Shown here: in pieces, positions 1 through 64,000 of the stretch | Position numbering within the stretch: position 1 is the stretch's first letter | Layout: each line of letters starts with the position of its first letter | Source of the DNA: an uncultured Candidatus Saccharibacteria bacterium | GTDB taxonomy: Bacteria; Patescibacteriota; Minisyncoccia; Phycocordibacterales; Phycocordibacteraceae | Assembly (NCBI GenBank): GCA_964607655.1 | Contig: CAZSKX010000001.1 | Span: 363,010-427,009 of the forward strand | Direction: 5' to 3' | DNA: 64,000 nt | Position numbers and translations under genes: made by a program | The notes under the pieces: model-generated | Told to the model about the DNA's origin: nothing | What the model saw: only the letters and a program-made list of their open reading frames with translations | Database searches by the model: none

Positions 1-224
1 GGTCGCTCAGGGCCACCTGCCGGACGTTCGCGTGCTCGTCGAGACCGGCCGTAGCGTACTGGAGATACAGAAGAAGATACCCGATGCAGAGAAAACTGAT
101 GCTCAAATGACACCTCCTTGCGTGCTGTCCGCGTAGCGCGAGCTCCATTGCTCACGCACGTCTGGATTTACTATACGCTATATAAACAGACTGTGTCAAG
201 TTTCGACGATGCTGCAGCGCCAGT

Positions 225-839
225 GTGGGATACTGTTTGGACATGCCAGAAATGCCTGCGATGTTGGCTCCCCTCTTCGCGCTTCTCGACAGCTCAAAAT
301 ATGCCTTGATTTTTATCGGCTGCTACGTCGAGGGATCGACCGTGATGATGACCACCGGCCTCCTCTGGCGCGTGGGGACGATGAGCTTCTGGCCAGCGTA
401 TCTCACGCTCGTGGTTGCTGACGTGCTCTCTGACATCATGTGGTATTTCGTCGGCCGCTACGGTGCAGGCCCCTTTGTAAACCGCTGGGGCCACTGGTTC
501 GGCGCGACACCCGAGGTAGTCGCGAAGGTAAAGCAGCGTTTTCACCACTACCACACCAATATCCTTATTATCTCTAAGCTCACGATGGGTTTCGGCTTCG
601 CCGTGCCTGTGCTTGCCGTCGCGGGGATGCTCCAGGTGCCCCTCAAGCGCTTCGTGCTTATCAACACGCTCGGGAGCTTCGTGTGGGTACTCGCCAACAT
701 GGCCGTCGGCTATTACTTTGGCAACTTCGTCGTCGACATCCCGCGCGAGTTCCAGATCGCCCTCCTGATCGCCCTCCCGATACTTTTCTTCATCGCGATC
801 AAACTGCTCTCCAATAAGCTTCAGACTGTGGACTGGTAG
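225..839 (+). CDS. DedA/SNARE-associated (TVP38) family inner-membrane protein
   Basis: 204-aa ORF with several hydrophobic helices and a DedA-like glycine-rich core (FVGRYGAGPF); it ends 1 nt before the next gene. Confidence 0.5.
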   Translation: MGYCLDMPEMPAMLAPLFALLDSSKYALIFIGCYVEGSTVMMTTGLLWRVGTMSFWPAYLTLVVADVLSDIMWYFVGRYGAGPFVNRWGHWFGATPEVVAKVKQRFHHYHTNILIISKLTMGFGFAVPVLAVAGMLQVPLKRFVLINTLGSFVWVLANMAVGYYFGNFVVDIPREFQIALLIALPILFFIAIKLLSNKLQTVDW

Positions 840-840
840 T

Positions 841-1560
841 ATGCTGCTCTCGATCGTTATCCCCACACGCGAAGAAGAAAAGGCGATCGCACAAACGATT
901 GCGCAGTTTAAAGACGCGCTCACGATCCCCCACGAGATCATCGTCTCAGACGCGCGCAGCAAAGATCGTACCGTCGCGATCGCGCGCGAGACCGCCCACG
1001 TGGTGGTCGTGTTCGACGGCACCAAGCACACGGCCGGGATCGGCCGCAACGACGGCGCCAAAGTCTCCCGTGGCGAGTTTGTTGCCTTTGTTGATGCGGG
1101 AGTCGAGATTCCCGACCCTGCAGCCTTTTTCGATAGGGCACTCGCCAACTTTAGCGACCCAAAGGTGGTGGCCGTGTGCTGCGCTCAGTGGGCCTTCCCT
1201 ACCATCGAGACCTGGGCTGATCGACTGTCTCTAGGATATCTCAACTTCGTGGTTCGCCTGCAGAACAACTTTCTGCATAAAGGCGAGGCAAACGGCAAGT
1301 TCATGCTGGTCCGGCGAAGTGCCTTTGACGCCATAGGCGGCTTCCGCGAAGACCTACATACGCGCGAAGATGGCGACTTCTTCTACCGTCTTTCTCGTAT
1401 GGGCCACACCGTCTACGACCCGTCCCTCGCGATCTACCACGCCGCGCGACGTGCCCACGAGATCGGGTGGACACGACTATGGTACATTTGGACTGTGAAC
1501 TCGATCTACTTTGCTCTTACCAACAAATCTCCAGTTGAAGACTGGACCCCTATCCGCTAA
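841..1560 (+). CDS. Family 2 glycosyltransferase
   Basis: N-terminal LSIVIPTREE motif, a DxD-like FVDAG and an ED motif (GT-A fold hallmarks); 239 aa. Confidence 0.65.
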   Translation: MLLSIVIPTREEEKAIAQTIAQFKDALTIPHEIIVSDARSKDRTVAIARETAHVVVVFDGTKHTAGIGRNDGAKVSRGEFVAFVDAGVEIPDPAAFFDRALANFSDPKVVAVCCAQWAFPTIETWADRLSLGYLNFVVRLQNNFLHKGEANGKFMLVRRSAFDAIGGFREDLHTREDGDFFYRLSRMGHTVYDPSLAIYHAARRAHEIGWTRLWYIWTVNSIYFALTNKSPVEDWTPIR

Positions 1561-1561
1561 C

Positions 1562-2230
1562 ATGAGCCGCTTCGACGACATCATCCAGGGACTCAGCGAC
1601 CGAGCATTCCTTGAATCGCTTCTTTTTGGCGTTCTTGCTATTCTTCTCTCCCTCGTGAGCGTGCACTACTCAGCTGAATACGCCACAAACGTCTCGAGCA
1701 ATCACGTTGCCGACATTATCTTGAGCAATGTCCCTGCCTACGATGTGAGTATTCTCTTCACTTGGGGCGCTTTTGCCGCAGTGCTCTTTTCTATTTTTAT
1801 TGTTATTTTTCTCAAGTTCCGTGCCGCGCCATATATCTTAAAGAGCGCAGCGCTCCTCTTGATTGTCCGCTCCATCTTCGTCTCGCTTACGCACATTAGC
1901 CCCTATCCCTCGAAGATCGAACTCTCGCCCTACTTCCTCTCTTCCACAACGCTTGCTCAAATGTTCTTCACGGGTGACGACCTCTTCTTTTCCGGCCACG
2001 TAGGACTCACCTATCTTATGGCCTTGTTACTTTGGGACACTCCGTGGCTGCGCTACACCTATCTCGCTATCTCGGTCCTGTTTGCCGTTGTGGTACTCCT
2101 TGGCCATCTCCACTACTCGATCGACGTGTTTGCCGCATACTTTATAACCTACACGGTATACACCATCTCGATGCGGATGTTTAAAGCCGACTACGCACGC
2201 GCAACCCCCACCCTAAAGAAAGCCGATTAA
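1562..2230 (+). CDS. Polytopic membrane protein, possibly PAP2-like phosphatase fold
   Basis: The ATG (MSRFDD) follows the GT2 stop directly. There are ~6 TM helices plus SGH and H-YSIDV motifs reminiscent of the PAP2 superfamily. Confidence 0.35.
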   Translation: MSRFDDIIQGLSDRAFLESLLFGVLAILLSLVSVHYSAEYATNVSSNHVADIILSNVPAYDVSILFTWGAFAAVLFSIFIVIFLKFRAAPYILKSAALLLIVRSIFVSLTHISPYPSKIELSPYFLSSTTLAQMFFTGDDLFFSGHVGLTYLMALLLWDTPWLRYTYLAISVLFAVVVLLGHLHYSIDVFAAYFITYTVYTISMRMFKADYARATPTLKKAD

Positions 2231-2898
2231 GTGCGTGGATCAGACTTCGGCCACTCGACGAGTCGCCCTGCTTTACGCTCCATCTGGTCTGCCTTACGCA
2301 GATACCGTCCGTGACCCTTAGGGACAATCTTCTCGTGTGGCAGCTGGTCCAGCCTGCGCGCGATCTCCCAGAGATCTTTCTTTGCGGTAATCCAATCTAC
2401 CCCGAGGGTACGTAGGTCAAACGGTTCACTATACGACCGCAGCGTTTTCTCACCCGTAGTGTTCATAAACCATTCGTGGAAGTACGAGAGCGCGAGTTCG
2501 CGCGCTGTGCGATAGATAGGATCGCGAAATCGGAGTGCCGCATGGTTGGTCTTACTGATGGCGCCCCAATATTCCCCGCGCTTGTAGAGCGCGATAACAT
2601 GATCGAAGTCCCCACTCCCAGGCTTCACCTTTAAGTCCATAATTACCGGCGGTTCACCGGCGATCCAGAGTGCCGTCGCCGCAAGAAGAGCTCCTTCGAT
2701 GCAGTGCGCCTTCCGCATCTTTAGCACCGCCTGAGGCGAACGGTGCGTCTCACCGTCTTTCTCCCAGTTCATCGCTAGCGCGTCGAGGAAGTCTTGGATC
2801 TTGATGGGCGTCGAGAGCTGCTTAAGCTTTTCATACTCACCGGGGGTAAGACCTGATTCGGCACAGGACAGACGCTTCATGCCTCTAGCATAACGCAA
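2227..2898 (-). CDS. Hypothetical protein (possible transglutaminase-like Cys-His-Asp fold)
   Basis: 223-aa ORF with a candidate C (AHCIEGALL)...H...D triad spacing. There are no TM segments. The alternative start MKRL is at 2880. Confidence 0.3.
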   Translation of the reverse strand: MRYARGMKRLSCAESGLTPGEYEKLKQLSTPIKIQDFLDALAMNWEKDGETHRSPQAVLKMRKAHCIEGALLAATALWIAGEPPVIMDLKVKPGSGDFDHVIALYKRGEYWGAISKTNHAALRFRDPIYRTARELALSYFHEWFMNTTGEKTLRSYSEPFDLRTLGVDWITAKKDLWEIARRLDQLPHEKIVPKGHGRYLRKADQMERKAGRLVEWPKSDPRT

Positions 2899-2930
2899 AA
2901 ACGCGGCGCCCTCGGGGCGCCGCGTTTTTA
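2896..2930. terminator. Bidirectional rho-independent terminator hairpin
   Basis: The sequence aaaaacgcggcgccc-tcgg-ggcgccgcgttttt has a GC stem flanked by an A-tract and a T-tract. Confidence 0.6.
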
Positions 2931-2937
2931 TCTGAGT

Positions 2938-3510
2938 TTATTTATTGAGCGCGAGGTTGCTGCCACCGCCGGTCACGATCGCTGCGAGCTCTGCTTGGGT
3001 CTTAGGGAGATTCCCCATCTTGGCAGGATCAAGGCGACCAACGACACGGATCGTCACCCCCTGACAGACGCCGAGAATATGGCTGGCGTTTATAGTGCGC
3101 CCATCGCGGAGAATGTAGTTAGCCCTCGTACTGAAGAGCACGTCCACACGCTTGGTAAAGCGCTGGTGCATCGTGTCAGCGATGACGCGATACCCCATGA
3201 TGGGACTCACGACATCGTAACCGCAGTTGTTCTGCTTATCGGTTGGGCCATCAATCTCAATGATCGTGCCGAACGGGAGCTCCTCCTTAAGATCGCGGCT
3301 CCGTGCCGCGACGATCTCAGGATTTGAATACGCACCCGAGGCAGTCACCATCGGGTCCCCGTCAGTCTGCTCTGGAACCGCATTATACGCGGTCATCGCG
3401 ACTTCAAGGGTGGGTCCTACCGGGGCCGTAGGGGCTTCCGCCGGAGCGGGAGTAGACACTACGGTGCCCGATAAAAGCAAAACGGCCATTAAGGCCGGTA
3501 ATATAGGCAT
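2938..3510 (-). CDS. Secreted 3D-domain (MltA-like/YuiC-like) cell-wall-associated protein
   Basis: N-terminal signal peptide; the MTAYNAVPEQTDGDP...ASG segment resembles the 3D domain with conserved Asp residues. Confidence 0.4.
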   Translation of the reverse strand: MPILPALMAVLLLSGTVVSTPAPAEAPTAPVGPTLEVAMTAYNAVPEQTDGDPMVTASGAYSNPEIVAARSRDLKEELPFGTIIEIDGPTDKQNNCGYDVVSPIMGYRVIADTMHQRFTKRVDVLFSTRANYILRDGRTINASHILGVCQGVTIRVVGRLDPAKMGNLPKTQAELAAIVTGGGSNLALNK

Positions 3511-3635
3511 TGAATTGATTGACCCAAATAGCTAATAACTACTTGGATATTCCGAGCTTAGCATATTGACATTTCCCTGTCAAGCTGCCGTAATGTTGAC
3601 TTTTTAGAGTTTTCTGGCCCCTGACTCGGCCTCTG

Positions 3636-4205
3636 CTACTTCCCTTTTTCCCCCAGACGGGCGACCTTTCGAAACCAGCGCTCGCGAGTACGTTCTGAAG
3701 CCCGCTCCGAAGGGCCGAAAAGGGTCGACCGGGCCCGTACGCCGGCGAATCGGAGGATTGCCAACTCGAGCGTGGTGGTCGGCGACCCGTACATAAAGCG
3801 CAGGAGCCAAGGCGCGGTGTTGGCGGTAGTGATGATTCTACCGGTACGGCCACTCATGAGCTTTTTCCAGGTGAGCCCGTGGTCGGCGAAGTTAAATGCC
3901 ATGTGTGGTAGCCACGCACGGTCAAAAAGGCCTTTAAGCTGTGCGGGCATCGTGCTCCACCACGTGGGATACACAATCACCACATGATCAGCCCAGCTCA
4001 CATTCTCGAGGAATGCCTTCAGATCAGGCTCAAGCGGCTGAATCTTCTTATACCCCTCGTGGAGAATCGGGTCGAACGCCATCTCGCCAAGGTTCTGGCG
4101 ACGAACCTCATACCCAGCAGCACGCGCGTTGGTCTCGTAGCAGTCGGCAAGTGCTCCCGAGAGCGTCTCTCGGTCGCTGTGGCCGAGGAGGATGAAGATT
4201 TTCAT
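3636..4205 (-). CDS. Flavodoxin-like NAD(P)H dehydrogenase (quinone) family protein
   Basis: Starts MKIFILLGHSDRETLSG and contains VIVYPTWW, which matches the Flavodoxin_2 / NAD(P)H oxidoreductase pattern. The in-frame ORF extension upstream is probably spurious. Confidence 0.6.
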   Translation of the reverse strand: MKIFILLGHSDRETLSGALADCYETNARAAGYEVRRQNLGEMAFDPILHEGYKKIQPLEPDLKAFLENVSWADHVVIVYPTWWSTMPAQLKGLFDRAWLPHMAFNFADHGLTWKKLMSGRTGRIITTANTAPWLLRFMYGSPTTTLELAILRFAGVRARSTLFGPSERASERTRERWFRKVARLGEKGK

Positions 4206-4711
4206 CTGCGGCGCCTTGGTGCTCCCACCACGCGGCTCGCGTAGAGGACAATCGCGAAGAGGACGAGTGCTGCGATAAACGCAGCGAAGCCGGCTTGGAG
4301 TGAAGCGATCGGGAGCATGCCTAGAGTGAGGTACGCGAGGAACCACCATGCCGCAAATGCGATCATCGACCCGCGCGTAAAGGCGACCGTCTTACGAGCC
4401 ATCCCCCAGGTCGCACCGATGATGATAAATGCGAAGATCATCAGGAGCCAATAGCTCGCGGTCATACCCGGCTGCGGCGTCGCCTCGTTCACATAGGCGG
4501 CGACTACGAGCCCAAAGGACGAGAGCAGAACGGTCGTCATCCCGAAGCGCAACCCTCGGTGAATGGCCTCGAGGTGCTTGTGTTCAGCACGGTCTACCTT
4601 ACCATCGCGCATCGCCTTCGAATACGACAGCTCGCCCCAGACGGCTGACCCGGCACCCAAAATAGCTCCCAGCGCTTGGAATATAACAAGAATTGTCGTT
4701 AGAGTTTCCAT
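4202..4711 (-). CDS. Hypothetical membrane protein
   Basis: 169 aa with 4-5 hydrophobic helices; a 4-nt overlap with the downstream flavodoxin-like gene suggests an operon. Confidence 0.4.
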   Translation of the reverse strand: METLTTILVIFQALGAILGAGSAVWGELSYSKAMRDGKVDRAEHKHLEAIHRGLRFGMTTVLLSSFGLVVAAYVNEATPQPGMTASYWLLMIFAFIIIGATWGMARKTVAFTRGSMIAFAAWWFLAYLTLGMLPIASLQAGFAAFIAALVLFAIVLYASRVVGAPRRRR

Positions 4712-4725
4712 AAGATATATAGTAA

Positions 4726-4953
4726 TTAGCGCATCAGTGCGCGTAACTCCTCCTGATATTTTTTCATAACCTCCATACTCGCTTTCATCTCGCTCTCGCC
4801 GCCCTTTTTACGACGCTCGATTTCTTCTCCGATCTTTTTGAAAAGCTCAGGATTCTTGGTCACGAGCGCCATCATCTGCTCACGCTGGGCCTCGGGAAGG
4901 TCCTTGAGCTTATGCTTCACATACTGATTCAGAATAAAATCTTTCATTCCCAT
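4726..4953 (-). CDS. Small hypothetical protein (75 aa, K/E-rich helical)
   Basis: ORF with plausible composition; no recognisable motif. Confidence 0.3.
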   Translation of the reverse strand: MGMKDFILNQYVKHKLKDLPEAQREQMMALVTKNPELFKKIGEEIERRKKGGESEMKASMEVMKKYQEELRALMR

Positions 4954-5000
4954 AGCTGTATGGTATCACGCGCGTTTTCCAGAAGGCGGCATTATCCCGG

Positions 5001-5420
5001 TCAGCGAAGACGCGGACGCAGAAGGATTCCGCGGATGGTTCTGGTGGTGAAGTAGAGCGCAATAAGCGAGATGAGCGCGAGCGCCTCTACATAAATAAAC
5101 GAGGGATCGATGATGTTTGAGCCCTCCCGGAAATGAGTAATCGCGTAGCGACCAAAGAGGAGTGTTCCCACAAAGGCAAAGAACGCATTGACCCAGTGGA
5201 TCCAAATCTGGTTGGGGTTCGTGATACCCGCCGCGATGACGAGCAACGCAGCCGCTAAGACTGCCGCGCCCGTAGAGAGCGGTAGGTCAGCGCCCGTTGA
5301 TTGGGCAAAAATTGTGATGAGGGCCCCAACAAGGAAGAGCACCTTTACCTCGTCCCCGTGATAGTGAGGGATCGTGTGGCGCGGAGGCACATTGTTCGGA
5401 CCCATGTTTTCGGGAGGCAT
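5001..5420 (-). CDS. Hypothetical membrane protein
   Basis: 139 aa with three hydrophobic helices. Confidence 0.35.
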   Translation of the reverse strand: MPPENMGPNNVPPRHTIPHYHGDEVKVLFLVGALITIFAQSTGADLPLSTGAAVLAAALLVIAAGITNPNQIWIHWVNAFFAFVGTLLFGRYAITHFREGSNIIDPSFIYVEALALISLIALYFTTRTIRGILLRPRLR

Positions 5421-5477
5421 ACAGGGAGCTTGGCCTGTCGCAAGACAAGCTAACGTACCGTTAAGCGAGTAAAAGAC

Positions 5478-5636
5478 CTACTTCGCCTTGGGGAGGATCT
5501 TGTACATCCCCGTACCACAGACGCTGCACTTACCCTTAGCCGCTGGGCGACCTGGCTTAATCTCTACCATCTGTACGTCCTCCATTTCGCGCTTCTCCTT
5601 GCACTTCACACAATATCCAATCATTTTGTCATCCAT
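5478..5636 (-). CDS. Small zinc-ribbon protein (two CxxC pairs)
   Basis: Core MDDKMIGYCVKCKEK...CSVCGTGMYK has a CxxC...CxxC arrangement. Start taken at the internal ATG; the longer ORF extends into the next gene. Confidence 0.45.
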   Translation of the reverse strand: MDDKMIGYCVKCKEKREMEDVQMVEIKPGRPAAKGKCSVCGTGMYKILPKAK

Positions 5637-5700
5637 ATAGGTGAAGCATAGCACGTATTCCGCACCCGCAAGTACCGAGGGCCGGGAGGGGTTGATAACT

Positions 5701-6798
5701 CTACCCCGCGATTTTGAGAGCTTTTTCGAGCGCTTCAGCAAACCTCAGCACCTCCCGGTGACGCACACTTGGACCCCACGAGATGCGCAGGGTGCTCTTG
5801 GCGCGCGCCGAGTCTCCCGTAAGCGCGAGTACTGCTCGTGAGCCATGCTCGGATTCTGTCTCACAGGCACTACGTGTCGACACCGCAAAGCCAGCCTCAT
5901 CGAGAAGCGCGACGAGATAGTCCGTATCGCGATCAAGAAGCGAAATGTTCAAAATATTGGGCACTTGATCATGGCCCTCATTCACGAGAGCTTCGGGAAT
6001 CCTTCGTGATAGCTCGGCGACGAGCTCAGCGCGCGAGAGAGCAGCGCGCGCAGCAAACTCTTCCCTCTCCTTCACCGCGAGTAGAAGACCCTCAGCAAAG
6101 AGCTCAGCCGCATACGGCACCTCGCTCCCGGGGCGAAGCCCTCTCTCCTGCCCACCACCACGATAGAGGGGCTCAAACGGAATCGTCCGATGTGCCACCA
6201 GCAGCCCAAGCCCTCTCAGGGGAGTCACTTTCGAAACATCAAAGGTAAGCATGTCAGCGCCAAAGTGACTCCTGGTGACCTTCTCGGTCAGTGGAGCCTG
6301 GCTAGCGTCGACGTGCACCACGACGTTCTTCTTGTGCAGGAGATCAGCGACTTCGCGCGTATTCCAGACCATACCTGTCTCGCCGCAGACCGCGTCCATC
6401 GATGCAAAAATCGTATTCGGGGTGATGAGCTGACTTAAGGCTGCAACGTCGATTCTGCCTTCACGAATCGGCATCGCCTCGACAATAACCCCCTCTCCCT
6501 TAAGCAGCTGCATGTTCTCAACCACCGAGGCGTGAGCGCTCGGCAAGTAGAGCACGTGCGCGTTATTGCGGTGCCGCTTACGCGCCACGCGCACATAACC
6601 CAAGATCGCGAGCGCATTCGCTTCGGTAGCCCCACTCGTAAAGACAATATCGTCGGCCTTCACCTCTAAGAGCCGCGCGATCTTCTCCCGCGCAGCCTCA
6701 AGCCGTGCCTTTGCAGCGCGCCCCTCGGCATGTGGCGAGCTCGGATTCCCGCTTACGCCCGCCGCGGCGTCCAAGTAAACGCGTTTATTGCCAAACAT
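5701..6798 (-). CDS. Cysteine desulfurase (class V aminotransferase, IscS/NifS family)
   Basis: SGATEAN, a PLP-lysine region (DASQ...) and the catalytic STRSACE Cys loop; ~365 aa. Confidence 0.8.
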   Translation of the reverse strand: MFGNKRVYLDAAAGVSGNPSSPHAEGRAAKARLEAAREKIARLLEVKADDIVFTSGATEANALAILGYVRVARKRHRNNAHVLYLPSAHASVVENMQLLKGEGVIVEAMPIREGRIDVAALSQLITPNTIFASMDAVCGETGMVWNTREVADLLHKKNVVVHVDASQAPLTEKVTRSHFGADMLTFDVSKVTPLRGLGLLVAHRTIPFEPLYRGGGQERGLRPGSEVPYAAELFAEGLLLAVKEREEFAARAALSRAELVAELSRRIPEALVNEGHDQVPNILNISLLDRDTDYLVALLDEAGFAVSTRSACETESEHGSRAVLALTGDSARAKSTLRISWGPSVRHREVLRFAEALEKALKIAG

Positions 6799-6857
6799 GC
6801 GCTGATTGTACAAGAATGATTGCAATTAGGCCATTTTTGTGATGAAATAGAGCCACT

Positions 6858-8321
6858 ATGGCGCGGGACACACGACCGCCCGTCATCGCGGTGATGGGCC
6901 ACATTGACCACGGGAAGAGCTCTCTTCTCGACTACATCCGCAAGGAGAACGTGGTCGCAGGCGAGGCGGGGGGTATCACCCAGCACGTCTCGGCATATAT
7001 CGCTGAGCATAACGGCCGCGCCGTCACCTTCCTCGACACACCGGGCCACGAGGCCTTTAAGGCGCTGCGCGGCCGCGGCGCGGCCGCGGCCGACATCGCG
7101 ATCCTGGTCGTCGCGGCTGATGAGGGCGTCATGCCCCAGACTCTCGACGCCCTTGCTGCTATCACCGAGGCCAAGATCCCTTTTATCGTCGCCATCACCA
7201 AGATCGACAAGAACAATGCCGACGTCGAACACGCCAAGAACTCGATGCTGGAGAAAGGCATCTACCTCGAAGGTCTCGGTGGTGACATTGCCTACGCACC
7301 TATCTCGAGCAAGACGGGCGAAGGCATCCCCGAGCTTCTCGACCTCGTCTTACTCTCTGCTGACCTGCTCGAGCTCACGGCCGATCCTGACGCTCCCGCT
7401 ACCGGATTTGTTCTTGAGTCAACCCAGAACCCCAAACAGGGCGCGTCAGCGACCCTTATCGTCAAGGACGGAACGCTCCGGCTCAGCTCGTTTGTCGTCG
7501 CTGGAGACGCGTACGCGCCCGTACGTTTTATCGAGAACTTCCTTGGCGAACGCGTCGAGGTCGCCGGCCCTTCAGCACCCGCCCGTGTCTCTGGCTTCAG
7601 CTCCCTGCCTGCAGCAGGGTCGCTCTTCAGCATCGTCGAGAGCAAGAAAGCGGCTGAGGCGCTCGCCAAAGAGAACAGGGTCGCCCCGATCGCTCTCCAA
7701 GCAGCCGCAGCTGAAGGAGCCGCTGAGCTCCCGCTTATAGTCAAGACTGACGTCGCGGGCTCAATCGACGCGATCGCCCACGAGCTCGCGAAGATTACGC
7801 ATGAACGCGCTGAGATCCGCCTGGTGGCCTCAGGTGTGGGTAGCGTATCCGAGGGCGACGTAAAGACCGCCATAGCCACAGGCGGCACGATCATCGCGTT
7901 TAATGTAGGAATCGACAGCATCGCCCGAGACCTGGCCGATCGTGGCCATATAGCCATTCTTCCATTCTCGATTATTTACGAACTGTCTGAAAAGGTGGCT
8001 GAGTTGCTTAAAGAGAAGGCGCCGATTATCTCGATCGACAAAGAGCTCGGTCGGGCTAGTGTCGTCAAAGTATTTTCAAGTACCTCTAAGAAGCAAGTCA
8101 TGGGCGCACGCCACGTCTCAGGAGCCCTTACCGTCGGCGATCGGGTGAAGATCCTGCGCGGCGGAGAGGAGATTGGCCGAGGTTCGATCGGCAATCTCCA
8201 ACAGGCGCGCTCTGACGTTAAAGAGATTCATACCGAAGGGACCTTTGGTACCGAGATCGAAGCGAAGGTCGATGCGACTGCGGGTGACGAGCTCGTCGCC
8301 TTCGTCGTAGCACAGTCATGA
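6858..8321 (+). CDS. infB: Translation initiation factor IF-2 (short form: G-domain, beta-barrel, C-terminal domains)
   Basis: [12 protein letters not shown] (G1), DTPGHEAF (G3) and NKID (G4); followed by rbfA as in the conserved operon. Confidence 0.85.
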
Positions 8322-8668
8322 AGTCGCTCCCCGACCCAAAGCCACAGAATTGGCATAGCGAACGCGCGACCGAAGCGATCGCTCACGCAGCTGCAGAGTT
8401 TATACGAGAAGAGGCGGGCAACAACTCGCTCATCACCGTCACTCGTGCCCAGCAGATAAGTAAGGGTGATCGTGTGGTGGTGTTCGTTAACGTTTTCCCT
8501 GAGGACCAATTAAAGCCCGCACTCGCCTTCCTCGATCGTAAGCGGCAAGACTTTTCAAATTATTTGAAGGCGCACGCACGCCTCGGCCCGCTCCCCCGCA
8601 TCGAATTCTTACCCGACAACGGGGAAAGCGAGCTCTTTGCCGCTATCGACGAGAGTTTACGTAAATAA
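8318..8668 (+). CDS. rbfA: Ribosome-binding factor A
   Basis: 116-aa KH-like protein overlapping the infB stop by 4 nt; classic infB-rbfA synteny. Confidence 0.7.
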   Translation: MKSLPDPKPQNWHSERATEAIAHAAAEFIREEAGNNSLITVTRAQQISKGDRVVVFVNVFPEDQLKPALAFLDRKRQDFSNYLKAHARLGPLPRIEFLPDNGESELFAAIDESLRK

Positions 8669-8669
8669 T

Positions 8670-8744
8670 TGGAGGCCTGGGCGGGAATTGAACCCGCGCA
8701 TCGCGGTTTTGCAGACCGCTGTGTTACCACTTCACCACCAGGCC
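8670..8744 (-). tRNA. tRNA-Cys (GCA), CCA encoded
   Basis: Hand-folded cloverleaf: acceptor GGCCTGG/CCAGGCC, anticodon loop CTGCAAA, T-arm GCGGG-TTCAATT-CCCGC. Confidence 0.8.
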
Positions 8745-8786
8745 GTGCTTACAGAATAGCAGAGAAGCTGATATCATAAAAATCTT

Positions 8787-8875
8787 GTCGGGATGGCGGA
8801 ACTGGTAGACGCACAGGACTTAAAATCCTGGGAGGGCTTAAAAACCTCGTGTGGGTTCGACCCCCACTCCCGGCA
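8787..8875 (+). tRNA. tRNA-Leu (TAA), long variable arm
   Basis: Acceptor GTCGGGA/TCCCGGC, anticodon loop CTTAAAA, long variable arm and T-arm GTGGG-TTCGACC-CCCAC. Confidence 0.8.
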
Positions 8876-8970
8876 CAAAGCGGAGCTTTTTGAGTGAGGG
8901 GTCGAAGGCCGGAGCAGCTTGGCTGCGAGGCGGGGTCGCGCAAAATCTCAGCAGAGATTTATGTGTGACC

Positions 8971-8988
8971 GACCCCCACTCCCGGCAC
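8971..8988 (+). repeat. 18-bp direct repeat of the tRNA-Leu(TAA) 3' end (gacccccactcccggcac)
   Basis: Exact copy of 8859-8876, located 112 bp downstream. Confidence 0.85.
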
Positions 8989-9103
8989 TAATGCACGCAT
9001 GAGAGAAGGCACTTGGACAATACTTTTTAGTACTTGACAAATAGCCTACTTTGTAGTAGGCTACAATAAACTTCTGAACACCCAACACCCGTAAGGAGGG
9101 GTT

Positions 9104-9313
9104 ATGGATGCAGTGACTGCTCTTTTCAAGATGGCGTTGGTTCTCTGGGTCATGGCGATTGGCTTCGCGATGATCCTGCGTGGACCGACTGGCGCGCTGA
9201 CCACTTTCCAGTGGCCACTCGCCAGAGGATTCCGATTGGTTCGTCGGATGATCGGATCGCTCCTCGTGAGCATCGGTCAGGCGATTCATCCAGGACGCCG
9301 CCAGCGCCACTAA
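9104..9313 (+). CDS. Small membrane protein (69 aa)
   Basis: Strong SD AAGGAGG 4 nt upstream of the ATG and a hydrophobic helix; lies within the tRNA cluster. Confidence 0.45.
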   Translation: MDAVTALFKMALVLWVMAIGFAMILRGPTGALTTFQWPLARGFRLVRRMIGSLLVSIGQAIHPGRRQRH

Positions 9314-9407
9314 ACCAACCGTCCCCCCACCAGAAAGCCGTGGGAGGACGGTTTTCGATTTTACCAATACTAGACCTTGGCTCCGGCTCACACAAAGCTG
9401 TGCCTTG

Positions 9408-9489
9408 TGCTGGGAAGAGGACTCGAACCTCCATGGGTTGCCCCGCTAGCTCCTAAGGCTAGTGCGTCTACCAATTTCGCCATCCCAGC
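9408..9489 (-). tRNA. tRNA-Leu (TAG)
   Basis: Acceptor GCTGGGA/TCCCAGC, anticodon loop CTTAGGA, variable arm and T-arm GGAGG-TTCGAGT-CCTCT. Confidence 0.8.
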
Positions 9490-9528
9490 GTGTTTACACA
9501 ATACTATAGTTTGCTATATTTTCATTAA

Positions 9529-9601
9529 GCGCCTATAGCTCAGTTGGTAGAGCAGCTCCCTCTTAAGGAGACGGTCCCAGGTTCGAGCCCTGGTAGGCGC
9601 A
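9529..9601 (+). tRNA. tRNA-Lys (CTT)
   Basis: GCGCCTA...TAGGCGC acceptor stem, D-arm GCTCAGTTGGTAGAGC, anticodon loop CTCTTAA and T-arm CCAGG-TTCGAGC-CCTGG. Confidence 0.85.
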
Positions 9602-9686
9602 CAAAAGAACAGCGCTCGCGTGCAATTTTTTATATTTATGGCATAATCGCGCACAGACCCATCTGCGGGGAAAGGAGGACCTTGCC

Positions 9687-9884
9687 ATGTTCGGAAGCAT
9701 ACAGACTACCCCGTCCCGGCATCGGCCGAGACGCCTGACCGATAACCAGAAGATCGCCTGTTTCCTTGTGCTCCTCTACGGCCTATCTGTCGCCTACTTC
9801 CTGACTCCAGGATTCGCTTCGAGGACGCCTGAGCAGGAAGACCACCAGGCCGAGCAGTTGCAGGCTGAATTCGCGCTGCCATAG
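9687..9884 (+). CDS. Small membrane protein (65 aa)
   Basis: SD AAAGGAGG 8 nt upstream; one TM helix. Confidence 0.4.
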   Translation: MFGSIQTTPSRHRPRRLTDNQKIACFLVLLYGLSVAYFLTPGFASRTPEQEDHQAEQLQAEFALP

Positions 9885-9943
9885 CCCCCTTCCAAGGAAC
9901 TTTTGAGCAGCCAGACCAAGCCCCACGCCAGACAGCGTGGGGC

Positions 9944-9972
9944 TTGACATTTCGATACTTTTGTGTATTATG
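9944..9972 (+). promoter_or_regulatory. Sigma70-like promoter (TTGACA-17-ATTATG) directly after a terminator hairpin
   Basis: Hairpin 9918-9945 is followed by TTGACA, a 17-nt spacer and a TATAAT-like hexamer upstream of the 424-aa ORF. Confidence 0.45.
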
Positions 9973-10036
9973 GAGCGCAGAGACCGCCGCCCTGCTTCAG
10001 GGCAATAGGTCATTGACAACTGGAGAGGTAAGGAAC

Positions 10037-11311
10037 ATGTTCTACATCTACGCAACCCTAGTTGCACTGGCCTGTTACGTTCTCTACACGTTCCCCGTTC
10101 TGTTGCTTTTGCCTGTTCCGGCCATTCTGGCCTGGGCAGTGTGGAAGGCTCAAATCTGGGTACTCAACAACATGCGCAACACCGATGGTCAGGTCACGAC
10201 AAACGCGACCTGGACCCTCGGTGTGGCACAGGCCATCATCATCGGCCTCGCGTCGGGCTTCTGTGCCTACACGCTGGTCAACGCGACGCTCGACTTCTGG
10301 TACCTGGAAGAGATCCTGGGCCCAGCGGTTGGCGTGGGCACTGCCCTCTACGTAGGGCAGTGGGTATTCGATCGGTTCGTCGAGGTCGAGCTCTACTACG
10401 TTGGTATCGGGCTCGACCGCGGGACGCCGACCGGGAGACTCTACGAGCAGGGCAAACACTGGGTGCCCTTCCTTCACAGTCTCGTTGGGTGCCCGTACAA
10501 GGGAGCCCAGCTCGCGCCGCTTCTCATGCCGCACGAAAAGATCTCGACCCGTGACGGGTCGCAGGTTGAGTTCGGCATCGACGAAGAGGACCTGCAGAAG
10601 CGGAACCGGATCGTCTACCAGATCATCAGCCCCCTCGTTTACGTCGGCGTTGTCGACCCTGACGACCGGATGCGTGAGGAGTTTCTGGAAAAGGCTCGAA
10701 TCTTCTTCTCGAAGATGGCGAACGCCATCGGCGTGAAGGTGGAGAAGACTCTTTTCAGCGACTGGCTCATGCTGCGGCCTGGTGGCTACGACAAGGATGG
10801 CAACCTCCTCGACTGGAATCTCGGCCTCGAGGTCTCCAGCTTCATCGGCAAGCTCCGTGCCATCACCTTCGAAGACGCAGGCGGCAAGACGCAGCGACTC
10901 TTTGAAGAAGACGGCCTCATGGTTCTCTTGGAGAACTCAGGAGAATTTCTGACTCGGTTGAGCGGATGGGGCATCGGCGAAGTTCTCGTCTTCACCCCGA
11001 ACGTGAATCCCGACACAGAGATCCTCAAGGCCATCACGGCAAAGACGGCGGCCGGCGAAGCGATGGAGGCTGTCGAGACCCGCGTCAAGAAGCAGAAGAC
11101 GCTCATCGCTGCGCTGAAGAAAACCGGGATGAGCCCGGATCTCGCCGCGGCAATCGTGAACAACGAGTCGGGTGGCAAGTCCACCGTCAATGTCTCGCAC
11201 AGCACGAACACGGTGACCGATCTGGCAAAGGCCGCGGAAGCGCTCGGTGCCGGCATCGGCGCAGTCCTTGGCAAAAAGGTCGGGGAGACAGCGCTCCCTG
11301 AGGAAAAATAA
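10037..11311 (+). CDS. Hypothetical membrane-anchored protein (4 N-terminal TM helices + ~300-aa soluble domain)
   Basis: Start moved to the ATG with SD GGAGAGGTAAGG; no recognisable motif; 424 aa. Confidence 0.55.
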   Translation: MFYIYATLVALACYVLYTFPVLLLLPVPAILAWAVWKAQIWVLNNMRNTDGQVTTNATWTLGVAQAIIIGLASGFCAYTLVNATLDFWYLEEILGPAVGVGTALYVGQWVFDRFVEVELYYVGIGLDRGTPTGRLYEQGKHWVPFLHSLVGCPYKGAQLAPLLMPHEKISTRDGSQVEFGIDEEDLQKRNRIVYQIISPLVYVGVVDPDDRMREEFLEKARIFFSKMANAIGVKVEKTLFSDWLMLRPGGYDKDGNLLDWNLGLEVSSFIGKLRAITFEDAGGKTQRLFEEDGLMVLLENSGEFLTRLSGWGIGEVLVFTPNVNPDTEILKAITAKTAAGEAMEAVETRVKKQKTLIAALKKTGMSPDLAAAIVNNESGGKSTVNVSHSTNTVTDLAKAAEALGAGIGAVLGKKVGETALPEEK

Positions 11312-11323
11312 GGAGAGGAGACG

Positions 11324-11770
11324 ATGAGCAACCTGACTCGTGAACTTGGGCGACCGCAGCCGTCTGAGGGAAGCCAGAAGAATGTATGGAAGGTCATCCA
11401 GACCATCGTCGTTCTGATGATTCTCTCGGGCATGGCTTCTGCCGTCCGGTCGTGTCGCTCGTCGGAGTCGGAGAACCCGACCCTGACGGTGGCAACCCCG
11501 CGCGAAAACCCCTCCGTCACCTGCGACTTCGCAAGTGGCCGGGAGAAGCGATACTGCCACCTCCCTCGCAGGGAGTGCAGCCGAGAGATCACCTTCGATC
11601 CTGCAGAGGGGAAGGCGAACGACGGCAAGGTACTCTCCTATGGCCCAACAGAAGAAGGCGTCGTCCTCCACCGGTGGACGAATGTCTACGGAGGGACGGT
11701 GTATCAGCTCTGTGCGACCGGCAGCCACGCTGTCGACGCGTACTACAAGCTCATCCCGAAGCCTGACTAG
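11324..11770 (+). CDS. Hypothetical protein with N-terminal TM and Cys-containing domain
   Basis: SD AAGGAGAGGAG upstream; 13-nt gap from the previous gene suggests a co-operon; terminator hairpin follows at 11791-11831. Confidence 0.5.
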   Translation: MSNLTRELGRPQPSEGSQKNVWKVIQTIVVLMILSGMASAVRSCRSSESENPTLTVATPRENPSVTCDFASGREKRYCHLPRRECSREITFDPAEGKANDGKVLSYGPTEEGVVLHRWTNVYGGTVYQLCATGSHAVDAYYKLIPKPD

Positions 11771-11790
11771 CCTCCTTCTTGTTCCTTCAT

Positions 11791-11831
11791 CGCCCGTCAT
11801 ACCATCCAGGTATGGCGGGCGATCTCTTTTT
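11791..11831. terminator. Convergent terminator hairpin
   Basis: cgcccgtcatacc-atccag-ggtatggcgggcg followed by a T-tract; sits between convergent genes. Confidence 0.5.
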
Positions 11832-12129
11832 ATGGGGCGGGCAGATCTCCCTCGCAGGTGAGCAGTCCCCATGGCCCGGGCGTCTCACAGTTGAAAGTTC
11901 TCAGAGCAATATTGATGATCCCGAACGCGCCGAAGATTATCGTTAATCCGATCAATCCCCATAGCATGGAATCTTTACCAACCTTGCGCTTGGCCGGGTC
12001 TCCGGCACCTGCGATAAACTGAACAATTCCCCAGAGAAAAACCACAAACGCCCCTGCCGTAAGCAGGAGCATAAGCGGATTCACTATCTGAACAACAACG
12101 CGGTCGAGAAAGTTGAGCAGCGCTGACAT
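11830..12129 (-). CDS. TrbC/VirB2-like T4SS pilin-family small membrane protein (paralog 1)
   Basis: Two hydrophobic helices separated by a charged G-AGD-AKRK-GK loop and a C-terminal WGL-N motif shared with its five neighbours. Confidence 0.55.
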   Translation of the reverse strand: MSALLNFLDRVVVQIVNPLMLLLTAGAFVVFLWGIVQFIAGAGDPAKRKVGKDSMLWGLIGLTIIFGAFGIINIALRTFNCETPGPWGLLTCEGDLPAP

Positions 12130-12500
12130 TACCCACCGATCTGGACTCCTGCCGAAGGCGTACCCCCTGAAGGACCAGTGTTGTCACCGAAGTCGAAGGT
12201 GCCGACGAGGATGTTAACAAGACCCCAGATCGAGACCATGACGAAGAAGCCGATCAAGCTGTAAAGCATGAGACTCTTGCCCTTGTCCTTGGCGTCTTCT
12301 GAGCCGGCTCCAAGGATAAAAGTCGTAAAGGCGCCCCAAAGGAAGACGATAAAGGCAACCGCGAAGAGCACCGGAACGATAATATTATTTATCGTATCGA
12401 TGATAAATGTTCCGACATCACTGATGTCATTAAGAGCGGCGAAGGTGACCATCGGAAGGGTCAACGCAGCGAGAGTGCTAAGAGTTACGACTTTTTTCAT
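12129..12500 (-). CDS. TrbC/VirB2-like pilin-family protein (paralog 2)
   Basis: Signal peptide, then IIVPVLFAVAFIVFLWGAF...GAGSEDAKDKGKSLMLYSLIGFFVMVSIWGLVNIL. Confidence 0.6.
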   Translation of the reverse strand: MKKVVTLSTLAALTLPMVTFAALNDISDVGTFIIDTINNIIVPVLFAVAFIVFLWGAFTTFILGAGSEDAKDKGKSLMLYSLIGFFVMVSIWGLVNILVGTFDFGDNTGPSGGTPSAGVQIGG

Positions 12501-12596
12501 ACTTTGTATAAGTGGCTAATGGGTTAATTGTAGCTTGGCGAAACGTAAGGTCAATGCAGTTTGCGCGCCAGTGTGGATAGCTGGCTCGACAGTAGC

Positions 12597-12995
12597 CTAA
12601 AGAATTGGCCGAAGGGTTGGCGTTGGTATACCTGTATTATCTTGCTTATCTAAGTTAAGCGTCTCCTTGACGATAAACACGATGCCCCACACCGAGAGGA
12701 TGATGACGAATCCTATAATCCCATTCATGGCGAACTTCCTCCCCTCCGTGCGCGCCTTTTCATCGGCTGCACCTAAGATGAAGTATTTATAGATACCCCA
12801 GAGAAAGACGATGAGCGCCACCGCCATAAGCATGGGTACTAAATAAATGTTTATGAAGCCAATGAGATCATTGGCATAGTAACCGATGTACGTGAAGTCG
12901 AGACCGTCTGCTGTTCCTGCTGATGCCGCTGCCGCTGCAGGTAGGATGAGGTACCCTATTGCTCCCACTCCCGCTACTTTTGCTGATGTTGTCAT
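12597..12995 (-). CDS. TrbC/VirB2-like pilin-family protein (paralog 3)
   Basis: Same two-helix core (LVPMLMAVALIVFLWG...GAADEKARTEGRK...SVWGIVFIV). Confidence 0.55.
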   Translation of the reverse strand: MTTSAKVAGVGAIGYLILPAAAAASAGTADGLDFTYIGYYANDLIGFINIYLVPMLMAVALIVFLWGIYKYFILGAADEKARTEGRKFAMNGIIGFVIILSVWGIVFIVKETLNLDKQDNTGIPTPTLRPIL

Positions 12996-13005
12996 AAGAA
13001 GTGAA

Positions 13006-13467
13006 TTAATAAGTGTAAGAGGTTGGTAACGTTTGCAGAGTCGCGTTCTGCAGACCGAAGGTGTTCGCTACGATGTTTACGAGTCCCCAGAGCGAGATCA
13101 TGATGACGAAGCCAATAATCCCCCACAAGATAAGGCGATGACCCTTCCTGACCTCCCCCTCGTCCCCGAGGGAAAAGATATACGTCTTCGCGACACCATA
13201 CAAGAAGGTAATAAACGCCACCGCAAAGAGCAATGGGACAAGGATCGAGTTGATAAGGTAGAGAAGCGTAACGCCAATACGGCAAATCGTAAGCTGGCAA
13301 GAGGCTTGACCGCCCCCACCGCCCCCACCCTCGCCTCCAGCAACACAGAGGCCGTCTGCTCCTCCAATACACAGCCCCGCCCACCAGTCAGCAGCCAGGG
13401 TCCTCGTTGGTAGCAGTATCGCAACGCTCATGATGCTAAGCACGAGAATGAGAAGCGCAGTCCTCAT
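13006..13467 (-). CDS. TrbC/VirB2-like pilin-family protein (paralog 4) with Gly/Cys-rich insert
   Basis: Signal peptide MRTALLILVL..., then GLCIGGADGLCVAGGEGGGGGGGQASC, then the conserved pilin core. The start was chosen to avoid overlap with paralog 5. Confidence 0.5.
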   Translation of the reverse strand: MRTALLILVLSIMSVAILLPTRTLAADWWAGLCIGGADGLCVAGGEGGGGGGGQASCQLTICRIGVTLLYLINSILVPLLFAVAFITFLYGVAKTYIFSLGDEGEVRKGHRLILWGIIGFVIMISLWGLVNIVANTFGLQNATLQTLPTSYTY

Positions 13468-13508
13468 CCGACTTGATAGTGACATATGCATGAAGTATGA
13501 CATGAAGA

Positions 13509-13763
13509 TCAGCTCGGCAAGATCCCAAGCGTGGATAACATTATAAAGAGAATACCCCAAACACTAAACGCCACCGCAAAGCCCACCAAGCCCCAAAGTA
13601 CGAACTGCCGTGCCTCGGCAAGCTTGGAGGTATCGCTGCCGTATATAAAGAAATACTTCACTATGCCCAAAATGAAAGCCGCAAATGCGGCAGCGAATAT
13701 AAGGGGAACAATAATAGTATTAATCCCCTCGACGAGACTCTCGGCAAAAGTCTTGAACGTCAT
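13509..13763 (-). CDS. TrbC/VirB2-like pilin-family protein (paralog 5)
   Basis: 84 aa; IIVPLIFAAAFAAFILG...GSDTSKLAEARQ...SVWGILFIM. Confidence 0.55.
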   Translation of the reverse strand: MTFKTFAESLVEGINTIIVPLIFAAAFAAFILGIVKYFFIYGSDTSKLAEARQFVLWGLVGFAVAFSVWGILFIMLSTLGILPS

Positions 13764-13769
13764 ACCTAG

Positions 13770-14162
13770 CTAATTTCCCGAAAGGGCCTCTACCGTCGCC
13801 AAGATCCCGGTAGCTATCGCCTTAGAGCCAAGCACGATAAGCGCTCCGACAATGGTCCAGACAAACGCGTCACGAGCCTTACTGATCTCTCCAGGATTTC
13901 CTCGTGCCATAACAAAAAGATACCCGACATACACCATCATAAATGCGACGACCACCGATCCAACCGCCACCACGAAATCGAGGATCTGGACAAGAAACTC
14001 TGCAAGGCTGGAAGGCCCCCCATCAATACCTAGAGGGTTAAGCAGCCGCACTCCAATATCGTTCCCCAAGTTCCCGGGTGTATCATCCACCTCAGCGAAG
14101 ACCACCGATGTCCCTGATAAAAGGAGCATCGCAAAGATTAGCAAGGCAACAGTCTTTCTCAT
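13770..14162 (-). CDS. TrbC/VirB2-like pilin-family protein (paralog 6, most canonical)
   Basis: Signal peptide, then the two-helix pilin domain with ARGNPGEISKARD loop. Confidence 0.6.
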   Translation of the reverse strand: MRKTVALLIFAMLLLSGTSVVFAEVDDTPGNLGNDIGVRLLNPLGIDGGPSSLAEFLVQILDFVVAVGSVVVAFMMVYVGYLFVMARGNPGEISKARDAFVWTIVGALIVLGSKAIATGILATVEALSGN

Positions 14163-15466
14163 TGAAGTGATAGGCTTAATTCTGCTGTCGCGCGAGTGAG
14201 TGCCTCACCAGGAGTGAACCGTCCGCTCGTCACGTTTACAATCATACCCGAGAACGCCTTATCCACATCAATGGGTGCTGGGGACAGCCAGCCTTTCGTA
14301 TACAGAGCCGAAGTGTACGCGACATTCGCGAGAGTGTCTGAAGGAGGTTTGGTCAACACGGTGCGCGATACGGGAGCGAGTCCGGTCATTTCGGCTGCCA
14401 GAACTTGCTCTTCAGTGTTGGTCAGCAGGGCCGCCGCTTGGTAGGCTCCACTTGGATTCTTTGCCCCACGCGTAATCATGAACGAATAGATGAGCCCGTA
14501 CGTTGCCTTCGTGGGAGCATTCGCCGGCTGCGGAATCGAAGCCACCGTAAAGTTTAGGTTCGGATTGGCTTCGGCAAGCGCGTTTGCTTCCGACGAGTAG
14601 CCAATGTAAAGGGCCAAATCTGCTGTCGCAAAGGCTTGTTGTGAATTAGGAAGTGAGCTGTTCCAGGTGTAGGAAAGTTTCGCCGGATCTACGAACTGCG
14701 TATAGAACGCGAGCACTGCTTCCCCAGCCGATGTGCCACCGCCCATGACGCTGCGAGTCAACTCAACCTGTACTTGTCCGGTCGGTTGGATCGAAACCAT
14801 AGGGACACGCGTCTGAAGGAAAAGCGTCGAGAGGATCCCTCGAGCATTTTGTACATTCCCGTAGCTTCCCAGACCAATAAGTCCTCGCGTTATCTGTTTT
14901 GAGGGAGTAATGACCGACAGCTTAGGAACGAGACCTACCAGACTTTCCCAGGTCGCCGGAGGTCGAGTAAGACCGTTAGAAGCCAAAATGTCACTGTTTG
15001 CATACAGTATTAACGGATCGACCAAGAAGGGGATTCCGTAGTAGCCTGTCCCGGCTGGATGCCTGAGAATGCTCGCCCCATCGATAAAACTATTGGCAAA
15101 AACACTTTCGGAAAGCGCTGCGCTTGGAACGGGGGCAATAAACGGCACAAGCGGTACCAGCTGTTCTTGCGAAGCAAGCACCGCATCCGGAGCCTTCCCT
15201 GTCGCAATAGCCGCAGCCAAGTCCGTTGCGAGCGCATTGGCGTTAACTTCAGTATAGGCGACATTTTTAAGCGCCTCATTGGTTTTACCAATTTCGAGAA
15301 GCATGGGCGCGATGACACTCCTCGGCAAGGTTCCCCAAACAGAGACCGGGCCGATTTGAACTCCGCCAGAACTTTTACCGTCGTATGTGGCAAATATAAA
15401 TATGCCGACTAAGGCACCGAACACGAAGACCCCGGTCACTATCCCCTGAAAAAGAGAAACTTTCAT
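14159..15466 (-). CDS. Membrane-anchored extracellular solute-binding-protein-like (SBP family 1-like) protein
   Basis: N-terminal TM anchor and a ~400-aa Ala/Gly/Thr-rich periplasmic domain. The layout resembles ABC-transporter SBPs, but no permease or ATPase is adjacent. It overlaps pilin paralog 6 by 4 nt. Confidence 0.4.
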   Translation of the reverse strand: MKVSLFQGIVTGVFVFGALVGIFIFATYDGKSSGGVQIGPVSVWGTLPRSVIAPMLLEIGKTNEALKNVAYTEVNANALATDLAAAIATGKAPDAVLASQEQLVPLVPFIAPVPSAALSESVFANSFIDGASILRHPAGTGYYGIPFLVDPLILYANSDILASNGLTRPPATWESLVGLVPKLSVITPSKQITRGLIGLGSYGNVQNARGILSTLFLQTRVPMVSIQPTGQVQVELTRSVMGGGTSAGEAVLAFYTQFVDPAKLSYTWNSSLPNSQQAFATADLALYIGYSSEANALAEANPNLNFTVASIPQPANAPTKATYGLIYSFMITRGAKNPSGAYQAAALLTNTEEQVLAAEMTGLAPVSRTVLTKPPSDTLANVAYTSALYTKGWLSPAPIDVDKAFSGMIVNVTSGRFTPGEALTRATAELSLSLQ

Positions 15467-15469
15467 ACG

Positions 15470-16006
15470 CTATGCTCTACTAAATATAGCACCATGGTGG
15501 TGGGCACCGGCGTGGAGACTCTTTACTTTTTTAAATCCGGCGCGCGCCACAAGCTCCTCGGCCTTCGCCTCAGTCACCACCTGCTCCTTTGCCGGTCCCA
15601 TTCCTCCATGACTGTCGGTCCAGTCGACGATGAGTAGATGACCTTCGCTCTTCAATACTCGAGCCACTTCGCGCAAAAGTTCGTCGTGATCTTCAGCCTG
15701 AAAAAGAACATTCGCGAGCACGACAGCATCGAGCGATTCATCACGGAGGTGGCTACCGCCGTATTTCTCGATATTGCCCCAGACCGCTTCGATGATCGAC
15801 TGATGGTGGAGGTGTGTGTTGAGCTTCAGGTGTTTTAATACATCCTCTTGGATATCGACTGCGTAGACCTTGCCTGTATCGCCCACCGCGCCGGCGAGCG
15901 CGCGAGCGTAGTGTCCGCTCCCAGCGCCAAAATCACCCACTCTCATTCCCTCTTTGAGTCCCAGTTGGAGGATGATCTCCTGCGGACTACTAAAAGACCC
16001 ATGCAT
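15470..16006 (-). CDS. Class I SAM-dependent methyltransferase
   Basis: Motif I VGDFGAGSGHYA and a post-I acidic residue (VDIQED); it is the first gene of the minus-strand operon (3-nt gap to the next gene). Confidence 0.7.
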   Translation of the reverse strand: MHGSFSSPQEIILQLGLKEGMRVGDFGAGSGHYARALAGAVGDTGKVYAVDIQEDVLKHLKLNTHLHHQSIIEAVWGNIEKYGGSHLRDESLDAVVLANVLFQAEDHDELLREVARVLKSEGHLLIVDWTDSHGGMGPAKEQVVTEAKAEELVARAGFKKVKSLHAGAHHHGAIFSRA

Positions 16007-16075
16007 ACCTCTAACTTACCACGCGCAGGCCGTATGTATTGCAGAATTAACAAGTTCTTTACAATGCAGTCTGAT

Positions 16076-16111
16076 AAAAAGGCGGGCCCGCTCCACGTGG
16101 TGGAGCGGGCC
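16076..16111 (-). terminator. Rho-independent terminator for the upstream minus-strand gene
   Basis: ggcccgctccac-gtgg-gtggagcgggcc with a T-tract on the minus strand. Confidence 0.6.
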
Positions 16112-16125
16112 TTTGTTGGCTGCGA

Positions 16126-16368
16126 CTAATCGCAACCATTGGCGTCTTCGTAGATCTGGTCCTGGAGTCGGCGGTGCAACTCGTCGTCGCGCAACTTAAG
16201 CTGGAGCAGTGCTACATCGAGTGCCCGTTCTTCGGTCGCTTCGCGAATGTAAATCGCGCCGTCGAGCACGCTGAGATGGATCGGGAGCGAAAGCCGGGGG
16301 TCGCACTGCAGATTGTAGGGACCACTTTTCTTCAGCCTTGCGAGTTTTTCGAGAAAGGTGTCGGGCAC
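16126..16368 (-). CDS. Hypothetical protein (80 aa)
   Basis: ORF with its own terminator; no recognisable motif. Confidence 0.35.
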   Translation of the reverse strand: MPDTFLEKLARLKKSGPYNLQCDPRLSLPIHLSVLDGAIYIREATEERALDVALLQLKLRDDELHRRLQDQIYEDANGCD

Positions 16369-16443
16369 GGGAGCCTCCTAGATCGTGTTGTTGAAGGACG
16401 AGCAGACTCTATATTAGCACACGTTTATAACGAGTTGCAAATT

Positions 16444-18927
16444 CTACAACGCGACGATCGACGCGATCGAATCGCCCTCGTAGAGGCGCATCACGCGGAC
16501 ACCCTGAGTCGCGCGTGAGAGGGTCGGAATCTCATTTACCTTGGTGCGGATCACCTGGCCCTTCTTTGAGATCACGACGAGTTCATCGCTCACCTCTTCG
16601 TTACTCGTGACCACCTTGGCGCCGATAATCTCGCCGGTCTTTGATGTTACCTCCGCAGTCTTAATGCCCGAACCACCGCGTCCTTGGACCTTATATTCGT
16701 CGAGCTTGGTCTGTTTACCATAGCCCTTACCCATCACTACCAGAAGCGATGCCGCTTTCGCGAGCTGTGCCGGGATCACCTCAGCTGACACCACGCGGTC
16801 ACTCTTCTTCACGCTCATGCCGCGTACGCCACCAGCGGTACGGCCCATCTCGCGCACTTCTTCAGTATCAAAACGGATCGATTGGCCCTTCGCGGTCACG
16901 ATCGAGACGGTGTCACCCGTGGCCGAGAGGTTCGCCGAGACGAGGCGATCACCCTTCTGGAGATTGATCGCGATAATGCCCGAGCGACGCACGTCAGCAA
17001 AGGCCTTAGCGGCCACGCGCTTCGCGACGCCCTGTTCAGTCACAAAGGTGATCGACGACGCGTCGAGCGCCGAGCCCTTTGGTACCGGCAAAATGCTTGT
17101 CACTTTCTCTTCTCCTGCAAGAGAGAGGAAGTTCATGATGCTCTTACCCTTAGTCGCCCGCTTGCCCTCTGGGATCTCGTACATCTTAAGCTGATATGCC
17201 TTACCAAAATCGGTAAAGAAGAGGAGGTCGTTGTGGGTGTTGGTGACCAAGAAATGCGTCACGATGTCTTCTTCCTTAGTCGCGATATCGACGACGCCGA
17301 CGCCGCCACGCTTCTGACTCTTGTACTCGTTCGGGTTCGTGCGCTTCACGTACCCGCCTTGCGTGAGGAGGAGCATACTCTCTTCGTCGGGCACGAGGTC
17401 TTCTACTGAAATGTTTTGTACGCCACCCTTCACGATCCGCGTGCGTCGGTCGTCGCCGTACTTCTCGGCGAGCTCCTCGAGCTCCTTACGGACCACGGCG
17501 AGGATCTTCTTCGTCGACGAGAGAATGTCCTTAAGCTTCTTGATCAACGTCTGGACCTCGGTGAGCTCGTCTTCGATCTTCTGGCGCTCGAGGCCGGCGA
17601 GCTTCGAGAGGCGCATCTCGAGGATCGCCGCGGCCTGGATCGGGCTAAACCCAAACTTCTTCTGCAACGCCGCTGACGCAGACGGAATATCGGCTGCCTT
17701 CTTAATAATCGCGATAACCTCATCGATATGGTCGAGTGCCTTCGAGAGGCCGAGGAGGATATGCTCGCGCGCTTCTGCCTGTTTCAGATCAAACTCAGTG
17801 CGGCGACGGACCACCTCCTCGCGGTGCTTCACGAAGTGGTGCAGCATGCCCTGGAGCGAGAGCGTCTCAGGCACCCCGTCGACAAGCGCGAGCATGTTGT
17901 AGTGGAAGGTGCTCTCAAGCTCAGTGTGCTTGTAGAGCGCATTGAGGACCGCTTGCGGATGGGCCGTACCCTTAAGCTCTACCACGATACGAATATCGGT
18001 CGTCGACTCGTCGCGCAGGTCGCGGATCCCTTCGATCTTCTTGTCCTGTACCAGCTCGGCGATCCGGGTGATCATGTCACTCTTGTTCACGCGATACGGG
18101 ATCGAGGTGATCACGATGCGCGTGTCCTTCTTGCCGTCATCGATGATCTCAGCCTCGCCACGCACGACAAGCGGCCCTCTGCCCGTCGAGTAGGCCTGTT
18201 TAATATCTGCCTGATTAAAAGCGACTGCGCCGAGTGGGAAGTCTGGACCTTTTACAAACTCGAGAAGGTCTTCGGTTGTCGCGTCTGGACTCTCGATCAG
18301 GTGGATCGCGGCGGCGACCACCTCCCGCAGGTTATGCGGAGGGATCTCGGTCGCCATACCGACGGCAATACCGAGCGTGCCGTTCAAAAGAAGGTTTGGA
18401 AGAGCGGCCGGGAGAACCGTCGGCTCTTCACGCGTGGCATCGTAGTTGGGCATCCACTTGACCGTCTCTTTATCGATGTCGCCGAGGAGCGATTCGGATA
18501 GGCGGGACATCTTGGCCTCGGTGTAACGCATGGCTGCAGGACTATCGCCGTCGATGGAACCGAAGTTGCCCTGGCCGAGCACGAGCGGATATCTGTAGGA
18601 AAAGTTTTGCGCCATCTTCGCCATCGTGTCGTAGACGGCCGTGTCACCGTGCGGGTGATACTTACCGAGCACCTCGCCGACCACCGTAGCCGACTTACGG
18701 AACTTTCCTCCGGGAACGAGTCCCATATCCTTCATCGCGTAGAGCACGCGACGATGCACTGGCTTAAGCCCGTCACGCACGTCAGGCAGGGCGCGCGCCG
18801 TGATCACGGTCATCGCGTAGTCGATATACGACTGACGCATCTCGGCGACGATAGGCTGTTGGATAACGTTTTTCGCGGCTGGTGCCGCGTCTACCGTCTC
18901 TTCAGGAGTTACCTTACCTCGTGCCAT
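16444..18927 (-). CDS. gyrA: DNA gyrase subunit A
   Basis: 827 aa with the AAMRYTE active-site tyrosine motif and C-terminal beta-pinwheel repeats. Confidence 0.95.
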
Positions 18928-18936
18928 ATCAAAACA

Positions 18937-19278
18937 TTAAAAGGGGATGATCGTACGATCGTCAGAAGTGGTCGCCGACGAAGCCGCGGGCGTTACGTTA
19001 ACAATCTGAATACGTGGACTGTCGTCTTCGCCCGAGAGCGCGGCGGCTGCGCCAGCGAGCTGGCTACCATCGGGGCCAACCTTCTCAACAGGCTCTTGCC
19101 CGACCGCGTCGGCAAACTGGCTACCCTGGATCGCAAAGGAATTCGTGGCGAGTGAAGCGGAGAGCCACACCAGAGCAACGAGACCCGTAGCACCGCCGGC
19201 AACGCTAAAGGCCACCTTCTTACGAATGTGGTGCGGCTGCTCCTTAACCCGGTTTACGTGGTGAATAATGCGTCGCAT
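18937..19278 (-). CDS. Hypothetical secreted/membrane-anchored protein
   Basis: 113 aa with an N-terminal hydrophobic segment and an Ala/Gly/Ser-rich body. Confidence 0.35.
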   Translation of the reverse strand: MRRIIHHVNRVKEQPHHIRKKVAFSVAGGATGLVALVWLSASLATNSFAIQGSQFADAVGQEPVEKVGPDGSQLAGAAAALSGEDDSPRIQIVNVTPAASSATTSDDRTIIPF

Positions 19279-19281
19279 ACC

Positions 19282-19923
19282 TTATGCTGTTATTACGATT
19301 ATACTCCCATCTCGACCAACAAGGTCCTTGCGCTTCAGGGTAAGCTTGTCACCCTTCTCGCTCTTACCGCCGCCCTCCTTAATAAAGGTCTCGAGTGACT
19401 TAGGCGCGCCCATGCCCTCCCAGTGCATCGGGATGATGATCTTCGGCTCGAGCGAGACCGCGAGCTCGTGAGCCTTCGCGGGCGTGAGAACTCCATCACC
19501 CCCCACAGGGACAAAGAGCACGTCGATCTCGTCGATATTCTCGCGTGCCTCGCGCGGGAGCTCGCCGTCAGAGAGCGCGCCGAGATGCACGAGGGTCATA
19601 TCCTCAAGCTGAACACTATAAATAGTATTAACGGCCTTCTCCTCGCCCTTACCGAGACCGTACTTACTCTCAGAGAGAAACCCTTGGACCGTCACCCCTT
19701 GGCGCTCGTACTCTCCGGGGCCAGTGATCGCGAAGGGTACCGTATCGCCGTAGGTCACTTCCTCGACGCCGTTCATGTCCGGATGATTACGTGAGACGAG
19801 CGCGATATCCGCACCAAAGCGTACCGACGGAAGGGTCGCTTTCTTACTTATTGGATCGAAGGCGATCGTCAGATCGCCGAGGGTCACCTTAAAGCACTGC
19901 CCGCCGTGGTGCGTGATAACCAT
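19282..19923 (-). CDS. Metallo-beta-lactamase-fold metal-dependent hydrolase (UPF0173-like)
   Basis: ITHHGGQCF (HxHxDH-like) near the N-terminus and conserved D/H residues later; start taken at the internal ATG (MVITHHG). Confidence 0.6.
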   Translation of the reverse strand: MVITHHGGQCFKVTLGDLTIAFDPISKKATLPSVRFGADIALVSRNHPDMNGVEEVTYGDTVPFAITGPGEYERQGVTVQGFLSESKYGLGKGEEKAVNTIYSVQLEDMTLVHLGALSDGELPREARENIDEIDVLFVPVGGDGVLTPAKAHELAVSLEPKIIIPMHWEGMGAPKSLETFIKEGGGKSEKGDKLTLKRKDLVGRDGSIIVITA

Positions 19924-19994
19924 TGCTAATATTCTAACACAAAACTCATCGTATTTCAGCTTCATTCGGCCTCAGGTCCCCGCGTCGCCATAAC

Positions 19995-20023
19995 TTGACA
20001 ATACGATTGTATGCATGTACAGT
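19995..20023 (+). promoter_or_regulatory. Sigma70-like promoter TTGACA-17-TACAGT
   Basis: Exact -35 hexamer, 17-nt spacer and a -10-like hexamer 58 nt upstream of the first cassette ORF. Confidence 0.5.
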
Positions 20024-20081
20024 CCAACGTGGAAGAGCCCCGCAAAAACTTATGCGAACCAAGGCTCGAAAGGAGATCTAA

Positions 20082-20369
20082 ATGAAAGCCAACGTGTATA
20101 ATGAGGTCGATCATCATGACAGTCTCGGTGATGAGGGCTGGATCCGTATTCAAAAGATCTGTTTTGACAAACGGGTTCACATCATTCGCAGTTGGGCAAG
20201 CACAGAAGAGAAGCCCCACTTCCATGAGCGCTGGTTGACCAGCGGCCCTTGCGACGGATCGTGCGTTCGAGAGCTCGACATCCCGCATGGGTTCGAGCCT
20301 GTCATCGAAAGTTTCCTGGCCACCGGCGCCAACGAATCCGAGCCCTACCAACTGACACCGGAGAACTGA
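20082..20369 (+). CDS. Small cysteine-containing protein, 'SGPCD' family paralog A (95 aa)
   Basis: SD AAAGGAG upstream; shares a W-SGPCD-SC...P-G-E motif with the ORF at 21843. Confidence 0.5.
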   Translation: MKANVYNEVDHHDSLGDEGWIRIQKICFDKRVHIIRSWASTEEKPHFHERWLTSGPCDGSCVRELDIPHGFEPVIESFLATGANESEPYQLTPEN

Positions 20370-20451
20370 GCGACCCACACCGATCACGAGCTGCCCACGG
20401 GCTCGTGGTCCCGGCAGCTGGGCTGTTCGTGAGTTCAAGAAGGAGACTCTA

Positions 20452-20688
20452 ATGCCCCTCAACATCGCGTTCATCAGCGCACACGGCGGCAAGCCAGCCG
20501 CAGTCGTCACCCACGAAGAATCGTCCGATGCCGTGCAGGCTGACCTCGACTCGGCTGGCGGCGACAACGAGAAGGTCGTCTCGTTCATCCAAGTAGAGGG
20601 TGTGACTGCCGACCTGCTCTCGGCTCTCATGGGTACCGATCTCATGACGGACCTGGAGGCATTCCTCACACAGGTGCACAACGCCTGA
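20452..20688 (+). CDS. Small acidic hypothetical protein (78 aa)
   Basis: SD AAGGAG upstream; followed by terminator repeat T-B. Confidence 0.45.
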   Translation: MPLNIAFISAHGGKPAAVVTHEESSDAVQADLDSAGGDNEKVVSFIQVEGVTADLLSALMGTDLMTDLEAFLTQVHNA

Positions 20689-20699
20689 ACCCCCACGCC

Positions 20700-20752
20700 G
20701 ACCACGAGCTGCCCTCCGAGCTCGTGGTCACGGCGGCGGGGGTTTTTTGTTT
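20700..20752 (+). terminator. Terminator-repeat family copy (gaccacgagc...gctcgtggtc + acggcggcggggg + T-tract)
   Basis: 10-bp stem plus a T-tract; related copies at 20382-20410 (no T-tract) and 21325-21374. Confidence 0.65.
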
Positions 20753-20880
20753 ACCGCCAAAATAATTCGACGAGGAGCTTGACAAATTACTCAGCAAGCG
20801 CATGCTGCACTCTCTGGTGAGGCAGTCCGCCCCACCCCAACCGGTCCCTAAGCGAGCCCGACCCCAGGAGGTAAATCGCG

Positions 20881-21309
20881 ATGCTCAAAAAGCACACTTT
20901 GTTCTTTTCATCCGCAACGCGCAACCAGATCGAAAGCGATCCGCGCTTACTGCTGCGCCCTGGATTCGTGAAGGCAATGGAGTTGCCCGGCGCAATTCTC
21001 CGACAAGCGAAGGTGAGTTCCGTGCACGTGACGGGAGATGCGTGGTCGGAGTTTCGCCTCGGCGCTTCCGAGGCCCTACTCACCATCTCTGCAATGCTCC
21101 TCGCGCCTCGTGTGGAGAGCACCATCGAGCTGGCCAGCCCTCACGGGTTACTCGCCAACACCGCCCAGGTGGACATCGAGTTCTTCAGGAGGGGCCAGGC
21201 CGGAGCCAGCTTCGTCCTCTCGTTCAACATCGACCTCGACTCTGCGGAGATGCGGCACGTCGCATACCGAAAGCCGGGCGGACCGGGGACGATGGTCTTC
21301 GCCGCCTGA
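20881..21309 (+). CDS. Hypothetical protein (142 aa)
   Basis: SD AGGAGG upstream; followed by terminator repeat T-C. Confidence 0.45.
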   Translation: MLKKHTLFFSSATRNQIESDPRLLLRPGFVKAMELPGAILRQAKVSSVHVTGDAWSEFRLGASEALLTISAMLLAPRVESTIELASPHGLLANTAQVDIEFFRRGQAGASFVLSFNIDLDSAEMRHVAYRKPGGPGTMVFAA

Positions 21310-21324
21310 CAACACTCCCCTCGT

Positions 21325-21374
21325 GACCACGAACCTTCCCGGTTCGTGGTCACGGCGGCGGGGTGTTTTTGTTT
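21325..21374 (+). terminator. Terminator-repeat family copy
   Basis: Perfect 11-bp stem gaccacgaacc/ggttcgtggtc + acggcggcggggtg + T-tract. Confidence 0.65.
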
Positions 21375-21443
21375 ATATGAACTCCCCAGCGTATAGTAAG
21401 TCTAGATCGATCTAGTCCTTCACTGTCATCCGAGGAGGTCCTT

Positions 21444-21686
21444 ATGCGGGGGAAACATGCGCTCCATGAACGACTGCAGACCGCGGGCATTGCCTATGCG
21501 GCGCTCGGGCTGGGTGTCAGCTTCTACACAATCAGCCACTTCGTCCAGCTACACCGGAACGGGCCGATCATTCACCAGGCCGATGTGGCCCTCGCGCATT
21601 CGCTCGTGTTCACCACGGTCCTACTCCTTGGCGCTGCAGCTTGTGCCATCTCTGGTGCATTACTTCTTAAACGGTTTAGTCCGTAG
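21444..21686 (+). CDS. Small membrane protein (80 aa, 2 TM)
   Basis: SD GAGGAGG upstream; a TATAGT -10-like hexamer at 21394; followed by hairpin 21706-21741. Confidence 0.45.
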   Translation: MRGKHALHERLQTAGIAYAALGLGVSFYTISHFVQLHRNGPIIHQADVALAHSLVFTTVLLLGAAACAISGALLLKRFSP

Positions 21687-21705
21687 ACAGGATTCCAGTC
21701 CTTAA

Positions 21706-21741
21706 GGGCGGCGCTCGAAAGAACGCCGCCCTTTTCCTTTT
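21706..21741 (+). terminator. Terminator hairpin (gggcggcg-ctcgaaagaa-cgccgccc + T-tract), repeat copy 1
   Basis: Near-identical copy at 22160-22195. Confidence 0.65.
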
Positions 21742-21752
21742 CCCGCTTGATA

Positions 21753-21781
21753 TTGACAACTATTATCAAACGGCGTATAGT
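21753..21781 (+). promoter_or_regulatory. Sigma70-like promoter TTGACA-17-TATAGT
   Basis: Consensus -35, 17-nt spacer and a near-consensus -10, followed by the shared 5'UTR motif. Confidence 0.55.
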
Positions 21782-21842
21782 ACCAAGCAGAAGAGCCCCG
21801 CAAAAACTTATGCGGACCTGGCTTACGGACGGGAGAAACCGA

Positions 21843-22139
21843 ATGAACGGAAGAGTCTATCTCACCGAACAACCGGAGAGCGGCCACACCAGCATCACAC
21901 GAACCATGACGCACGTGTGCGTCGACCAGCTGGTGCACCTGTACTGCGTTCGTGACGTGAGCCAGGGCGTCGAGACTGCCACATGGAACGTGTCCGGCCC
22001 CTGCGATACGCGATCCTGCGAAAACGCCTGGGCCGTACTGCCTCGAGGGGCAGAGTTCATCGCAACGGAGTTCATCAACACCCAAGGCCGGGACTGCCAC
22101 AAGGTCACGAGCACGCGGCAACTGCCTGCTAAGTCCTGA
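21843..22139 (+). CDS. Small cysteine-containing protein, 'SGPCD' family paralog B (98 aa)
   Basis: Paralog of 20082..20369; start at the internal ATG behind the GGGAGAAA SD; terminator copy 2 follows at 22160-22195. Confidence 0.5.
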   Translation: MNGRVYLTEQPESGHTSITRTMTHVCVDQLVHLYCVRDVSQGVETATWNVSGPCDTRSCENAWAVLPRGAEFIATEFINTQGRDCHKVTSTRQLPAKS

Positions 22140-22305
22140 CCTTCAACCAGGTTCACAAAGGGCGGCGTTCGAAAGAACGCCGCCCTTTTCCTTTTCATAC
22201 ATATTTGCTATAGTTGACCCGTTGCGTGCGGGCATTAGTTGAGGAATAACCCTCCCAAGCGAAAGCGACGGACACCCTCGGCGAATCCAGCACTGCTTTT
22301 ATAGA

Positions 22306-23430
22306 ATGTCTGAAGAGACTCAAGTTGCTGCTAAGGCAGCGCCGATAGTAACGATCCATGTCGCCGACGACCACCCGATGAGGGGGCTCGTTGACGGTAT
22401 CGCTACTCCACCAGGTAACGGCGACATCGTCGAAGGCGCGATCATCGCGATCAGTCGCGGTCGCGTCTACGTCGACCTACCGCCGTTTGGTACGGGTATT
22501 ATTTACGGCCGCGAATACCTAAATGCTGCCGACGTGCTGCGTAAGGCTAATCAGGGCGACATCATCACAGCTAAGGTGATCGACCCTGCTGGCCGCGACG
22601 GCTATATCGAGCTCTCGCTTAAGGAGGCTCGTCAGGCTGCCATCTGGGGCGAGGCCGAGAAGGCGATCCTCACTCAGGCGGTCTACACTCTCGAGGTCGA
22701 AGAGGCCAACAAGGGCGGTCTTATCCTCACCTGGCAGGGTATCCAGGGCTTCCTCCCTGCCTCTCAGCTCTCTAAGGAGCACTATCCTCGCGTGCCTGAA
22801 GGCGACAAGGAGAAGATCCTTGGTGAGCTTATGCGCCTCGTCGGTAAGCCGCTCTCAGTCCGCATCATCACTGCTGACGCGAAGGAAGGTAAACTTATCT
22901 TCTCTGAGCGCACGGAAGGTGAGGCTGAAGAGAAGGCGTCACTCATCGACAAGTACGTGGTCGGTGACACGGTTGAGGGCGAGATCACGGGCATCGTCGA
23001 CTTCGGCGTGTTCGTTAAGCTCGAGCAGGGTCTCGAGGGTCTCGTGCACATCAGCGAGATCGACTGGGGCCTCGTCGAAGATCCTCATGCCCTCTACAAG
23101 GTCGGCGACCGGGTGAAGGTAAAGGTGATCGAGATCAAGGAGGGCAAGATTTCTCTCTCGATCAAGTCGCTCAAGGAGAATCCTTGGAAGACCGCTGGCG
23201 AACGCTACAAGAAGGAGATGGAGGTGCCGGGCGTTATCATCAAGTACAACAAGCACGGTGCGCTCGCCTCGATCGAGGAGGGTGTCGCGGGCTTGGTGCA
23301 CGTAAGCGAGTTCACCTCGCCAGCACAGCTGCGCGAAACGCTCGAGCTCGGTAAGACCTATCCGTTCTCGATCACACTCTTCGATCCGAAGGAGCAGCGC
23401 ATGACGCTGACCTATAAGGGTAAGAAATAA
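22306..23430 (+). CDS. rpsA: 30S ribosomal protein S1 (four S1 domains)
   Basis: Repeated S1 OB-fold signatures (GxV...G-FV-L; HISE-; HVSE-) across 374 aa. Confidence 0.8.
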   Translation: MSEETQVAAKAAPIVTIHVADDHPMRGLVDGIATPPGNGDIVEGAIIAISRGRVYVDLPPFGTGIIYGREYLNAADVLRKANQGDIITAKVIDPAGRDGYIELSLKEARQAAIWGEAEKAILTQAVYTLEVEEANKGGLILTWQGIQGFLPASQLSKEHYPRVPEGDKEKILGELMRLVGKPLSVRIITADAKEGKLIFSERTEGEAEEKASLIDKYVVGDTVEGEITGIVDFGVFVKLEQGLEGLVHISEIDWGLVEDPHALYKVGDRVKVKVIEIKEGKISLSIKSLKENPWKTAGERYKKEMEVPGVIIKYNKHGALASIEEGVAGLVHVSEFTSPAQLRETLELGKTYPFSITLFDPKEQRMTLTYKGKK

Positions 23431-23522
23431 GAACTCAAATCATGTCTGACACGCCCGCGGCTCTGTGAGCCGCGGGCGTGTTATCGTATGGCAAGAACGC
23501 CAAACGATACGGAGGATAACCA

Positions 23523-23702
23523 ATGGCGCGATTTTTATTCTGGACGCTCGTACTTGTCGTGATACTCATGCTGGCGTGGTTCCTGATCTCTCAGGGCCAA
23601 TCTCCATGGACGGCGATTCCTGGTGCGATCGTCGGCGGATTTATTCTCGTCGTACTCTCCACCCGAGAGGAACGCCGAGGCATGTCTGAATCCGACTGGT
23701 GA
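23523..23702 (+). CDS. Small membrane protein (59 aa; below the ORF-track cutoff)
   Basis: ATG with SD GGAGGA 7 nt upstream, two hydrophobic helices; followed by hairpin 23708-23735. Confidence 0.4.
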   Translation: MARFLFWTLVLVVILMLAWFLISQGQSPWTAIPGAIVGGFILVVLSTREERRGMSESDW

Positions 23703-23733
23703 CTCAAGACCCCGCTTCGGCGGGGTCGTCCTT

Positions 23734-24330
23734 TTAACGCGTATTGGCGAACATCGTCGCCGCTTCAGTTCCGTCAGTGACGAAGAGCTGCGCTGCTTCT
23801 ACACTCTTCTTCATAACTTTTTTTAATACTGTGTCTTCAGTCGACTTGAACTTCCCGATCACGTGCTTGATCACTTTTTCTTCTCCTGAGACTTTCTTTG
23901 CCTGATTTTTCTTCCCCGCAGCACTGATCCCGATGCGTAGACGCGCGAAGTCTTTCGTCTTGATCGCCCGCATGATGCTCTCGACGCCCTTGTGGCCGCC
24001 GCTGCCGCGTCCGACGACCATCTTCGTCACCCCGAGCGGCAGATCGAGATCGTCCTGCACCACGAGCAGCGTCTTTGCTGCTTTTACAGATTTAACAAAT
24101 GGAATTACCGCCTTTCCTGAGAGATTCATCATCGTCTCGGGTAGCACGAGGGTCACTTTTTCCTTGCCAATCTTTCCTTCTGCTACGAGCGCGTTCGCTT
24201 TTTTATTAAAAATGAAGTCATCGAAGCCTTCTGCCGCTGCGAGCTTCTCGACGAGCAGGCGTCCAGCGTTGTGCCGCGTCTTTTCGTATTCTTTACCGGG
24301 ATTCCCGAGGCCTACAATAACGAATGCCAT
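23734..24330 (-). CDS. pth: Peptidyl-tRNA hydrolase
   Basis: N-terminal VGLGNPG...YEKTRHNAG, a hallmark of the Pth family; start at the internal ATG. Confidence 0.85.
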   Translation of the reverse strand: MAFVIVGLGNPGKEYEKTRHNAGRLLVEKLAAAEGFDDFIFNKKANALVAEGKIGKEKVTLVLPETMMNLSGKAVIPFVKSVKAAKTLLVVQDDLDLPLGVTKMVVGRGSGGHKGVESIMRAIKTKDFARLRIGISAAGKKNQAKKVSGEEKVIKHVIGKFKSTEDTVLKKVMKKSVEAAQLFVTDGTEAATMFANTR

Positions 24331-24406
24331 GCGCAGATCGTACCACACCACACTCTTTTGCGCGCACACAACTTGCATGCAGAAAAAGTGCGCGTACAAT
24401 ACGCAC

Positions 24407-24991
24407 ATGTCTGACTCTTGGAAAGGTCTTTTGAAGGATCTTTTCACTCTCATCGTTCTTATCGTCGTCGTTGTTATACCGATTCGCCTTTTTATCATTT
24501 CGCCATTCATCGTCGACGGCGAATCGATGCATCCTACGTTTGGCAACCTCGACTACCTTGTCGTCGACGAGTTTATCTACTACTTCAAAGAGCCTGAGCG
24601 CGGCGACGTAGTCGTCTTCCGCTATCCGAAAAACCCTTCGGTCTTCTATATTAAGCGCATCATCGGTCTCCCAGGCGAAAAAGTTTCGATCAATCGGGGC
24701 GTCACGACGATCATCACCCCCAACGGCGAGACCATCGCACTCCCTGAGCCCTACGTGGTCAACGAAGACGCTACCTACACCAAGAATGTTATCCTGCGTG
24801 ACGACGAATACTTCGTCATGGGTGACAATCGCCCCAATTCGTCTGATTCGCGCGTCTGGGGACCGCTCTCAAGGGAACACGTCATCGGCCGCGTCGACCT
24901 GCGCCTCCTCCCCGTGTCGGGCGCATCCTTCTTCCCTGGTGCTATCACCTACCCAACTGAACTTTCAATTGCTACGACCACTGCACCATGA
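24407..24991 (+). CDS. lepB: Signal peptidase I
   Basis: TM anchor, then GESMHPTF (Ser box), RGDVVVF, YIKRIIGLPGE (Lys box) and GDNRPNSSDSR. Confidence 0.85.
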   Translation: MSDSWKGLLKDLFTLIVLIVVVVIPIRLFIISPFIVDGESMHPTFGNLDYLVVDEFIYYFKEPERGDVVVFRYPKNPSVFYIKRIIGLPGEKVSINRGVTTIITPNGETIALPEPYVVNEDATYTKNVILRDDEYFVMGDNRPNSSDSRVWGPLSREHVIGRVDLRLLPVSGASFFPGAITYPTELSIATTTAP

Positions 24992-26130
24992 TGCGTTCGA
25001 CGATCGGAGCTGAAGAACTCATTGCCAAGGCGCGTGCTGTTGGCCAGTACTACGGCTTTCAGCCGTTCACTGTACTCTCTGAGAAAGCGCGCGGCGCGCC
25101 TAAGATCAAGCTTCCTGACAGCGACCCGCTGGCTGGCCTCTCGCTCGACCCAACGGGGGAGACTGTCGCCAGCTTTTTAAAGCAGCTGCGCACAGTCGGC
25201 GCTTTGCCTAACCCTCGTCAGCCACTCTTTGTCTGGCACACCAACATCGCCCACGGTCGTCCTGCGCCCAAGAAGGCGACGCTCCAGTTCCACGCGCTTG
25301 GTGCTGACCGTGCGCTCGCTGACGCAGTCGTGATCCGCGCGCTGCTCGCACTTACCCGCGACCTCTTCCACACCGAACCCACCTTACGGATCAACTCGAT
25401 GGGCGATAAGGAGACTCGTGCGCGCTATGCCCGCGAGCTCGGGACCTACTTCAAGAAACGCAGCGCGATACTTCCTGAAGACTGTCTCACCTGCGCCAAA
25501 CAAGACACCTTCGCCGCCGCCGAGCTCGTGATCGCCCGCGAATACGCCGACGATCTGCCTTCCCCGACCGAACACCTCTCTGACGCGAGTCGTAAGCGCT
25601 TTGAAGACCTCCTTGAATACCTCGAGATGACCGACACGCCCTACGAGCTCGCGCGCCACCTGATCAGCCGTGGAGGCATCTGGAGCGACACCTGCTTTGA
25701 GATCTTGGTCCATGGCGAGCGAGTCGCCTGGGGCTCTCGTTACAGCGAGCTCGCCCGACGCTTCTTCCCCTCATCGTCCCCCGCCGTCGGCGCGGTGCTC
25801 TCGATCGGCAGTGAAGGCGCGGTCGTGAAGAAGCCGTCGACGAGCAAGCTTCGCTTCACCTTCATCCACATCGGCGACGAAGCGAAGCGTCTTTCGATCA
25901 AACTCGCCGAAGAATTTCGCAAGGCGCACGTGCCGCTTACCCAACACATCGGTGTCGAGTCGCTTACCGAGCAGATGCTCCTCGCTGAACAGCGCAATAG
26001 TCCCTATCTCCTTATCATGGGTCGTCGCGAGGCGCTCGAGAACTCAGCGATACTCCGCAACTGTGCCACTCAACAAGAAATCACACTCCCGCTTCTAGGC
26101 ATCGCTGAACGTTTGAAGGCGGTCGCGTAA
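24988..26130 (+). CDS. Class II aaRS-like protein of the HisRS/HisZ family (divergent)
   Basis: Overall HisRS-like layout with a C-terminal anticodon-binding-like domain (YLLIMGRREALENSAIL). The catalytic motifs are poorly conserved, so it may be a paralog. Confidence 0.45.
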   Translation: MMRSTIGAEELIAKARAVGQYYGFQPFTVLSEKARGAPKIKLPDSDPLAGLSLDPTGETVASFLKQLRTVGALPNPRQPLFVWHTNIAHGRPAPKKATLQFHALGADRALADAVVIRALLALTRDLFHTEPTLRINSMGDKETRARYARELGTYFKKRSAILPEDCLTCAKQDTFAAAELVIAREYADDLPSPTEHLSDASRKRFEDLLEYLEMTDTPYELARHLISRGGIWSDTCFEILVHGERVAWGSRYSELARRFFPSSSPAVGAVLSIGSEGAVVKKPSTSKLRFTFIHIGDEAKRLSIKLAEEFRKAHVPLTQHIGVESLTEQMLLAEQRNSPYLLIMGRREALENSAILRNCATQQEITLPLLGIAERLKAVA

Positions 26131-26209
26131 GTGGCGATCCGCAAACTGGTGCGGTATAGTGCCGCAAGGCAAGCTCTTACGATACTACTATCCTACGAGA
26201 GGTGATGTG

Positions 26210-26647
26210 ATGACACACAACAGTCGTTCGACGCACGTGCTGGTGTACGGCGTCTGCGAATCACGTTTCAAGCGCTACGCAAAAGAGTTCCGAGAAGAGC
26301 TCTTGAAGCATGGGCCCTGGGACATCTTCAGTTTCCCCGCCGAGACGGTGAATCTCGCTACGGCCTCGGTCAACCGGCAAGGGGACCTTGACCTGGTGTA
26401 CTTCCCGCTCGAGCTCGCGAAGGAGCACCACGCGTTCGACGTGCTCATGTCCGATCTCGAGCTCGTCGCTCGGGCGATGGCAGGGCACCCGAGACGGCCT
26501 TGGGCCGTTGTGCCACGAGAGCTCAACGAGCTCGTGCCCTTCTTCGAACAGCTCGGAGTGCACGCCACCGACTCCGCATTCGAGATCGCTGCCAGCAACC
26601 GGTGGCACGAGCTCGAGTCGAAGCGGCGACCTCTGCTCACGCGCTGA
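26210..26647 (+). CDS. Hypothetical protein
   Basis: SD GAGAGGTGA upstream of MTHNSR...; terminator hairpin at 26657-26690. Confidence 0.4.
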   Translation: MTHNSRSTHVLVYGVCESRFKRYAKEFREELLKHGPWDIFSFPAETVNLATASVNRQGDLDLVYFPLELAKEHHAFDVLMSDLELVARAMAGHPRRPWAVVPRELNELVPFFEQLGVHATDSAFEIAASNRWHELESKRRPLLTR

Positions 26648-26796
26648 GCGTGACAACCGTCCCCGGGGCTCTGCCCCGCGGGACGGTTTTAAACATTCTC
26701 CCCGTCTCGCGCGGGATTGACTTTTTTCTATGTTGTGTGTTATAATCATTTCAGACCTGCGGTTCACATCCCCGCAGGAAGGAGCTCGATTTGGAC

Positions 26797-27120
26797 ATGA
26801 ACGAAGAAAAGCTGCGCCTCCTCTGCCAGAGGCTGATGATCTCACCTTCGACGGCGCGTTCGGCGCTCAGCCGAACCATCGACCTGAACTACTTGGCCGA
26901 GCAGCTCCGGAACGCGAAGACCTTCAACGACGCGTTCCGCGTCGTCGTCGAAGCGCCGATCGGGACCCATGTCCGGATCGACGCGATCGCGAAGGCCCTC
27001 TCGCTCTGCACGGTTGGCGCCGACTACAAACTCCTACACGACAAGATCGGGCGCGGGTCGGTCCAGGCCGACGAGCTGATCCGCCACATGACCGAGCACT
27101 GGACTCCGACGGAGTCCTGA
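26797..27120 (+). CDS. Hypothetical small protein (108 aa)
   Basis: SD GGAAGGAG upstream; strong terminator at 27121-27172 directly after the stop. Confidence 0.45.
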   Translation: MNEEKLRLLCQRLMISPSTARSALSRTIDLNYLAEQLRNAKTFNDAFRVVVEAPIGTHVRIDAIAKALSLCTVGADYKLLHDKIGRGSVQADELIRHMTEHWTPTES

Positions 27121-27172
27121 CCACCCATCCGGGGCGGCCCAAGCGGCCGCCCCGGAGAACTGGGTGGTTTTT
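27121..27172 (+). terminator. Rho-independent terminator (nested GC hairpin + T-tract)
   Basis: ccaccca...ccggggcggcc-caag-cggccgccccgg...tgggtgg + ttttt. Confidence 0.7.
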
Positions 27173-27233
27173 CATATCTGTATAACGCGACGCTAGACAA
27201 GCTCCCCTCCCCCATGTTAGAGTTTCGAACATT

Positions 27234-27500
27234 ATGACAGCAGGTACCCGAGTAGAGGTCTGGCGCGGTAAGAACGAGAGTTCGGCGGCGCTTATTCGCC
27301 GTTTTACGCGTCGTGCTCAGGATCTCGCCCTCGTGCGCGAGGTACGCGATCGCCGCTACTATGAGCGCACGCGTTCTAAGAACGTGATGCACAAGCGCGC
27401 CCTTATCTCTAAGGAGCGTCGTGAGAACTACAACGAGTTGGTTAAGCTCGGCAAGATCGACCCCGCCGCCAAGACCAACCGCCGCGGCGCCAAGCACTAG
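27234..27500 (+). CDS. rpsU: 30S ribosomal protein S21
   Basis: 88-aa basic protein with an S21-like pattern (AL-RF-R...REVRDRRYYE-P...R). Confidence 0.7.
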   Translation: MTAGTRVEVWRGKNESSAALIRRFTRRAQDLALVREVRDRRYYERTRSKNVMHKRALISKERRENYNELVKLGKIDPAAKTNRRGAKH

Positions 27501-27503
27501 CTG

Positions 27504-27926
27504 ATGGGAACCGTCTCCATCAAGAACTTCACGCGGCAACGATTGCCGCGTTTTGCGTATCAGTCGATTGTTGAATCCCGCCTCCCGGGCTGGGAGATCT
27601 CGCTTGTCTTCGCCGGCCCTGCTCGCGCCAAGAAGCTAAATCAAAATCTCCGTAACAAAAACTACATCCCTAATGTTCTCTCCTACCAGGCAGGCCCCAA
27701 GTCAGGCGAGATTATTATCTGTCCCGATGTTGCGAGGCGTGAAGCGGGTGAGTACGGGCATTCCTTCGCTACGCACGTCCTTTATCTGTTTATCCACGGG
27801 GTACTCCATTTGGAAGGAAGGCCTCATGGCGCTACGATGGAGAAATGGGAACAAAAGTTGCTAACGCAATTTGCGGTGGCTGTGCCGCGTACTCGGCATG
27901 AGTCGACGCATCGCCACCGGCATTGA
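27504..27926 (+). CDS. ybeY: rRNA maturation endoribonuclease YbeY
   Basis: HGVLHLEG (H-x3-H-x5-H zinc motif of UPF0054/YbeY). Confidence 0.8.
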   Translation: MGTVSIKNFTRQRLPRFAYQSIVESRLPGWEISLVFAGPARAKKLNQNLRNKNYIPNVLSYQAGPKSGEIIICPDVARREAGEYGHSFATHVLYLFIHGVLHLEGRPHGATMEKWEQKLLTQFAVAVPRTRHESTHRHRH

Positions 27927-29052
27927 TATCGGCACCTACCAGGTCAAACTGGTCGTGGTCGAAGAGGTGCTCGAGAAGGGCAACCGTTCACTCCATATCC
28001 TCGGTACTGGCCTCGCTGAGAGCAGAGGTCTCCGCCACGGCTACATCGTCAACAAAGAAGAAGTAACAGCGAGCATCAAGGAAGCCAAGCGTCAGGCCGA
28101 AGCTGTGTCTCGCGTACCGATCAGATCCGCCTTCCTCGCCGTGGGCGGCGTCTCGCTCGACGAGGTGCGCGCCACTGGTGGCGCGATCATCTCGCGAGCC
28201 GATCAGGAGATCACCGCTCTTGATCTCGAGAAGGCGGCTAAGACCGCGCGCGAAGCTGCGGCACCAAGCTTTTTAAATAGGAATGTGCTCCACACGATCC
28301 CGCTCGAGCACCGTATCGACGGAAACAAGGTCCTCGGCGACCCGCTCGGGATGAAGGGCGTGCGCCTCGAGATCGATTACCTTTTTATCACCTGTCTTGC
28401 CCAGCACGACGACGCGCTCGCAGAAGCGGTCGAAGCTGCCGATATCGAGATCATCGACCAGATGGCTTCTCCTCTCGCCGGGTCATACGTGCTCCTCGAA
28501 GGCGACCAGAAGATGAAGGGATGCGTCCTCGCCAATATCGGCGCCGAGACGATCTCGATCGTCGTCTATGACGAGGGAATCCCTGTGTCGGTTAAGGTCT
28601 TCCCGATGGGCTCAAGCCACATCACCGACGATATCGCGCTCGGGTTCCGCATCTCGCTCGAAGAAGCTGAGCGCGTGAAGCTCCAGCGCCTCACGGGACA
28701 GATGTACCCGAGGAAGAAGGTCGATGACATTGTCGTCAATCGTCTCACCGCGATGTTTAGCCTCGTCGAGAAACACCTCCGCACCCTCGCGCGCAAGAGC
28801 CCTCTCCCCGCGGGCATCATTATCTCTGGTGGTGGCGCAGGCACGGGCTCGATCACCGACATCGCTCGCGGGTCACTCAAGCTTCCTGCACGACTCGCTG
28901 AGTTCCGTCTCTCTTCAGATACCAAGATCCGCGACGCGACCTGGGCCGTGGCTTACGGACTCGCCCTCTGGGGCCTCACGGGCGACACCGCCGCACCCAA
29001 GAAAACTTTTGGCTCCTCACTTTCTAATTTCTTCCGCCAGTTTTTACCGTAA
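27898..29052 (+). CDS. ftsA: Cell division protein FtsA (actin-like ATPase)
   Basis: N-terminal GIDIGT phosphate-1 motif and a C-terminal GGGA-TG-I adenosine motif. Confidence 0.8.
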   Translation: MSRRIATGIDIGTYQVKLVVVEEVLEKGNRSLHILGTGLAESRGLRHGYIVNKEEVTASIKEAKRQAEAVSRVPIRSAFLAVGGVSLDEVRATGGAIISRADQEITALDLEKAAKTAREAAAPSFLNRNVLHTIPLEHRIDGNKVLGDPLGMKGVRLEIDYLFITCLAQHDDALAEAVEAADIEIIDQMASPLAGSYVLLEGDQKMKGCVLANIGAETISIVVYDEGIPVSVKVFPMGSSHITDDIALGFRISLEEAERVKLQRLTGQMYPRKKVDDIVVNRLTAMFSLVEKHLRTLARKSPLPAGIIISGGGAGTGSITDIARGSLKLPARLAEFRLSSDTKIRDATWAVAYGLALWGLTGDTAAPKKTFGSSLSNFFRQFLP

Positions 29053-29176
29053 TCGGTGGTATTGACTTTAATGTTTTAACGTGCCATCGTATTTGACATA
29101 GGCAACTTCGATAATCGAAGACGTGCCATTGATCAGTTCTTGATTAACCAGTCGTAAGTAAAAGGAGGGACTCCAG

Positions 29177-29650
29177 ATGTTCAATATCATTGCGAAGGGG
29201 CGCGCACTGCGTCGTCGCTTCTTCCCGACCGCTGAAGATCTCATCAACGGAATCGTCGACATCGAGCTCATGCTCGAAGAAGAGCCGAATCTGACTCCAG
29301 AAAGAAGGGGCAACCTGCAGCTCGCCCAGAAGTTGCTGAACCGCCGACTCGATATGCTCGAGGGTTCTGACGGCGGAGTGACCGGCAACATCGCTGCGTT
29401 CGCTCGGGAATTCCGTCGGGCGTTTTTCCAGACGAAGGCCGAGCGACGCGAAGAGCTCGAGAGCGGATTGGACCGCTGCACCGACAGACTAGCGGAACTC
29501 ATCCAAGTCATTGAACGATTGGAAGCACTGAAGACCAAGGCACCCGAGAAGTTCGCTGGGCTCGAGCCCCAACTTGTCGAGTTGTGCTCCCTGAGGAGCC
29601 GGCTCACCTATCTCAAGGCCGGCCTCGAGAATGATCTTGCGCGCCTCTGA
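29177..29650 (+). CDS. Coiled-coil protein inserted between ftsA and ftsZ
   Basis: SD AAAGGAGGG upstream; heptad-rich sequence (LQLAQKLLNRRLDMLE...LAELIQVIERLEALK); own terminator at 29657-29712. Confidence 0.55.
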   Translation: MFNIIAKGRALRRRFFPTAEDLINGIVDIELMLEEEPNLTPERRGNLQLAQKLLNRRLDMLEGSDGGVTGNIAAFAREFRRAFFQTKAERREELESGLDRCTDRLAELIQVIERLEALKTKAPEKFAGLEPQLVELCSLRSRLTYLKAGLENDLARL

Positions 29651-29656
29651 TACCTA

Positions 29657-29712
29657 GCCCGCCGTCGAAACACAGGTAACCCTGCTGTTTCGACGGCGGG
29701 TTTCCTGTTTTT
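29657..29712 (+). terminator. Rho-independent terminator
   Basis: cccgccgtcgaaac...gtttcgacggcggg + T-tract. Confidence 0.65.
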
Positions 29713-29816
29713 ATATTAATTGTGTGTGGTTATGACGACCCGTCTCAAATCCTTGTCAATATTTGCAAGCGCGCTCCCTCTGGTATCATTGCTCCTAATA
29801 GGCCTAATTACTGGAT

Positions 29817-31088
29817 ATGTCAAAACGCGTTGAACCTGAGATCGAGACATTTGCACGCATTCGTGTGGTAGGAGTTGGAGGTTCTGGTAAAAACGCGGTC
29901 AATCACATGATCGAGTCGAAGGTGCGCGGCGTAGAGTTTATCGCCGTTAACTCTGACGCTCAGGACCTTCACCGCTCGCTCGCCAAGCGCAAGATCCATA
30001 TCGGCAAAAATCTCACCCGCGGCCTCGGTACGGGGATGAACCCCGAGCTCGGCAAGCGCGCTGCTGAAGAGACTCGCCAGGAGATCCAAGAGGCGCTTTC
30101 AGGAAGCGACATGGTCTTCATCACCGGCGGCATGGGCGGCGGTACGGGTACGGGCGCAGCCCCAATCGTCGCCAAGATCGCCAAGGAGATCGGTGCGCTA
30201 GTCATCGCGGTCGTCTCGAAGCCATTTTCATTTGAAGGTTCGCAGCGTCGCGAGATCGCTGAGCGAGGCCTCGCTGAGCTTAAGAAGGAAGTCGACGCGT
30301 TTATCGTGATACCCAACGACAAGCTCCTCCAGGTTGTCGACACGAACGTTTCTGCAAAAAGTGCATTCGCGATGTGTGACGAGATCCTTCGTCAGGCTGT
30401 CGAGGGCGTCTCAGACATCATCACCACTCCGGGCGAGATCAACACCGACTTCAACGACATCAAGGCGATCATGGAAGGCGCTGGTCCCGCACTCATGGGT
30501 ATCGGTGTTGCCGAGGGCGACAGCCGTGCCCGCGACGCGGCACAGAAGGCCGTCAACTCCCCTCTCCTCGACGTTTCGATCAGTGGTGCCAAGGGCGTGC
30601 TCTTCGTCGTCGCTGGCTCAGACGACCTGGGCATCCTCGAGGTTCAGGAGGCTGCCAAGGTGATCAGCGAGTCAGTCGACAAGAACGCCAAGGTGATCTT
30701 CGGTATCATGCGCGACGAGAAGGTTAAGAAGGGCCACATGCGCATCATCGTGATCGCTACGGGCTTCCCCGAGAGCGCTGCCCACACCTCGATCGACACT
30801 CCCGAGCGCTCACTCTTCTCGATGGCCCCGCAGCAGCGTGAAGAAGAGAAGGGTCGCATTTATCATGATGTACTAAAGCGCGCTCCCGAGCCGAAGGAAG
30901 AAAAGCCGGTCATCACCGAGGAAGTCCGCGAGATAAAGCCAGAAGCCAAGAAGCCTGAGAAGAAGGAGGAGCCTATCGTCACGGCCCAACCACACAAACG
31001 CGAAGAACTCCCCGTCGCGGCACCCCTTTCTGAAGACGAAGAAGCATGGGGAGCGATCCCAGCCTTCCTCCGTCGCCATAAGAAGTAG
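29817..31088 (+). CDS. ftsZ: Cell division protein FtsZ
   Basis: GGGTGTG tubulin signature (GGMGGGTGTGAAP) and NTDFNDI; long K/E-rich C-terminal linker. Confidence 0.95.
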   Translation: MSKRVEPEIETFARIRVVGVGGSGKNAVNHMIESKVRGVEFIAVNSDAQDLHRSLAKRKIHIGKNLTRGLGTGMNPELGKRAAEETRQEIQEALSGSDMVFITGGMGGGTGTGAAPIVAKIAKEIGALVIAVVSKPFSFEGSQRREIAERGLAELKKEVDAFIVIPNDKLLQVVDTNVSAKSAFAMCDEILRQAVEGVSDIITTPGEINTDFNDIKAIMEGAGPALMGIGVAEGDSRARDAAQKAVNSPLLDVSISGAKGVLFVVAGSDDLGILEVQEAAKVISESVDKNAKVIFGIMRDEKVKKGHMRIIVIATGFPESAAHTSIDTPERSLFSMAPQQREEEKGRIYHDVLKRAPEPKEEKPVITEEVREIKPEAKKPEKKEEPIVTAQPHKREELPVAAPLSEDEEAWGAIPAFLRRHKK

Positions 31089-31133
31089 CGATTCACAGAG
31101 CCCGGGAAACCGGGCTCTGTTATACTGTGCTCT

Positions 31134-32057
31134 ATGTACGACCTCATCATAATTGGCGGCGGCCCCGCGGGCGTCGCGGCCGGCGTCTACGCAGCCCGTA
31201 AACAATTAAAAACCGTTCTCATCGCCGAAGAACTCGGCGGTCAATCAACCGTCTCAGAAGGTATCGAGAACTGGATCGGCACACCAAAGATCCCTGGTGC
31301 TGACCTCGCCAAATCCTTCAAGGCACATCTCGAGGCGCTTAAGGGCGACGTGGTCGGCCTAGAGCTCGAAGAGCGTGTCACCAGCCTCGAGAAAGGCGCT
31401 GACGGCTTCATCGTGAAGACGCGCAGTGGCAAGGAATACACCGCCAAGACGGTCCTAGTCGCCTCAGGTGCTGGTCGCCGCAAGCTCGCGATCCCAGGCG
31501 CCGACAAATTTGAAAACAAGGGCGTCACCTACTGCGCCTCCTGTGACGGCCCGCTCTTCGGCGGAATGGACGTGGTCGTAGTGGGCGGCGGCAACGCCGG
31601 CTTCGAGACCGCTGCGCAGCTCCTCGCCTACGCTAAGAGCGTCACCCTTATCCATCGGCACAAGGAGTTTAAAGCCGATCCGGTCACCGTCGAGAAAGTC
31701 TCAGCCCACCCGAACATGCGCGTTATAACCCACGCCGAGCCGACCGAGGTCTTGGGCGATCAATTCGTCAGCGGCCTCACCTATCTCGACAAAGACACCA
31801 ACGAGACTAAAAAGATTGATGCCGCCGGCATCTTCGTCGAAGCGGGCGTGATCCCCAACACTGACTTCGCCTCAAGCCTCCTCCCGCTCGATGAGGTGAA
31901 GCGCATCAAGATAGACCCGCGCAATCAGCGCACAAGCGTCGATGGCATCTGGGCTGCCGGCGACTGTACCGACGAGCTCTACCACCAGAACAACATCGCG
32001 GCTGGCGACGGAGTCAAAGCCCTCGAAGACATCTACCTCTGGGTCAAGATGCACTAA
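31134..32057 (+). CDS. trxB: Thioredoxin-disulfide reductase
   Basis: GGGPAG FAD motif, CASCDG redox-active CxxC and GGGNAG NADPH motif. Confidence 0.9.
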   Translation: MYDLIIIGGGPAGVAAGVYAARKQLKTVLIAEELGGQSTVSEGIENWIGTPKIPGADLAKSFKAHLEALKGDVVGLELEERVTSLEKGADGFIVKTRSGKEYTAKTVLVASGAGRRKLAIPGADKFENKGVTYCASCDGPLFGGMDVVVVGGGNAGFETAAQLLAYAKSVTLIHRHKEFKADPVTVEKVSAHPNMRVITHAEPTEVLGDQFVSGLTYLDKDTNETKKIDAAGIFVEAGVIPNTDFASSLLPLDEVKRIKIDPRNQRTSVDGIWAAGDCTDELYHQNNIAAGDGVKALEDIYLWVKMH

Positions 32058-32072
32058 CGACACTCGAGCATC

Positions 32073-34694
32073 GTGAACGAACTCTCCGCCACCATCAAGA
32101 CTCCCTACTGGTCTCTCTCTCCCGAGGACACCGCTTCGCTCTTACACACTGACCTCCACCAGGGCCTGACTGCGCCAGAAACCGCAAAACGCCGTGCCGA
32201 GTTCGGCACGAACACCATCGAAGCGTCGACGGGCGCAACACAGCTACGCATCCTGCTCCGACAATTTACAAGCCCGCTCATTTTAATTCTTAATTTTGCC
32301 GTTATCGTCACGATAGTTATTGGCCACTATCGTGACGCGGTCTTTATCGGGATAGCTGTCGTGGTCAATGCTCTGCTTGGCTTCTATCAGGAGCACAAGG
32401 CTGAGCGCTCACTCGCGAAGCTCAAGACCTACGTACGCCAGCGCGCTCGCGTGATCCGTGACGGACGTGAGCGCGAGATCGACGCAGCCGAGCTCGTACC
32501 CGGCGACAGTATCCGCCTTTCTCAGGGTGACCGCGTCCCCGCCGACGCACGAGTGTTTTTCTCGAGTGACGCGATGGTCGACGAATCACTGCTTACCGGA
32601 GAGTCACTCCCCACTGCGAAGACTGCCGAACCCGTCGCTGAGAACACGACTATCGGCGATCAGCACGGCATGGTCTTCGCGGGTACCCTGCTCACCCAAG
32701 GAGCAGCCTCAGCCGTTGTTTGTCGTACCGGCCTCAACACCGAGCTCGGTACCATCGCGGGACTACTCGCCACCACCAAAGATGAGCGGACCCCGCTCCA
32801 GCAAGCCATTGAACGTTTTAGTATTCACGCCAGTATCGGCTTAGGAGCCCTCACCGTGGGAGTATTTTTCCTTGGGCTCGCGATGGGACACTCGAGGCTC
32901 GACATGTTCTTAATCGCCGTGGCGATCGCGGTGTCAGCTATCCCTGAAGGTCTCCCGGTCTCGCTTACCGTCATTCTCGCCGTAGGCGTCGAGCGTATGG
33001 CCAAGCGTAAAGGTGTGGTGCGCAAGCTCTCGGCCGCTGAGGCGCTCGGGAGCACCACAGTCATCCTCACCGATAAAACCGGCACCCTGACCGAGGCACG
33101 GATGGAGCTGTCGGCGATACTTCCCTTCCACGGCAGCGAAGAAGCACTCCTGAAGCGCGCCCTCGCTAATACGCAGGTCTTAATCGACAACCCTGAAGAT
33201 GCGCCGGGAGCCTGGCACTTAACTGGCCGGATCATGGAAACCGCGCTTGTCCGCGCAGCGGCGCTCCGCGAAATCCCAGTAACAGAAGTCCCTGACGCTA
33301 CCCGGGCGCTTCAACACCTACCCTTTAGTTCTGACCGTAAATATTCGATCTCACTCGTGCACGACCAAGGGCATCATAAGCTCGTCGTCGTGGGCGCTCC
33401 TGACATAATCCTTCAGCACACGACCCTCGAGCCCGCCGTGCGCGATGAGTGGCTCGCGACTATTGCGTCGCGCGCCTCTTCAGGAGAACGTCTCCTCGGC
33501 ATAGCCACCAAGGAGATCACCTACGAGCACGAATTCTCTCTTGCGACCCACCCGCACATCACTCACCTCTCGTTCGCGGGGCTGATCACCTTCCGCGACC
33601 CCATACGCAGCGGCGTGCCTGAAGCGCTCGCGCTTACTAAACAGGCCCACGTGCGCACGATCCTCGCCACCGGCGACCACCAGGGCACGGCAGTGGCGGT
33701 GGCGCGCGAAGTGGGGCTCCCCACTCACCCTGAAGCGCTCATCGACGCTGCAGAGCTCGCCACCCTTTCTGACGAAGACCTTTCTGAACGTCTACGAAAC
33801 GTCTCGGTGATCTCGCGTGTCACCCCGGCCGATAAGCTTCGCATCGCGAAGCTCTTACAGGCCCAAGGCGAGATCGTAGCGATGACGGGCGATGGCGTCA
33901 ACGACGCCCCGAGCATCAAGCAAGCCAACGTCGGGATCGCGATGGGCTCAGGCACCGAAGTGGCACAAGGGGTTGCTGATCTCATCTTGCTGGATGACAA
34001 CTTCGAGACCATCGTCGCCGCAATCGAAGAAGGTCGGCATATATTAGCCAATATTCGTAAAGTGCTCGTGTACCTGCTCTCTAGCGCGACCGATAGTCTG
34101 ATTCTTATCGGCGGGTCCTTACTCGTGGGACTTCCTCTTCCTCTCTCCGCACTCCAGATACTCTGGGTGAACTTCTTCACCGGCAGCTTCCCGGCTGTTT
34201 CCTTCGCGTTTGAGAAGGAGTCGAACATGTTATCCCGACGTCCACACCCCGGTCCACTCCATCTTTTCGATCCCCTCATGCGCTTCTTGATTCTCGTGAT
34301 CGGTATATCAACCAGCACTCTACTGTTCGTCCTCTACCAAGGCCTGCTCTCCTACGGCTATGAAGAAACGCTGGTGCGGACCTTCATATTCGCGACCTTC
34401 GGTACCTACACACTCCTCATCACCTTCTCGGTGCGCAGCCTAGACCAGAGCATCTTCTCATACCCTGTCTTTGGTAATCGTTTTCTTACTGCTGGCGTCG
34501 GTTTCGGTGTCCTGCTCACGCTCGCAGGAATATATCTGCCTCTCCTCCAAAATCTCTTTGGCACGGTATCCCTGCCGCTTGTATGGGTCGCTGGCGTACT
34601 CTTGGTTGGCGTATTGAATAGCGCGCTCGTCGAACTCGCCAAGTGGTGGTTCCGCACGGTGCACAAACCAAGCCCTTCGTTACGCACCACATGA
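32073..34694 (+). CDS. P-type cation-transporting ATPase (type II, Ca2+/Mg2+-like)
   Basis: DKTGTLT phosphorylation site, TGES actuator motif, MTGDGVNDAPS hinge and ~10 TM segments; GTG start assumed. Confidence 0.85.
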   Translation: MNELSATIKTPYWSLSPEDTASLLHTDLHQGLTAPETAKRRAEFGTNTIEASTGATQLRILLRQFTSPLILILNFAVIVTIVIGHYRDAVFIGIAVVVNALLGFYQEHKAERSLAKLKTYVRQRARVIRDGREREIDAAELVPGDSIRLSQGDRVPADARVFFSSDAMVDESLLTGESLPTAKTAEPVAENTTIGDQHGMVFAGTLLTQGAASAVVCRTGLNTELGTIAGLLATTKDERTPLQQAIERFSIHASIGLGALTVGVFFLGLAMGHSRLDMFLIAVAIAVSAIPEGLPVSLTVILAVGVERMAKRKGVVRKLSAAEALGSTTVILTDKTGTLTEARMELSAILPFHGSEEALLKRALANTQVLIDNPEDAPGAWHLTGRIMETALVRAAALREIPVTEVPDATRALQHLPFSSDRKYSISLVHDQGHHKLVVVGAPDIILQHTTLEPAVRDEWLATIASRASSGERLLGIATKEITYEHEFSLATHPHITHLSFAGLITFRDPIRSGVPEALALTKQAHVRTILATGDHQGTAVAVAREVGLPTHPEALIDAAELATLSDEDLSERLRNVSVISRVTPADKLRIAKLLQAQGEIVAMTGDGVNDAPSIKQANVGIAMGSGTEVAQGVADLILLDDNFETIVAAIEEGRHILANIRKVLVYLLSSATDSLILIGGSLLVGLPLPLSALQILWVNFFTGSFPAVSFAFEKESNMLSRRPHPGPLHLFDPLMRFLILVIGISTSTLLFVLYQGLLSYGYEETLVRTFIFATFGTYTLLITFSVRSLDQSIFSYPVFGNRFLTAGVGFGVLLTLAGIYLPLLQNLFGTVSLPLVWVAGVLLVGVLNSALVELAKWWFRTVHKPSPSLRTT

Positions 34695-34708
34695 TTGCTA
34701 ATTCAGTC

Positions 34709-34745
34709 AAAAGGCCCGCTGCAGACGCAGCGGGCCTTTGTTCAT
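34709..34745. terminator. Bidirectional terminator hairpin
   Basis: aaaggcccgctgc-agac-gcagcgggccttt flanked by A- and T-tracts between convergent genes. Confidence 0.65.
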
Positions 34746-34759
34746 TTTGAACTTTTCGT

Positions 34760-35350
34760 CTACTTCGAAGTCTGCTTGAGTTCGCGAAGCCCCGATTTCC
34801 TACAAACCTCGACGACGCCTCTGATCTGCTCCTCGGCACCCCCGAAACGTTCGTTCCAGGACAACCGGATGCGTGAGGAGTGATTACTCCCGCGAGCTAC
34901 CTCGATCGAACACTGGCAAGCAATCTTGTTACGGTCGCCGCAGCACGAGCACTTCCCCTCTTTAACGAAAGCGAAAGAGCCGGCATAACCCAGACCGAGG
35001 TAGTAGAAGACCAAAGCCCAGTGACCAAGAACGCTTTCCCCAGACTGTCTCTCCGGCGAAAAATCGAAATCCACAGTGAGCGGTTTCTTACCTTCCGCGA
35101 TGCCAAATTGACAGGGGGTCTTGCGCGAAAGGTGGCTGTACGTGTCTCCAACACATATCGCCGTGACACTTCCGTGATCGCCGTACTTGAAGCCAGTGTC
35201 TTCGATGGTCTTACCAGCCCTTATGAGCCTTTCGGGCGCACGCAGATGCCCCACACCTCGATGCTCGAGAGGCATATGGAACCCAAGATCAAGAAACAGC
35301 TTGGGTGAAAGGGTCTTCTTCGAAACGGCAAAAATCCGCTCAGGACTCAT
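34760..35350 (-). CDS. Hypothetical protein with C-terminal Cys cluster (CSCCGDRNKIACQC)
   Basis: ORF with MSPER start; no recognisable family. Confidence 0.35.
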   Translation of the reverse strand: MSPERIFAVSKKTLSPKLFLDLGFHMPLEHRGVGHLRAPERLIRAGKTIEDTGFKYGDHGSVTAICVGDTYSHLSRKTPCQFGIAEGKKPLTVDFDFSPERQSGESVLGHWALVFYYLGLGYAGSFAFVKEGKCSCCGDRNKIACQCSIEVARGSNHSSRIRLSWNERFGGAEEQIRGVVEVCRKSGLRELKQTSK

Positions 35351-35411
35351 ACTCTTTCCTCCTTGCGATTGGACGTCTGTAACCACGTTACTACACAGTA
35401 GTAGTACGTCA

Positions 35412-35792
35412 ATGCGCGGGGAATATATTGATCTTGCTGATAAATACGCTACGCTTTACTACATGTCTCTTGCTGAGCAGCGCTGTATCCCGTGTGAAGG
35501 TGGCATAGAGCCGCTCACGTCGGATGAGGCTCGGGAGCTCCTACGAGACACGCCGGAATGGCTACTCGCTGAGGATGCAAAAAGTATCAGTCGCGAGTAC
35601 GCCTTTAAAGACTTTCTTGCGGCGATGCAGTATGTCGGGTATGTCGCTGATCTCGCCGAGTTTGAAGGTCACCATCCTGACATGCACATTTCGTATAACA
35701 AACTTCGCCTCGAGCTCACCACCCACGCGATCAACGGGCTCTCAAATAACGATTTCATCCTCGCAGCTAAAATAAACACGCTGCCTGTATAA
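35412..35792 (+). CDS. Pterin-4a-carbinolamine dehydratase (PCD/DCoH)
   Basis: EGHHPD...Y signature motif of PCD; 126 aa. Confidence 0.7.
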   Translation: MRGEYIDLADKYATLYYMSLAEQRCIPCEGGIEPLTSDEARELLRDTPEWLLAEDAKSISREYAFKDFLAAMQYVGYVADLAEFEGHHPDMHISYNKLRLELTTHAINGLSNNDFILAAKINTLPV

Positions 35793-35797
35793 CACTC

Positions 35798-35845
35798 AAG
35801 CCCCGAGATTGTTCGTCCTAGGACGAACAATCTCGGGGCTTTTTC
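35798..35845. terminator. Bidirectional terminator (perfect 20-bp stem)
   Basis: agccccgagattgttcgtcc-tagg-ggacgaacaatctcggggct + ttttt. Confidence 0.75.
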
Positions 35846-36476
35846 AGGCAGCCGTGATCTGCGCAACGTTCGACTTCCTTTCGCGAAGACCGAGCCCTCG
35901 AGCGAGCTCCGCGAGCTTCCTCACGTGCTCGAAGGCACCGCCACGGCGCGCCTCCCACTGGAGTCGCAGATACCAGGAGAGCAGCGGGCGCGAGCCCTTG
36001 AGCTCGCGCGGATAGCAGTACACGCCGCAGCGCGCCGACCATTCACGGGCCGGGCCGAAGGCATCTCTCGAGAACTCCATCGGTCCTCGGTACCCGCGCT
36101 CGATCCAGGCCATCGCGACCCCCTTCGTACGGATAAACGCATCGCGGTTATATCCGCCAGCCGATCCCGCTTCGACGAAGCGGACAAAGAGCGGCAGTTT
36201 CCCTTGGGCAACACCGATCACATCGAACGGTGGTTCAGCGTCTTCTCCGCGACGACGATCCCTCGTGTAAAGCAGGTCCTTGCCGTTGCAGCGAGGACCG
36301 AAGCTGTACCCCGTATCCACCAGAACGCGACCATTCTTGATGTACAACTCCGGCACCTCGAGCCGCCCAGTCAGATCGAGCCACTCAGTAGGCACCGCCG
36401 CGATAATCCTGTTGACTACCTCGCCGGACTTCAAACCTCCGACTCCACCAAGTTCAAAATTGATATGCTCCGCCAT
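35844..36476 (-). CDS. Hypothetical protein
   Basis: ORF with MAEHINFELGG start; no recognisable family. Confidence 0.35.
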   Translation of the reverse strand: MAEHINFELGGVGGLKSGEVVNRIIAAVPTEWLDLTGRLEVPELYIKNGRVLVDTGYSFGPRCNGKDLLYTRDRRRGEDAEPPFDVIGVAQGKLPLFVRFVEAGSAGGYNRDAFIRTKGVAMAWIERGYRGPMEFSRDAFGPAREWSARCGVYCYPRELKGSRPLLSWYLRLQWEARRGGAFEHVRKLAELARGLGLRERKSNVAQITAA

Positions 36477-36542
36477 CGTATCCCTCCGAAGAACAGTCTC
36501 GACCCACCCTAGCGCACTTACCGCCTGGGTCAAGAGACAGCG

Positions 36543-37088
36543 CTAGAGCGATGCGGCGAATTCAGCGAGATGTGTCCCGACAAGCACCGCGTCAGCACCA
36601 GGCTCGATATCGGCAACGGTTCGGATATTGCTCGCCTGACAGAGCCACCCCTTGAAAAGGGCTCGGGCTTCTTGAAAGGTTTCCTCCTTCAAGCCGCCCG
36701 TGTGTAAATCGCGGCTGTTCCATACCGCGCGGAGGTGGGTCGGGATCTCGCGTAGCCCTTGAAGCGAGAGCGGCTCAATTAGACACCGGTCTTCATTGAG
36801 GCGAGGGACGAACCCGACTGTGAGCACCCAATCAGCACCACATCGAAACGCCTGCTCGACCTGTTCATCGGTCGTGTGCCAGCCTTTCGCAAGGATCGGC
36901 TTACCGGTCACCGTGCGCGCCTTGCGTACGAGCTCAAAGGAGCCTCCCCATCGCGGATCAGTATGGATCGCGATAATATCGCCGACCCTCTCGGCGATCT
37001 GAAATAACTCTTCAAAACTTTTGTTTGAACGATACCCAAAGGGCGACTCCGTCTTAACCTCAGCAATGATTAAGACGTCGTCTTTCAT
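36543..37088 (-). CDS. Truncated indole-3-glycerol-phosphate synthase (TrpC)-like TIM-barrel protein
   Basis: IIAEVKTESP...ILAKGWHTTDEQVEQA...GADWVL...GADAVLVG matches the TrpC motif order, but the protein is only 181 aa. Confidence 0.4.
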   Translation of the reverse strand: MKDDVLIIAEVKTESPFGYRSNKSFEELFQIAERVGDIIAIHTDPRWGGSFELVRKARTVTGKPILAKGWHTTDEQVEQAFRCGADWVLTVGFVPRLNEDRCLIEPLSLQGLREIPTHLRAVWNSRDLHTGGLKEETFQEARALFKGWLCQASNIRTVADIEPGADAVLVGTHLAEFAASL

Positions 37089-38275
37089 TGCGCTCCTCCG
37101 AGGCGTTCTTGCACCGCCTCACGCTTCTTCTGATCTCGCAGTTCGACTGCCCTAGCACGAAGACCCCCGTAGCGCGGCACGAAGTCTGGATCGAGAGTCT
37201 CTGCGACCACCTCACGGATGCACGCCTGTACCTCTTCTCTCGGGATCAATCCTCCACTCGATGTCTTAATCGCATCGTACTTGTCTATTGCAGCAACCAG
37301 TTCGTCGACGCTCTGAGTCGCCGCAACGCGACTCTTAAGCGCTTCCTGGTCAGCGTCAACTGATTCCCGCGCGACCTCTTCGATCGGAGCGAGGTTTCCC
37401 TCTGGGGCCTCTGCGGAAGATCCGACCTCGACCACAAGAGCGCTGATATCGTCCATCTTAGAACGCACGTTCTTCTCTTTGCCGACACGCGCCACCTCCT
37501 GCGCCGCTGAAGAAAGTACCCGAGCCAAAGTCTCAGGACTCGCACCCTCAGTAAGTATCTTCTCTATTTCTAAATCGGTAAGGTTGTCGTGGATGCCGTC
37601 AGAGCTGAGCAGCAGCTTGTCGCCTGGCTGGAGATCGATGATGTAGGTCCGCGGTCGTATCGTCGACCCGCCAAGCGCCTGGAGGATCACGTTCCTGTTT
37701 CTAAAAGCTGCCAGTTCAGCTTCTGAAAGTTTGGAAGGATCAGTGAGATTATTAAATTTACTCTGTAAGGTGCGCGCCGCGTCTTCGCTCTCGGCAGCTA
37801 AGAATGCCTGATTGTCGTCAAGCGTAATCTGTTCGAGTCGGCCTTCGCCACCGCGCAGTACATATACCCGACTATCACCAAGATTTGCCACAGCCGCGCG
37901 ATTCCCTTCAGCGAGCTTAACGAGAGAAACCGTAGCCGCCATCCCCTTGAGCTCGCCCGTGGCTTCCTCAAGCACCCTCCTGTTTGCTTCCTCAAGGACT
38001 TTCTTCAGAGCGTCGACCGTCTCCTCGGCCGAGAGACCGGGGGCAATGGTGGCGAGACCCTCCTTCACCGCCTGGCGGGCCAAGCGAGAAGCCTCATTCC
38101 CACCCTTTTGGCCACCGACGCCATCAAAAACGGCAAAAGCATCGTCTAGCTCCAATACCGCGTCTTCGTTGCTCTCGGGGTGTTTATCACTCGGAATGGT
38201 GTCCTTGCCGACTCTAACTTCAAGCCGTGACTCTTGGCCTTCTTTCTTATTCTGCGGTGAATTTTCGTTACTCAT
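37085..38275 (-). CDS. PP2C-family Ser/Thr protein phosphatase with C-terminal extension
   Basis: ED-A..LDD.FAVFDGVGG, NLGDSRVYVLR and SSDGIHDNL metal-binding motifs. Confidence 0.8.
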   Translation of the reverse strand: MSNENSPQNKKEGQESRLEVRVGKDTIPSDKHPESNEDAVLELDDAFAVFDGVGGQKGGNEASRLARQAVKEGLATIAPGLSAEETVDALKKVLEEANRRVLEEATGELKGMAATVSLVKLAEGNRAAVANLGDSRVYVLRGGEGRLEQITLDDNQAFLAAESEDAARTLQSKFNNLTDPSKLSEAELAAFRNRNVILQALGGSTIRPRTYIIDLQPGDKLLLSSDGIHDNLTDLEIEKILTEGASPETLARVLSSAAQEVARVGKEKNVRSKMDDISALVVEVGSSAEAPEGNLAPIEEVARESVDADQEALKSRVAATQSVDELVAAIDKYDAIKTSSGGLIPREEVQACIREVVAETLDPDFVPRYGGLRARAVELRDQKKREAVQERLGGAQ

Positions 38276-38295
38276 GACCCTATGCTAGCACGGCG

Positions 38296-39432
38296 TTAAG
38301 GCCCGGGAGAATAGTAGGTTTTACCCTTCAATTTCTCAGGCAGGAGGTCCTCTTTCGTGTATTTCTCGTAGCCCTCGCCATACTGCAAGTCTTTCATCAG
38401 CTTGGTCGTAGCATTGCGGATCTTGAGCGGCACGGGGAGGTTCCCATGCTCCTTAACGTCTTTCGTCGCCGCGAGGTATGCGTAGTAGGCGGCCTTACTC
38501 TTCGGCGCTTCGCTTAGATACACCACGCCATGCGCGAGATTGATCCCTGCCTCCGGATAGCCGATCGTCTCGACCGCGCGGAAGACCGCGTTTGCGAGAG
38601 GGAGCGCCTGCGGATCCTCCATCCCGATGTCTTCACTCGCGAAGACCACCATCCGCCGCGCGATAAACTTCGGGTCTTCTCCCGCGTCGACCATGCGCGC
38701 TAAGTAATAGAGCGCGGCGTCCGGCTGACTCGCGCGCATACTTTTAATAAACGCGCTGATCGTGTTGTAGTGCTCGTCACCCTTCTTATCGTAGCGGAGA
38801 TGCTTCGACTGGAGAGTGTTCTTTAAATTCTCGATGGTAACCTCGCCGTAGAGCTGCGCGGTATTCTCGAGCATCGCGATCGCCTGCCGTGCGTCGCCCG
38901 CGGCCATCGAGACGAGCCAGGCACGCACCTCTTCGTCGAGTGCGAAACCAGTCCGATCGATAATCGCTTCCATCTCGCTCTCGGAGAGCTCGTTTAAGAC
39001 AAAGACGCGACAGCGCGAGAGGAGCGCGCTGATCACCTCGAAGCTCGGGTTCTCAGTCGTCGCGCCAATCAACGTAAGCTCACCACTCTCGACATACGGC
39101 AATAAGAAATCCTGCTGTGCTTTATTAAATCGGTGTATCTCGTCAAGAAACAACATTTTAGGGCCAAAGAGTCCACCGTCGGTTTCTATAATTTTGCGAA
39201 TGTCATCTTTGCTCGCCGAGACAGCTGAGAGCTCGTAGTACTGCGCGTTCAGCGCTTCAGCGTAGATCTTAGCGAGGGTCGTCTTACCTACTCCGGGCGG
39301 TCCCCACAGAATAAACGAGAAAAGGTGCCCTTTCTCGACGGCGACGCGAAGCGGCATCCCCGGGCCTACTAGATGGCTCTGTCCGACGTATTCCTCTAAG
39401 CTCTTCGGCCTGATCTTGTGGGCCAGGGGCTC
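38296..39432 (-). CDS. rarA: Replication-associated recombination protein A (AAA+)
   Basis: Walker A GPPGVGKTTLA, a Walker B motif and the MgsA-type C-terminal domain. Confidence 0.8.
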   Translation of the reverse strand, partial: EPLAHKIRPKSLEEYVGQSHLVGPGMPLRVAVEKGHLFSFILWGPPGVGKTTLAKIYAEALNAQYYELSAVSASKDDIRKIIETDGGLFGPKMLFLDEIHRFNKAQQDFLLPYVESGELTLIGATTENPSFEVISALLSRCRVFVLNELSESEMEAIIDRTGFALDEEVRAWLVSMAAGDARQAIAMLENTAQLYGEVTIENLKNTLQSKHLRYDKKGDEHYNTISAFIKSMRASQPDAALYYLARMVDAGEDPKFIARRMVVFASEDIGMEDPQALPLANAVFRAVETIGYPEAGINLAHGVVYLSEAPKSKAAYYAYLAATKDVKEHGNLPVPLKIRNATTKLMKDLQYGEGYEKYTKEDLLPEKLKGKTYYSPGP

Positions 39433-39507
39433 CATGCCCCTATTGTACTCCTCGCGCAAGAGCGGGCGAGCTCATGTGAGCTCGCCCGCTCTTACTACTA
39501 CAACCGT

Positions 39508-40248
39508 TTACGGTCGCTTTGCGAAGCCCTCAAGCGCCTTAATCACCTCAACGGGGATCATATATACGACCGTATTGCTCTGGTCTGAAGACATGTCGTT
39601 GACCGACTGGAGAGTGCGCAGATGGAGCGCGCCTGGTGTCGCTGAGAGCATCGCTGCGGCCTTTGCGAGGTTCTCAGATGCCGCGAGCTCGCCCTCAGAA
39701 TTAATAATCACCGCGCGCTTCTCGCGTTCAGCCTCGGCTTGTTTACCGATCGTGCGCTCGAGCTCCGGAGGGAGACTCACATCCTTCAGCTCGACATTCT
39801 GCACTTTGAGCCCCCAAATATCCGTCTCTCGATCGACGGTCTCACGGATCCGGTCGGCGATCTTATCTCGACCCGAAAGCAGCTCGTCGAGGGTCACCTC
39901 GCCGACAATGTTGCGCATCGTGGTCTGGGCATACTGCGAGATCGCATGTTTAAAATCTTCTACTTCGATCACGGCCTTCCCCGCATCGCTCACGCGGTAG
40001 TAGATCACCGCATTCACGCGGACCGACACGTTGTCCCGCGTGATCGCGTTTTGGTCGGGAACATCGACCGCCTTGGTGCGTATATCAACCTTCTGATACG
40101 TCTGAATCACCGGCCAGACCATCCGCCATCCGGGCTCCATAATCGACGAGAATTTACCAAAAGTGAATCTCACTCCGCGCTCGTATTGGTTAATCTGTCG
40201 GATACTCCCAATAATGAGCACGATCACTATAACAACCGTAGCTACCAA
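39508..40248 (-). CDS. SPFH/Band-7 (stomatin/HflC-like) membrane protein
   Basis: N-terminal TM followed by a band-7 domain (VDIRTKAVDVPDQNAITRDNVSVRV). Confidence 0.75.
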   Translation of the reverse strand: MVATVVIVIVLIIGSIRQINQYERGVRFTFGKFSSIMEPGWRMVWPVIQTYQKVDIRTKAVDVPDQNAITRDNVSVRVNAVIYYRVSDAGKAVIEVEDFKHAISQYAQTTMRNIVGEVTLDELLSGRDKIADRIRETVDRETDIWGLKVQNVELKDVSLPPELERTIGKQAEAEREKRAVIINSEGELAASENLAKAAAMLSATPGALHLRTLQSVNDMSSDQSNTVVYMIPVEVIKALEGFAKRP

Positions 40249-40299
40249 GAAATTCCATCATAGGGTTCTCTAAGGCGATTAATGCCCCCAGTGTACCAC

Positions 40300-41529
40300 C
40301 TATTCTCGCGAGAGTTTGTAGACGACGCCTGCGGCGTCGTCGCTGATGTAGGCCACCCCGCCCGGGAAGGTCTTGATGTCGACCGGGCGGCCGAGCTTGG
40401 TCCCCTCCGCGGTCAGCCAGCCAGTGATGAAGTCGTGCGTACCCTGGTAACGGCCCTGCGCGTCGAGCGCGACGCGCACGATCTTGTACCCTACCGGCAC
40501 ACTGCGATTCCACGAGCCGTGGAGCGCGACTAAGGCGTCATACCAGTATTCCTCGGGCCAGCCCTCTTCGGGGACAATGGCGAGGCCGAGCGGCGCCGAG
40601 TGAGCCTGTAGGTCGACAAACGAAGGCGCTTCAAAGGGCTCCATGCAGGGGTTACGGATGTACGTATTTTTATCAAACTCAGTGTCGTGGATATTTTTCC
40701 CATAGCAGACCGGCCAGCCATAGTTCTTACCCTTCTCGATAATGTTTAGCTCATCGGGCGGTGTGTCGTCGCCGAGCCCGTCGCGGCCCATCTCGGTCGC
40801 GAAGACGCGCCCGTCGACGGGGCTCATCTCCATAAACACCGAATTACGCAGCCCCTTCGCATACTCCATCAGTGTGCCTGTCTTGGTGTCGTAGGCCATG
40901 ATCCGCCCGCGCTGCGAGTCGCTCTCGTTGCATACGTTACATGACGAGCCGACCGAGACGAGCAAAATGTTTTCTTGAGGCGAGGGCAAGAAGAGGAGCG
41001 TGCGAGAGGTGTGACGATCGGTCCTGCTCGCCTCGAGGTCGGCGAGCTTGGTGTAGCCGCTCACTGTCCCTGCCTCAGGGTCATAGGTGTAGCGCCCGAG
41101 GCGGCTATGCTCGGCGAGGTAGAGGTAACACGGGAGGCCACGATCATCCTGCGGACAATCGAACGCGAGGCCGTGCGGGTTATCGAGCCCTTCAGCGAGC
41201 GTCGAGCGCTCCTCGGCCGCTCCGTCGCCGTCTCGGTCACGGAGCGTCGTCACCTTACCCTCTTTCATCTGGCTCACGAGCATCCGCCCGGCTGGGTCGA
41301 GCGCGAGGACGCGAGCGCTCGTTACCCCGCTCGCATAGACGGAGATTTTAAAGCCTTTAGGTACGGTGAGTCGTGGCGTGATCGTGTCTTCGGGCGCACT
41401 CTCTACTCCGCCATCCATCCACGGTATCGCCACCGCGCCAATATACTTCTCCTTAACCACCCATAGCGCAGCCACGATCAGCACCAGCACACCGGCAGTA
41501 ATGAGGAGTTTTTTAGTCATGTTCTTCAT
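40300..41529 (-). CDS. PQQ-dependent soluble sugar (glucose/sorbosone) dehydrogenase-like beta-propeller
   Basis: Signal peptide and GxxxG/NYGWP-like propeller blades (KGKNYGWPVCYG). Start set at MKNMTKK because the longer ORF runs into the low-GC island. Confidence 0.6.
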   Translation of the reverse strand: MKNMTKKLLITAGVLVLIVAALWVVKEKYIGAVAIPWMDGGVESAPEDTITPRLTVPKGFKISVYASGVTSARVLALDPAGRMLVSQMKEGKVTTLRDRDGDGAAEERSTLAEGLDNPHGLAFDCPQDDRGLPCYLYLAEHSRLGRYTYDPEAGTVSGYTKLADLEASRTDRHTSRTLLFLPSPQENILLVSVGSSCNVCNESDSQRGRIMAYDTKTGTLMEYAKGLRNSVFMEMSPVDGRVFATEMGRDGLGDDTPPDELNIIEKGKNYGWPVCYGKNIHDTEFDKNTYIRNPCMEPFEAPSFVDLQAHSAPLGLAIVPEEGWPEEYWYDALVALHGSWNRSVPVGYKIVRVALDAQGRYQGTHDFITGWLTAEGTKLGRPVDIKTFPGGVAYISDDAAGVVYKLSRE

Positions 41530-41688
41530 GCTCTGATTGTACTCTATTGTCTTTGAAACGCGCTTCTTTTTCTGTTCTGCGATATAATTACAGAGCAATT
41601 CTATGATTTCTCTCAAATCATCAACTGTAATTTTTTCAAAAGTATTGCTACTTTCAGAACTTTGTTGCTTAATGTCATTGACAACGCA

Positions 41689-41738
41689 ATTCGGTGATGC
41701 GAAAATGCCCTCAACGGGCATTTTCGCATCACCGAATG
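41689..41738. repeat. Perfect 22-bp inverted repeat (attcggtgatgcgaaaatgccc / gggcattttcgcatcaccgaat) with a 6-nt loop
   Basis: Read directly from the sequence; lies in AT-rich DNA at the left edge of the low-GC island and overlaps a TTGACA-17-GAAAAT promoter-like element. Confidence 0.8.
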
Positions 41739-41858
41739 CGATTTCCCCACCTCATTGATTTTTCATAAAAACTCCTATATAATCAACTTTAAGAAGTAAG
41801 ACCTCTCGTGTTGGGGTACCGAATGGCGCCCCGTCAAAACGAGGGGCTTTCTTATTTT

Positions 41859-42488
41859 TTAGGCAAAAAGTGGCTTCTCATCGACAATCTTATCCTTGAT
41901 CAGCTCGTAGTATTGGTAGTCGTTGTGCTCGTATTTCCTGAAAATTGCCCACGAAATAAAGTCGACCGCTTGAAGTGACTTGTTCTCGTGCGAAGCGTGT
42001 AACTCTACTTTGAATACACCGTCTCGGCGATTACTCATTTCTGTACATAAATACGTTACAAAATTTTCCTTCAGCCGCTTCTTGGTGTCCTTCCGGTCGA
42101 TGTAGAGTTCGATCGATTCCTGTACACTCAACGCATCACTCTTATGGAGCCGGTCTAAGAGGATGTTCGCGGTGTAATTATAGAGCACGTTCTTTTGACT
42201 CTGTAGATTCGTATAGACCTTTTCCTTGTTCAAGACAATCGTTTGCACCTTGAGATCCGGGATCTCACTCAACTTCTGTAATAATCTCTTGCGTGTTATC
42301 TCGTCAGCCCCGTACGCATGCAGCTCCCCCAAGCGCTTATGCTTCTTCTTTAGCGTGCGCCAGACCTTCTTGACAGCCCGCTCAAGCGCACGCTCGTCGG
42401 CGACGATAGCAATGGTAAAGAGAAACCATTTGCTCGATCCTTTCTTAAACCCCAAATCCCCGCTCTCATCAAGAAAGACGTAGGCCAT
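41859..42488 (-). CDS. DUF3800-family protein
   Basis: N-terminal MAYVFLDESGD, the hallmark of DUF3800; the ATG overlaps the upstream stop (TAAtATG). Confidence 0.6.
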   Translation of the reverse strand: MAYVFLDESGDLGFKKGSSKWFLFTIAIVADERALERAVKKVWRTLKKKHKRLGELHAYGADEITRKRLLQKLSEIPDLKVQTIVLNKEKVYTNLQSQKNVLYNYTANILLDRLHKSDALSVQESIELYIDRKDTKKRLKENFVTYLCTEMSNRRDGVFKVELHASHENKSLQAVDFISWAIFRKYEHNDYQYYELIKDKIVDEKPLFA

Positions 42489-42489
42489 A

Positions 42490-43653
42490 TTACCGATTCC
42501 CCTTCGCTCGGTTGTGTGTTTTGCAGAGCATTTGACAGTTTGCCGCATCGGTCGCTCCCCCCTTACTCCAAGCAGCCACGTGATCGGCATCCATATCGGA
42601 CAAACTCCAGATCTTCTCCTTGTTGGCGTCATGCCCAATGGCGCACAAGGGACAATTTGATTCACTTTTTTCTTTCGCCGCTGCGGTCTGAGCCTCATAA
42701 ACTGAGCGTTTAGTCGCATCGTCAAACACGCGCACGTCCAACAACTTCGTGTCCACTTCGCCTCCTAATACATACTCGAAGATCCCTCGTCGGTTCTTGA
42801 CGTGCGCGTCTCCATAAAGACGCTGCACCGCGGCAGAAATTACCGCGGGATCGTAAGTTTGCGCATGGTACGTCTTGTACAAACGATTCCATTCCAGCCC
42901 CTTCATTTCGCTTTCGACATCAATGAAAATTGACGACACCCAATCAATGACTTTGTTGAAGTGATTTTTCAACTCAGTGATATCCGAATCCTGACGGTGC
43001 TTACTCATGTAGTTATCGATTGCCCCATCAGACACCCAGTCAAGCGCATGCTCCAGAAAAGCTTGGCGCTTGATATCACCAGAGACGTAGGCACTCCACT
43101 TCTGCACATTCGCATTTTGGCTATTACTAAACTCCTCACGCGCACGAGTCACAAAAGGCCCGGAGTAGACCGCGTTCAAAATCTCCTGCTCGGTTAGCGG
43201 CACACCCGCAATGTTGATCGTCTTGAACCAATCCTTGATCTCTGGCTCTTCGCCCTCGCATATGTAGATGAGCAACTTCGTATTCAAGATCTTCTCGCGC
43301 TGCACATCGGCCATCCCGCTATAGTATTGTTCGTGACCATTCTGGTCCCTTACCGCAAACAAACCGGTCACAAATCGACCAATACTAGTGATACGCTGCT
43401 GACCGTCGAGGACTTCAAACTTTTCGTTGCCCACCTGATTGAAATACATCACTCCGATTGGATAACCTTTCACAATGGAGTCGATTACTGCCACGTCACG
43501 CCTTCCGTCCGCGTATATGTAATTACGTTGGTACTCAGGCTGGATAGTAAGCGTACCTGATAGACCAAACAGACCCTTGCCTTCAAATGCATTGTATTCA
43601 AAACCGGCGACAACGTCGCGAATGGTGATGTCAGTTTTTAGTGCAGTTTTCAT
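42490..43653 (-). CDS. ParB-like/DUF262 nuclease-domain protein with C-terminal HNH endonuclease domain (GmrSD-like architecture)
   Basis: VLDGQQR (DUF262 signature) N-terminally; CPLC...DADHV...N...CKTHN (HNH) C-terminally; translationally coupled to both neighbours. Confidence 0.7.
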
Positions 43654-43654
43654 A

Positions 43655-44809
43655 TTATTTCTTCTTGTGCTTTATAAAAATTCTCTTGAAGGCCATTTTT
43701 GCAATGCCATTGTCGTAATAGCCTGCAGTTGGGTTGCCTTCCTTATACGCCCCCGTTCCACCTGCTTTATAGTAATCATCGACGAACTTCTTTGTTAGCC
43801 CTGGTGTCCGTTTGAACTCATCACCAACAAGTCCGTTATCGTTTGTGCCCAGGATCTCAAACTGTTCCGGTGAATACTTGTCTAGGAAGCTAATCGGCAC
43901 ACCCATTGCCCCATCGTAATCACTCGGTATGGCATCTGTAAATGGCACCTCGATTGCGTCGTAATTGTCATATTTATCGTAATCGGCCTTGTCTTTCATC
44001 TTTTTGTTAAATCTAAAATTGTCAGAATATGTCATAAGACTAAGCGGTCGGTGACGGCGACCATGATCAAGATTGGTAAACCAGCATGTGTTACCCATTT
44101 TCTGTTCGGACTTATCTGGTCTCACATATGTTTTTGCACCACTCACAACCCCCAACCACACCTTGTTCATCTTTATCAAAGGAAAAATTTCTTTATAAGT
44201 TATGGCATTCATGCTGCCAAGTATCAGAAATTGTTTGTTGTGCTCCATGAGCTGGGCCACATAAGGCCGAAACAGGCTAAATGGAGGATTGGTGACTACA
44301 ATGTCGGACTCTTTAAGCAGCTCGACGCATTCAGGACTTCGAAAGTCGCCATCGCCCTCTAGCGGCGACCACTCGTTATTTTTATTTTCCTTCAATTGCT
44401 GCGAAATATCTTTCAGCGTGAAGGAGCCATCCCCGTCCACATCGCCAACTTCGTTAATGATAAATTTGTTGGCCGTAATCTTCGGTCGGCCTTTGACAGG
44501 CTCGAGTGTCACATCGTCGCCAAATAGCCCGAGCTGAGTATTCGCAACAGGCGAGGGCTTGTAGCTCGTGGTAATAAGCCGCTTTAGACCGAGGCGTTTG
44601 AAATTAAGCACGAAGTAGCGGAAGAAGTTACTCTCGAACGGATCGTCGCAATTGCAGTAGACAATCTTATCCTTAAAAGTGTCGCGGTCGTACTCCAGAT
44701 AGGCCTCAATCTCTTTTTGAATATCGCTGTACTGCGTATAGAACTCGTCATTCTTTGCCTTTTTGGCATTTGTGAGATTGCTGTTCGCCATTACGCCAAA
44801 TAATCCCAC
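43655..44809 (-). CDS. EcoRI-family N6-adenine DNA methyltransferase
   Basis: N-terminal NDEFYTQ...VYCNCDDPF and the catalytic TNPPF (motif IV of m6A MTases); GTG start (an ATG alternative is at 44791). Confidence 0.65.
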
Positions 44810-44841
44810 ATTTTCTTCATTTTTGGAATGCGCGCAGAGGG

Positions 44842-45687
44842 GTGGCGGGCGCGAGCTATACTAGAGCCATGTCTACGCGCTCTAAGATCGGTATCGGCTT
44901 ATTAGCAGCACTCCTCCTCGCCCTCGGCGGCTACTACGCGCTCTACGAGACCGAGCTCGAGGAGACGGCGCTCGAGGGTCTCTATGGTAGCGAGGAGTGT
45001 ACCGTGGCGGGGATCAACGCCCACGGCGACTTCGTCACGTATGCCTCTGCGTACGACTCGGTAGCTGAAGCGGCGCTTAACGAAGCGCCGTCTGAAGAGA
45101 TCATCGGCGCGATAAACGCCGCCGAGAGGGACGAGAGCATCAAAGGTATCCTGCTCGATATCGACTCGTACGGCGGGATGCCGGTGGCCGGAGAAGAAGT
45201 GGCTAATGCGCTACGCGCGACTAAGAAGCCGACCGTCGCGCTTATCCGCGGCGCGGGCGCCTCGGCCGCGTACTGGGCGGCGAGCGGCGCCGACCACATC
45301 GTCGCCTCTGCCCTCTCAGACGTCGGCAGTATCGGCGCCACCTACTCGTACACCGACGCCGCGAAGTACAACCAGGAGCAGGGCTACACCTTCAACCAGC
45401 TCTCGACGGGTATCTATAAAGATGCGGGTAACCCCGATAAGCCGCTGACCGCTACCGAGCGCGCGCTCGTGATGCGCGATCTCGAGATTATTAAAAATAA
45501 GTTTGTCGCTACTGTCGCCGCTAATCGCGACCTGAGCATCGCCGCAGTCGAGGCGCTCGCCGACGGCTCCACGATGCTCGGCGAGGCCGCGCTTAAGGCG
45601 GGGCTCGTCGACGAGATCGGCAGCTACGAGGAGGCGAAGGCCTACCTCGCGCGCGAGACGGCCGCTCCCGCCGAAGTGTGTTGGTAA
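44842..45687 (+). CDS. sppA: Signal peptide peptidase SppA (S49, 36K type)
   Basis: N-terminal TM, catalytic Ser region GAGASAAYW and Lys region downstream. Confidence 0.75.
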   Translation: MAGASYTRAMSTRSKIGIGLLAALLLALGGYYALYETELEETALEGLYGSEECTVAGINAHGDFVTYASAYDSVAEAALNEAPSEEIIGAINAAERDESIKGILLDIDSYGGMPVAGEEVANALRATKKPTVALIRGAGASAAYWAASGADHIVASALSDVGSIGATYSYTDAAKYNQEQGYTFNQLSTGIYKDAGNPDKPLTATERALVMRDLEIIKNKFVATVAANRDLSIAAVEALADGSTMLGEAALKAGLVDEIGSYEEAKAYLARETAAPAEVCW

Positions 45688-45697
45688 TGGCCGCGCG

Positions 45698-46012
45698 CTA
45701 CTGCGCCGGATACCACTTGTAGGCCGGCTGCGCGAAGGCTGAGTTCTCTGCCTGCTTGTCTACGACAAACTCCTCGCCGCGTGCCTTCTTATCTGCGTCG
45801 CTCGAGTTCACTTCGAGACGCTTCTCCCAGTAGTCGCCGTTTGACGCTTGGATCTCGAGCTCCTCGGCGACCGTGTGGTGCGACGGCGCCCATATCCACT
45901 CCACACCATCGCTGTCGACACGCTTCTCGCCCGGTACGGGCGGCGTTGGATCCATCAGATCGCGCAAAGGACCTCGCTCTCCCGGCGCTGATGCTTCTAT
46001 TCCTTCATGCAT
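45698..46012 (-). CDS. Hypothetical protein
   Basis: 104-aa ORF with no motif. Confidence 0.3.
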   Translation of the reverse strand: MHEGIEASAPGERGPLRDLMDPTPPVPGEKRVDSDGVEWIWAPSHHTVAEELEIQASNGDYWEKRLEVNSSDADKKARGEEFVVDKQAENSAFAQPAYKWYPAQ

Positions 46013-46040
46013 AGGTTTACTCGAGTGATACTCGCGAACC

Positions 46041-46445
46041 CTAACCCTTCGGCCCTGCTTCGAGGCGGAGCGCTAGGCCCGTCGCGTCGGTGCGGTAGAC
46101 ATAACCCGCGCCATTCACCTCGAGATCTACCTGATAGCCCTCGACAAGCGCCGCGAGACAAGACTCTTCTGCGCCGCCGAGCCCGAGGCAGCCGTCGCTC
46201 CAGCTCTTAGGCTCCACCTTCGTTACCACGATACGCTCCAGAGATACGCCGAGCTTCGCGGCGAGGTCAGCGCGTGCCGCAGCTGCGGCCTCGTTTACCG
46301 TCACTCCCTGGACCGCGCCTTCAGGTGTGGTGCTAGTCGCCATCGTGTCGCCCTGCGGTGCGAGTGTTTCTGACGCCGACCACCAGTACGCACCGAGTAG
46401 GATCACGACTACCAGAACAACGCCCGCGATGATTTTATTTTGCAT
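46041..46445 (-). CDS. Hypothetical secreted protein (signal anchor)
   Basis: N-terminal hydrophobic segment; 134 aa. Confidence 0.35.
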   Translation of the reverse strand: MQNKIIAGVVLVVVILLGAYWWSASETLAPQGDTMATSTTPEGAVQGVTVNEAAAAARADLAAKLGVSLERIVVTKVEPKSWSDGCLGLGGAEESCLAALVEGYQVDLEVNGAGYVYRTDATGLALRLEAGPKG

Positions 46446-46475
46446 ACGATGGGATAGTTACGTTGAAATAAATGA

Positions 46476-46856
46476 TTAGGCGCTCGCCTCTACCGAGAAG
46501 CCTCCGTAGCTCATGCGCGTCATGTCGAAGGGCATATCCTTCTCGCTCATGCCCTCATACTTCTTCTCCATGAAGGCGATCACTTTCTTGTTAACCTGGT
46601 CGCGATGCTTCTTATTCTTAAATTCAATATATGAGAACCAGACCGTATCGCTCGGCTTCGCGCCCGTGAGCTTAGGGAATGTGCGCTCGATCCACTGCGG
46701 CTTCGGGTCTTCGAGCATGCACTCGCGATAGCTGAGCGCTCCGTGCTCCTTCCAGGCCTTCGCTGCCTCCTTCGCCATCTTCTTATACGCGACGACACTC
46801 TTCTTAGGGACAAGGAGCACAAATCCATCGACGTACTTCGCTGGTTGGGTAGTCAT
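46476..46856 (-). CDS. DUF1428-family protein
   Basis: YVDGFVLLVPKK...AWKEHGALSYRECM pattern typical of DUF1428. Confidence 0.5.
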   Translation of the reverse strand: MTTQPAKYVDGFVLLVPKKSVVAYKKMAKEAAKAWKEHGALSYRECMLEDPKPQWIERTFPKLTGAKPSDTVWFSYIEFKNKKHRDQVNKKVIAFMEKKYEGMSEKDMPFDMTRMSYGGFSVEASA

Positions 46857-46903
46857 ATCCTTAGATGGTACCACGCACGAATATGAAGTCTCGATGGAGC
46901 GCG

Positions 46904-47356
46904 CTAACGCGCTAGCAGGTAGTAGACCAGGAGAGCGAGGCCGCCCCACCAGCCGAGGTCTGAGAAGATGAGCCCGACCGCGATCTTACGCTGCCAAGAG
47001 GCCGGCAGGAGCTCGCCGGAGCGCCCTTCCCGCTCGCGCGCGAGGAGAAACGGGCTCACGCGGAAGGAGAGGAAGAGCCCGTTCAAGACGAGCACGACGG
47101 CGATAAGCGCGTGCGCGAGCGGGACGCCCGCGAGCGCCTCAGCGCGATAGAAGATCGCCCCGCCGACGACTGCGAGCGAGATCCCGAGCCAGATCAGGGG
47201 TTTGGTCACCTTGTGCGTGCGCGTCGTGGCCTCGGTCCAATAGCTCGAGCGGCGGCCGAGGAAGCCGTGGATATCGATCACCGTCACCGCCCCGAGCCCG
47301 ATGATGAATCCCGCGAGGAGAAGGAAAAGCCCGACGAAGTCGAGAAGGTTAGGCAT
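46904..47356 (-). CDS. Hypothetical membrane protein
   Basis: 150 aa with four hydrophobic helices. Confidence 0.35.
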   Translation of the reverse strand: MPNLLDFVGLFLLLAGFIIGLGAVTVIDIHGFLGRRSSYWTEATTRTHKVTKPLIWLGISLAVVGGAIFYRAEALAGVPLAHALIAVVLVLNGLFLSFRVSPFLLAREREGRSGELLPASWQRKIAVGLIFSDLGWWGGLALLVYYLLAR

Positions 47357-47747
47357 TGAGGAAAGTGATGGTCAGCTGCAGGACGGTGGCGAAGGAGACC
47401 CAGAGGAGATACGGGATCTGCGCATACGCGACCCATTTCTCGTGGCGGTAGATCGCCTTCATCCCCCAGAGGATCGTCAGGAGCACGAGGATGATATCGA
47501 CGGACGCGAGGAAATTATTCTGGAGACCGAACTGTATCGGAGTAAAGAGGAAGTTGAAGATGAGGTTCAATGCGAAAGGTAAGGCGACCCGCGACGAGAC
47601 GCGACCCTTGAGCCAGAGCCAGGCGACGCGGCCGTACGAGACGGCGATGATCGCATAGAGCAGCGTCCACGCTGGGCCGAAGAGCCAAGCGGGCGGGGCC
47701 CAGGTCGGCTTAATAAGTGTCGAGTACCAGTTGTAGGTGTTGTTCAT
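47349..47747 (-). CDS. tspO: TspO/MBR tryptophan-rich sensory protein
   Basis: WYSTLIKPTWAPPAWLFGPAWTLLY and five TM helices, which match the TspO family closely. Confidence 0.8.
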   Translation of the reverse strand: MNNTYNWYSTLIKPTWAPPAWLFGPAWTLLYAIIAVSYGRVAWLWLKGRVSSRVALPFALNLIFNFLFTPIQFGLQNNFLASVDIILVLLTILWGMKAIYRHEKWVAYAQIPYLLWVSFATVLQLTITFLNA

Positions 47748-47884
47748 AGTTGGAGTGATAGATGAATTGTAGCATCGCGGCGATCTCTTACCCTGAGCGC
47801 CTACCCTTCTCGAGAAGGCGTAGCGCCCCAGAAACAATTGATGTACATTCGCTAATAGAACGAACATCAATTGGAGGACCTAAC

Positions 47885-48448
47885 GTGAGTGAGATAGATG
47901 AAGAACGTCGGAAGAGGATGGCCGCGAACTCCGCCGCCCATCTCGCCAACGGGACCTGGCCCCAGGTACTCGCGGTATTCGGCTACGACAACCCGCGAGC
48001 ACCCCGAGTCCACCCCGAGACCTACCAGAGGCTCCAAGACGTGTTTCAGGCGGCGGGCTGCGCGCAGATTGCAGCCTTCGCTGGACTCGTCTCGATAGAG
48101 GAACGCGCACGCGGCGTGACCATGTCGTTCAACTTCAGCCTCTGCAAACGGCGCCGCCCCGGCAACCTCGAAGACAGCGAGGAGAGCCAGATGGACCATC
48201 TGGCGACCCCGGACATGCTCATCGGCACACGCAAGGGCGTCGAAGGAGCAGCAGTCTGGCTCGAGACGTTCGCCGCTACGCTGGCGTCACAGCTGCCGCC
48301 TGAATCGATCCAGTTCATGGACAAGATCTTCGGCGAGGCAGTCGCGTGCATGCGCGCACAGTCACAGCAACTCTCCTTCGGAGACCTGGTCGACATCGCT
48401 GCTGGTCACAAGACCTTCGACGGAAGCACTGAACCCACCAAGCAATAG
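47885..48448 (+). CDS. Hypothetical protein
   Basis: GTG start behind SD GGAGGA; terminator at 48471-48500. Confidence 0.4.
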   Translation: MSEIDEERRKRMAANSAAHLANGTWPQVLAVFGYDNPRAPRVHPETYQRLQDVFQAAGCAQIAAFAGLVSIEERARGVTMSFNFSLCKRRRPGNLEDSEESQMDHLATPDMLIGTRKGVEGAAVWLETFAATLASQLPPESIQFMDKIFGEAVACMRAQSQQLSFGDLVDIAAGHKTFDGSTEPTKQ

Positions 48449-48499
48449 AAAAAGGAGAAGGACGAACCCTGGCCGCTGCACACGTGCAGCGGCCTCTTC

Positions 48500-48802
48500 T
48501 TATATCTGGAGCGCGATGGTGATCGCGTCGCCCTCGGCGACACCCTCCTTCTTACGCACCGATGCCTTCAGCGGGAGGAGATAGCTGCCGCGTTTTGAAT
48601 CAGGAAATATCGAGGTCTTCCAACTTGTCTTACCCACGGTCGCAACGACCGGGACCGAGCCCCAGCCGATCCGTTTCTTCCCCTCCTGACCCTTCTTCAC
48701 CACCGCCGCACTCTTCTTGTCTAAGGTAATAAAATGCCACGCGGCGTTGCCCTGCCACTTCCACACCTCCGCTCTAAACTTCAAGATCATTGGGTGCGCC
48801 AT
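48500..48802 (-). CDS. DUF1905-domain protein
   Basis: MAHPMILKFRAEVWKWQGNAAWHFITL matches the DUF1905 pattern. Confidence 0.5.
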   Translation of the reverse strand: MAHPMILKFRAEVWKWQGNAAWHFITLDKKSAAVVKKGQEGKKRIGWGSVPVVATVGKTSWKTSIFPDSKRGSYLLPLKASVRKKEGVAEGDAITIALQI

Positions 48803-49580
48803 TACGCGAAGCCGGCCTGCGCAGGAGCGGGATAAACATGCTCGTCCGCCTTTTATATTGTGCAAATTCTGGATTCTCGACCATTTTCTGCTCGAGCAAT
48901 GGCACGCCGGAGACCTTAAGGATTAAGAACGTGATGGTGACCGGCCCGATGAGCGCGTAGAGGCCGAAGGGCGTCGAGAGCGCGACGAGCCAGATCCCCC
49001 ACCACTGCGTCACCTCGCCGAAATAGTTTGGATGGCGCGTATACGCCCAGAGCCCGCGCTGCATCAGGTGGCCCCTATTCGCCGGGTCCTTAATAAATCG
49101 CGCGAGCTGCGCGTCGCCCACCGCCTCGAAGCAGAAGCCGACGAGCCAGACCGCGAGACCCACGAGGTCAAGGATCCCGAGGACAGGACCTCGAGTGAGG
49201 TTGATCGCGAGGACGGGCGCGACGACGAGTAGGAGGAGCGCCCCTTGGAGCAGGTAGACCTGGAGGTACGAGCGGAGATAGAACCACCTCCCCCACTCCT
49301 CGCGCCACTTCGCATAGCGATAGTCCTCGCCCTTTCCTTTATTGCGCCTGTGGATATGCCAGGCGAGGCGGAGCCCCCAGACGGTGACAAGAAGCGTCAC
49401 CGCGAGCTGCCGCGGCTCGTAGACGCCCGAGAGATAGAGCGATGCCCAGGCCATAAGCACAAAGCCAAGACCCCAGGCGACGTCGGCAACATCATTACGC
49501 CGCGCGACGATCGAGACGATGTACCAGAAAGTCATATACGCGAGCAGAAGCAGCGCGAGTGAGAGAAGATCGGTAGCCAT
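48774..49580 (-). CDS. DUF1295/ICMT-like membrane methyltransferase-fold protein
   Basis: RHPNYFGE motif and ~7 TM helices. Confidence 0.55.
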   Translation of the reverse strand: MATDLLSLALLLLAYMTFWYIVSIVARRNDVADVAWGLGFVLMAWASLYLSGVYEPRQLAVTLLVTVWGLRLAWHIHRRNKGKGEDYRYAKWREEWGRWFYLRSYLQVYLLQGALLLLVVAPVLAINLTRGPVLGILDLVGLAVWLVGFCFEAVGDAQLARFIKDPANRGHLMQRGLWAYTRHPNYFGEVTQWWGIWLVALSTPFGLYALIGPVTITFLILKVSGVPLLEQKMVENPEFAQYKRRTSMFIPLLRRPASRNGAPNDLEV

Positions 49581-49588
49581 GGTGATGA

Positions 49589-50437
49589 TTATGCGATCGG
49601 ACAGGTCGAGCGGCCAAGCGCGGCGTAGAAGCCACACCAGGAGAACGCCGCTTCGAAGAAGCAGAAGCCCGATAAGAAGAGGAGGAGCGGGCTCCAGGTA
49701 GTGGTGACCGCCCAGACGAGGAGGCCGACCCCGAGCACGATGCGGAGTAGACGATCAGGCTTACCGATATTCTCGCCGAGGCCGCGCACGCTGCCCCGCG
49801 CGAAGCGCTTTAGAAGTGCGCGGTACGCGAAGCCGAAGATAATCGCGAGGAGGTACATCGCGATAAGGAGTCCCGCACCGAAGGGCGAGAAGATAAAGTC
49901 TGCCGGCGACTTCTGGAAGAAGTCGCGTTTTAGCTGAGGGATGAGCGTGAGTGCATTCCAAGTCTCTTTAGCGTCAAAGAGTTCCTCTTCGCCGATCGCG
50001 AGCGAGTAGGCGCTGTCGTTATTACTGCTCCACACCCGAATCTCGTAGCTCCCGGGCGCGCCCTCTGCCTTATACTCAGGACCTTCCCAATAGGTGTCGT
50101 TACCAAACGGCTCGTCAAATTGGGTCCACTCAAAGCCGGCCCCATCGAGAAGCGCGAGCTCTACGCCGTCTCGTAAGACGACCGCTGAGACATCCTTCTT
50201 CTGCCCCGGCCGGTCAGGGACGAGGACACCGACATAGAGCGGAAAGCTCGTCGTCGCGACGAATGAGAAGGTGTGCGGCTCGCCAGAGAGGGTCCCGTAG
50301 TAGGCCTTCGACACCGCGGGCGCGACGACCGTGGTCTCACGGCTCTCGACGAGCCTCGGCTGGTGAGCAGAGACAATGCCTGGTAGGAGGATAAGTGCAG
50401 ATAAGAATCCAATCGATGTGAAAAATGTGGGACGCAT
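49589..50437 (-). CDS. Secreted protein with C-terminal TM pair (DUF2892-like CP motif)
   Basis: Signal peptide, ~180-aa soluble domain, then two TM helices and a GRSTCP tail. Confidence 0.4.
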   Translation of the reverse strand: MRPTFFTSIGFLSALILLPGIVSAHQPRLVESRETTVVAPAVSKAYYGTLSGEPHTFSFVATTSFPLYVGVLVPDRPGQKKDVSAVVLRDGVELALLDGAGFEWTQFDEPFGNDTYWEGPEYKAEGAPGSYEIRVWSSNNDSAYSLAIGEEELFDAKETWNALTLIPQLKRDFFQKSPADFIFSPFGAGLLIAMYLLAIIFGFAYRALLKRFARGSVRGLGENIGKPDRLLRIVLGVGLLVWAVTTTWSPLLLFLSGFCFFEAAFSWCGFYAALGRSTCPIA

Positions 50438-50513
50438 ATTCGTAGTATCGCACGATGCGGCGGAAAAAAAGAAATCCCCGCGCGGTGGCTACACCATCGC
50501 GCGGGGAATCATG

Positions 50514-50984
50514 TCAGGAATTCAAGACGCGTTTCTGTCGAACCGGCCTTGCATCCTCTTCTCCGCTCTCTTCGTCCTCGTCGCCCTCGTCGTCATCTTC
50601 GTCCGACGGGCACGGATACCAGACCACCTGCCAGGCAGCTCGCACATCCACGTCGCCCTGGCAGCCAGACTCGCGAACGAACAGAATTCGGAGCGCAGTA
50701 TCCGCACAGCCTTCGAGCAGGTAGGCCTCCTGCTGGAGCCTGTTGATCTCCATCAGAATCGACCCGTCAGGATCATCCTGCGACTCATAGGCCTTGGCCA
50801 TGTCGATCATCTTCTGCGCCTTGTCTCGCGCGAGAGTGTAGTACTGACGAATGTAGATCGGCGCCACGCCAACAACCGTCTCACCCTCCTTGACCGCCTC
50901 TGTCAAAAAGAGCGGCAGGTCGGGTGGAGCTTCGATCTTTTCGGCCTCTTCGATCAACGCTCGTACGATATTGCTCATGGACAT
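50514..50984 (-). CDS. Hypothetical acidic protein
   Basis: 156 aa with a D/E-rich tail; chosen over the overlapping plus-strand ORF 50376..51335, whose R/S-rich composition is typical of a wrong frame. Confidence 0.35.
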   Translation of the reverse strand: MSMSNIVRALIEEAEKIEAPPDLPLFLTEAVKEGETVVGVAPIYIRQYYTLARDKAQKMIDMAKAYESQDDPDGSILMEINRLQQEAYLLEGCADTALRILFVRESGCQGDVDVRAAWQVVWYPCPSDEDDDEGDEDEESGEEDARPVRQKRVLNS

Positions 50985-51085
50985 ATCCTGTCTCCTTTGA
51001 AGAACATCCCGCTTCCGCCACTATCTGCACCTATACTAGGCCGTCCACTCGCCGAGCGCAAACGGCTCTATCTCTTCTGCGTCAG

Positions 51086-52006
51086 TTACCGTTCTGCCGA
51101 TACGGGCATAGTTCGGATAGCGGCGAGGAGCTCATCGAGAAAGAGCCGAGGGTTGTCTCGCCACTCGCCGCTGAATACTCGCATCGCGAAATCGGCATAC
51201 GCCGGGTCACGATCCTCTCCGACGCGCGCCGCCTCGGCACGCAGCGCGTCGACTTCAGACTCGACGATGTCGGGCAGTTTATCGATCGCGTTGGCGATCA
51301 CCATTAGCCCGACGAGACGCTCGTATTCGCGCTGAAGCGCGTCAGGATCTTCGGGTGGCGGGTTCGCGAGAAGCTCACTGATCTCTCGTCGCACGGGGTT
51401 AGGGCGATCGCCACCCTCACCAAACGTTGCCGAGAGTTCTGCTCGACCCTCCGGCATCGAGAGGAGCACGGAGACGGGCGCATTCCCCTGCTTGGCAATC
51501 AGAAAGAGTACGGGCCAGAGCTCAGAGCGGATTAGACGCGGGTCGGTGTAGCGCTCGCGGAGCGGCACCTCGACAAACGGTGTCGTCACGGCCTCAGCGT
51601 GCGTGGCTCGATATGCCTCAGCTGCATGAAAAAGGTCATGGATCGGGAACATGCGCTGCTTATTTGCAAATAGCCGCTGCTCGAACTTCTCTTCTTCTTT
51701 CTCGGTCTGCGGCAGCGGCTCGTGCTCGAGAGCCCGCGCGATTAGCTCCGCGCCAGCATGTACTGAAAACTCTTCGATCTCGGCCCACTCCGCGTCGGTT
51801 ATCTGTTCGGCGTCCAGATTAAGCGCGCGAGCAACCTCGTTTCGGACGAGAGGTATCGGACCTGTCTCGAGCGGCGATCGCTCGACGCGACTCGCATCGC
51901 TCGTGATCGCGAACGTCTGCCCAGCATAGTCCTCGACTGCTGCTGCCACACGCCCCGCCACCGTCTCCGGCTGATAGCGCTTCGCGCCTTCGCTCATATG
52001 CCTCAA
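51086..52006 (-). CDS. Hypothetical protein
   Basis: 306-aa ORF with no motif. Confidence 0.35.
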   Translation of the reverse strand: MRHMSEGAKRYQPETVAGRVAAAVEDYAGQTFAITSDASRVERSPLETGPIPLVRNEVARALNLDAEQITDAEWAEIEEFSVHAGAELIARALEHEPLPQTEKEEEKFEQRLFANKQRMFPIHDLFHAAEAYRATHAEAVTTPFVEVPLRERYTDPRLIRSELWPVLFLIAKQGNAPVSVLLSMPEGRAELSATFGEGGDRPNPVRREISELLANPPPEDPDALQREYERLVGLMVIANAIDKLPDIVESEVDALRAEAARVGEDRDPAYADFAMRVFSGEWRDNPRLFLDELLAAIRTMPVSAER

Positions 52007-52198
52007 GTGTAGCAGAATGCGGGTTTTCTATCGGGTGCGGAGGGGGGAGATTCGGTCAGGCGTAAATTTCTGCTGAAATTTCGCACGACCCTGGCTCGGC
52101 GCGCCCGCCTCCGCCTTTCGAATCTCCCCTTTTGCTATGCAAAACGCCGCCTTGCGGCGGCGCTCCCGCAACATAAGTTGCGTGTACTCCTTATGTTG

Positions 52199-52285
52199 CG
52201 GAGAGGGGGAGATTCGAACTCCCGATAGGCTTTCGCCTATGCCGGTTTTCGAAACCGGTGCCTTCAACCACTCAGCCACCTCTCC
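52199..52285 (-). tRNA. tRNA-Ser (CGA), long variable arm
   Basis: Acceptor GGAGAGG/CCTCTCC, anticodon loop TTCGAAA, long variable arm and T-arm GGGAG-TTCGAAT-CTCCC. ORF 52028..52279 is this tRNA read as protein. Confidence 0.8.
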
Positions 52286-52312
52286 GTGCGCCCCATCGTA
52301 CCACTTCTCTCC

Positions 52313-53272
52313 TTAGATGACGAGAAATAGAACGTAGGCGACGTACGCGAGAAGGAATGCCCCTCCCTGCCAACGATCGAGTTGGTGCCGCTTGCCGATA
52401 AATAGTGCGAGAAAGAGTGCCAGCGTCGCGAGCACCATCACGAGCGCATCGCGCGCGAAGCCTTCAGGTGAAGGGAGTGGCGTGATCACTGCCGTGAGAC
52501 CCAAGATCCACAACACGTTAAAGATATTTGATCCAACCACATTCCCTATCGCAATATCCACTTCGCGGCGCCACGCGGCTATCACCGAGGTGGCGAGCTC
52601 GGGGAGCGAGGTACCGACCGCCACTACCGTAAGCCCGATCAGCGCCTCGGACAAGCCGGCGAGCCGCGCGAGCACAATAGCACTGTCGACCAAGAGTTTG
52701 CCGCCTAAGACGAGACCACCAAGCCCAAGCAGCGTCAGACCGACCGCTTTCCACCTATCATACGTAGGAGCGTCATCGCTCACCGGCGGCGGATCAGCCT
52801 TAACAAGGGCGAAGATATAAAACATAAAGACGATGAAGAACGCGAGGAGCGCCACACCATCACTGCGCGTAAGGGCGTCGAATATACCCGCGTCAACACG
52901 CACGTCTTGACCAAAGACAAATACCAAAATCGCTGCCAGGAGCGCGAGTGGGATTTCCCAGCGCACGGTGCTCGACTTAACCGCGAGCGGGAAGATGAGC
53001 GCCGAGACGCCAAGAATAAGCAGGATGTTGGCGATATTTGAACCGACGACGTTACCGATCGCAAGGTCAGTCGAGCCGGTGACCGCCGCGTACAAGTTGA
53101 CCGTGAGCTCGGGCATCGAGGTACCAAAGGCTACCACCGTAAGGCCGATAACGAGCGGCGAGATGCCGAGCCTGCGCGCGATCGACGACGCACCACGCAC
53201 GAGCGCATCTGCTCCCCATACCAATAACCCAAGCCCTGCGATAAGTAACACGAGTGTTATCAAAATATCCAT
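52313..53272 (-). CDS. Na+/Ca2+ exchanger (CaCA family, YrbG-like)
   Basis: Two alpha-repeat regions (GNVVGSNIANILLILG; GNVVGSNIFNVLWILG). Confidence 0.8.
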   Translation of the reverse strand: MDILITLVLLIAGLGLLVWGADALVRGASSIARRLGISPLVIGLTVVAFGTSMPELTVNLYAAVTGSTDLAIGNVVGSNIANILLILGVSALIFPLAVKSSTVRWEIPLALLAAILVFVFGQDVRVDAGIFDALTRSDGVALLAFFIVFMFYIFALVKADPPPVSDDAPTYDRWKAVGLTLLGLGGLVLGGKLLVDSAIVLARLAGLSEALIGLTVVAVGTSLPELATSVIAAWRREVDIAIGNVVGSNIFNVLWILGLTAVITPLPSPEGFARDALVMVLATLALFLALFIGKRHQLDRWQGGAFLLAYVAYVLFLVI

Positions 53273-53348
53273 ATCGCTCTACTATACCTAGTCGCGGGCT
53301 ATTTTTAAATCTTATCCAGCCATCGAACCCCTGAGCTGCCTAAGGTTC

Positions 53349-54896
53349 GTGGCAAGAGATGGTAGATTAAGGAAAATGATGAACGGCACGGGCATCCTGT
53401 ATCTGGTGACTTTCGTAGCGAACGCCGCGATACTCGTTTTTGAGATCGCGGGCGCTCGCCTCCTGGCCCCGTTCTTTGGCACCTCGGTTGAGGTATGGTC
53501 GGGGACCATAGCGGTCGTGCTCGGCGGTATGGCGATCGGGTATTGGGCGGGCGGGATCATCGCTGATCGCTATCCCGACAAGGGCGTTCTCGGGACAATC
53601 CTTTTCGGCGCAGGTCTCGCAGCTCTCTTGGCCTGGGGCCTGCGCGACTTCATTCCCGCACTATTCTCAGAGATGCACGTCTTTAGTCTCACCTGGGCTA
53701 CCGTAGGAGCAGCTCTCCTGCTCTTCGCGCCGATGACGATAATCCTCGCGGCCGTCTCCCCGTTTATCGCAAAGTTTCTCCTCACGACACTCGACTCGTC
53801 TGCAAAGACTGTCGGGCGAATCAACGCTGTCGGGACCGCGGGGAGCATCACGGGCGCACTGCTCTCTGGCCTGCTGCTCATACCACGCTTCAGTCTCTCG
53901 AACATATTTCTCGGGATCGCGCTCGTTCTTCTCGCGCTCGCATTAATGATAAGTAGCGCACGATTCTCCAAAAAGATGGGCATGCTTGTCGCCATCTTTG
54001 GGCTCTCAGCGTTTATTTCTACGGCAACAAGCGCAGACCTCGGCGCCCTCGTACGCGCAGACATCGGTACGCCCTATAATCGCATCTGGATACTCGAGCA
54101 CCAGATGGAGAGCCACACCCTGCGTATGGTACAGACCGATCCGTTTGGCACCCAGTGTGCCATGCGCATACTGCCAGATAACACTGTTGATGAATCGCGG
54201 ATCGAGTTCACCTATTTAAAAGGATTTGATGCTATCGCACGGGTTACTCACGACGAGACGACCTCTCTCCACGCACTCTTTCTCGGCGGTTGTAATTATT
54301 CTTATCCACGCACCTTCCTCAGCCATTTTAAAAATGCGTCCGGCACCGTAGTCGAGATCGATCCGGGCATGACGAGAGCGGCCGAAGAATATTTCGGTTT
54401 TGTTCCTAGCCGTTTCCCTTCGCTACAGGTGGTGCACGAGGACGCTCGACGATATGCCGCTCGCGCAACCGCTGCCTATGACCTCATATTTATGGACACC
54501 TTTGGCTCGTCTTCGAACATACCCTTCCACCTAACCACGCAAGAGAATTTTTTGGCTTTAAAACATCGCCTGCGAGGTGACGGACTGTTGATCATTAACA
54601 TGATCGGCCCGCACGCTGGACCTTCTTCGGCGTTTGCCGCGTCGATGATCAAAACGGTCTCAACCATTTTCCCTCACACAGCTCTCTACTCCTTTAATCA
54701 GCAAGCGCCGTCTGCTCTTCAAAATTTACTAATTGTAGCGAGCGTCTCGAGAGAACTTCCCGATTCTTTCTCCACCCGAACCTACCCCGACCTCTCTCTC
54801 ACGAAAGCCGACATCTCAGAACTCGCTCCTAGTCTCGTACTTACGGACGACTATGCGCCAGTCGAGTATTTAACCCGTACCAATCGAGCGTTATAG
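53349..54896 (+). CDS. Fused membrane domain + spermidine-synthase-like methyltransferase-fold protein
   Basis: ~8 N-terminal TM helices, then a C-terminal spermidine-synthase-like domain (DLIFMDTFGS). The true start may be the ATG at 53376. Confidence 0.6.
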   Translation: MARDGRLRKMMNGTGILYLVTFVANAAILVFEIAGARLLAPFFGTSVEVWSGTIAVVLGGMAIGYWAGGIIADRYPDKGVLGTILFGAGLAALLAWGLRDFIPALFSEMHVFSLTWATVGAALLLFAPMTIILAAVSPFIAKFLLTTLDSSAKTVGRINAVGTAGSITGALLSGLLLIPRFSLSNIFLGIALVLLALALMISSARFSKKMGMLVAIFGLSAFISTATSADLGALVRADIGTPYNRIWILEHQMESHTLRMVQTDPFGTQCAMRILPDNTVDESRIEFTYLKGFDAIARVTHDETTSLHALFLGGCNYSYPRTFLSHFKNASGTVVEIDPGMTRAAEEYFGFVPSRFPSLQVVHEDARRYAARATAAYDLIFMDTFGSSSNIPFHLTTQENFLALKHRLRGDGLLIINMIGPHAGPSSAFAASMIKTVSTIFPHTALYSFNQQAPSALQNLLIVASVSRELPDSFSTRTYPDLSLTKADISELAPSLVLTDDYAPVEYLTRTNRAL

Positions 54897-54934
54897 TTTG
54901 CTACCTGCATAAAAAACTGTTAATTTCATCTTAC

Positions 54935-55006
54935 GGCCCCATCGTCTAACGGCTAGGACAGCGCCCTTTCACGGCGTAAATCGGGGTTCGATTCCCCGTG
55001 GGGTCA
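54935..55006 (+). tRNA. tRNA-Glu (TTC)
   Basis: Acceptor GGCCCCA/TGGGGTC, D-arm TCTAACGGCTAGGA, anticodon loop CTTTCAC and T-arm CGGGG-TTCGATT-CCCCG. Confidence 0.8.
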
Positions 55007-55325
55007 CAACGCACTGCATGGAGCCACCGCAAGGTGGCTTTGTGCGTTGTGACCCCAAGCAAAGCGTGGGACGCTTTGCGTCGGGGAATCGAAGACCTTG
55101 TGAGCAGATTTTGTGAATGCTTGGAACAAAATCTCCACAAGGTGTACAGATCCTGTAAGGATCGATAGCGTACTCGCGTTCCCCGTGGCAGAAAATTATG
55201 TGTGATTCGATTCCCCTCCAGTATAAAAACAAAACACTCACCCGTATCTCGACCAGAGGTCGAGTATACGAATGAGTGTTGAACGAACCTGACGGCCTTC
55301 GCACAAGCCGGTTGTTGCTCGGACT

Positions 55326-56726
55326 CTAGTTCCGAGCGTACGGCCTGCAGATGGCAGCTTTGATCTCGCTGAAGATCACCACCGGCGTCTTCGGCAGCTG
55401 CGTGAGCGGTTTGAAAACCGGCTGCGCATTGTCACAGACGACGTCCTTGAGCCGTGCTTCGAGCTCGCTCAGGGCAGCCTCCTGATACTTGGCCTCCTTC
55501 TGCTCGGCAGCGAAACGCCAGGCATCCAGCCTCTTGGCGATCCTTTCTTCGACGCGATCGAACCACTGCCCGATCTTCTCGCCGCGACCCTTGAAAACCC
55601 GGCCGAGGAAGTTCACTGTCGCGGCCAGCGCCACAACCAGAACCACACCCGCCGCGATGATGGCAGCGAGGTGCAAGACTATGGTGACGCCAGCGGTGAA
55701 GGCGTTCCACAGCGTCGGCTCGACGCCGATCTTGATGCAGTGCACGAGCCCCATCACAGTGAACAGGGCCCAGGTGATCGGCATCAGGAACAACGCCGGC
55801 ACGGTGAGCCAGTGGATCTGATGCACCCCAGCGAACTCGGAGGAGTCGTAGGGGTCCTGCTTCCACCGGAACGCCAGCCCGCACGCGATCTTGTCGAGAC
55901 GCCGGCCTTTCAGGGGCACCACACGGACGTCACCCTCCATGAAGGGATGGAACACGGGCTTCCAGTTGATCCCCTTCATTGCGAAGAGCGTCGTCGAGCC
56001 GAGCGCGATGGCTCCCCTGACGAGCGTGTTGATCGTGGCGACGAGCACGATCCCGAACGGCTTGAGGAAGAGTGCAATGAGCACCCTCCTCCGGAGGTGA
56101 CACTCGTCGTCGAGACGAAGCTCACCACCATTCGGAAACATGAGCCACCAAGAGAGCCAAGCCGGCGGAGGTGAGGCGAAGAGGCCGCCTTCGATGACGA
56201 CCGCCTGCTTCGCCAGACCGAGACCGGGTACGCTGTCCTTGTCGAGACTCAGCTGACGCCGAGCCTCTTCCTCGTCGAAGGCTTTACCCTCCTTCTCAGC
56301 CAGGTACTCCAGCTCGCCCAGCTGTCCGATGACGTCGAACACGTCGTTCTCGTACCGCGCGCTCCTCGCCCCGCTCGTGCGGTCGAGGTAGTATGCTCGT
56401 AGCCTCGAGTATTTCCCGCCCCACACCACCCTCGCGTGGAGAGTGTGCAGTCCAGGCCGATGGAACGCGATCCTCGCTTGCAGCTGATGCAGCGGCACGA
56501 GCTGTCGCATGCCGGCAACCTCCTTCCCATCCTTGTCGGTGACGCAGATGAGCAGGTAGGGGTTGACCGCGCGCGCGTCCTCGAGACGCCGGACCAGGTC
56601 CCGCGAGACGCACCATTGGATAGCCAGATTGGGTTCCTGGACGCTCCGCTGGGGGATGACGATCTTGATCAGACCTTCTCCCTCGACGTCGTCCATCACG
56701 GTTCCACGATGGTTCTTTTCGATCAT
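55326..56726 (-). CDS. Hypothetical large membrane protein (soluble N-domain + polytopic core + coiled-coil tail)
   Basis: SD AAAGGAGG upstream of the ATG; 466 aa; no recognisable family. Confidence 0.5.
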   Translation of the reverse strand: MIEKNHRGTVMDDVEGEGLIKIVIPQRSVQEPNLAIQWCVSRDLVRRLEDARAVNPYLLICVTDKDGKEVAGMRQLVPLHQLQARIAFHRPGLHTLHARVVWGGKYSRLRAYYLDRTSGARSARYENDVFDVIGQLGELEYLAEKEGKAFDEEEARRQLSLDKDSVPGLGLAKQAVVIEGGLFASPPPAWLSWWLMFPNGGELRLDDECHLRRRVLIALFLKPFGIVLVATINTLVRGAIALGSTTLFAMKGINWKPVFHPFMEGDVRVVPLKGRRLDKIACGLAFRWKQDPYDSSEFAGVHQIHWLTVPALFLMPITWALFTVMGLVHCIKIGVEPTLWNAFTAGVTIVLHLAAIIAAGVVLVVALAATVNFLGRVFKGRGEKIGQWFDRVEERIAKRLDAWRFAAEQKEAKYQEAALSELEARLKDVVCDNAQPVFKPLTQLPKTPVVIFSEIKAAICRPYARN

Positions 56727-56919
56727 GGGCGTATAGCCTCCTTTGCGTTTTTGGATGTCAATCCGTCAGTTGGGGCGAAAACCTCAGTATTAAGGTAGTG
56801 TCCCGTCTACCCTAGATAATAACCCACAATATTCTTCTGTCAAGCTGTGCCACTTGGGTGACTCTAGCTCTCACCACCACTGATGGTGCTGTAACCACAC
56901 CACCACAAGAGACGTTATA

Positions 56920-57228
56920 TTGTGTATGCACCTCAACCCATTCGCGAACGCCATAATCGCAGCGGGATATATTTGGGGAGTTGTATCACTGATCCAACTG
57001 ATCAGTCCTCCACCCGATACGCCTGACACCTGGCTGACCCCGATTATGGTGCTTTCGCTCCTCGTATTCTCAGTAGCGCTTATGGGCTTCCTCTTCTTTT
57101 ACCGCCCGGTAGTACTCCTGTTGGATAATAAAAAGGAGGAAGCCGCGACGCACTTTCTAAAAACTCTAGGGACCTTCGGCGTGCTGACTCTTATTGTGGT
57201 CGTTGATGCGACCCTGCTCTCTCCTTAA
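56920..57228 (+). CDS. Small membrane protein
   Basis: 102 aa with three hydrophobic helices. Confidence 0.35.
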   Translation: MCMHLNPFANAIIAAGYIWGVVSLIQLISPPPDTPDTWLTPIMVLSLLVFSVALMGFLFFYRPVVLLLDNKKEEAATHFLKTLGTFGVLTLIVVVDATLLSP

Positions 57229-57264
57229 TTGCATCCTCACCAGGGGGGCTAGTAAGATGGCCGT

Positions 57265-57654
57265 ATGAAAATTTTTATAACCAGTGTGTTTGTCGAGAAC
57301 CAAGAAAAGGCGCTCACCTTTTATACAGGAACCCTTGGCTTTATTAAAAAGACCGACGTGGCCGCCGGTGACTACCGCTGGCTCACTGTCGTCTCACCCG
57401 AAGACCCGGGTGGCACTGAACTCCTCCTCGAGCCAAACGTAAATGAGGTCGCCAAGATATATCAAAACGGTCTTGTGGCTCAGGGCATCCCCGTGACGAT
57501 GTTTAGCGTGGCCGATGTCCAGGCGGAGTACGAACGCCTAAAGACGAAAAATGTACGGTTTGCCAAAGAACCCACGAACGTCGGTCCTGCGACGATTGCG
57601 GTCTTCGACGACACCTGTGGGAATCTGATTCAGATCTCGCACTTTAACGCGTAA
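57265..57654 (+). CDS. Glyoxalase/bleomycin-resistance (VOC) family protein
   Basis: 129 aa with a betaalphabetabetabeta-module-like pattern and conserved E/H positions. Confidence 0.6.
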   Translation: MKIFITSVFVENQEKALTFYTGTLGFIKKTDVAAGDYRWLTVVSPEDPGGTELLLEPNVNEVAKIYQNGLVAQGIPVTMFSVADVQAEYERLKTKNVRFAKEPTNVGPATIAVFDDTCGNLIQISHFNA

Positions 57655-57766
57655 CATCGAACTGTCATAGGGCGAATACGGCGCTTGACTAAAAAGTATA
57701 TTTATGGTATATAGACCATAGATGCCTCGTCCTGCGGGACGATAACTTGAAAGGAGAAGAGAGAAG

Positions 57767-58714
57767 ATGAACGGGAAACTGAAGAAGGTCGTCGGGCTCG
57801 TCGTGAGGTCGCTCACGATCGTGGCACTCATTTACCTCGGGGCGTTCCTCTGGAACGGAATCGTCCCGAACGAAGGTCCGTCGGTGACCAAGCAGGAGCA
57901 GCCGGGCGCGACGCTCGTCACTGCCCTCAAGGACTCCATCGACCGGGAGCTCGCCCACGGATGGGTCCCGAACGACTGGATCTGGCCGCCGGTGGTCTCG
58001 CGTAACTACGCAGACTTCCAGCGTGGTCAGCTCGACGTCTGGCGTCGTACGACGTATCAGTTGCGCGAGCACCTGTCGCGAGTGCGCACGACGGATGCGA
58101 TCGACCCAAACCTCGACGCCGCAAACGCGGCGTTGAACAACGAGGCCACGAAGTTCTGGCTCCCGAGCTTCGAGAAGAAGCTGCGGGAATCGGGCAGGGC
58201 GCTCGAGGCGTATGCCACCGCCCTACCCGAGAAGCAGAACTTCTCGCTGCGTGCCGACAACCTGGCCGAGCTCATCGCGAACATGGCTTCAACGATGGGC
58301 AACACCCAGAATCAGCTCGCGCAGGCGTTGCCGTCGCGTCTCGAAGTCCCTTCGGCCGAAACCGAGGGAGACTCGACGATCGACGACACCGCCGAAAGCG
58401 TGGAGGCGGGTGAAGTCGGGTACTGGGAGTCGAGCCGGATCTTTTTCAACGCGAAAGGACAGGCCTACGCGACACTCGTGATTCTCGAGGCTGTTCGCAT
58501 CGACTTCAACGACGTGCTGAAGAAGAAGAACTCCATCGCGCTCGTCGACGACGCCATCTTCTGGCTTCGTGAAGCGGTAGAGCTCCGACCGACCATCATC
58601 ATGAATGGCGATCGAGACGGAATCTTCGCCAATCATCTCGACAACTTCGCCGCACCGTTCGGTCAGGCGCGCGCGAAGCTCAACTCGCTGGCCGACGTGC
58701 TCTGGAACGGCTAA
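57767..58714 (+). CDS. Hypothetical membrane-anchored protein
   Basis: SD GAAAGGAGAAG upstream; N-terminal TM; terminator at 58731-58765. Confidence 0.45.
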   Translation: MNGKLKKVVGLVVRSLTIVALIYLGAFLWNGIVPNEGPSVTKQEQPGATLVTALKDSIDRELAHGWVPNDWIWPPVVSRNYADFQRGQLDVWRRTTYQLREHLSRVRTTDAIDPNLDAANAALNNEATKFWLPSFEKKLRESGRALEAYATALPEKQNFSLRADNLAELIANMASTMGNTQNQLAQALPSRLEVPSAETEGDSTIDDTAESVEAGEVGYWESSRIFFNAKGQAYATLVILEAVRIDFNDVLKKKNSIALVDDAIFWLREAVELRPTIIMNGDRDGIFANHLDNFAAPFGQARAKLNSLADVLWNG

Positions 58715-58775
58715 GGAACCGTTTCAGCGCAAAGCCGGGGGACACCTGTCCCCCGGCTTTTTCAATTTCTTTCTC

Positions 58776-59378
58776 TTACAACCTCGGTTCTGTGGCTGCT
58801 CTGCGGTACAAAAAGGTGTATGCGCTCGCGACTAAGGCGCTCACTCCATAGAAGATCCACAGGCTGCGCAGGAATCCTGTCTGGAGCTCGCTACCAAGGA
58901 GCAGTGAGTGCACCCAAATAACATAGAACCCGAGCGTACTTACCACGTCGATCAGCCACCAGTGCTCCCTCACCCACTGGTTACGGATAAAGGCCTTCCC
59001 GAGATCGTATGTGACGAGCATAAAGAACCCGATAATCCCGAGGACTATGGGGAGCGTATACGAAATGGAAACGTCGTTCATAAGGAAAAACAGAGTCCGT
59101 AGTGCCGGATGCAAGAGAATCGCGACGAGCACGATGTAGCTCGAGACGCGCTCAAAGAGGTCAAAAGCCGCATATTGTTCCAGCACATGTTTAAACGGTC
59201 GACCAATAATATGCAGATACATGATCGTGAATGCGATGAGTCCAAAGGCCGGAAAGACACTGAGCAAGAGCCACCGGTCTGCGCTGAAACTCGTGTTTAT
59301 ATACCAGACAAAAAGAGGATACCCGACGACGAACGCGCTGAGTATTGTTAGCCCTAACCGAACAGCGGTCTTATTCAT
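58776..59378 (-). CDS. Hypothetical polytopic membrane protein
   Basis: ~6 TM helices. Confidence 0.35.
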   Translation of the reverse strand: MNKTAVRLGLTILSAFVVGYPLFVWYINTSFSADRWLLLSVFPAFGLIAFTIMYLHIIGRPFKHVLEQYAAFDLFERVSSYIVLVAILLHPALRTLFFLMNDVSISYTLPIVLGIIGFFMLVTYDLGKAFIRNQWVREHWWLIDVVSTLGFYVIWVHSLLLGSELQTGFLRSLWIFYGVSALVASAYTFLYRRAATEPRL

Positions 59379-59733
59379 GCCGCTTATCCTGGTGGAGCAG
59401 CGCGAGAGCAAAAGTTGCCATCATAAGGCCGAAGTCTCGCACCGCCACTGAGTTGTACCCTAGGCTGATAGTAATCCCCGCGAGATGGAGCGCTAAGAGC
59501 AGCGCCGCCCACCGCACCCAGAGATTAAGTACGAGAAGCAGGCCACAGACTACTTCAAGCAATCCATTGAGAAGGACGAGCGCGGTCACCGGCAGCGGCA
59601 CCAGTCGCGCCACCGACAAGGGCACAAAACTGGTCCAGTCAGCAGGGTTGGTCAACTGAGAAAACCCAAACCAGAGAAACACGAGCGCGAGCCCGTATCG
59701 TAGCGTCAAGACTCCTAGTCTCTGCGATCCCAT
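59371..59733 (-). CDS. DoxX-family membrane protein
   Basis: 120 aa with four TM helices and the LRxGLALVFLWFGxxQL DoxX pattern. Confidence 0.55.
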   Translation of the reverse strand: MGSQRLGVLTLRYGLALVFLWFGFSQLTNPADWTSFVPLSVARLVPLPVTALVLLNGLLEVVCGLLLVLNLWVRWAALLLALHLAGITISLGYNSVAVRDFGLMMATFALALLHQDKRHE

Positions 59734-59843
59734 GCTCGTAGCATATCATGTGCTATTTCTCTCCTGGGACCTACGGGCTAGAGGCATTCATCTAAATCTC
59801 AGTGCCTAAGGCGCATAGTCAAAAGCTCATCACCTCATTACCT

Positions 59844-61577
59844 ATGACTCGACGATTCTTCGCCCCCCTGCTCGTGCTGACCTTTCTCTTCTCGCCATTT
59901 ATTGCACCACTCGAGGCGAGTGCTGCGGTATCAAACTGGCAGCGCAGTGTAAGTTTTTATCCTTTCTCTCCTACCGACTTCGAAAGCGAAGATTATAGAA
60001 AAAGCGTCGACCACTTTAAATCGCTTGGATTTAACTATGTGACGCTGATCATCCCGTATTCACAGGCGAACGCCTGGTCGTCAGATGTGTTCCCTGGTGG
60101 CAATGCGCCCACTGACGCTGCGCTCATAAGCGGTATCCAATACGCGCACAGTCAGGGCATGGGCGTAGTGCTCAAGCCACATCTCGACCCGCGCGACGGC
60201 GCGTGGCGCGCGCATATCCGCGCTAGCGACCGTGATGCCTGGTTTGCCAACTATCAGAACATGCTCACAAAGTATGCGACGATCGCGCGCGACCATAACG
60301 TCGAAGTGATCTGCATCGGCACCGAGCTGATCGCCATGGCCTCGAGCTGGGAGAACGGCGACAACACCACCCGCTGGCAAGGGATGATCGGTGCGGTGCG
60401 CAGCATCTACAGCGGCAAGCTTTTCTACGACGCGAACTGGGGTGGCGGCTCCTTCGAGAACGAGCCGCCACAGATCGGCTTCTGGGGTGACTTGGACTAC
60501 ATCGGAATCTCAGCGTATTACACCTTCTCTGGCGATGGTTCGGTGGCATCGCTTAAGAGTCAGTGGGACCAGATCAACAACAACACTATTCGCCCGCTTG
60601 CAGAGCAATACGGCAAGCCGATCCTCTTCGCCGAAGTCGGTTACCGCAGCTCTACGAACGCGTACCAGCAACCCTGGGACCCTTGGTATCCGGGCTCGTA
60701 TTCTGCCCAAGAGCAGATAAACGACTACATCGCGCTCGTCGAATATTGGAATGACTACTCGTACATGCAGGGTATCGGACTCTGGTATGCCGTGGTCGAC
60801 CCCAACGCGGGTGGCTCAGGTAACACAGACTACTTAATACAAAACAAACCGGTTGAGGCAACTTTCAAACAACTCTTTGGCGGCGGAACGACTCCCCCGC
60901 CGCCCCCTCCTGCGCCCATGAGTGGCTCCTATCGCACCGACGGATCAGTGAACCCCTCATCGGTGAACGCCGGCCAGCCCGTCGAACTCACCGCGTCGAT
61001 CACCAACACCGAGAGTGCGATGGGTGGTGCCAACATTGATCTCGAGGTGTATGACAGCGCGGGCAATCGCGTCCACCAGCAGATATTCGAGGGCCAGAGC
61101 TTCGCCGACGGCGAGTCGCGTGACTTCACCACCAGCTTCACACCGAGCACCGATGGCACCTACACCTTCAAGATCGGCGTGTTCTCTACGAACTGGGGCA
61201 CGCTCTACGTCTGGAATGACGAAGCTGCCAAGGTGCAGATAGGCGGCGGCACACCACCACCCCCGCCTCCACCACCGAGCGGCGATGTCTCAGTATGGTG
61301 GCCGACGGGCGGAGCGAATGTCTCGGGAGTCCAGCCCTTCAAAGCTCGCATCGACGATCGCGACCTCTCGAGCTACCAGATGTTCTGGCAGGTCGACGGC
61401 GATCGCCTGAACGATATGTACGACTCTGATCAAGATGCGCCGCACAAAGAAGCAATGGTCGATCTCTCCGGCTGGAGCTGGCGCGAAAACGGCCCGTACA
61501 CGATCACTTTTGTGGCTAAGGACTCGAACGGCACGACCATCGGACAGAAGTCAGTACAGATCACGGTCACTCACTAA
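59844..61577 (+). CDS. Secreted glycoside-hydrolase (clan GH-A, GH5/GH26/GH113-like) with Pro-rich linkers and two C-terminal beta-sandwich domains
   Basis: Signal peptide; catalytic-acid context ICIGTE and nucleophile context LFAEVGY; two PPPPPP linkers. Confidence 0.5.
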   Translation: MTRRFFAPLLVLTFLFSPFIAPLEASAAVSNWQRSVSFYPFSPTDFESEDYRKSVDHFKSLGFNYVTLIIPYSQANAWSSDVFPGGNAPTDAALISGIQYAHSQGMGVVLKPHLDPRDGAWRAHIRASDRDAWFANYQNMLTKYATIARDHNVEVICIGTELIAMASSWENGDNTTRWQGMIGAVRSIYSGKLFYDANWGGGSFENEPPQIGFWGDLDYIGISAYYTFSGDGSVASLKSQWDQINNNTIRPLAEQYGKPILFAEVGYRSSTNAYQQPWDPWYPGSYSAQEQINDYIALVEYWNDYSYMQGIGLWYAVVDPNAGGSGNTDYLIQNKPVEATFKQLFGGGTTPPPPPPAPMSGSYRTDGSVNPSSVNAGQPVELTASITNTESAMGGANIDLEVYDSAGNRVHQQIFEGQSFADGESRDFTTSFTPSTDGTYTFKIGVFSTNWGTLYVWNDEAAKVQIGGGTPPPPPPPPSGDVSVWWPTGGANVSGVQPFKARIDDRDLSSYQMFWQVDGDRLNDMYDSDQDAPHKEAMVDLSGWSWRENGPYTITFVAKDSNGTTIGQKSVQITVTH

Positions 61578-61599
61578 GGTATGCGGTGGCTAGCCAGGT

Positions 61600-62355
61600 C
61601 TATTTATTTAAGAATTTCGCGAGGGTGTATCCCCCATCAATAGTCAGGACTTCTCCGCACATGGCCTGATTCTTAATCAGAAACAGTGCCGCATCAGCGA
61701 TTTCTTCTGGCTCGATCATTCGCTTGGTAAGGTGTGCCTTACCCAACTCCGCTTTCTCCTCCTCGTTCTCGATATCCCACATCGAGGTCGCCACTCTGCC
61801 TGGGGCAATCGCATTCACTCGAATCTCTGGCGCGAGCTCCTTGGCCAAGTTCTTGGTGTAGCTGTTCAGGGCCGCTTTAAATGCCGAGTAGGCTATGGCT
61901 TCGGGTCGGCCGTACCCGAGCTGTCCATGCACGGAAGATATATTAAGGATGTTTGCTCCCGTCATGAGCGGCCGAACATATTTAGTCATGAGCACACAAC
62001 TCAAAAAATTGTTTCGGTACGTACTATCAAACGCCTCGAGGTCAGTGAAATGATCTCGTTCGTCGAATATACCCGCGTTGTTCACCAATACATCTACGTG
62101 ATCAAACTCGGCTGAAAACTGTCCAACCATTGTCTTAACTGCTGACTCTTCCGAAACATCTGCCTTAAGTAGGAGATGGCCGACTCCGTACTCCTCGCAC
62201 GCCCGCAACACTTCCTCGGCAGCGGTCGTATCCGACTTGTAATTAATAGCGACCTTATACCCCTCCTTCGCAAGCGCAATCGCAATGGCTCTGCCAATCC
62301 CTTTTGACGCACCAGTTACGAGAGCGACTTTGCTAGCAGTTTTAAATTTGGACAT
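61600..62355 (-). CDS. Short-chain dehydrogenase/reductase (FabG-like)
   Basis: TGASKGIGRAIA Rossmann motif and a YSAFK catalytic Tyr-Lys. Confidence 0.8.
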   Translation of the reverse strand: MSKFKTASKVALVTGASKGIGRAIAIALAKEGYKVAINYKSDTTAAEEVLRACEEYGVGHLLLKADVSEESAVKTMVGQFSAEFDHVDVLVNNAGIFDERDHFTDLEAFDSTYRNNFLSCVLMTKYVRPLMTGANILNISSVHGQLGYGRPEAIAYSAFKAALNSYTKNLAKELAPEIRVNAIAPGRVATSMWDIENEEEKAELGKAHLTKRMIEPEEIADAALFLIKNQAMCGEVLTIDGGYTLAKFLNK

Positions 62356-62902
62356 GATTATTTTCGTTGAGAAAAACCTCTATTTTTTTAAGCGCAACGC
62401 GGCGCATAGAAGTTTCTTTCTGTTCCTCTGGATCCATTTCGCCCCAGGTTTTAAGATGGCCTTTGGGAATAAAGATGGGGTCCCAGCCGAAGCCCTTCTC
62501 GCCTCGCGGTAGTGGTGCAATCGTGCCCTCTGCCTGACCTTCAAACATCTCGAGCGTAGCTCCATCATAAAGACCAAAACAGACTTCGGCCACGCAAGAG
62601 CGATCTTCATACGCATCAAGCAACTCGCAGAGGCCCGCGTTATCAAGTTCGGTTAAGAACCATTTAATCAACGGACCTGGCAACCGGCCAAAAGCAGCGA
62701 AGGTAAGCGAAGTGTCTTCGACCAACACGGGGGCATTTACCTGCTTATACGCTTCTCGTACCTTATGCTCGACGACTTCACGCAAATCAAGCGACTGGAT
62801 TTCGTGGAGATCAAGCTTCTTATGAGCCACAGGATGCTGTAGGTGTCGTCCGAGCTGTTCGGCCTTGGCGGCATTTCCCGTAATGAAAGTTATGTTCTGC
62901 AT
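62342..62902 (-). CDS. Non-canonical purine NTP pyrophosphatase (Ham1/RdgB ITPase)
   Basis: ITFITGNAAKAEQ N-terminal motif and FGWDPIF. Confidence 0.7.
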   Translation of the reverse strand: MQNITFITGNAAKAEQLGRHLQHPVAHKKLDLHEIQSLDLREVVEHKVREAYKQVNAPVLVEDTSLTFAAFGRLPGPLIKWFLTELDNAGLCELLDAYEDRSCVAEVCFGLYDGATLEMFEGQAEGTIAPLPRGEKGFGWDPIFIPKGHLKTWGEMDPEEQKETSMRRVALKKIEVFLNENNHVQI

Positions 62903-62906
62903 AGAT

Positions 62907-63242
62907 TTAGAATACCTTGGCTGAGAGAGGAACTTCAGATTCGGGGGCAAGGTAAATAGTCTCACCTTTCTCATTGGCCACGCCAAGCACCAGCACTTCA
63001 GATTTTTCGGGGCCCATCTGCTTAACTCCAAAGTTGAGCACCGCCACGATCTGCTTCCCTAGCAAGTCCTCTTTGGGATAGTTACGATACGCGCCACACG
63101 ACACTTTCGTGCCCACTTCAGGCCCAAAATCGATCGTGAGCCGATACGTAGGTTTCTTTGTCTCCGCGTCTTCCACTTTAACAATCCGACCGATGCGGAT
63201 GTCCAACGCATCAAAATTCTCGAATGAAGTGATGTCTTTCAT
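62907..63242 (-). CDS. tRNA-binding protein (CsaA/Trbp111 OB-fold)
   Basis: LDIRIGRIVKVE...KLLSCGAY-like pattern (VSCGAYRNYPKEDLLGKQIVAV). Confidence 0.6.
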   Translation of the reverse strand: MKDITSFENFDALDIRIGRIVKVEDAETKKPTYRLTIDFGPEVGTKVSCGAYRNYPKEDLLGKQIVAVLNFGVKQMGPEKSEVLVLGVANEKGETIYLAPESEVPLSAKVF

Positions 63243-63347
63243 GGTCTGATTGTAGCAAATTGCCCCATGTTTTCGACTCCGTAACCCCTCATTATCGAAT
63301 GTGATAAGATGCAAACGGATCAAGCAAACCACTCAAAGGAATCATTT

Positions 63348-63950
63348 ATGAAAACCCTCATCATGGGTACCACTAACCCCGCCAAGATCGCGCAAATCCG
63401 TGACGCGCTAGCGTCGATCGACGTGTCAGTAGTGGGCGTCGCAAGCAAGGAAATGCTGCCCGAGGTCATCGAAGATGGTGCGACGGTCCAGGAGAACGCA
63501 CGGAAGAAAGCGGTTACGTATGCAAAAGCTTTCGCTCAAACCGTGTTCTCGATGGACAATGCGCTCTATCTCTACGGTCTCGCGCCAGAAGACCAGCCCG
63601 GCATTCACGTGCGTCGTATTGGAGGAACTGTCGCGGCGACAGACGCTGAACTGCTTGAGCATGGCATTGCTGTCGTGGAGTCTCTTGGCGGCAAGGCTAC
63701 GGGGTACTGGGAGTACGGCGTCTGCATTGCCGACCCGAAGGGCAAGGTTTCGGAACTCACAATTCGAACTCCTCGGGTCTTCACGAGCAAGAAAAGTGAA
63801 AGCTTGGTACCAGGATACCCACTCGAGTCGATCCAGATCGATCCCGAAACTGGAAAGTACATTTCTGAACTGAACACCGAGGAGATGGCTGCCTTTTGGC
63901 AGCGAACCTTAGGGGCGCCCTTATGTGCGTTCGTAAGCGAGGTGCTCTAG
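63348..63950 (+). CDS. Ham1/Maf-superfamily-like protein (second ITPase-like paralog)
   Basis: N-terminal LIMGTTNPAKIAQI resembles the Ham1 N-terminal motif; the rest is divergent. Confidence 0.35.
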   Translation: MKTLIMGTTNPAKIAQIRDALASIDVSVVGVASKEMLPEVIEDGATVQENARKKAVTYAKAFAQTVFSMDNALYLYGLAPEDQPGIHVRRIGGTVAATDAELLEHGIAVVESLGGKATGYWEYGVCIADPKGKVSELTIRTPRVFTSKKSESLVPGYPLESIQIDPETGKYISELNTEEMAAFWQRTLGAPLCAFVSEVL

Positions 63951-64000
63951 TCGATGGGTCCCTACGCAATGATGCGTAGGGACTTTCTAATTAAGAGCTT

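Follow-up and report, generated by a model that had tools for sequence, protein, structure and literature searches.

The question raised by this locus is whether three closely packed genes in a low-GC island make up one defence system. The island (41530-44841) lies in a 64,000-nt stretch of DNA from an uncultured Candidatus Saccharibacteria bacterium (the window). An earlier note on this DNA had proposed that the island carries an uncharacterised restriction or defence module of three genes: a DNA methyltransferase (MTase; gene M), a DUF262-HNH nuclease (gene R), and a DUF3800 protein. Our analysis indicates that the island is probably a composite of two independent units, an M-R restriction-modification (RM) module and a DUF3800 gene with a folded element at its 3' end.

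We found that the compositional break at this locus is real, and it supports horizontal acquisition, as the note had suggested. The GC content of 41530-44841 is 46.0%, compared to 57.4% in the left flank, 60.3% in the right flank, and 56.2% in the whole window. This is the lowest-GC 3.3-kb stretch of the 64 kb, approximately 4.4 standard deviations below the mean. The drop had been put at ~42%; the measured value is higher, and it is not uniform. The genes have 45-49% GC, and values of 36-39% are restricted to a non-coding tail (41530-41858). The low-GC stretch does contain three co-directional, closely packed minus-strand ORFs, but not exactly these three genes, as approximately 330 nt of non-coding DNA also lie inside it. 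Both gene junctions, M to R (43651..43657, minus strand) and R to DUF3800 (42486..42492, minus strand), read TAATATG. These had been described as overlapping; each is a TAA stop codon followed by a single nucleotide and an ATG. The genes are thus tightly packed, with 1-nt spacers at both junctions. A scan of the island for sigma-70-like promoters and for terminators gave signals no better than chance. We found no flanking direct or inverted repeats bounding the island or the DUF3800 unit, and no tRNA or integrase adjoining the island.

The predicted products have the domains that the note had assigned. Pfam identified EcoRI_methylase, GmrSD_N/DUF262 plus HNH, and DUF3800, and the quoted motifs (DEFYTQ, TNPPF, DGQQR, and YVFLDESGD) are all present in the translations. 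Searches of NCBIfam and sequence searches of the PDB gave no match to the MTase, the nuclease, or the DUF3800 protein.

M (43655..44791, minus strand) encodes a predicted 378-aa N6-adenine DNA methyltransferase of the EcoRI family (gamma class, NPPF), as judged from Pfam, PADLOC, and gene order. The protein matches the entire Pfam EcoRI_methylase profile (1-345 of 345; 2.2e-119) and PADLOC MTase_II (5.5e-99), and the full profile and the NPPF motif indicate an intact catalytic and SAM-binding core. Translation most likely starts at the ATG. Homologues align from residue 6-7, which makes an alternative in-frame start, the GTG at 44809, less likely. The full-length profile match, the NPPF catalytic motif, and a separate M gene of the monomeric type are shared with the EcoRI-family Type II methyltransferases (PF13651). 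In contrast to EcoRI, the partner restriction endonuclease (REase) here is not a PD-(D/E)XK enzyme.

R (42490..43653, minus strand) encodes a 387-aa DUF262-HNH nuclease. Its N-terminal domain is of the ParB/Srx-like DUF262 type and contains DGQQR, the middle of the protein is helical, and the C-terminus is a zinc-ribbon domain of the HNH type (CxxC...DH...N...CxxxC..HN). Pfam matched GmrSD_N/DUF262 (1.6e-21) and HNH (PF01844; 1.4e-6, residues 352-387), with a weak match to HNH_5. There was no Pfam match to DUF1524, and the C-terminal nuclease domain is solely HNH. The PADLOC profile REase_II PDLC03418 covers the protein end to end (3.2e-87 over 7-371 of 372), so the nuclease, with its intact catalytic motif, belongs to a catalogued REase family. 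Partial PADLOC matches to NsnA, PD-T4-2_A, and HEC-05/06 were also present. Among 36 homologues, the invariant residues were D83-R87 in the DUF262 motif, D357, H358, N372, H380, and N381, and the cysteines C334, C337, C373, and C377. Less conserved patches lie at residues 101-120 and 261-280. The AF2 model had a pLDDT of 81.5. Its Foldseek matches in the PDB were weak and at the level of domains (BrxU, the CTPase domains of ParB, SspE, and an HNH nickase), and the strongest of these, BrxU, was still weak.

We found that M and R are almost always together. There are more than 8000 homologues, nearly all 387-392 aa long and 55-90% identical, and they span Patescibacteria, Proteobacteria, Actinobacteria, Firmicutes, and Bacteroidota. 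We examined related nuclease loci with sufficient flanking sequence, from genomes and from viral contigs. An MTase gene was upstream of the nuclease gene on the same strand in 136 of 140 loci (66/67 in genomes and 70/73 on viral contigs), and it was directly adjacent in 44 genome loci and 53 viral loci. In relatives, the stop codon of M and the start codon of R most often overlap by 4 nt as ATGA (12 loci) or are separated by 1 nt (10 loci). A lone M-R unit is present on a 9.3-kb Moraxella plasmid, where the remaining six genes are unannotated. The pair is also on plasmids of E. faecium, actinobacteria, and lactic acid bacteria, annotated there as overlapping genes. Carriers in culture include E. 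faecium (pBN83-1) and Moraxella osloensis (pSKB0120-6). Genes between or after M and R vary from locus to locus, and the gene behind R was different in every locus. These inserted genes encode RhuM, Bro-N, AntA, T5orf172, a D12 MTase, SIR2_2, DUF2130, DUF2779, DUF2806, a KAP NTPase, AAA_13, UvrD, and even ileS. Adjacent, separately encoded M and R genes that are inherited together are the arrangement of a Type II RM system. Judged from sequence, the MTase and the DUF262-HNH nuclease are an ordinary, very common, and already catalogued two-gene RM module.

The view that the pair is uncharacterised is not supported: the nuclease matches PDLC03418, and in B. animalis a DUF262-annotated gene beside one for an EcoRI-like MTase (BanLI) is listed by REBASE as a Type II REase. 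The literature names no enzyme behind PDLC03418 and leads only to BanLI, from Bifidobacterium animalis subsp. lactis. The EcoRI-like M.BanLI (41.7 kDa) methylates RTC(m6A)GG. R.BanLI (43.5 kDa), whose gene is annotated "DUF262 domain-containing protein", gave an efficiency of plating of ~0.1 on P1vir in E. coli, that is, weak restriction (PMC3990576, PMC13091528). BanLI looks like a published member of the same RM family, a likeness set by description rather than by sequence: the order M then R, an EcoRI-like (N12/gamma) m6A MTase, the protein sizes, and genes of lower GC content than the host (50% compared to 60% for BanLI). There was no Bifidobacterium protein among the matches listed for a homologue search seeded with the copy from an actinobacterial (Yimella) plasmid. 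In B. animalis CNCM I-2494 the two BanLI genes follow an integrase gene, BALAC2494_1403, whereas the island in the window has none, and no DUF3800 neighbour has been reported for BanLI. The BanLI site, RTCAGG, is not transferable to the locus in the window.

Two other readings of M and R have to be weighed, and both concern the DUF262 domain. Characterised DUF262 enzymes (GmrSD, BrxU, SspE) are modification-dependent or modification-sensing. The nuclease might thus be a Type IV enzyme of this kind, next to a separate MTase such as an orphan or anti-restriction methylase. It shares with GmrSD, BrxU, and SspE the N-terminal ParB/Srx-like domain with DGQQR and a C-terminal nuclease of the His-Me-finger type, along with a role in defence; BrxU was its top structural match, albeit weak, and the partial PADLOC matches described above point the same way. 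However, GmrSD, BrxU, and SspE carry DUF1524 and are 1.5-2 times longer, whereas the nuclease in the window has a canonical HNH (PF01844) and 387 residues (compared to ~580 for BrxU and 560-770 for SspE). Those enzymes stand alone or join BREX or Ssp systems and attack or sense modified DNA. Nucleases of the type in the window are instead coupled to a cognate MTase almost always, and the stop codon of M often overlaps the start codon of R. The nuclease in the window has its full-length match to a Type II REase profile. A modification-dependent enzyme that targeted its own modification could not tolerate a cognate MTase, and we consider the Type IV reading highly improbable. Our results support the point that coupling of an MTase to a nuclease with DUF262 departs from the usual Type IV layout (GmrSD/BrxU/SspE); the PADLOC check that the note called for returned a full-length match to REase_II for R and a match to MTase_II for M.

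The other reading is an RM system of a distinct, NTP-dependent kind, in which R would have no specificity of its own and would rely on the MTase, with the ParB-like domain as a nucleotide switch. The conservation of the two proteins is consistent with this. Mean column identity to the window protein was 0.71 for the nuclease and 0.62 for the MTase. Relatives of the nuclease are mostly 387-389 aa and those of the MTase range from 359 to 444 aa, with a hypervariable 40-residue segment (residues 321-360; column identity just 0.15-0.19). In Type II systems the MTase is usually the better conserved of the two, and the inverse seen here may mean that R does not read sequence alone. M always precedes R, the two genes are translationally coupled, and in Type III systems, by analogy, Res depends on Mod for target recognition. 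In the literature, the ParB/Srx-like domains of BrxU, SspE, and ParB bind or hydrolyse NTPs, and the BanLI site is asymmetric and served by a single MTase. On the other side, the proposal is pure inference, the middle of R (residues ~170-330) could be a DNA-reading domain, R has less conserved patches too, and PADLOC and REBASE file the family as Type II. We regard an NTP-dependent, MTase-guided nuclease as unlikely, and we favour the view that M and R are a two-gene RM module.

We found that the third gene is not linked to this module. It encodes a 209-aa DUF3800 protein (41859..42488, minus strand) with a predicted RNase H2-like fold and intact DE...D...QxxD motifs. The match to Pfam DUF3800 (PF12686) was 2.5e-18, and the N-terminal DE motif, the C-terminal QxxD motif, and the RNase H-like fold of that family are all present. 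DUF3800 was absent from all 160 related DUF262-HNH loci (0/80 from genomes and 0/80 viral). Reciprocally, no MTase or DUF262-HNH gene was present in 40 DUF3800 loci, comprising 28 of the same subfamily and closer relatives (0/28) and 12 viral loci with distant DUF3800 homologues (0/12). The nearest relatives of the DUF3800 protein (71-76% identity) are encoded among housekeeping genes. Elsewhere, the genes upstream of DUF3800 encode sigma-70, RadC, peptidyl-tRNA hydrolase, SNase, Imm8, GNAT, or NUDIX proteins, and in other genomes its ATG is often 1-13 nt behind the stop codon of an unrelated upstream gene.

These results bear on the proposal that the three genes are one defence system, in which DUF3800 would be indispensable as a third component, for instance as a second effector or by regulating the MTase/nuclease pair. 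The 1-nt spacers, the identical TAATATG junctions, and the low GC content common to all three genes fit such a system. DUF3800 is also linked to defence elsewhere (retron type VII, Cas12a2/a3 and Cas13 CASK loci, and the PADLOC candidate PDC-M04A). However, the note had named rare synteny elsewhere as grounds for refuting the triplet, and the triplet failed this check in both directions; the gene after R is never constant, and the match of the DUF3800 protein to PDC-M04A was weak (1.8e-7). Neither neighbour matched any PDC-M04 model. DUF3800 in the retron type VII, Cas12a2/a3, and Cas13 loci differs from the protein here, which is a solitary 209-aa protein with no RT, Cas, or TPR partner. A three-gene system has, in our view, very little chance of being correct. 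Because M-R pairing is conserved, R is catalogued, and linkage to DUF3800 is absent, the island is best described as an RM pair with a hitchhiker: from its distribution among the loci, the predicted DUF3800 gene is separately distributed and separately mobile, and is not part of the pair. The 1-nt spacing and the identical junctions imply that DUF3800 is presumably co-expressed with the RM genes here, and because of this, a local functional interaction with the pair may occur in the source genome.

We found a conserved folded element of ~68 nt at the 3' end of the DUF3800 gene (41789..41856, minus strand), starting 2-3 nt past the stop codon. The element folds into a long hairpin with interruptions (P0-P1-P2) and an AUUC loop, and the single-sequence minimum free energy structure reproduces this fold. 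The element followed every full-length gene of this DUF3800 subfamily that was fetched, wherever downstream sequence existed. In an alignment of 19 distinct sequences, 94.5% of cells were paired, and 11 of 19 pairs had compensatory changes. In contrast, slid controls gave 1-3 compensatory pairs, and none of 500 shuffles reached the observed count. A covariance model of the element matched 41774-41858 (minus strand) at 94 bits, and in ~1 Mb of loci it matched only just downstream of DUF3800 coding sequence. An alternative hairpin, between the 5' strand of P1 and the segment just downstream, was visible by eye (CCCC/GGGG in the window; CUCGU/ACGAG and UAUAC/GUAUA in divergent copies) and is out of register in the alignment.

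A conserved, covarying structure adjoining a DUF3800 gene is the hallmark of a DUF3800-associated RNA. The RNA motifs DUF3800-I to -XI (Weinberg et al. 2017, PMC5737381) share with this locus an RNase H2-like DUF3800 protein (DE, QxxD) and an adjoining structured non-coding element. Two features set the element here apart: in every case it follows the stop codon directly, on the coding strand, and it matches no Rfam family. Searches with the DUF3800 families gave no match at E<=10 (41700-41900) or at E<=1 (40500-46000), and none at the gathering score matched the element in five loci that carry it. The Rfam search detected DUF3800-IX elsewhere in one locus (L109), so the library does include DUF3800 families. 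We also considered an integron attC-like cassette, that is, a promoterless gene with a 3' hairpin lacking G-U pairs. We did not adopt this reading, as the hairpin sequence is highly conserved and there is no integrase and no cassette array.

Beyond the element lies the remainder of the non-coding tail (41530..41788; 36% GC), which had no similarity to any fetched locus. A blastn and tblastx comparison of 41530-41800 to the fetched loci gave no match, so neither an empty site nor the boundary of an insertion is definable. A repeat search found an inverted repeat in the tail (41689..41737), with perfect arms of 22 bp around a loop of 5 nt, that occurs once in the window and was absent from 113 loci; this repeat is a possible operon terminator or relic. 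A long ORF (40300-41721) extends into the tail. This N-terminal extension is probably not coding, because the Pfam domains of the ORF begin at residue ~117 and a hydrophobic N-terminus, MKNMTKKLLITAGVLVLIV, begins at the ATG at 41529.

Based on these results we suggest how the composite would work. M would add N6-methyl groups to adenines within a specific short sequence of host DNA. R, made from the same transcript just downstream, would cut DNA without the M mark using its zinc-stabilised HNH site. A nucleotide, probably bound or hydrolysed by the ParB-like DGQQR domain of R, would gate or position the nuclease. We infer protection by methylation, and unmethylated DNA as the target, from gene linkage only, since characterised DUF262 enzymes act on or sense modification. 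The M-R pair would be a selfish, highly mobile module, consistent with its presence across numerous phyla as well as on plasmids and phage contigs. The promoterless DUF3800 gene and its ~68-nt element would have landed directly behind R and would presumably be expressed by read-through, in the way that the unit is positioned behind unrelated housekeeping genes in other genomes. A bolder and tentative version, to which we give a minor chance, is that the DUF3800 protein and the 3' hairpin are an autonomous nuclease with a structured RNA or ssDNA partner that inserts, promoterless, behind the stop codons of unrelated Patescibacteria genes and here exploits an RM operon. Separately in this version, R may be NTP-gated and dependent on the MTase for specificity.

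As a lead to a new defence system the island is weak, because the M-R family is common and catalogued and the third gene is an accidental neighbour. The M-R family nonetheless ranks among the RM modules with the widest distribution in Patescibacteria and phage contigs, and BanLI is the sole experimentally studied candidate member that we found. By its predicted domains, this family brings a ParB-like domain, of the kind that is typical for Type IV enzymes, into what appears to be a methylation-protected system. The more novel point is not the three-gene system but the 3' element of this DUF3800 subfamily, which was seen in passing. Many structured RNAs that are unrelated to one another are associated with DUF3800 genes, for reasons that have long been puzzling, and this DUF3800 gene, with a strongly covarying 3' element not represented in Rfam, adds a clean, compact case. 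If the bolder version is true, the element would be a twelfth, uncatalogued DUF3800-associated motif, and the DUF3800 gene and hairpin together would represent a novel type of small element, either mobile or serving defence/addiction.

The low-GC island (41530-44841) contains three co-directional ORFs on the minus strand, flanked by a GSDH-like gene and a divergent S49 peptidase gene (window ORFs, Pfam). An EcoRI-family m6A methyltransferase gene (MTase, M; 43655-44791, -) starts with ATG and matches the whole Pfam EcoRI_methylase profile (2.2e-119). It is followed by a DUF262-HNH nuclease gene (R; 42490-43653, -), with GmrSD_N/DUF262 (1.6e-21) and HNH (1.4e-6) domains, and by a DUF3800 gene (41859-42488, -; Pfam DUF3800, 2.5e-18). 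These matches bear out the domain assignments of the earlier note for all three genes, and every protein motif that it quoted was found in the ORF translations. An in-frame GTG at 44809 is an unlikely MTase start because homologue alignments begin at residue 6-7. Both junctions read TAATATG, that is, a stop codon, one spacer base and a start codon, without the stop/start overlap previously described.

The reported drop in GC content is real. GC is 46.0% in the island and 57.4% and 60.3% in its flanks, and the island is the lowest 3.3-kb GC stretch of the window, about 4.4 standard deviations below the mean. The earlier value of ~42% fits only short stretches and the non-coding tail (36-39%). 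At third codon positions, GC in the three genes is 53-63%, higher than their own overall GC and lower than in host genes (67-76%); such intermediate values would fit partial amelioration. No tRNA, integrase or flanking repeats marking the island were found in the window. Two further window stretches (12001-13250 and 61500-63250) have 1-kb GC values slightly below 50% (48-49.6%).

The non-coding tail (41530-41788; 36% GC) has no similarity to the fetched loci. It contains a perfect 22-bp inverted repeat with a 5-nt loop (41689-41737), which has no second copy in the window and is absent from 113 fetched loci. A long GSDH/TrAA12-like ORF (40300-41721) reaches into island DNA (41530-41721, -), which gives it a 64-residue N-terminal extension. 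This extension is probably non-coding because the Pfam domains of the ORF begin at residue ~117 and its hydrophobic N-terminus, MKNMTKKLLITAGVLVLIV, begins at the ATG at 41529. Translation probably begins at one of two ATGs, 41529 or 41520, immediately ahead of the hydrophobic segment.

We found that the MTase and the nuclease are almost always linked. More than 8000 nuclease homologues were scored, nearly all of 387-392 aa and with 55-90% identity, from Patescibacteria, Proteobacteria, Actinobacteria, Firmicutes and Bacteroidota. We sampled 80 nuclease loci from species-representative genomes (L001-L080) and 80 from IMG/VR viral contigs (L126-L205), and counted linkage only where 1.3 kb or more of sequence preceded the nuclease gene. 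An EcoRI-family MTase gene was upstream on the same strand in 66/67 genome loci and 70/73 viral loci, and directly adjoined the nuclease gene in 44 and 53, respectively. Among the M-R junctions of these relatives, an overlap of 4 nt was the most frequent (12 loci), followed by a spacer of 1 nt (10 loci). On a 9.3-kb plasmid of Moraxella osloensis, whose other six genes are unannotated, the pair is a lone unit. It is also present on plasmids of E. faecium, actinobacteria and lactic-acid bacteria, with the RefSeq labels 'adenine-specific methyltransferase EcoRI family protein' and 'DUF262 domain-containing protein'. Viral contigs in IMG/VR had 167 stretches matching the pair, some on contigs of 200-400 kb; phages and prophages are therefore major carriers.

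The genes after the nuclease, or between it and the MTase, differed almost locus by locus. A RhuM-family gene (HTH plus Virulence_RhuM) lay between the two in 9 loci (L006, L017, L029, L037, L039, L043, L044, L045 and L080; the L037 copy is truncated), and Bro-N, AntA, T5orf172/MUG113 and D12 MTase genes were inserted there in various loci. Small accessory genes seem to insert preferentially in the M-R gap. DUF2130, DUF2779, DUF2806 and SIR2_2 were also found between or after the pair. KAP NTPase, AAA_21, AAA_13 and UvrD genes followed the nuclease, as did isoleucyl-tRNA synthetase in one case.

PADLOC matched the MTase to MTase_II (5.5e-99) and the nuclease, end to end, to the Type II REase profile PDLC03418 (3.2e-87; 7-371/372). 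In contrast, matches to the GmrSD-like models NsnA, PD-T4-2_A and HEC-05/06 were confined to the nuclease N-terminal domain, and the nuclease is without DUF1524 and nearly always linked to its cognate MTase. A likely characterised relative, judged by size, class, annotation and gene order rather than by sequence comparison, is BanLI from Bifidobacterium animalis subsp. lactis. M.BanLI (41.7 kDa) is EcoRI-like and methylates RTC(m6A)GG, and R.BanLI (43.5 kDa) restricts P1vir about ten-fold in E. coli (PMC3990576). In REBASE, the BanLI REase gene is annotated 'DUF262 domain-containing protein' (PMC13091528). No Bifidobacterium protein was among the listed nuclease homologues. The pair is an ordinary, catalogued and extremely widespread restriction-modification (RM) module; of the proposal that it was uncharacterised, what stands is that the type is biochemically little studied.

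Were the nuclease to attack DNA carrying the marks of the MTase to which it is translationally coupled, the result would be suicide, yet the linkage is conserved. This argues that methylation protects from the nuclease, which we infer rather than measure. Conservation is higher in the nuclease than in the MTase (column identity to the window protein averages 0.71 vs 0.62 across L001-L080 and L126-L205), and nuclease length is more constant (387-389 aa in the majority; MTases, 359-444 aa). In Type II systems the pattern is usually the opposite. MTase residues 321-360 are hypervariable (identity 0.15-0.19). The greater conservation of the nuclease leaves room for a mechanism, which we consider improbable, in which it relies on the MTase for site recognition and its ParB-like domain is a nucleotide switch.

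Invariant in 36 nuclease homologues were DGQQR (D83-R87), a QPExQR segment, the HNH residues D357, H358, N372, H380 and N381, and cysteines C334, C337, C373 and C377. In the AF2 model (pLDDT 81.5, pTM 0.56), an alpha/beta domain at the N-terminus is joined by a helical middle region to a small beta-beta-alpha unit at the C-terminus. Foldseek matches to the PDB were all weak: BrxU (E 5e-3), ParB/Noc CTPase domains, SspE, an HNH nickase and McrA. A PDB sequence search with the nuclease gave no match.

The DUF3800 gene is not part of this module. The earlier note had proposed a single three-gene defence operon, and we found no such conserved unit. DUF3800 was present in 0/160 nuclease loci (69 of the genome loci had at least 800 nt downstream). 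An MTase or nuclease was present in 0/28 loci of the window DUF3800 subfamily and its closer relatives, and in 0/12 viral loci with distant DUF3800 homologues. The subfamily is tight (209 aa, 66-76% identity), with more than 1300 proteins, mostly from Patescibacteria. Its neighbours elsewhere are unrelated and mostly housekeeping genes (GNAT acetyltransferase, NUDIX, YceG, sigma-70, RadC, peptidyl-tRNA hydrolase, SNase, Imm8, glycosyltransferase). Because the DUF3800 ATG is 1-13 nt past the upstream stop codon, or overlaps the upstream gene, in about half of its loci, the tight TAATATG in the window is the typical seating of this gene and gives no indication that it partners the RM pair. An A/T-rich leader, AAATAA(A)TTT, is common to six DUF3800 loci (L081, L087, L090, L097, L101 and L110) just 5' of the ATG. 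Its TAA may terminate the upstream gene, and the leader is possibly the 5' end of a mobile DUF3800 unit.

We found that a folded element of ~68 nt is conserved directly after the DUF3800 stop codon (41789-41856, -). Conservation on the 5' side ends at the ATG. The 3' element was kept in every full-length subfamily copy with downstream sequence, including those encoding proteins only 47-52% identical (e.g., L081 1398-1465, L084 5631-5698, L097 5652-5737 and L109 4480-4547). It forms a long interrupted hairpin (RNAalifold and manual helix assignment), and MFE folding of the window copy by itself reproduces this structure. In an alignment of 19 distinct sequences, 94.5% of cells were paired and 11/19 pairs had compensatory changes; 0/500 column shuffles reached the observed value, and slid controls gave 1-3 pairs. 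A covariance model matched 41774-41858 (-) with 94 bits. Across ~1 Mb of fetched loci it matched only just downstream of DUF3800 coding sequences, with no match in RM loci or distant viral DUF3800 loci.

The 3' element had no match in Rfam at permissive thresholds. The same library detected DUF3800-IX elsewhere in L109, so known DUF3800 RNA families are present in it and differ from the element. Eleven unrelated RNA motifs have been tied to DUF3800 genes, without a functional hypothesis (Weinberg et al., PMC5737381), and the 3' element is probably a further, uncatalogued one. Besides a gene closely related to the window DUF3800, the L109 contig has another DUF3800-like ORF, a short one (469-804, +), with a RhuM/Fic gene nearby; the DUF3800-IX RNA (1107-1170, -; 59 bits) is ~300 nt downstream of this ORF on the opposite strand.

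All helix variation among the 19 sequences was fully compensatory, with no G-U pair types and no one-sided changes at the 19 helix positions. Such an absence is unusual for RNA. It is only a hint of a role as single-stranded DNA, or of a DNA-level or two-strand role, and might reflect the small sample (n=19). The 5' strand of P1, one of the helices, can also pair with a segment just downstream (CCCC/GGGG, window 41800-41845, -). Divergent copies have CUCGU/ACGAG or UAUAC/GUAUA in the same region (L096, L099, L101 and L106). This alternative pairing, seen by eye and out of register in the alignment, suggests two conformations, both changing in step. The DUF3800 gene with its uncatalogued 3' element is the most interesting residue of the island.

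What the first reader, a model, noticed from the sequence alone, without database searches (positions are those of the whole stretch)
41689..41738. Perfect 22-bp inverted repeat at the island border, overlapping a promoter-like element antisense to the island operon
The two arms, attcggtgatgcgaaaatgccc and gggcattttcgcatcaccgaat, are exact with a 6-nt spacer, which is unusually long for a terminator. A TTGACA-17-GAAAAT element sits just upstream on the plus strand, pointing antisense into the DUF3800 gene. This could be a protein-binding operator, an integration or recombination site, or a structured RNA at the island boundary.
Basis: seen in the sequence. Interest (0 to 1): 0.5.

Follow-up and report, generated by a model that had tools for sequence, protein, structure and literature searches.

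The report
Hairpin locking a small gene's start
The perfect 22-bp inverted repeat is a conserved stem-loop that buries the ribosome-binding region and start codon of an unannotated small gene, the last gene of a restriction-modification/DUF3800 defence island in a Patescibacteria genome.

Summary
The repeat is real: arms 41689-41710 and 41716-41737, 22/22 complementary. The spacer is 5 nt, not 6. It has no other copy in the window, in 185,579 species genomes or in viral contigs.

It is not a terminator, operator or attachment site. On the minus strand its 5' arm holds a GGUGAU motif, an AUG (41721) and a Pro codon. Its 3' arm is codons 4-11 of the same open frame.

That frame encodes a roughly 55-aa protein with two homologues among 1.8 billion representatives. 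Both homologues lie directly after a DUF3800 gene and its small RNA. One sits in the same methylase, GmrSD/HNH nuclease, DUF3800 island.

Both carry a perfect hairpin (21 and 19 bp) at the same place with different sequence. Eleven pair positions changed on both sides, and all 62 pairs are Watson-Crick.

Best reading: a translational lock on the island's fourth gene. Repression is inferred, not shown.

It could be a real antisense promoter.

In passing, I found a new DUF3800-associated small RNA (41790-60, plus strand) with strong covariation.

The parts
41689..41737 (-). Perfect stem-loop, read on the minus strand. The 5' arm is 41737-41716 (AUUCGGUGAUGCGAAAAUGCCC), the loop is 41715-41711 (GUUGA), and the 3' arm is 41710-41689. 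Four more pairs with one bulge extend it to 41685-41740.
   Evidence: -45.5 kcal/mol, z -11.4. Hairpins at the same position in L035 (3986-4029) and L034 (671-715) are shown.
41728..41733 (-). Purine-rich Shine-Dalgarno-like GGUGAU, at positions -12 to -7 from the AUG, inside the 5' arm.
   Evidence: Read from the sequence. L035 has GGUGUA at the same position. L034 has only CGGAUA, so the motif itself is weakly conserved. That it binds the ribosome is inferred.
41560..41721 (-). Small ORF, the island's fourth gene. AUG is at 41721-41719. Homology to the 55-aa P0362 and the 77-aa P0361 runs through codon 54. Its stop codon is missing, so the frame runs on into the GSDH start at 41532.
   Evidence: phmmer against 1.8e9 representatives gave E 6e-5 and 2.5e-4. 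The alignment starts at Met1. tblastn gave 1e-10 to 3e-11. The AUG is the first possible start in all three loci.
41678..41706 (+). It is the antisense of small-ORF codons 13-15 (-35 hexamer) and 6-7 (-10 hexamer). Its predicted start is about 41713, in the hairpin loop.
   Evidence: The same element is seen by reverse-complementing L035 (TTGACA-17-TAAAAT) and L034 (TTGACT-17-TAAAAT). Val14 is GTC in all three loci.
41755..41783 (+). Sigma-70-type promoter TTGATT-17-TATAAT of the DUF3800-associated small RNA.
   Evidence: A -35 and -10 at the same distance from the RNA occur in 15 other loci.
41790..41860 (+). Structured small RNA of about 70 nt, convergent with DUF3800. It has an outer helix, an inner hairpin with loop ACCGAAUGG, and a U-run that overlaps the DUF3800 stop codon.
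   Evidence: On alignment A5 (18 loci), 97.7% of cells are paired, 12 of 22 pairs have changes on both sides, and 0 of 500 shuffles reach the observed score. There is no Rfam match at E <= 10.
41859..42488 (-). DUF3800 gene (209 aa).
   Evidence: Pfam PF12686, 6.5e-18. PADLOC PDC-M04A, 1.8e-7. 1365 homologues, which the few source names given assign to Patescibacteria-type MAGs.
42490..43653 (-). GmrSD_N (DUF262) + HNH nuclease, the restriction enzyme of the island.
   Evidence: Pfam. PADLOC REase_II, 3.2e-87, full length.
43655..44791 (-). EcoRI-family adenine methyltransferase.
   Evidence: Pfam PF13651, 2.2e-119. PADLOC MTase_II, 6.3e-99.
40300..41532 (-). Host glucose/sorbosone dehydrogenase (GSDH) gene. 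A mechanical ORF call extends it to 41721 by fusing it with the small ORF.
   Evidence: Relatives start at the Met that corresponds to 41532/41523.

Best explanation
The inverted repeat is the DNA image of an mRNA stem-loop on the minus strand. The stem-loop pairs the last 16 nt of the 5'UTR (including a GGUGAU Shine-Dalgarno-like motif), the AUG and the second codon of a conserved roughly 55-aa ORF with codons 4-11 of that same ORF.

This ORF is the terminal, fourth gene of a mobile defence island: EcoRI-family methylase, GmrSD_N/HNH restriction nuclease, DUF3800, a convergent small RNA, then the small ORF.

A perfect 19-22-bp helix over the initiation region should keep the small ORF translationally silent unless the helix is cut, unwound or displaced.

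- **Shown:** the hairpin; its exact register on the start codon; the homology of the ORF; conservation of perfect pairing in three deeply diverged loci through coupled changes in UTR and coding arm.
- **Inferred:** that the element acts in RNA rather than DNA; that it represses translation; and what opens it.
- **Not known:** the transcription start. The -10-like boxes suggest the hairpin sits within about 0-10 nt of the mRNA 5' end.
For: **The ORF is real and homologous.**
- The AUG at 41721 lies in the 5' arm and the 3' arm is codons 4-11.
- The 63-aa translation finds exactly two relatives among 1.8e9 representatives, aligned from Met1.

**Context gives independent confirmation.**
- P0361 (locus L035) follows EcoRI_methylase, GmrSD_N+HNH and DUF3800 in the same order as the window.
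- P0362 (locus L034) follows a DUF3800 gene plus the small RNA.

**The hairpin is conserved in structure.**
- Both loci have a perfect hairpin in the same register on the AUG: 21 bp with loop 2, and 19 bp with loop 7. Energies are -33.7 kcal/mol each, z about -8.8.
- Eleven of 22 pair positions differ among the three loci, and all 62 pairs are Watson-Crick.
- Between the window and L035, five coupled changes include three synonymous codon changes matched by changes in the 5' arm (two in the UTR, one a synonymous change in the Pro codon).

**The loci are old relatives.** Amino-acid identity is 59% for the methylase, 70% for the nuclease, 46% for DUF3800 and 47% for the small ORF, so the perfection is not recent common ancestry.

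**The start codon is unambiguous.** An in-frame stop lies 5-10 codons upstream in each locus and no other start codon intervenes.
Against: - Only three loci are known.
- pN/pS outside the hairpin is 0.5-0.9 on 42 codons, a weak coding signature.
- AlphaFold gives only one confident helix, and no protein family matches.
- The complete absence of G.U pairs and mismatches is more typical of a DNA palindrome, or of arms homogenised by template switching, than of an RNA-only constraint.
- There are no transcript data and no mapped promoter for the small ORF.
- The Shine-Dalgarno-like motif is weak in L034.
- In the window the small ORF has lost its stop codon and may be decaying.
- Fifteen other DUF3800-small-RNA loci have neither the ORF nor a hairpin, so it is an accessory part of the module.
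Confidence: 0.62

Rival explanations
1. The hairpin is the lock of a type I toxin-antitoxin-like addiction cassette. The small ORF would be a toxic or growth-arresting effector. A promoter inside its 5' coding region would fire an antisense RNA from the loop across the ribosome-binding region and AUG. That RNA would run on into the DUF3800-associated small RNA and its terminator. This is a more specific version of the best explanation.
For: - The antisense promoter-like element is present in all three loci with an invariant 17-nt spacer and 10-11 of 12 consensus matches.
- Val14, which supplies the C of TTGAC, uses GTC in all three loci, although GTC is 13-32% of Val codons in the island genes.
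- The features fit this class: a small ORF, a buried initiation region, and a position at the end of a mobile defence island.
Against: - Both hexamers lie in conserved codons (Ile6-Phe/Leu7, Val14-Asn15). The -10 hexamer is also fixed by pairing with AAAAUG, so conservation may be a by-product.
- The protein has no hydrophobic segment like most type I toxins.
- The adjacent small RNA shows no complementarity to the mRNA above shuffled controls.
- There are no transcript or toxicity data.
Confidence: 0.2
2. It is a factor-independent terminator or insulator hairpin, like the other long perfect hairpins of this genome. It would stop read-through from the methylase-nuclease-DUF3800 operon before the host GSDH gene.
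For: - The window has 14 perfect hairpins of 12 bp or more, against none in shuffles. About half of them lie 2-35 nt past stop codons or between convergent genes.
- An equally long one (35798-35841) is conserved with a compensatory change in relative L030.
- The repeat lies downstream of the operon on the same strand.
Against: - No U-run follows it on either strand, and the terminator scan finds nothing. The same holds in L034 and L035.
- It lies 121 nt past the DUF3800 stop, with a whole small-RNA gene in between.
- In all three loci it sits on the start codon of a conserved ORF, not after a stop codon.
- Fifteen other DUF3800-small-RNA loci have no such hairpin.
Confidence: 0.08
3. It acts at the DNA level as a palindrome: a cruciform, a hairpin-forming site for a nuclease, nickase or recombinase, an operator for a dimeric regulator, or a palindrome kept perfect by template-switch correction with no function of its own.
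For: - All 62 pairs in three loci are strict Watson-Crick, with no G.U and no bulge. A DNA palindrome requires this; an RNA helix does not.
- It lies in a mobile island next to nuclease genes.
Against: - Its register on the AUG is identical in three deeply diverged loci, which a DNA-only role does not explain.
- The outer arm sequences differ, so no common protein recognition sequence exists beyond AAAATGCC/GGCATTTT, which coding constraints fix.
- No regulator or recombinase gene is in the island.
- There are no flanking repeats.
- It is not at the island junction.
- No other copies exist in 596 Gb of genomes or in viral contigs.
Confidence: 0.08

Closest known systems
SD/AUG-sequestering structures of type I toxin mRNAs (hok/sok, tisB/IstR-1, aapA1/IsoA1). 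Cited from my own knowledge, not tested here.
   Same: A small ORF of about 55 codons has its ribosome-binding region buried in a stable cis structure. It lies on a mobile, selfish-type element. A strong promoter-like element on the opposite strand sits inside the 5' end of the ORF, as with sok.
   Different: The protein is hydrophilic or amphipathic, with no membrane helix. The lock is a simple, perfect 19-22-bp local hairpin, not a long-range or metastable fold. No antisense transcript or toxicity is shown. The neighbouring small RNA is not complementary to the mRNA.
Translational operator or attenuator hairpins that contain the start codon (MS2/Q-beta replicase operator, ermC leader). Cited from my own knowledge.
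   Same: The hairpin includes the Shine-Dalgarno region and AUG of the regulated gene. Pairing is conserved by covariation.
   Different: Those stems are short (about 7-12 bp), imperfect, and opened or closed by a known partner: coat protein, or a ribosome stalled on a leader peptide. Here the stem is 19-22 perfect pairs at -34 to -45 kcal/mol. No partner is known, and short upstream ORFs are not consistently placed.
Intrinsic terminators of the same genome (for example 35798-35841, 39458-39493, 58731-58760)
   Same: Long, perfect, Watson-Crick-only hairpins in non-coding-looking DNA. Length is up to 22 bp, and pairing is maintained by compensatory change.
   Different: Those that read as terminators sit 2-35 nt past stop codons or between convergent genes. 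They are mostly 59-86% GC and often have A/T-run feet. This one is 49% GC, has no U-run, and sits on a start codon.
DUF3800-I to -XI RNA motifs (Weinberg et al. 2017, PMC5737381). This comparison is for the neighbouring small RNA, not for the repeat.
   Same: A structured RNA next to a DUF3800 gene, on the opposite strand, ending in an intrinsic terminator (for the published description; here).
   Different: No Rfam 15 family matches it even at E <= 10. In contrast, DUF3800-IX (RF02968) is found at another site in L002 at 59 bits. Its shape, one outer helix plus one inner hairpin, differs from the three-way DUF3800-IX consensus.

Membership tests
RBS/start-codon-sequestering mRNA hairpin (cis translational repressor) | Base-pairing covers the ribosome-binding region and/or the start codon of the downstream ORF. 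| tested here: met
   The 5' arm spans -16 to +5 relative to the A of AUG, and -15/-14 in L035/L034.
RBS/start-codon-sequestering mRNA hairpin (cis translational repressor) | Pairing is conserved across homologues through compensatory changes. | tested here: met
   Three loci, 11 of 22 positions changed on both sides, 62 of 62 pairs Watson-Crick. Each fold has z <= -8.6.
RBS/start-codon-sequestering mRNA hairpin (cis translational repressor) | The downstream frame is a genuine protein-coding gene. | tested here: inconclusive
   For: homologues at E 6e-5 and 2.5e-4 with matching genomic context, a frame open for at least 54 codons in AT-rich DNA in three loci, and a 3-nt indel. Against: pN/pS is 0.5-0.9 and no family matches.
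RBS/start-codon-sequestering mRNA hairpin (cis translational repressor) | Both arms are present in one transcript, and the stem lowers translation. | not testable with these tools
   No transcript or reporter data. Promoter positions are only consensus guesses (sequence).
Intrinsic (Rho-independent) terminator | A U-run immediately 3' of the stem. | tested here: not met
   The scan finds no terminator in 41000-42500. The tails are UUGCGUUGU on the minus strand and GCGAUUUCC on the plus strand. L034 and L035 also lack U-runs.
Intrinsic (Rho-independent) terminator | It lies at the 3' end of a transcription unit, just past a stop codon. | tested here: not met
   It is 121 nt past the DUF3800 stop, with a small-RNA gene in between, and it overlaps a conserved start codon.
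Type I toxin-antitoxin system | A small toxin ORF whose mRNA structure hides the initiation region. | tested here: met
   An ORF of about 55 codons with AUG and GGUGAU in a 22-bp stem.
Type I toxin-antitoxin system | An antisense or partly complementary small RNA is transcribed from the locus. | tested here: inconclusive
   An antisense promoter-like element is conserved in three loci, but coding constraints could explain it. The adjacent small RNA is not complementary above shuffled controls.
Type I toxin-antitoxin system | The toxin is a hydrophobic membrane peptide or is otherwise demonstrably toxic. | tested here: not met
   There is no hydrophobic segment. The model shows one amphipathic helix, residues 33-61. 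Toxicity cannot be tested here.
Palindromic operator of a dimeric regulator (for example the C-box of a restriction-modification controller protein) | Half-site sequence is conserved between related systems, and a cognate DNA-binding protein is encoded nearby. | tested here: not met
   The outer 10-12 bp of each arm differ between loci. No HTH or regulator domain occurs in the island proteins.
Island attachment or recombination site | It lies at the island-host junction, with a repeat at the other end and a recombinase gene. | tested here: not met
   The junction is near 41555-41560, 130 nt or more away. The only shared word between the two borders is one 8-mer. There is no recombinase.
Dispersed repeat (REP/MITE-like) | Multiple copies in the genome or in other genomes. 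| tested here: not met
   There is no other copy in the window at up to 3 mismatches. Viral contigs give none. 185,579 species genomes give one one-armed chance hit.
Rfam DUF3800 RNA motifs (for the neighbouring small RNA) | It scores above threshold with a DUF3800-I to -XI covariance model. | tested here: not met
   No DUF3800 family appears at E <= 10 in 41500-41900, nor at the homologous site in L002. The other 14 loci were scanned at gathering threshold only. The search does work: RF02968 is found elsewhere in L002.

The most novel reading that the evidence does not exclude
Patescibacteria restriction-modification/DUF3800 islands may end in a previously unseen addiction-type or abortive-infection-type cassette with three parts.

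1. A small effector gene whose ribosome-binding region and AUG are locked in a perfect 19-22-bp duplex.
2. An antisense promoter inside the gene that fires from the hairpin loop across the lock.
3. A new DUF3800-associated structured RNA into which that antisense transcript runs.

The RNase H-like DUF3800 protein, or RNase III, would act on these RNAs to release or destroy the locked message.
Probability: 0.2. Interest if true: 0.75.

Novelty: new variant of a known kind. Interest (0 to 1): 0.58.

Why it matters
- **Annotation.** The 473-aa GSDH call (40300-41721) is a fusion of a host gene with the stop-less last gene of an inserted island.
- **A hidden gene.** The finding reveals a conserved but unannotated fourth gene, with an unusually strong RNA lock, in restriction-modification/DUF3800 defence islands of uncultured Patescibacteria.
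- **DUF3800 RNAs.** It places that gene next to a new, well-supported DUF3800-associated small RNA that has its own promoter and terminator. What the DUF3800-linked RNAs do has been open since 2017 (PMC5737381).
- **Testability.** A compact module of nuclease, small RNA and locked small ORF gives a concrete system that can be tested in a heterologous host.

Tried and rejected
1. **Dispersed repeat or att site.** The arm is unique in the window and absent from viral contigs. Species genomes give one chance hit with a single arm inside a Christensenellaceae gene. There are no border repeats.
2. **Similarity of 41533-41870 to phages or plasmids.** The only hit is a 25-nt chance match to Riemerella phages.
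3. **Rfam.** The only hits are generic long-hairpin matches (miRNA precursors, AfaR), far below gathering scores.
4. **Terminator.** This was my working idea after seeing 14 long perfect hairpins in the window. I dropped it once the hairpin proved to sit on a conserved start codon.
5. **Part of the conserved DUF3800-small-RNA module.** It is not: 15 other loci have no perfect stem of 8 bp or more within 560 nt and no small-ORF homologue.
6. **Small RNA pairing with the small-ORF mRNA.** Duplex energies equal those of shuffles in all three loci. The shared 8-mer ACCGAATG between the RNA loop and the repeat arm is not kept in L034 or L035.
7. **Function of the small protein.** There is no Pfam, NCBIfam, PHROG or PADLOC family. 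AlphaFold gives a single helix, mean pLDDT 66. PDB hits are a short ankyrin-helix-like LEIxxxLLKY motif with no stretch passing on its own.
8. **More small-ORF loci.** None were found in viral contigs, phages or plasmids. The core pattern AAAATGCC..GGCATTTT picks up 120 or more unrelated hairpins in viral contigs with no ORF homologue.
9. **The source contig.** P0001 and P0241 are 100% identical to window proteins and lie on a 464,554-bp NCBI contig, but that contig could not be fetched.

Full report
**Observation.** The window has a perfect inverted repeat with arms at 41689-41710 and 41716-41737, 22 of 22 complementary, around a 5-nt spacer TCAAC. With one bulged A the stem extends four more pairs, to 41685-41740. 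As RNA it folds at -45.5 kcal/mol, z = -11.4 against shuffles. The 22-mer has no other copy in the window at up to 3 mismatches. A 20-mer of the arm is absent from viral contigs. In 185,579 species genomes it gives a single one-armed hit inside an unrelated gene.

**Setting.** All the relevant genes are on the minus strand:
- an EcoRI-family methyltransferase (44791-43655);
- a GmrSD_N+HNH protein (43653-42490) that PADLOC scores as a full-length type II restriction enzyme;
- a DUF3800 gene (42488-41859);
- a 326-bp gap that holds the repeat;
- a glucose/sorbosone dehydrogenase, GSDH (41532-40300).

The block from about 41.5 to 44.8 kb is 47-49% GC, in a genome of 55-63% GC. Protein matches whose sources name them are labelled Patescibacteria, Parcubacteria or Paceibacterota.

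The closest relatives of GSDH lack the island. In L031 (89% identity) and the syntenic L030 (84%), GSDH follows a host gene after a spacer of only 42-53 bp. Similarity to the window upstream of the GSDH ATG extends about 20 nt. The repeat therefore lies in inserted DNA. No repeats link the two island borders.

**First lead: a terminator.** The window holds 14 perfect hairpins with stems of 12 bp or more, against none in 20 shuffles. About half of them lie 2-35 nt past stop codons or between convergent genes. One, at 35798-35841, also has 22-nt arms. It is conserved in relative L030 with a compensatory A:T to G:C change. So 'too long for a terminator' is not an argument in this genome. Even so, this repeat has no U-run on either strand and is 121 nt from the nearest stop codon.

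**What lies between the repeat and DUF3800.** I compared loci encoding DUF3800 homologues. The roughly 70 nt after the stop codon are conserved in sequence. Beyond them, on the opposite strand, lie a -10 and a -35 box at fixed distances.
- In the window this is TTGATT-17-TATAAT (41755-41783, plus strand).
- It drives an RNA from about 41790 to the U-run at 41855-41860, which overlaps the DUF3800 stop.
- On 18 loci the proposed structure is 97.7% paired, and 12 of 22 pairs have changes on both sides. No shuffle out of 500 reaches the observed score, and slid controls pair at about 50%.
- No Rfam family matches it even at E <= 10. DUF3800-IX is detected elsewhere in L002, so the search works.

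This is a DUF3800-associated small RNA of the kind described by Weinberg et al. (PMC5737381), but it is not one of the models in Rfam. The repeat is not part of this conserved module. Fifteen other loci have no perfect stem of 8 bp or more within 560 nt of the DUF3800 stop.

**The decisive result.** On the minus strand a frame is open from the repeat into GSDH, about 76 codons in 26-38% GC DNA. I searched the 63 residues from the ATG at 41721 against 1.8 billion representatives. Exactly two proteins came back: P0361 (77 aa, E 6e-5) and P0362 (55 aa, E 2.5e-4). Both align from Met1.

Their genomic contexts confirm the homology independently.
- P0361 (locus L035) follows EcoRI_methylase, GmrSD_N+HNH and DUF3800 in the same order as the window.
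- P0362 (locus L034) follows a DUF3800 gene and the small RNA.

Both loci carry a perfect inverted repeat at the same place:
- L035 3986-4006/4009-4029, 21 nt, TTTGGTGTAGCTAAAATGCCT;
- L034 671-689/697-715, 19 nt, CTTCGGATAGTAAAATGCC.

Each folds at -33.7 kcal/mol, z about -8.8.

**Anatomy of the hairpin.** In all three loci the 5' arm consists of the last 14-16 nt of the 5'UTR, the ATG and part or all of the Pro codon. The 3' arm runs from the Gly codon (codon 4 or 5), or the base before it, into codon 10 or 11.
- Eleven of the 22 pair positions differ among the loci, and every one of the 62 pairs is Watson-Crick.
- Between the window and L035 there are five coupled changes. Three are synonymous changes in the coding arm (GAG/GAA, GCA/GCT, CCG/CCA), each matched by a change in the 5' arm: two in the UTR and one a synonymous change in the Pro codon. 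Two go with amino-acid changes (Phe/Leu, Ser/Thr).
- The islands are old relatives. Amino-acid identity is 59% for the methylase, 70% for the nuclease, 46% for DUF3800 and 47% for the small ORF. The perfection is therefore maintained, not inherited.
- The ATG is the first possible start in each locus, because an in-frame stop lies 5-10 codons upstream.

**Interpretation.** The repeat is most simply an mRNA stem-loop that buries the ribosome-binding region and start codon of the island's fourth gene. This is a translational lock. A DNA-only role would not explain the identical register on the AUG. An operator would not explain perfect pairing over 19-22 bp with divergent outer sequence and no regulator gene nearby. 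A terminator would not sit on a conserved start codon without a U-run.

Three things remain inferred:
- that both arms are transcribed together. The -10-like boxes 8-20 nt upstream of the stem would put the hairpin within about 0-10 nt of the 5' end (sequence);
- that it represses translation;
- what opens it.

The strict absence of G.U pairs is a caution. It would also fit a DNA palindrome, or arms homogenised by template switching.

Both hexamers of TTGACA-17-GAAAAT (plus strand) are the antisense of conserved small-ORF codons: Val13-Val14-Asn15 and Ile6-Phe7.
- The element recurs in L035 as TTGACA-17-TAAAAT and in L034 as TTGACT-17-TAAAAT.
- Val14 is GTC in all three, while GTC is 13-32% of Val codons in the island genes. 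This is a weak hint of selection at the nucleotide level.
- If the promoter is active, it would start in the loop and make an RNA antisense to the ribosome-binding region. That RNA would run on into the small RNA gene, which is a type I toxin-antitoxin-like layout.
- The protein is not hydrophobic, and the small RNA shows no complementarity to the mRNA above shuffles.

I give this more specific reading about 0.2.

**The island end.** Homology of the small ORF among the three loci stops at about codon 54. In L034 a stop follows at codon 56.
- In the window the frame continues in host-side sequence into the GSDH ATG.
- In L035 the frame continues into sequence not shared with the other two loci, which looks GC-rich by eye.

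In both island copies the border therefore appears to fall in the last codons of this gene. The mechanical 473-aa GSDH ORF (40300-41721) is a fusion artefact of that junction.

**The small protein.** It has no family in Pfam, NCBIfam, PHROGs or PADLOC. The model has only a C-terminal helix.

**Known kinds.** Hairpins that sequester the initiation region are well known. From my own knowledge, examples are type I toxin mRNAs, the MS2 operator and ermC attenuation. This one differs in four ways:
- its length and perfection;
- the covariation between a UTR and a coding arm;
- its place at the end of restriction-modification/DUF3800 islands of Patescibacteria;
- its position next to a new DUF3800-linked RNA.

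DUF3800 has been predicted to have an RNase H-like fold and has been linked to mobile elements, defence systems and non-coding RNAs (PMC10910872, PMC13594972).

**Verdict.** The element is a conserved start-codon hairpin of an unannotated small gene. It is a new variant of a known kind. Support comes from only three loci and there are no expression data.

Noticed in passing
window 41755-41860 (+); L002 4480-4545, L003 5185-5250, L005-L018, L022, L034 529-595, L035 3841-3905: This is a new DUF3800-associated small RNA of about 70 nt, convergent with the DUF3800 gene. It has its own sigma-70-type promoter and a U-run terminator that overlaps the DUF3800 stop codon. Across 18 loci, 97.7% of cells are paired and 12 of 22 pairs have compensatory changes. 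No Rfam 15 family matches at E <= 10.
   Followed up: yes
window 40300-41721 (-): The longest ORF call for GSDH (473 aa) is an in-frame fusion. The island's small ORF has lost its stop codon and runs into the host gene. Relatives start GSDH at the Met that corresponds to 41532/41523.
   Followed up: partly
window 2897-2929, 21322-21354, 22157-22188, 23449-23481, 34710-34739, 35798-35841, 39458-39493, 58731-58760 and others: The window has 14 perfect hairpins with stems of 12-22 bp, against none in shuffles. About half lie just past stop codons or between convergent genes. The hairpin at 35798-35841 (22-nt arms, no loop) is conserved in relative L030 (6430-6473) with a compensatory change. Long, Watson-Crick-only terminator hairpins appear to be a habit of this lineage.
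   Followed up: partly
window 44792-44868; L033 1-6000; contig of P0243: The flank upstream of the S49 (SppA/NfeD-like) peptidase gene looks like a hot spot for defence genes. The window has the type II restriction-modification/DUF3800 island there. A relative from the same sample as L030 has a type I/ISP-like system instead: N6_Mtase/Eco57I, a ResIII helicase, TPR and DUF4357. Another relative has an NYN-domain gene there.
   Followed up: partly
L034 ~635-643, L035 ~3945-3953, L017/L018/L022 upstream of the small-RNA -35; window 41741-41752: The 9-mer TTATCCACA, which is the consensus DnaA box, lies next to the small-RNA promoter in several loci, in either orientation. L017 has TTTTCCACA. The window and L015 have GGTGGGGA(A/T)AA at the corresponding place. 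In L034 and L035 it could also supply a TCCACA -35 for the small ORF.
   Followed up: no
L002 1107-1170 (-): A DUF3800-IX RNA (RF02968, 59 bits) sits next to a second, weakly scoring DUF3800-like gene (469-804). This is on the same contig as a DUF3800 gene that carries the new small RNA, so two different DUF3800-RNA pairs occur in one genome.
   Followed up: no
window 41533-41550 (-); L030 1345-1371; L031 293-319: A -10-like box (TACAAT in the window, TGCTACGAT in relatives) ends 6 nt before the GSDH ATG in all three genomes, with no Shine-Dalgarno sequence. This suggests a leaderless mRNA. The island insertion removed the TG extension.
   Followed up: no
window 41757-41785: The small-RNA promoter region is partly palindromic (TTGATT...AATCAA). 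The minus strand therefore reads TTGATT-17-AAAAAT over the same 30 bp. This is a possible face-to-face promoter for the small ORF that would compete with the small-RNA promoter. It scores 8 of 12, below the scan threshold.
   Followed up: no
window 39508-40248 and 44869-45687: An SPFH/Band-7 gene and an S49/NfeD-like peptidase gene are usually partners. Here GSDH and the island separate them. The SPFH gene is absent at this position in relatives L030 and L031.
   Followed up: no

What the first reader, a model, noticed from the sequence alone, without database searches (positions are those of the whole stretch)
54985..55217. tRNA-Glu 3' end embedded in a 14-bp-arm palindrome, with additional T-arm fragments in both orientations downstream
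gggtcacaacgcac (55001-55014) pairs with gtgcgttgtgaccc (55055-55068) around an inner GC hairpin (gccacc-gcaa-ggtggc). ttccccgtgg recurs at 55186-55195, ttcgattcccc at 55207-55217 and its complement ggggaatcgaa at 55083-55093. Multiple partial copies of the tRNA T-arm and acceptor flank an uncharacterised 466-aa membrane protein gene, again suggesting recombination or integration activity or a tRNA-derived repeat family.
Basis: seen in the sequence. Interest (0 to 1): 0.5.

Follow-up and report, generated by a model that had tools for sequence, protein, structure and literature searches.

The report
Decayed mini insertion element at tRNA-Glu
The palindrome and stray tRNA fragments after this tRNA-Glu gene are a worn copy of a small gene-less insertion that sits at the 3' end of several tRNA genes in this Patescibacteria lineage, carries its own replacement tRNA end, and leaves the original end displaced downstream.

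Summary

**What is there.** The 3' end of tRNA-Glu pairs with a downstream inverted copy. That copy has 28 of 28 bases complementary and is split by a 24-nt hairpin. Truncated direct copies follow.

**It is not unique to tRNA-Glu.** tRNA-Leu(UAA) and tRNA-Ser(CGA) in the same window have the same layout:
- tRNA
- terminator-like hairpin
- inverted copy of the tRNA's own T-loop-to-3'-end segment
- a shared structured core ending in GTGAC
- a direct copy of that tRNA's 3' end

**Evidence from relatives.**
- Relatives have further copies at tRNA-Leu and tRNA-Glu.
- The closest relative has an empty tRNA-Leu site. There the original trailer follows the tRNA directly; in the window it follows the downstream copy.
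- Presence across relatives is patchy.
- One core hairpin covaries.

**Best reading (confidence 0.6).** This is a decayed member of a family of roughly 110-230-nt insertions that encode no protein and target the tRNA T-loop. Each regenerates the tRNA 3' end and displaces the original.

**What is inferred, not shown.** The enzyme that moves them, presumably a T-loop-type integrase acting in trans, was not found. The role of the inverted copy is also inferred.

**Other points.** The 466-aa gene is not flanked by the fragments and is a resident gene. I rate this a new variant of a known kind.

The parts
54935..55006 (+). tRNA-Glu(UUC), intact, with no encoded CCA
   Evidence: ARAGORN; Rfam tRNA model, 60.1 bits
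54987..55014 (+). X1: T-loop, T-stem 3' strand, acceptor 3' strand and 8 nt of trailer. This is the block that is copied in inverted and direct orientation downstream.
   Evidence: Homologous blocks of 16-28 nt are seen at other tRNAs.
55023..55038 (+). Inner GC hairpin GCCACC-GCAA-GGTGGC followed by TTTG. It is terminator-like and resembles the GCAA-loop hairpin after tRNA-Ser.
   Evidence: The consensus terminator scan did not call it.
55042..55057 (+). Inverted copy, part 1: perfect complement of the acceptor 3' strand plus 8 nt of trailer
   Evidence: I1: 16 nt, 100% complementary
55058..55081 (+). Hairpin H1 (GCAAAGCG-TGGGA-CGCTTTGC). It splits the inverted copy exactly at the acceptor/T-stem junction.
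   Evidence: The same design occurs in L064 and L068. The L068 H1 is similar at its base (AGCAA...TTGCGT).
55082..55093 (+). Inverted copy, part 2: perfect complement of the T-loop and T-stem 3' strand
   Evidence: I4: 12 nt, 100% complementary
55095..55143 (+). Long hairpin with CTTGG (55120-55124) in its loop. It occupies the place of the GC-rich core hairpin, whose loop carries CTTGG/TTGG in other copies.
   Evidence: (I5); comparison
55149..55163 (+). Small hairpin GATCCT-GTA-AGGATC
55179..55188 (+). TTCCCCGTGG, a 10-nt direct copy of the T-stem 3' strand and start of the acceptor strand. It sits where other copies have the 5' arm of the AGCA-loop hairpin. Its origin is unresolved: a templated patch or the remnant of a second insertion.
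55189..55205 (+). Remnant of the conserved right end of the element: the 3' arm of the AGCA-loop hairpin plus ATGTGTGAT (GTGAC in other copies)
   Evidence: nhmmer hit at 55188-55219, E = 0.003; alignment A2
55206..55216 (+). X2: truncated direct copy of the tRNA-Glu T-loop and T-stem 3' strand. I read it as the displaced original 3' end. It is positionally homologous to the perfect 28-nt copy in L044.
8858..8988 (+). Intact family member at tRNA-Leu(UAA). Parts: X1 8858-8876; 93-nt insert 8877-8969 containing the inverted copy 8892-8906; hairpins at 8914-8926, 8925-8939 and 8943-8960; ATGTGTGAC 8961-8969; X2 8970-8988.
   Evidence: Empty site in L061.
52036..52216 (-). Family member at tRNA-Ser(CGA). 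Parts: X1 52216-52197; GCAA-loop terminator hairpin 52163-52145; inverted copy 52129-52117; AGCA-loop hairpin 52081-52064; CCTGAC; X2 52054-52036.
   Evidence: L044 has only the left part.

Best explanation
The tRNA-Glu trailer (54987-55216) is a decayed copy of a small insertion element that encodes no protein. The family targets the T-loop of tRNA genes in this Patescibacteria (Paceibacterota/Kaiserbacteria-like) lineage.

**An intact copy, in order**
1. Its own copy of the tRNA segment from the T-loop to just past the 3' end (X1). This copy is now part of the working tRNA.
2. A short terminator-like hairpin.
3. An inverted copy of that same tRNA segment. In some copies it is split by a hairpin (H1) at the acceptor/T-stem junction.
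4. A structured core: a GC-rich hairpin, a GCGA-GGCGGGG-TCGC hairpin, and a 7-bp hairpin with an AGNA loop.
5. A conserved end, ...GTGAC.
6. The displaced original tRNA 3' end (X2), followed by the original trailer.

The palindrome is X1 pairing with the inverted copy. The downstream T-arm fragments are the inverted copy and the decayed X2.

**Shown**
- The shared architecture at three tRNAs in the window and at more tRNAs in relatives.
- A shared core.
- A clean empty site.
- Patchy distribution across relatives.
- Covariation in one core hairpin.

**Inferred**
- Insertion is by site-specific recombination with the crossover in the T-loop, as for class II tRNA-targeting tyrosine integrases.
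- The recombinase is supplied in trans.
- The X1/inverted-copy hairpin is part of the element's recombination site, possibly as a folded single strand. With the enclosed GC hairpin it also ends tRNA transcription.
For: **Features are not chance:**

**Same layout at 3 of 6 tRNAs in the window**
- Leu(UAA) has a perfect 19-nt direct repeat.
- Ser(CGA) has a 19-20-nt direct repeat with one indel.
- Glu has an 11-nt direct repeat.
- Each also has an inverted copy of its own T-arm.

**Shared core**
- nhmmer with a core profile finds only tRNA-adjacent copies: window Leu E = 4e-25, window Ser E = 3e-22, L045 Glu E = 5e-22, three in L064, and the window Glu copy weakly at E = 0.003.
- By eye, the core at the window's tRNA-Leu is about 90% identical to the core at tRNA-Glu of L045.

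**Empty site**
- L061 has an IF-2 that is 93% identical to the window's.
- In L061, tRNA-Leu(UAA) runs ...CCCGGCAC|TAAAG... with no second copy.
- In the window, TAATG... follows X2. The distance from there to the downstream TTGACA is 45 nt, against 44 nt in L061.

**Patchy presence, suggesting separate insertions**
- Leu(UAA): present in the window and L064. No second 3'-end copy or core was found in L061, L062, L063, L067 or L068.
- Leu(UAG): present in L064 with a perfect 22-nt repeat, and in L068 with a different core and an H1. No canonical copy in the window or L061.

**The tRNA-Glu copy is old**
- It is orthologous in L044 and L045 and vestigial in L046.
- L044 still has a perfect 28-nt direct repeat, TCGATTCCCCGTAGGGTCATGGGTAAAA.

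**Single-strand structure**
- In the AGNA-loop hairpin, 5 of 7 pairs change on both sides and 97% of cells pair. No shuffle out of 500 reached the observed paired percentage or covariation score.
- The split inverted copy with H1 recurs at three different tRNAs.

**Precedent**
- T-loop-targeting integrases use attP cores identical to the tRNA 3' end. For Ms6 the core is 26 nt.
- Ms6 was retargeted between tRNA-Ala genes by editing that core (PMC1762012).
- A regenerated tRNA plus a displaced fragment marks integrated elements (PMC4383910 abstract).
Against: - No integrase, transposase or reverse transcriptase was found. About 49 ORFs of the window were scanned against Pfam, and the element has no room for a gene.
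- No larger, gene-carrying relative of the element turned up in viral contigs, phage records or plasmid records.
- One core serving tRNAs with different 3' ends is not expected from a single sequence-specific integrase. Each retargeting must change X1 and the inverted copy together.
- In old copies the inverted copy stays perfectly complementary to the tRNA while X2 decays:
  - window Glu: 28/28, against about 16/28 for X2;
  - L064 Leu(UAA): 21/21, against three changes in 19;
  - L068 Leu(UAG): 23/23.
  This suggests continuing selection or hairpin-templated correction, not a dead relic.
- An empty site can also arise from deletion between the direct repeats.
- Only about five to seven organisms could be sampled.
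Confidence: 0.6

Rival explanations
1. A host-functional RNA or DNA module rather than a mobile element. A structured trailer contains an antisense copy of the tRNA 3' half. It controls tRNA transcription termination, 3' processing or folding, or acts as a tRNA-like minihelix. It is inherited vertically and lost by deletion between the direct repeats.
For: - The inverted copy stays perfectly complementary to the tRNA while X2 decays.
- The trailer is strongly structured: z = -8.4 for 54935-55235 as RNA and z = -5.1 for the Leu copy.
- One core hairpin covaries.
- H1 sits exactly where the D and anticodon arms leave a real tRNA.
- These genomes are thought to be small (my own knowledge, not measured here) yet keep these 100-250-nt trailers.
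- One U-G pair in the GCGA hairpin is compatible only with the tRNA-sense strand.
Against: - The closest relative lacks the module at tRNA-Leu(UAA), while a fresh copy with a perfect 19/19 repeat is in the window.
- Copies at the same tRNA in different genomes have unrelated cores.
- Copies at different tRNAs in different genomes share a core that is about 90% identical by eye.
- X2 and much of the core decay in the orthologous Glu copies.
- Three of the six tRNAs in the window have no canonical copy.
- No Rfam family matches.
Confidence: 0.15
2. A mobile element that inserts by a staggered cut or target-primed mechanism. The direct repeat would then be a long target-site duplication reaching from the T-loop to the tRNA end, not an att identity block.
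For: - Perfect direct repeats border a short insert with no genes.
- The insertion point relative to the empty site is equally compatible with this mechanism.
Against: - Repeat length varies (16, 19, 19-20, 22 and 28 nt) while the left edge stays fixed in the T-loop. Target-site duplications have a fixed length for a given transposase.
- There are no terminal inverted repeats at the insert ends.
- No reverse transcriptase or transposase was found.
- In the window's Glu copy the inverted copy is complementary to 8 nt of the trailer next to X1.
Confidence: 0.1
3. Scars of ordinary large prophages or genomic islands that integrated at these tRNAs and later lost nearly all their DNA by deletion.
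For: - tRNA 3' fragments next to integrase genes are common.
- The same tRNA-Glu 3' sequence occurs as a tRNA 3'-half fragment in two viral contigs. One of them has an integrase-like C-terminus beside it, read by eye.
Against: - Independent random deletions would not leave the same ordered set of parts at five or more sites: terminator hairpin, inverted copy, core hairpins and the GTGAC end, in about 110-230 nt.
- The fresh Leu(UAA) copy has perfect repeats and an intact core.
Confidence: 0.08
4. Only a terminator palindrome is real and the short T-arm matches are chance.
For: The inner GC hairpin followed by TTTG looks terminator-like.
Against: - Exact 11-mers occur only here in 64 kb.
- The inverted copy is 28 of 28 complementary.
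- The fragments are positionally conserved in relatives.
- The same design occurs at other tRNAs.
- Among 87 tRNAs outside the clade, the longest inverted match to the tRNA's last 30 nt was 9 nt. Inside the clade the longest were 13, 12, 12, 12 and 10 nt.
Confidence: 0.02

Closest known systems
tRNA-gene-targeting integrative elements with T-loop (class II) tyrosine integrases, such as mycobacteriophage Ms6. This includes integrase-less derivatives flanked by att sites, which I know as cis-mobilisable elements and satellite islands (own knowledge).
   Same: - The element regenerates the tRNA 3' end and displaces the original as a direct repeat.
- The identity block starts in the T-loop and runs to about the tRNA end: 16-28 nt here, 26 nt for Ms6.
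- The original trailer follows the displaced copy.
   Different: - It is only about 110-230 nt and has no genes.
- No integrase was found nearby.
- One core family serves tRNAs with different 3' ends (Leu-UAA, Leu-UAG, Ser, Glu).
- It carries an inverted copy of the att block, sometimes split by a conserved hairpin. I do not know this as a feature of such att sites.
Folded single-strand recombination sites: integron attC and the CTX-phage attP hairpin used by XerCD (own knowledge)
   Same: - An imperfect or interrupted inverted repeat folds one strand into a duplex mimic of a recombination site, with an extrahelical hairpin.
- The element needs no recombinase of its own.
   Different: - There are no attC R'/R'' motifs.
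- The target is a tRNA T-loop, not attI or dif.
- No integron integrase was found.
- The single-strand route is pure inference here.
Miniature inverted-repeat transposable elements (MITEs)
   Same: Small, structured insertions without genes, present or absent among relatives.
   Different: - No terminal inverted repeats at the insert ends.
- The repeats are long, variable in length and tRNA-specific.
- Copies were found only next to tRNAs.
Intrinsic terminators with an extended stem after tRNA genes
   Same: - A GC hairpin followed by a T-rich tail sits directly after the tRNA.
- L044 and L045 have a textbook A-tract/U-tract extended hairpin there.
   Different: - The outer 28-bp stem includes 20 nt of the tRNA itself.
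- It is interrupted by H1.
- The consensus scan does not call a terminator here.
IS110-family bridge RNAs (own knowledge)
   Same: The topology is similar: two target-complementary segments flank a conserved hairpin, and the sequence differs with the target.
   Different: - No DEDD recombinase was found.
- Both segments here pair with the same strand, contiguously.
- No donor-binding loop was identified.
- This is a resemblance only.

Membership tests
tRNA-targeting integrative element (T-loop class) | An intact regenerated tRNA plus a displaced 3' fragment as a direct repeat downstream | tested here: met
   The tRNA scores 60 bits. X2 is at 55206-55216, truncated to 11 nt. Repeats are perfect or near-perfect in family members: 19 nt at window Leu, 28 nt at L044 Glu, 22 nt at L064 Leu(UAG).
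tRNA-targeting integrative element (T-loop class) | The identity block starts at the crossover region in the T-loop and extends to about the tRNA 3' end | tested here: met
   In most copies the block begins at T|TCGA or TT|CGA. In L068 it begins just after the T-loop. It ends 0 to 9 nt past the tRNA end.
tRNA-targeting integrative element (T-loop class) | In an empty site, the trailer that follows the tRNA corresponds to the sequence after the displaced copy | tested here: met
   Shown for the Leu(UAA) member using L061. No empty tRNA-Glu site was available.
tRNA-targeting integrative element (T-loop class) | The element encodes a tyrosine (or serine) integrase next to the att site | tested here: not met
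   The inserts are 93-200 nt and have no ORF. No integrase domain was found in about 49 ORFs of the window.
MITE | Terminal inverted repeats at the insert ends and a short target-site duplication of fixed length | tested here: not met
   The insert ends AAAGCGG... and ...GTGTGAC are not inverted repeats. The repeats are 16-28 nt and vary in length.
Intrinsic terminator | A GC-rich stem-loop followed directly by a U-tract | tested here: inconclusive
   The hairpin at 55023-55038 is followed by TTTGTG only. The scan found no terminator-like site. The Ser copy has GCGCCGCC-GCAA-GGCGGCG followed by TTTT.
Integron attC / folded-hairpin att site | Conserved RYYYAAC...GTTRRRY ends and an integron integrase | tested here: not met
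   These motifs are absent from the arms. No integrase was found. Only the hairpin folding is shared.
Any Rfam RNA family, or a tRNA/tRNA-like gene | A covariance-model or ARAGORN match over the module | tested here: not met
   Only the tRNAs themselves match at gathering score. Sensitive scans of 54850-55450 and 8870-9000 give noise only. ARAGORN finds no second gene.
IS110 bridge RNA | An adjacent DEDD/serine recombinase gene and two internal loops that pair with target and donor | tested here: not met
   No such domain was found in the window. A donor loop was not looked for.

The most novel reading that the evidence does not exclude
The inverted copy, whether split around the conserved H1 hairpin or contiguous, is a programmable guide.
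- By base pairing with the T-loop-to-3'-end segment of a tRNA gene, or with its single-stranded form, it would specify which tRNA the mini-element enters.
- The same core could then be retargeted to Leu, Ser or Glu tRNAs by changing the guide.
- An unidentified host or helper recombinase would act in trans.
- This would be a nucleic-acid-guided, tRNA-homing element with no genes of its own, in bacteria thought to have very small genomes.
Probability: 0.1. Interest if true: 0.9.

Novelty: new variant of a known kind. Interest (0 to 1): 0.6.

Why it matters
**If the reading holds**
- These would be among the smallest integrative elements known: about 110-230 nt with no genes.
- They rebuild the tRNA they interrupt.
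- One shared core is combined with tRNA-specific ends at several different tRNAs.
- They occupy half of the tRNA genes in this window, in an uncultivated Patescibacteria lineage.

**Questions this makes testable**
- Which recombinase moves them?
- How is the target changed?
- Does the conserved complementarity to the tRNA 3' end act in recombination, or does it affect tRNA expression?

**Practical consequence.** Island-finding tools that use displaced tRNA fragments as island ends would be misled by these copies. Annotators of candidate-phyla genomes should expect them.

Tried and rejected
- **Chance.** Rejected by shuffles and window-wide counts.
- **Dispersed repeat elsewhere in the window.** blastn-short of 54900-55340 against the rest of the window gave only 10-15-nt noise. 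The family link appeared only when each tRNA's own 3' end was compared with its flanks.
- **Known RNA families.** None matched.
- **Metagenome scan with the conserved 3' element of the 466-aa gene.** It returned two contigs already in hand and one coding-region chance hit.
- **Viral scans.**
  - The 3'-element pattern found nothing.
  - The core pattern found two chance hits in coding sequence.
  - The tRNA-Glu 3'-end pattern found jumbo-phage tRNA arrays plus two att-like tRNA halves from unrelated hosts.
- **Phage and plasmid collections.** No match to the Leu module.
- **The 466-aa gene as cargo or recombinase.** No Pfam or PHROG hit. Synteny is conserved. There is no tRNA fragment on its far side.
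- **A second tRNA or tmRNA on either strand.** None found.
- **L044 tRNA-Ser as an empty site.** Rejected. It keeps the element-type GCAA-loop terminator, so I read it as a truncated copy.
- **Literature.** Three full-text searches found no description of such elements. A fourth search failed on syntax.
Full report
**1. What is in the sequence**

tRNA-Glu(UUC) lies at 54935-55006 on the + strand. It is followed by CAA, so no CCA is encoded.

- The palindrome is real and larger than reported. The perfect arms are 16 nt, at 54999-55014 and 55042-55057.
- Inside the palindrome is GCCACC-GCAA-GGTGGC at 55023-55038, followed by TTTG.
- A second perfect 12-nt pair, 54987-54998 with 55082-55093, continues the first pair.
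- The downstream strand therefore carries the exact reverse complement of 28 nt: T-loop, T-stem 3' strand, acceptor 3' strand and 8 nt of trailer.
- That inverted copy is interrupted by a 24-nt hairpin at 55058-55081 (GCAAAGCG-TGGGA-CGCTTTGC). The break falls exactly at the junction between the acceptor and T-stem segments.
- Direct copies follow: TTCCCCGTGG at 55179-55188 and TTCGATTCCCC at 55206-55216.

None of this is chance.
- The three exact TTCGATTCCCC sites are the only ones in 64 kb.
- TTCCCCGTGG occurs twice; 1 of 100 shuffles reached two matches.
- The 16-mer occurs only at the two arms.
- 54985-55095 folds at -52.1 kcal/mol as single-stranded DNA, z = -12.9.
- 54935-55235 folds as RNA with z = -8.4.

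All fragments lie between the tRNA and the 3' end of the 466-aa gene (55326-56726, - strand). They do not flank that gene.

**2. The same design at other tRNAs in the window**

I compared each tRNA's 3' end with its own flanks and then read the sequence.

tRNA-Leu(UAA), 8787-8876:
- The tRNA ends ...TTCGACCCCCACTCCCGGCAC.
- A 93-nt insert follows at 8877-8969.
- Then comes a perfect 19-nt repeat, CGACCCCCACTCCCGGCAC, at 8970-8988.
- The insert contains a small hairpin plus T-run; an inverted copy GAGTGAGGGGTCGAA (8892-8906); a GC hairpin with a TTG loop; GCGA-GGCGGGG-TCGC; AAATCTC-AGCA-GAGATTT; and the end motif ATGTGTGAC.

tRNA-Ser(CGA), - strand, has in the same order:
- a GCAA-loop terminator hairpin that resembles the one after tRNA-Glu;
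- the inverted copy GGGGAGATTCGAA (52129-52117);
- a GC-rich stretch;
- AAATTTC-AGCA-GAAATTT;
- CCTGAC;
- the direct copy CGAATCTCCCCCCTCCGCA (52054-52036).

tRNA-Glu retains ...GCAGAAAATTATGTGTGAT directly before TTCGATTCCCC. This is the right end of the same element.

A profile of the core finds only tRNA-adjacent copies:
- window Leu, E = 4e-25;
- window Ser, E = 3e-22;
- window Glu, weakly, at 55188-55219, E = 0.003;
- L045 Glu, E = 5e-22;
- three in L064.

The finding is therefore one worn member of a family. Three of the six tRNAs in the window carry a copy.

**3. Who and where**

- IF-2, GyrA, FtsZ and FtsA identify a bacterial chromosome.
- The nearest named IF-2 relatives are Paceibacterota, Kaiserbacteria and Patescibacteria.
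- The 466-aa protein has only four homologues in the large protein collection.
- For the three of these with DNA available, the contigs keep tRNA-Glu tail-to-tail with that gene. It is a resident gene.
- L044 is a close relative: its Na/Ca exchanger is 83% identical to the window's.

**4. Comparative evidence**

(a) The tRNA-Glu copy is old.
- L044 has, at the position homologous to 55206, a perfect 28-nt repeat of its own tRNA end plus trailer (TCGATTCCCCGTAGGGTCATGGGTAAAA). It is preceded by GTGAG.
- L045 has GTGAC|TCGATTCCCATCC. By eye, its core is about 90% identical to the core at the window's tRNA-Leu.
- L046 keeps only vestiges.

(b) There is an empty site.
- L061 has an IF-2 93% identical to the window's.
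- There, tRNA-Leu(UAA) is followed directly by TAAAG... and then the promoter-like TTGACA of the next gene, 44 nt away.
- In the window, TAATG... and the same TTGACA, 45 nt away, follow the second copy, not the tRNA.
- The sequence next to the tRNA is therefore the newcomer, and the downstream copy marks the original tRNA end.

(c) Distribution is patchy.

| tRNA | Copy present | No canonical copy found |
|---|---|---|
| Leu(UAA) | window (fresh, 19/19); L064 (older, with three changes in the downstream copy) | L061, L062, L063, L067, L068 |
| Leu(UAG) | L064 (perfect 22-nt repeat); L068 (different core) | window, L061 |

At tRNA-Ser, L044 keeps the terminator part only.

(d) The split inverted copy recurs.
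- L064 Leu(UAA) has GTGCCGAGG[25-nt hairpin]GTGGGAATCGAA.
- L068 Leu(UAG) has ATGTGCCGGGGA[20-nt hairpin]GAGGACTCGAA.
- Both are perfect complements of their own tRNA ends.
- The L068 hairpin resembles the window's at its base (AGCAA...TTGCGT).

(e) Background.
- Among 87 tRNAs outside the clade, the longest inverted match of the last 30 nt within 400 nt downstream was 9 nt.
- In the clade the longest were 13, 12, 12, 12 and 10 nt.
- Direct matches of 11-18 nt in phage tRNA arrays come from neighbouring tRNAs. ARAGORN finds no such neighbour after tRNA-Glu here.

**5. Structure**

- The AGNA-loop hairpin changes on both sides in 5 of 7 pairs across five copies, and 97% of cells pair.
- No shuffle out of 500 reached the observed paired percentage or covariation score. 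Slid controls pair at 18-53%.
- This hairpin is therefore kept as a single-strand structure, in RNA or in DNA.
- One U-G pair weakly favours the tRNA-sense strand.
- In older copies the inverted copy remains perfect (28/28, 21/21, 23/23) while the downstream direct copy decays. Simple decay of a dead insertion does not predict this.

**6. What it is not**

- No Rfam family matches.
- There is no second tRNA or tmRNA.
- There is no other copy elsewhere in the window.
- Phage and plasmid records have no match, and viral contigs hold no real copy of the core.
- No integrase, transposase or reverse transcriptase domain appears in about 49 ORFs of the window.
- The neighbours have no PHROG hits.

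**7. Most likely mechanism**

Shown:
- a short insert with no genes;
- it is bounded on the left by the tRNA's T-loop-to-end block and on the right by a copy of that block;
- the original trailer lies after the right copy;
- the left edge is fixed in the T-loop for most copies, and the right edge varies near the tRNA end.

This is the signature of elements that integrate by site-specific recombination in the T-loop and carry a replacement tRNA 3' end.
- For phage Ms6 the attP core is 26 nt, identical to the tRNA 3' end.
- The T-loop is the likely site of strand exchange.
- Editing the Ms6 core retargeted it between tRNA-Ala genes.
- The regenerated gene plus displaced fragment is the standard mark of such integration (Islander abstract).

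Inferred:
- a recombinase supplied in trans;
- the hairpin formed by the tRNA end and the inverted copy is part of the recombination site, possibly folded from a single strand, as for attC or CTX-phage (own knowledge);
- the enclosed GC hairpin ends tRNA transcription.

Unresolved:
- how one core acquires matching direct and inverted copies for different tRNAs;
- why the inverted copy stays perfect;
- the origin of TTCCCCGTGG at 55179. It sits where other copies have the 5' arm of the AGNA-loop hairpin. It may be a templated patch or the remnant of a second insertion.

**8. Rivals**

- A host-kept trailer structure acting on tRNA expression is the main rival (0.15). The perfect inverted copies favour it. 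The fresh insertion beside an empty site and the mismatch between core similarity and orthology argue against it.
- A mechanism producing a target-site duplication (0.1) fits the borders but not the variable repeat length.
- Scars of large islands (0.08) do not explain the repeated ordered architecture.
- Chance plus a plain terminator is excluded.

**9. Novelty**

- Regeneration of a tRNA with a displaced fragment is well known.
- I did not find, in three literature searches or in my own knowledge, an insert of about 110-230 nt with no genes that does this at several different tRNAs with a shared structured core and an internal inverted copy of the target.
- I rate it a new variant of a known kind.

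Noticed in passing
window 55229-55311 (- strand); L044 2290-2370, L045 2300-2385, L046 7435-7515: About 80 nt between the stop codon of the 466-aa gene and the tRNA-Glu module are nearly identical in all four loci, although the adjacent proteins are only 36-45% identical. The stretch is a 23-bp hairpin plus GAACGAACCTGACGGCCTTCGCACAAGCCGG. The substitutions keep pairing only on the - strand, as G-U pairs, so it looks like a conserved 3' UTR, terminator or small RNA of that gene. There is no Rfam match. It is very rare in metagenomes.
   Followed up: partly
window 53349-54896: The 515-aa gene has a weak spermidine-synthase-like domain and lies between the Na/Ca exchanger gene and tRNA-Glu. It is absent from that position in the close relative L044. 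Its best homologues are at most 35% identical and come from many phyla. It looks like an acquired gene on the 5' side of the tRNA.
   Followed up: partly
window 41859-44809: This is the lowest-GC segment of the window: 47.7% GC in the 42-44 kb bin. It carries an EcoRI-type adenine methylase, a GmrSD/HNH endonuclease and a DUF3800 protein. It is probably an acquired restriction or defence islet.
   Followed up: no
L064 4412-4511: Two modules lie back to back in opposite orientation, 18 nt apart. They are the downstream copy of the tRNA-Leu(UAA) module and a second core on the - strand that runs into an N-run. The tRNA belonging to the second core could not be identified.
   Followed up: partly
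contig of P0003 (no DNA available): The 475-aa homologue is on the same strand as the 100-aa, glyoxalase and DUF2333 genes. In the window and in L044 it is divergent from them. This suggests an inversion of the gene in that genome.
   Followed up: no
L046 7602-7674: The syntenic tRNA-Glu of this relative has anticodon CUC instead of UUC. Its acceptor pair also differs, matching L044 (GGCCCTA/TAGGGTC).
   Followed up: no
L057 3440-3490 and L055 10005-10049 (viral contigs): The same tRNA-Glu T-arm and acceptor sequence occurs as a tRNA 3' half starting near the anticodon loop, with no full tRNA. In L057 it lies next to what reads by eye as the C-terminus of a tyrosine integrase. These are ordinary att-type fragments from unrelated hosts.
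   Followed up: partly
window 9320-9406 (- strand trailer of tRNA-Leu(UAG)): This trailer is about 45 nt longer than in L061. It contains GTGTGAGCCGGAGCC, which resembles the end and start motifs of the module core. It may be a remnant of another copy.
   Followed up: no
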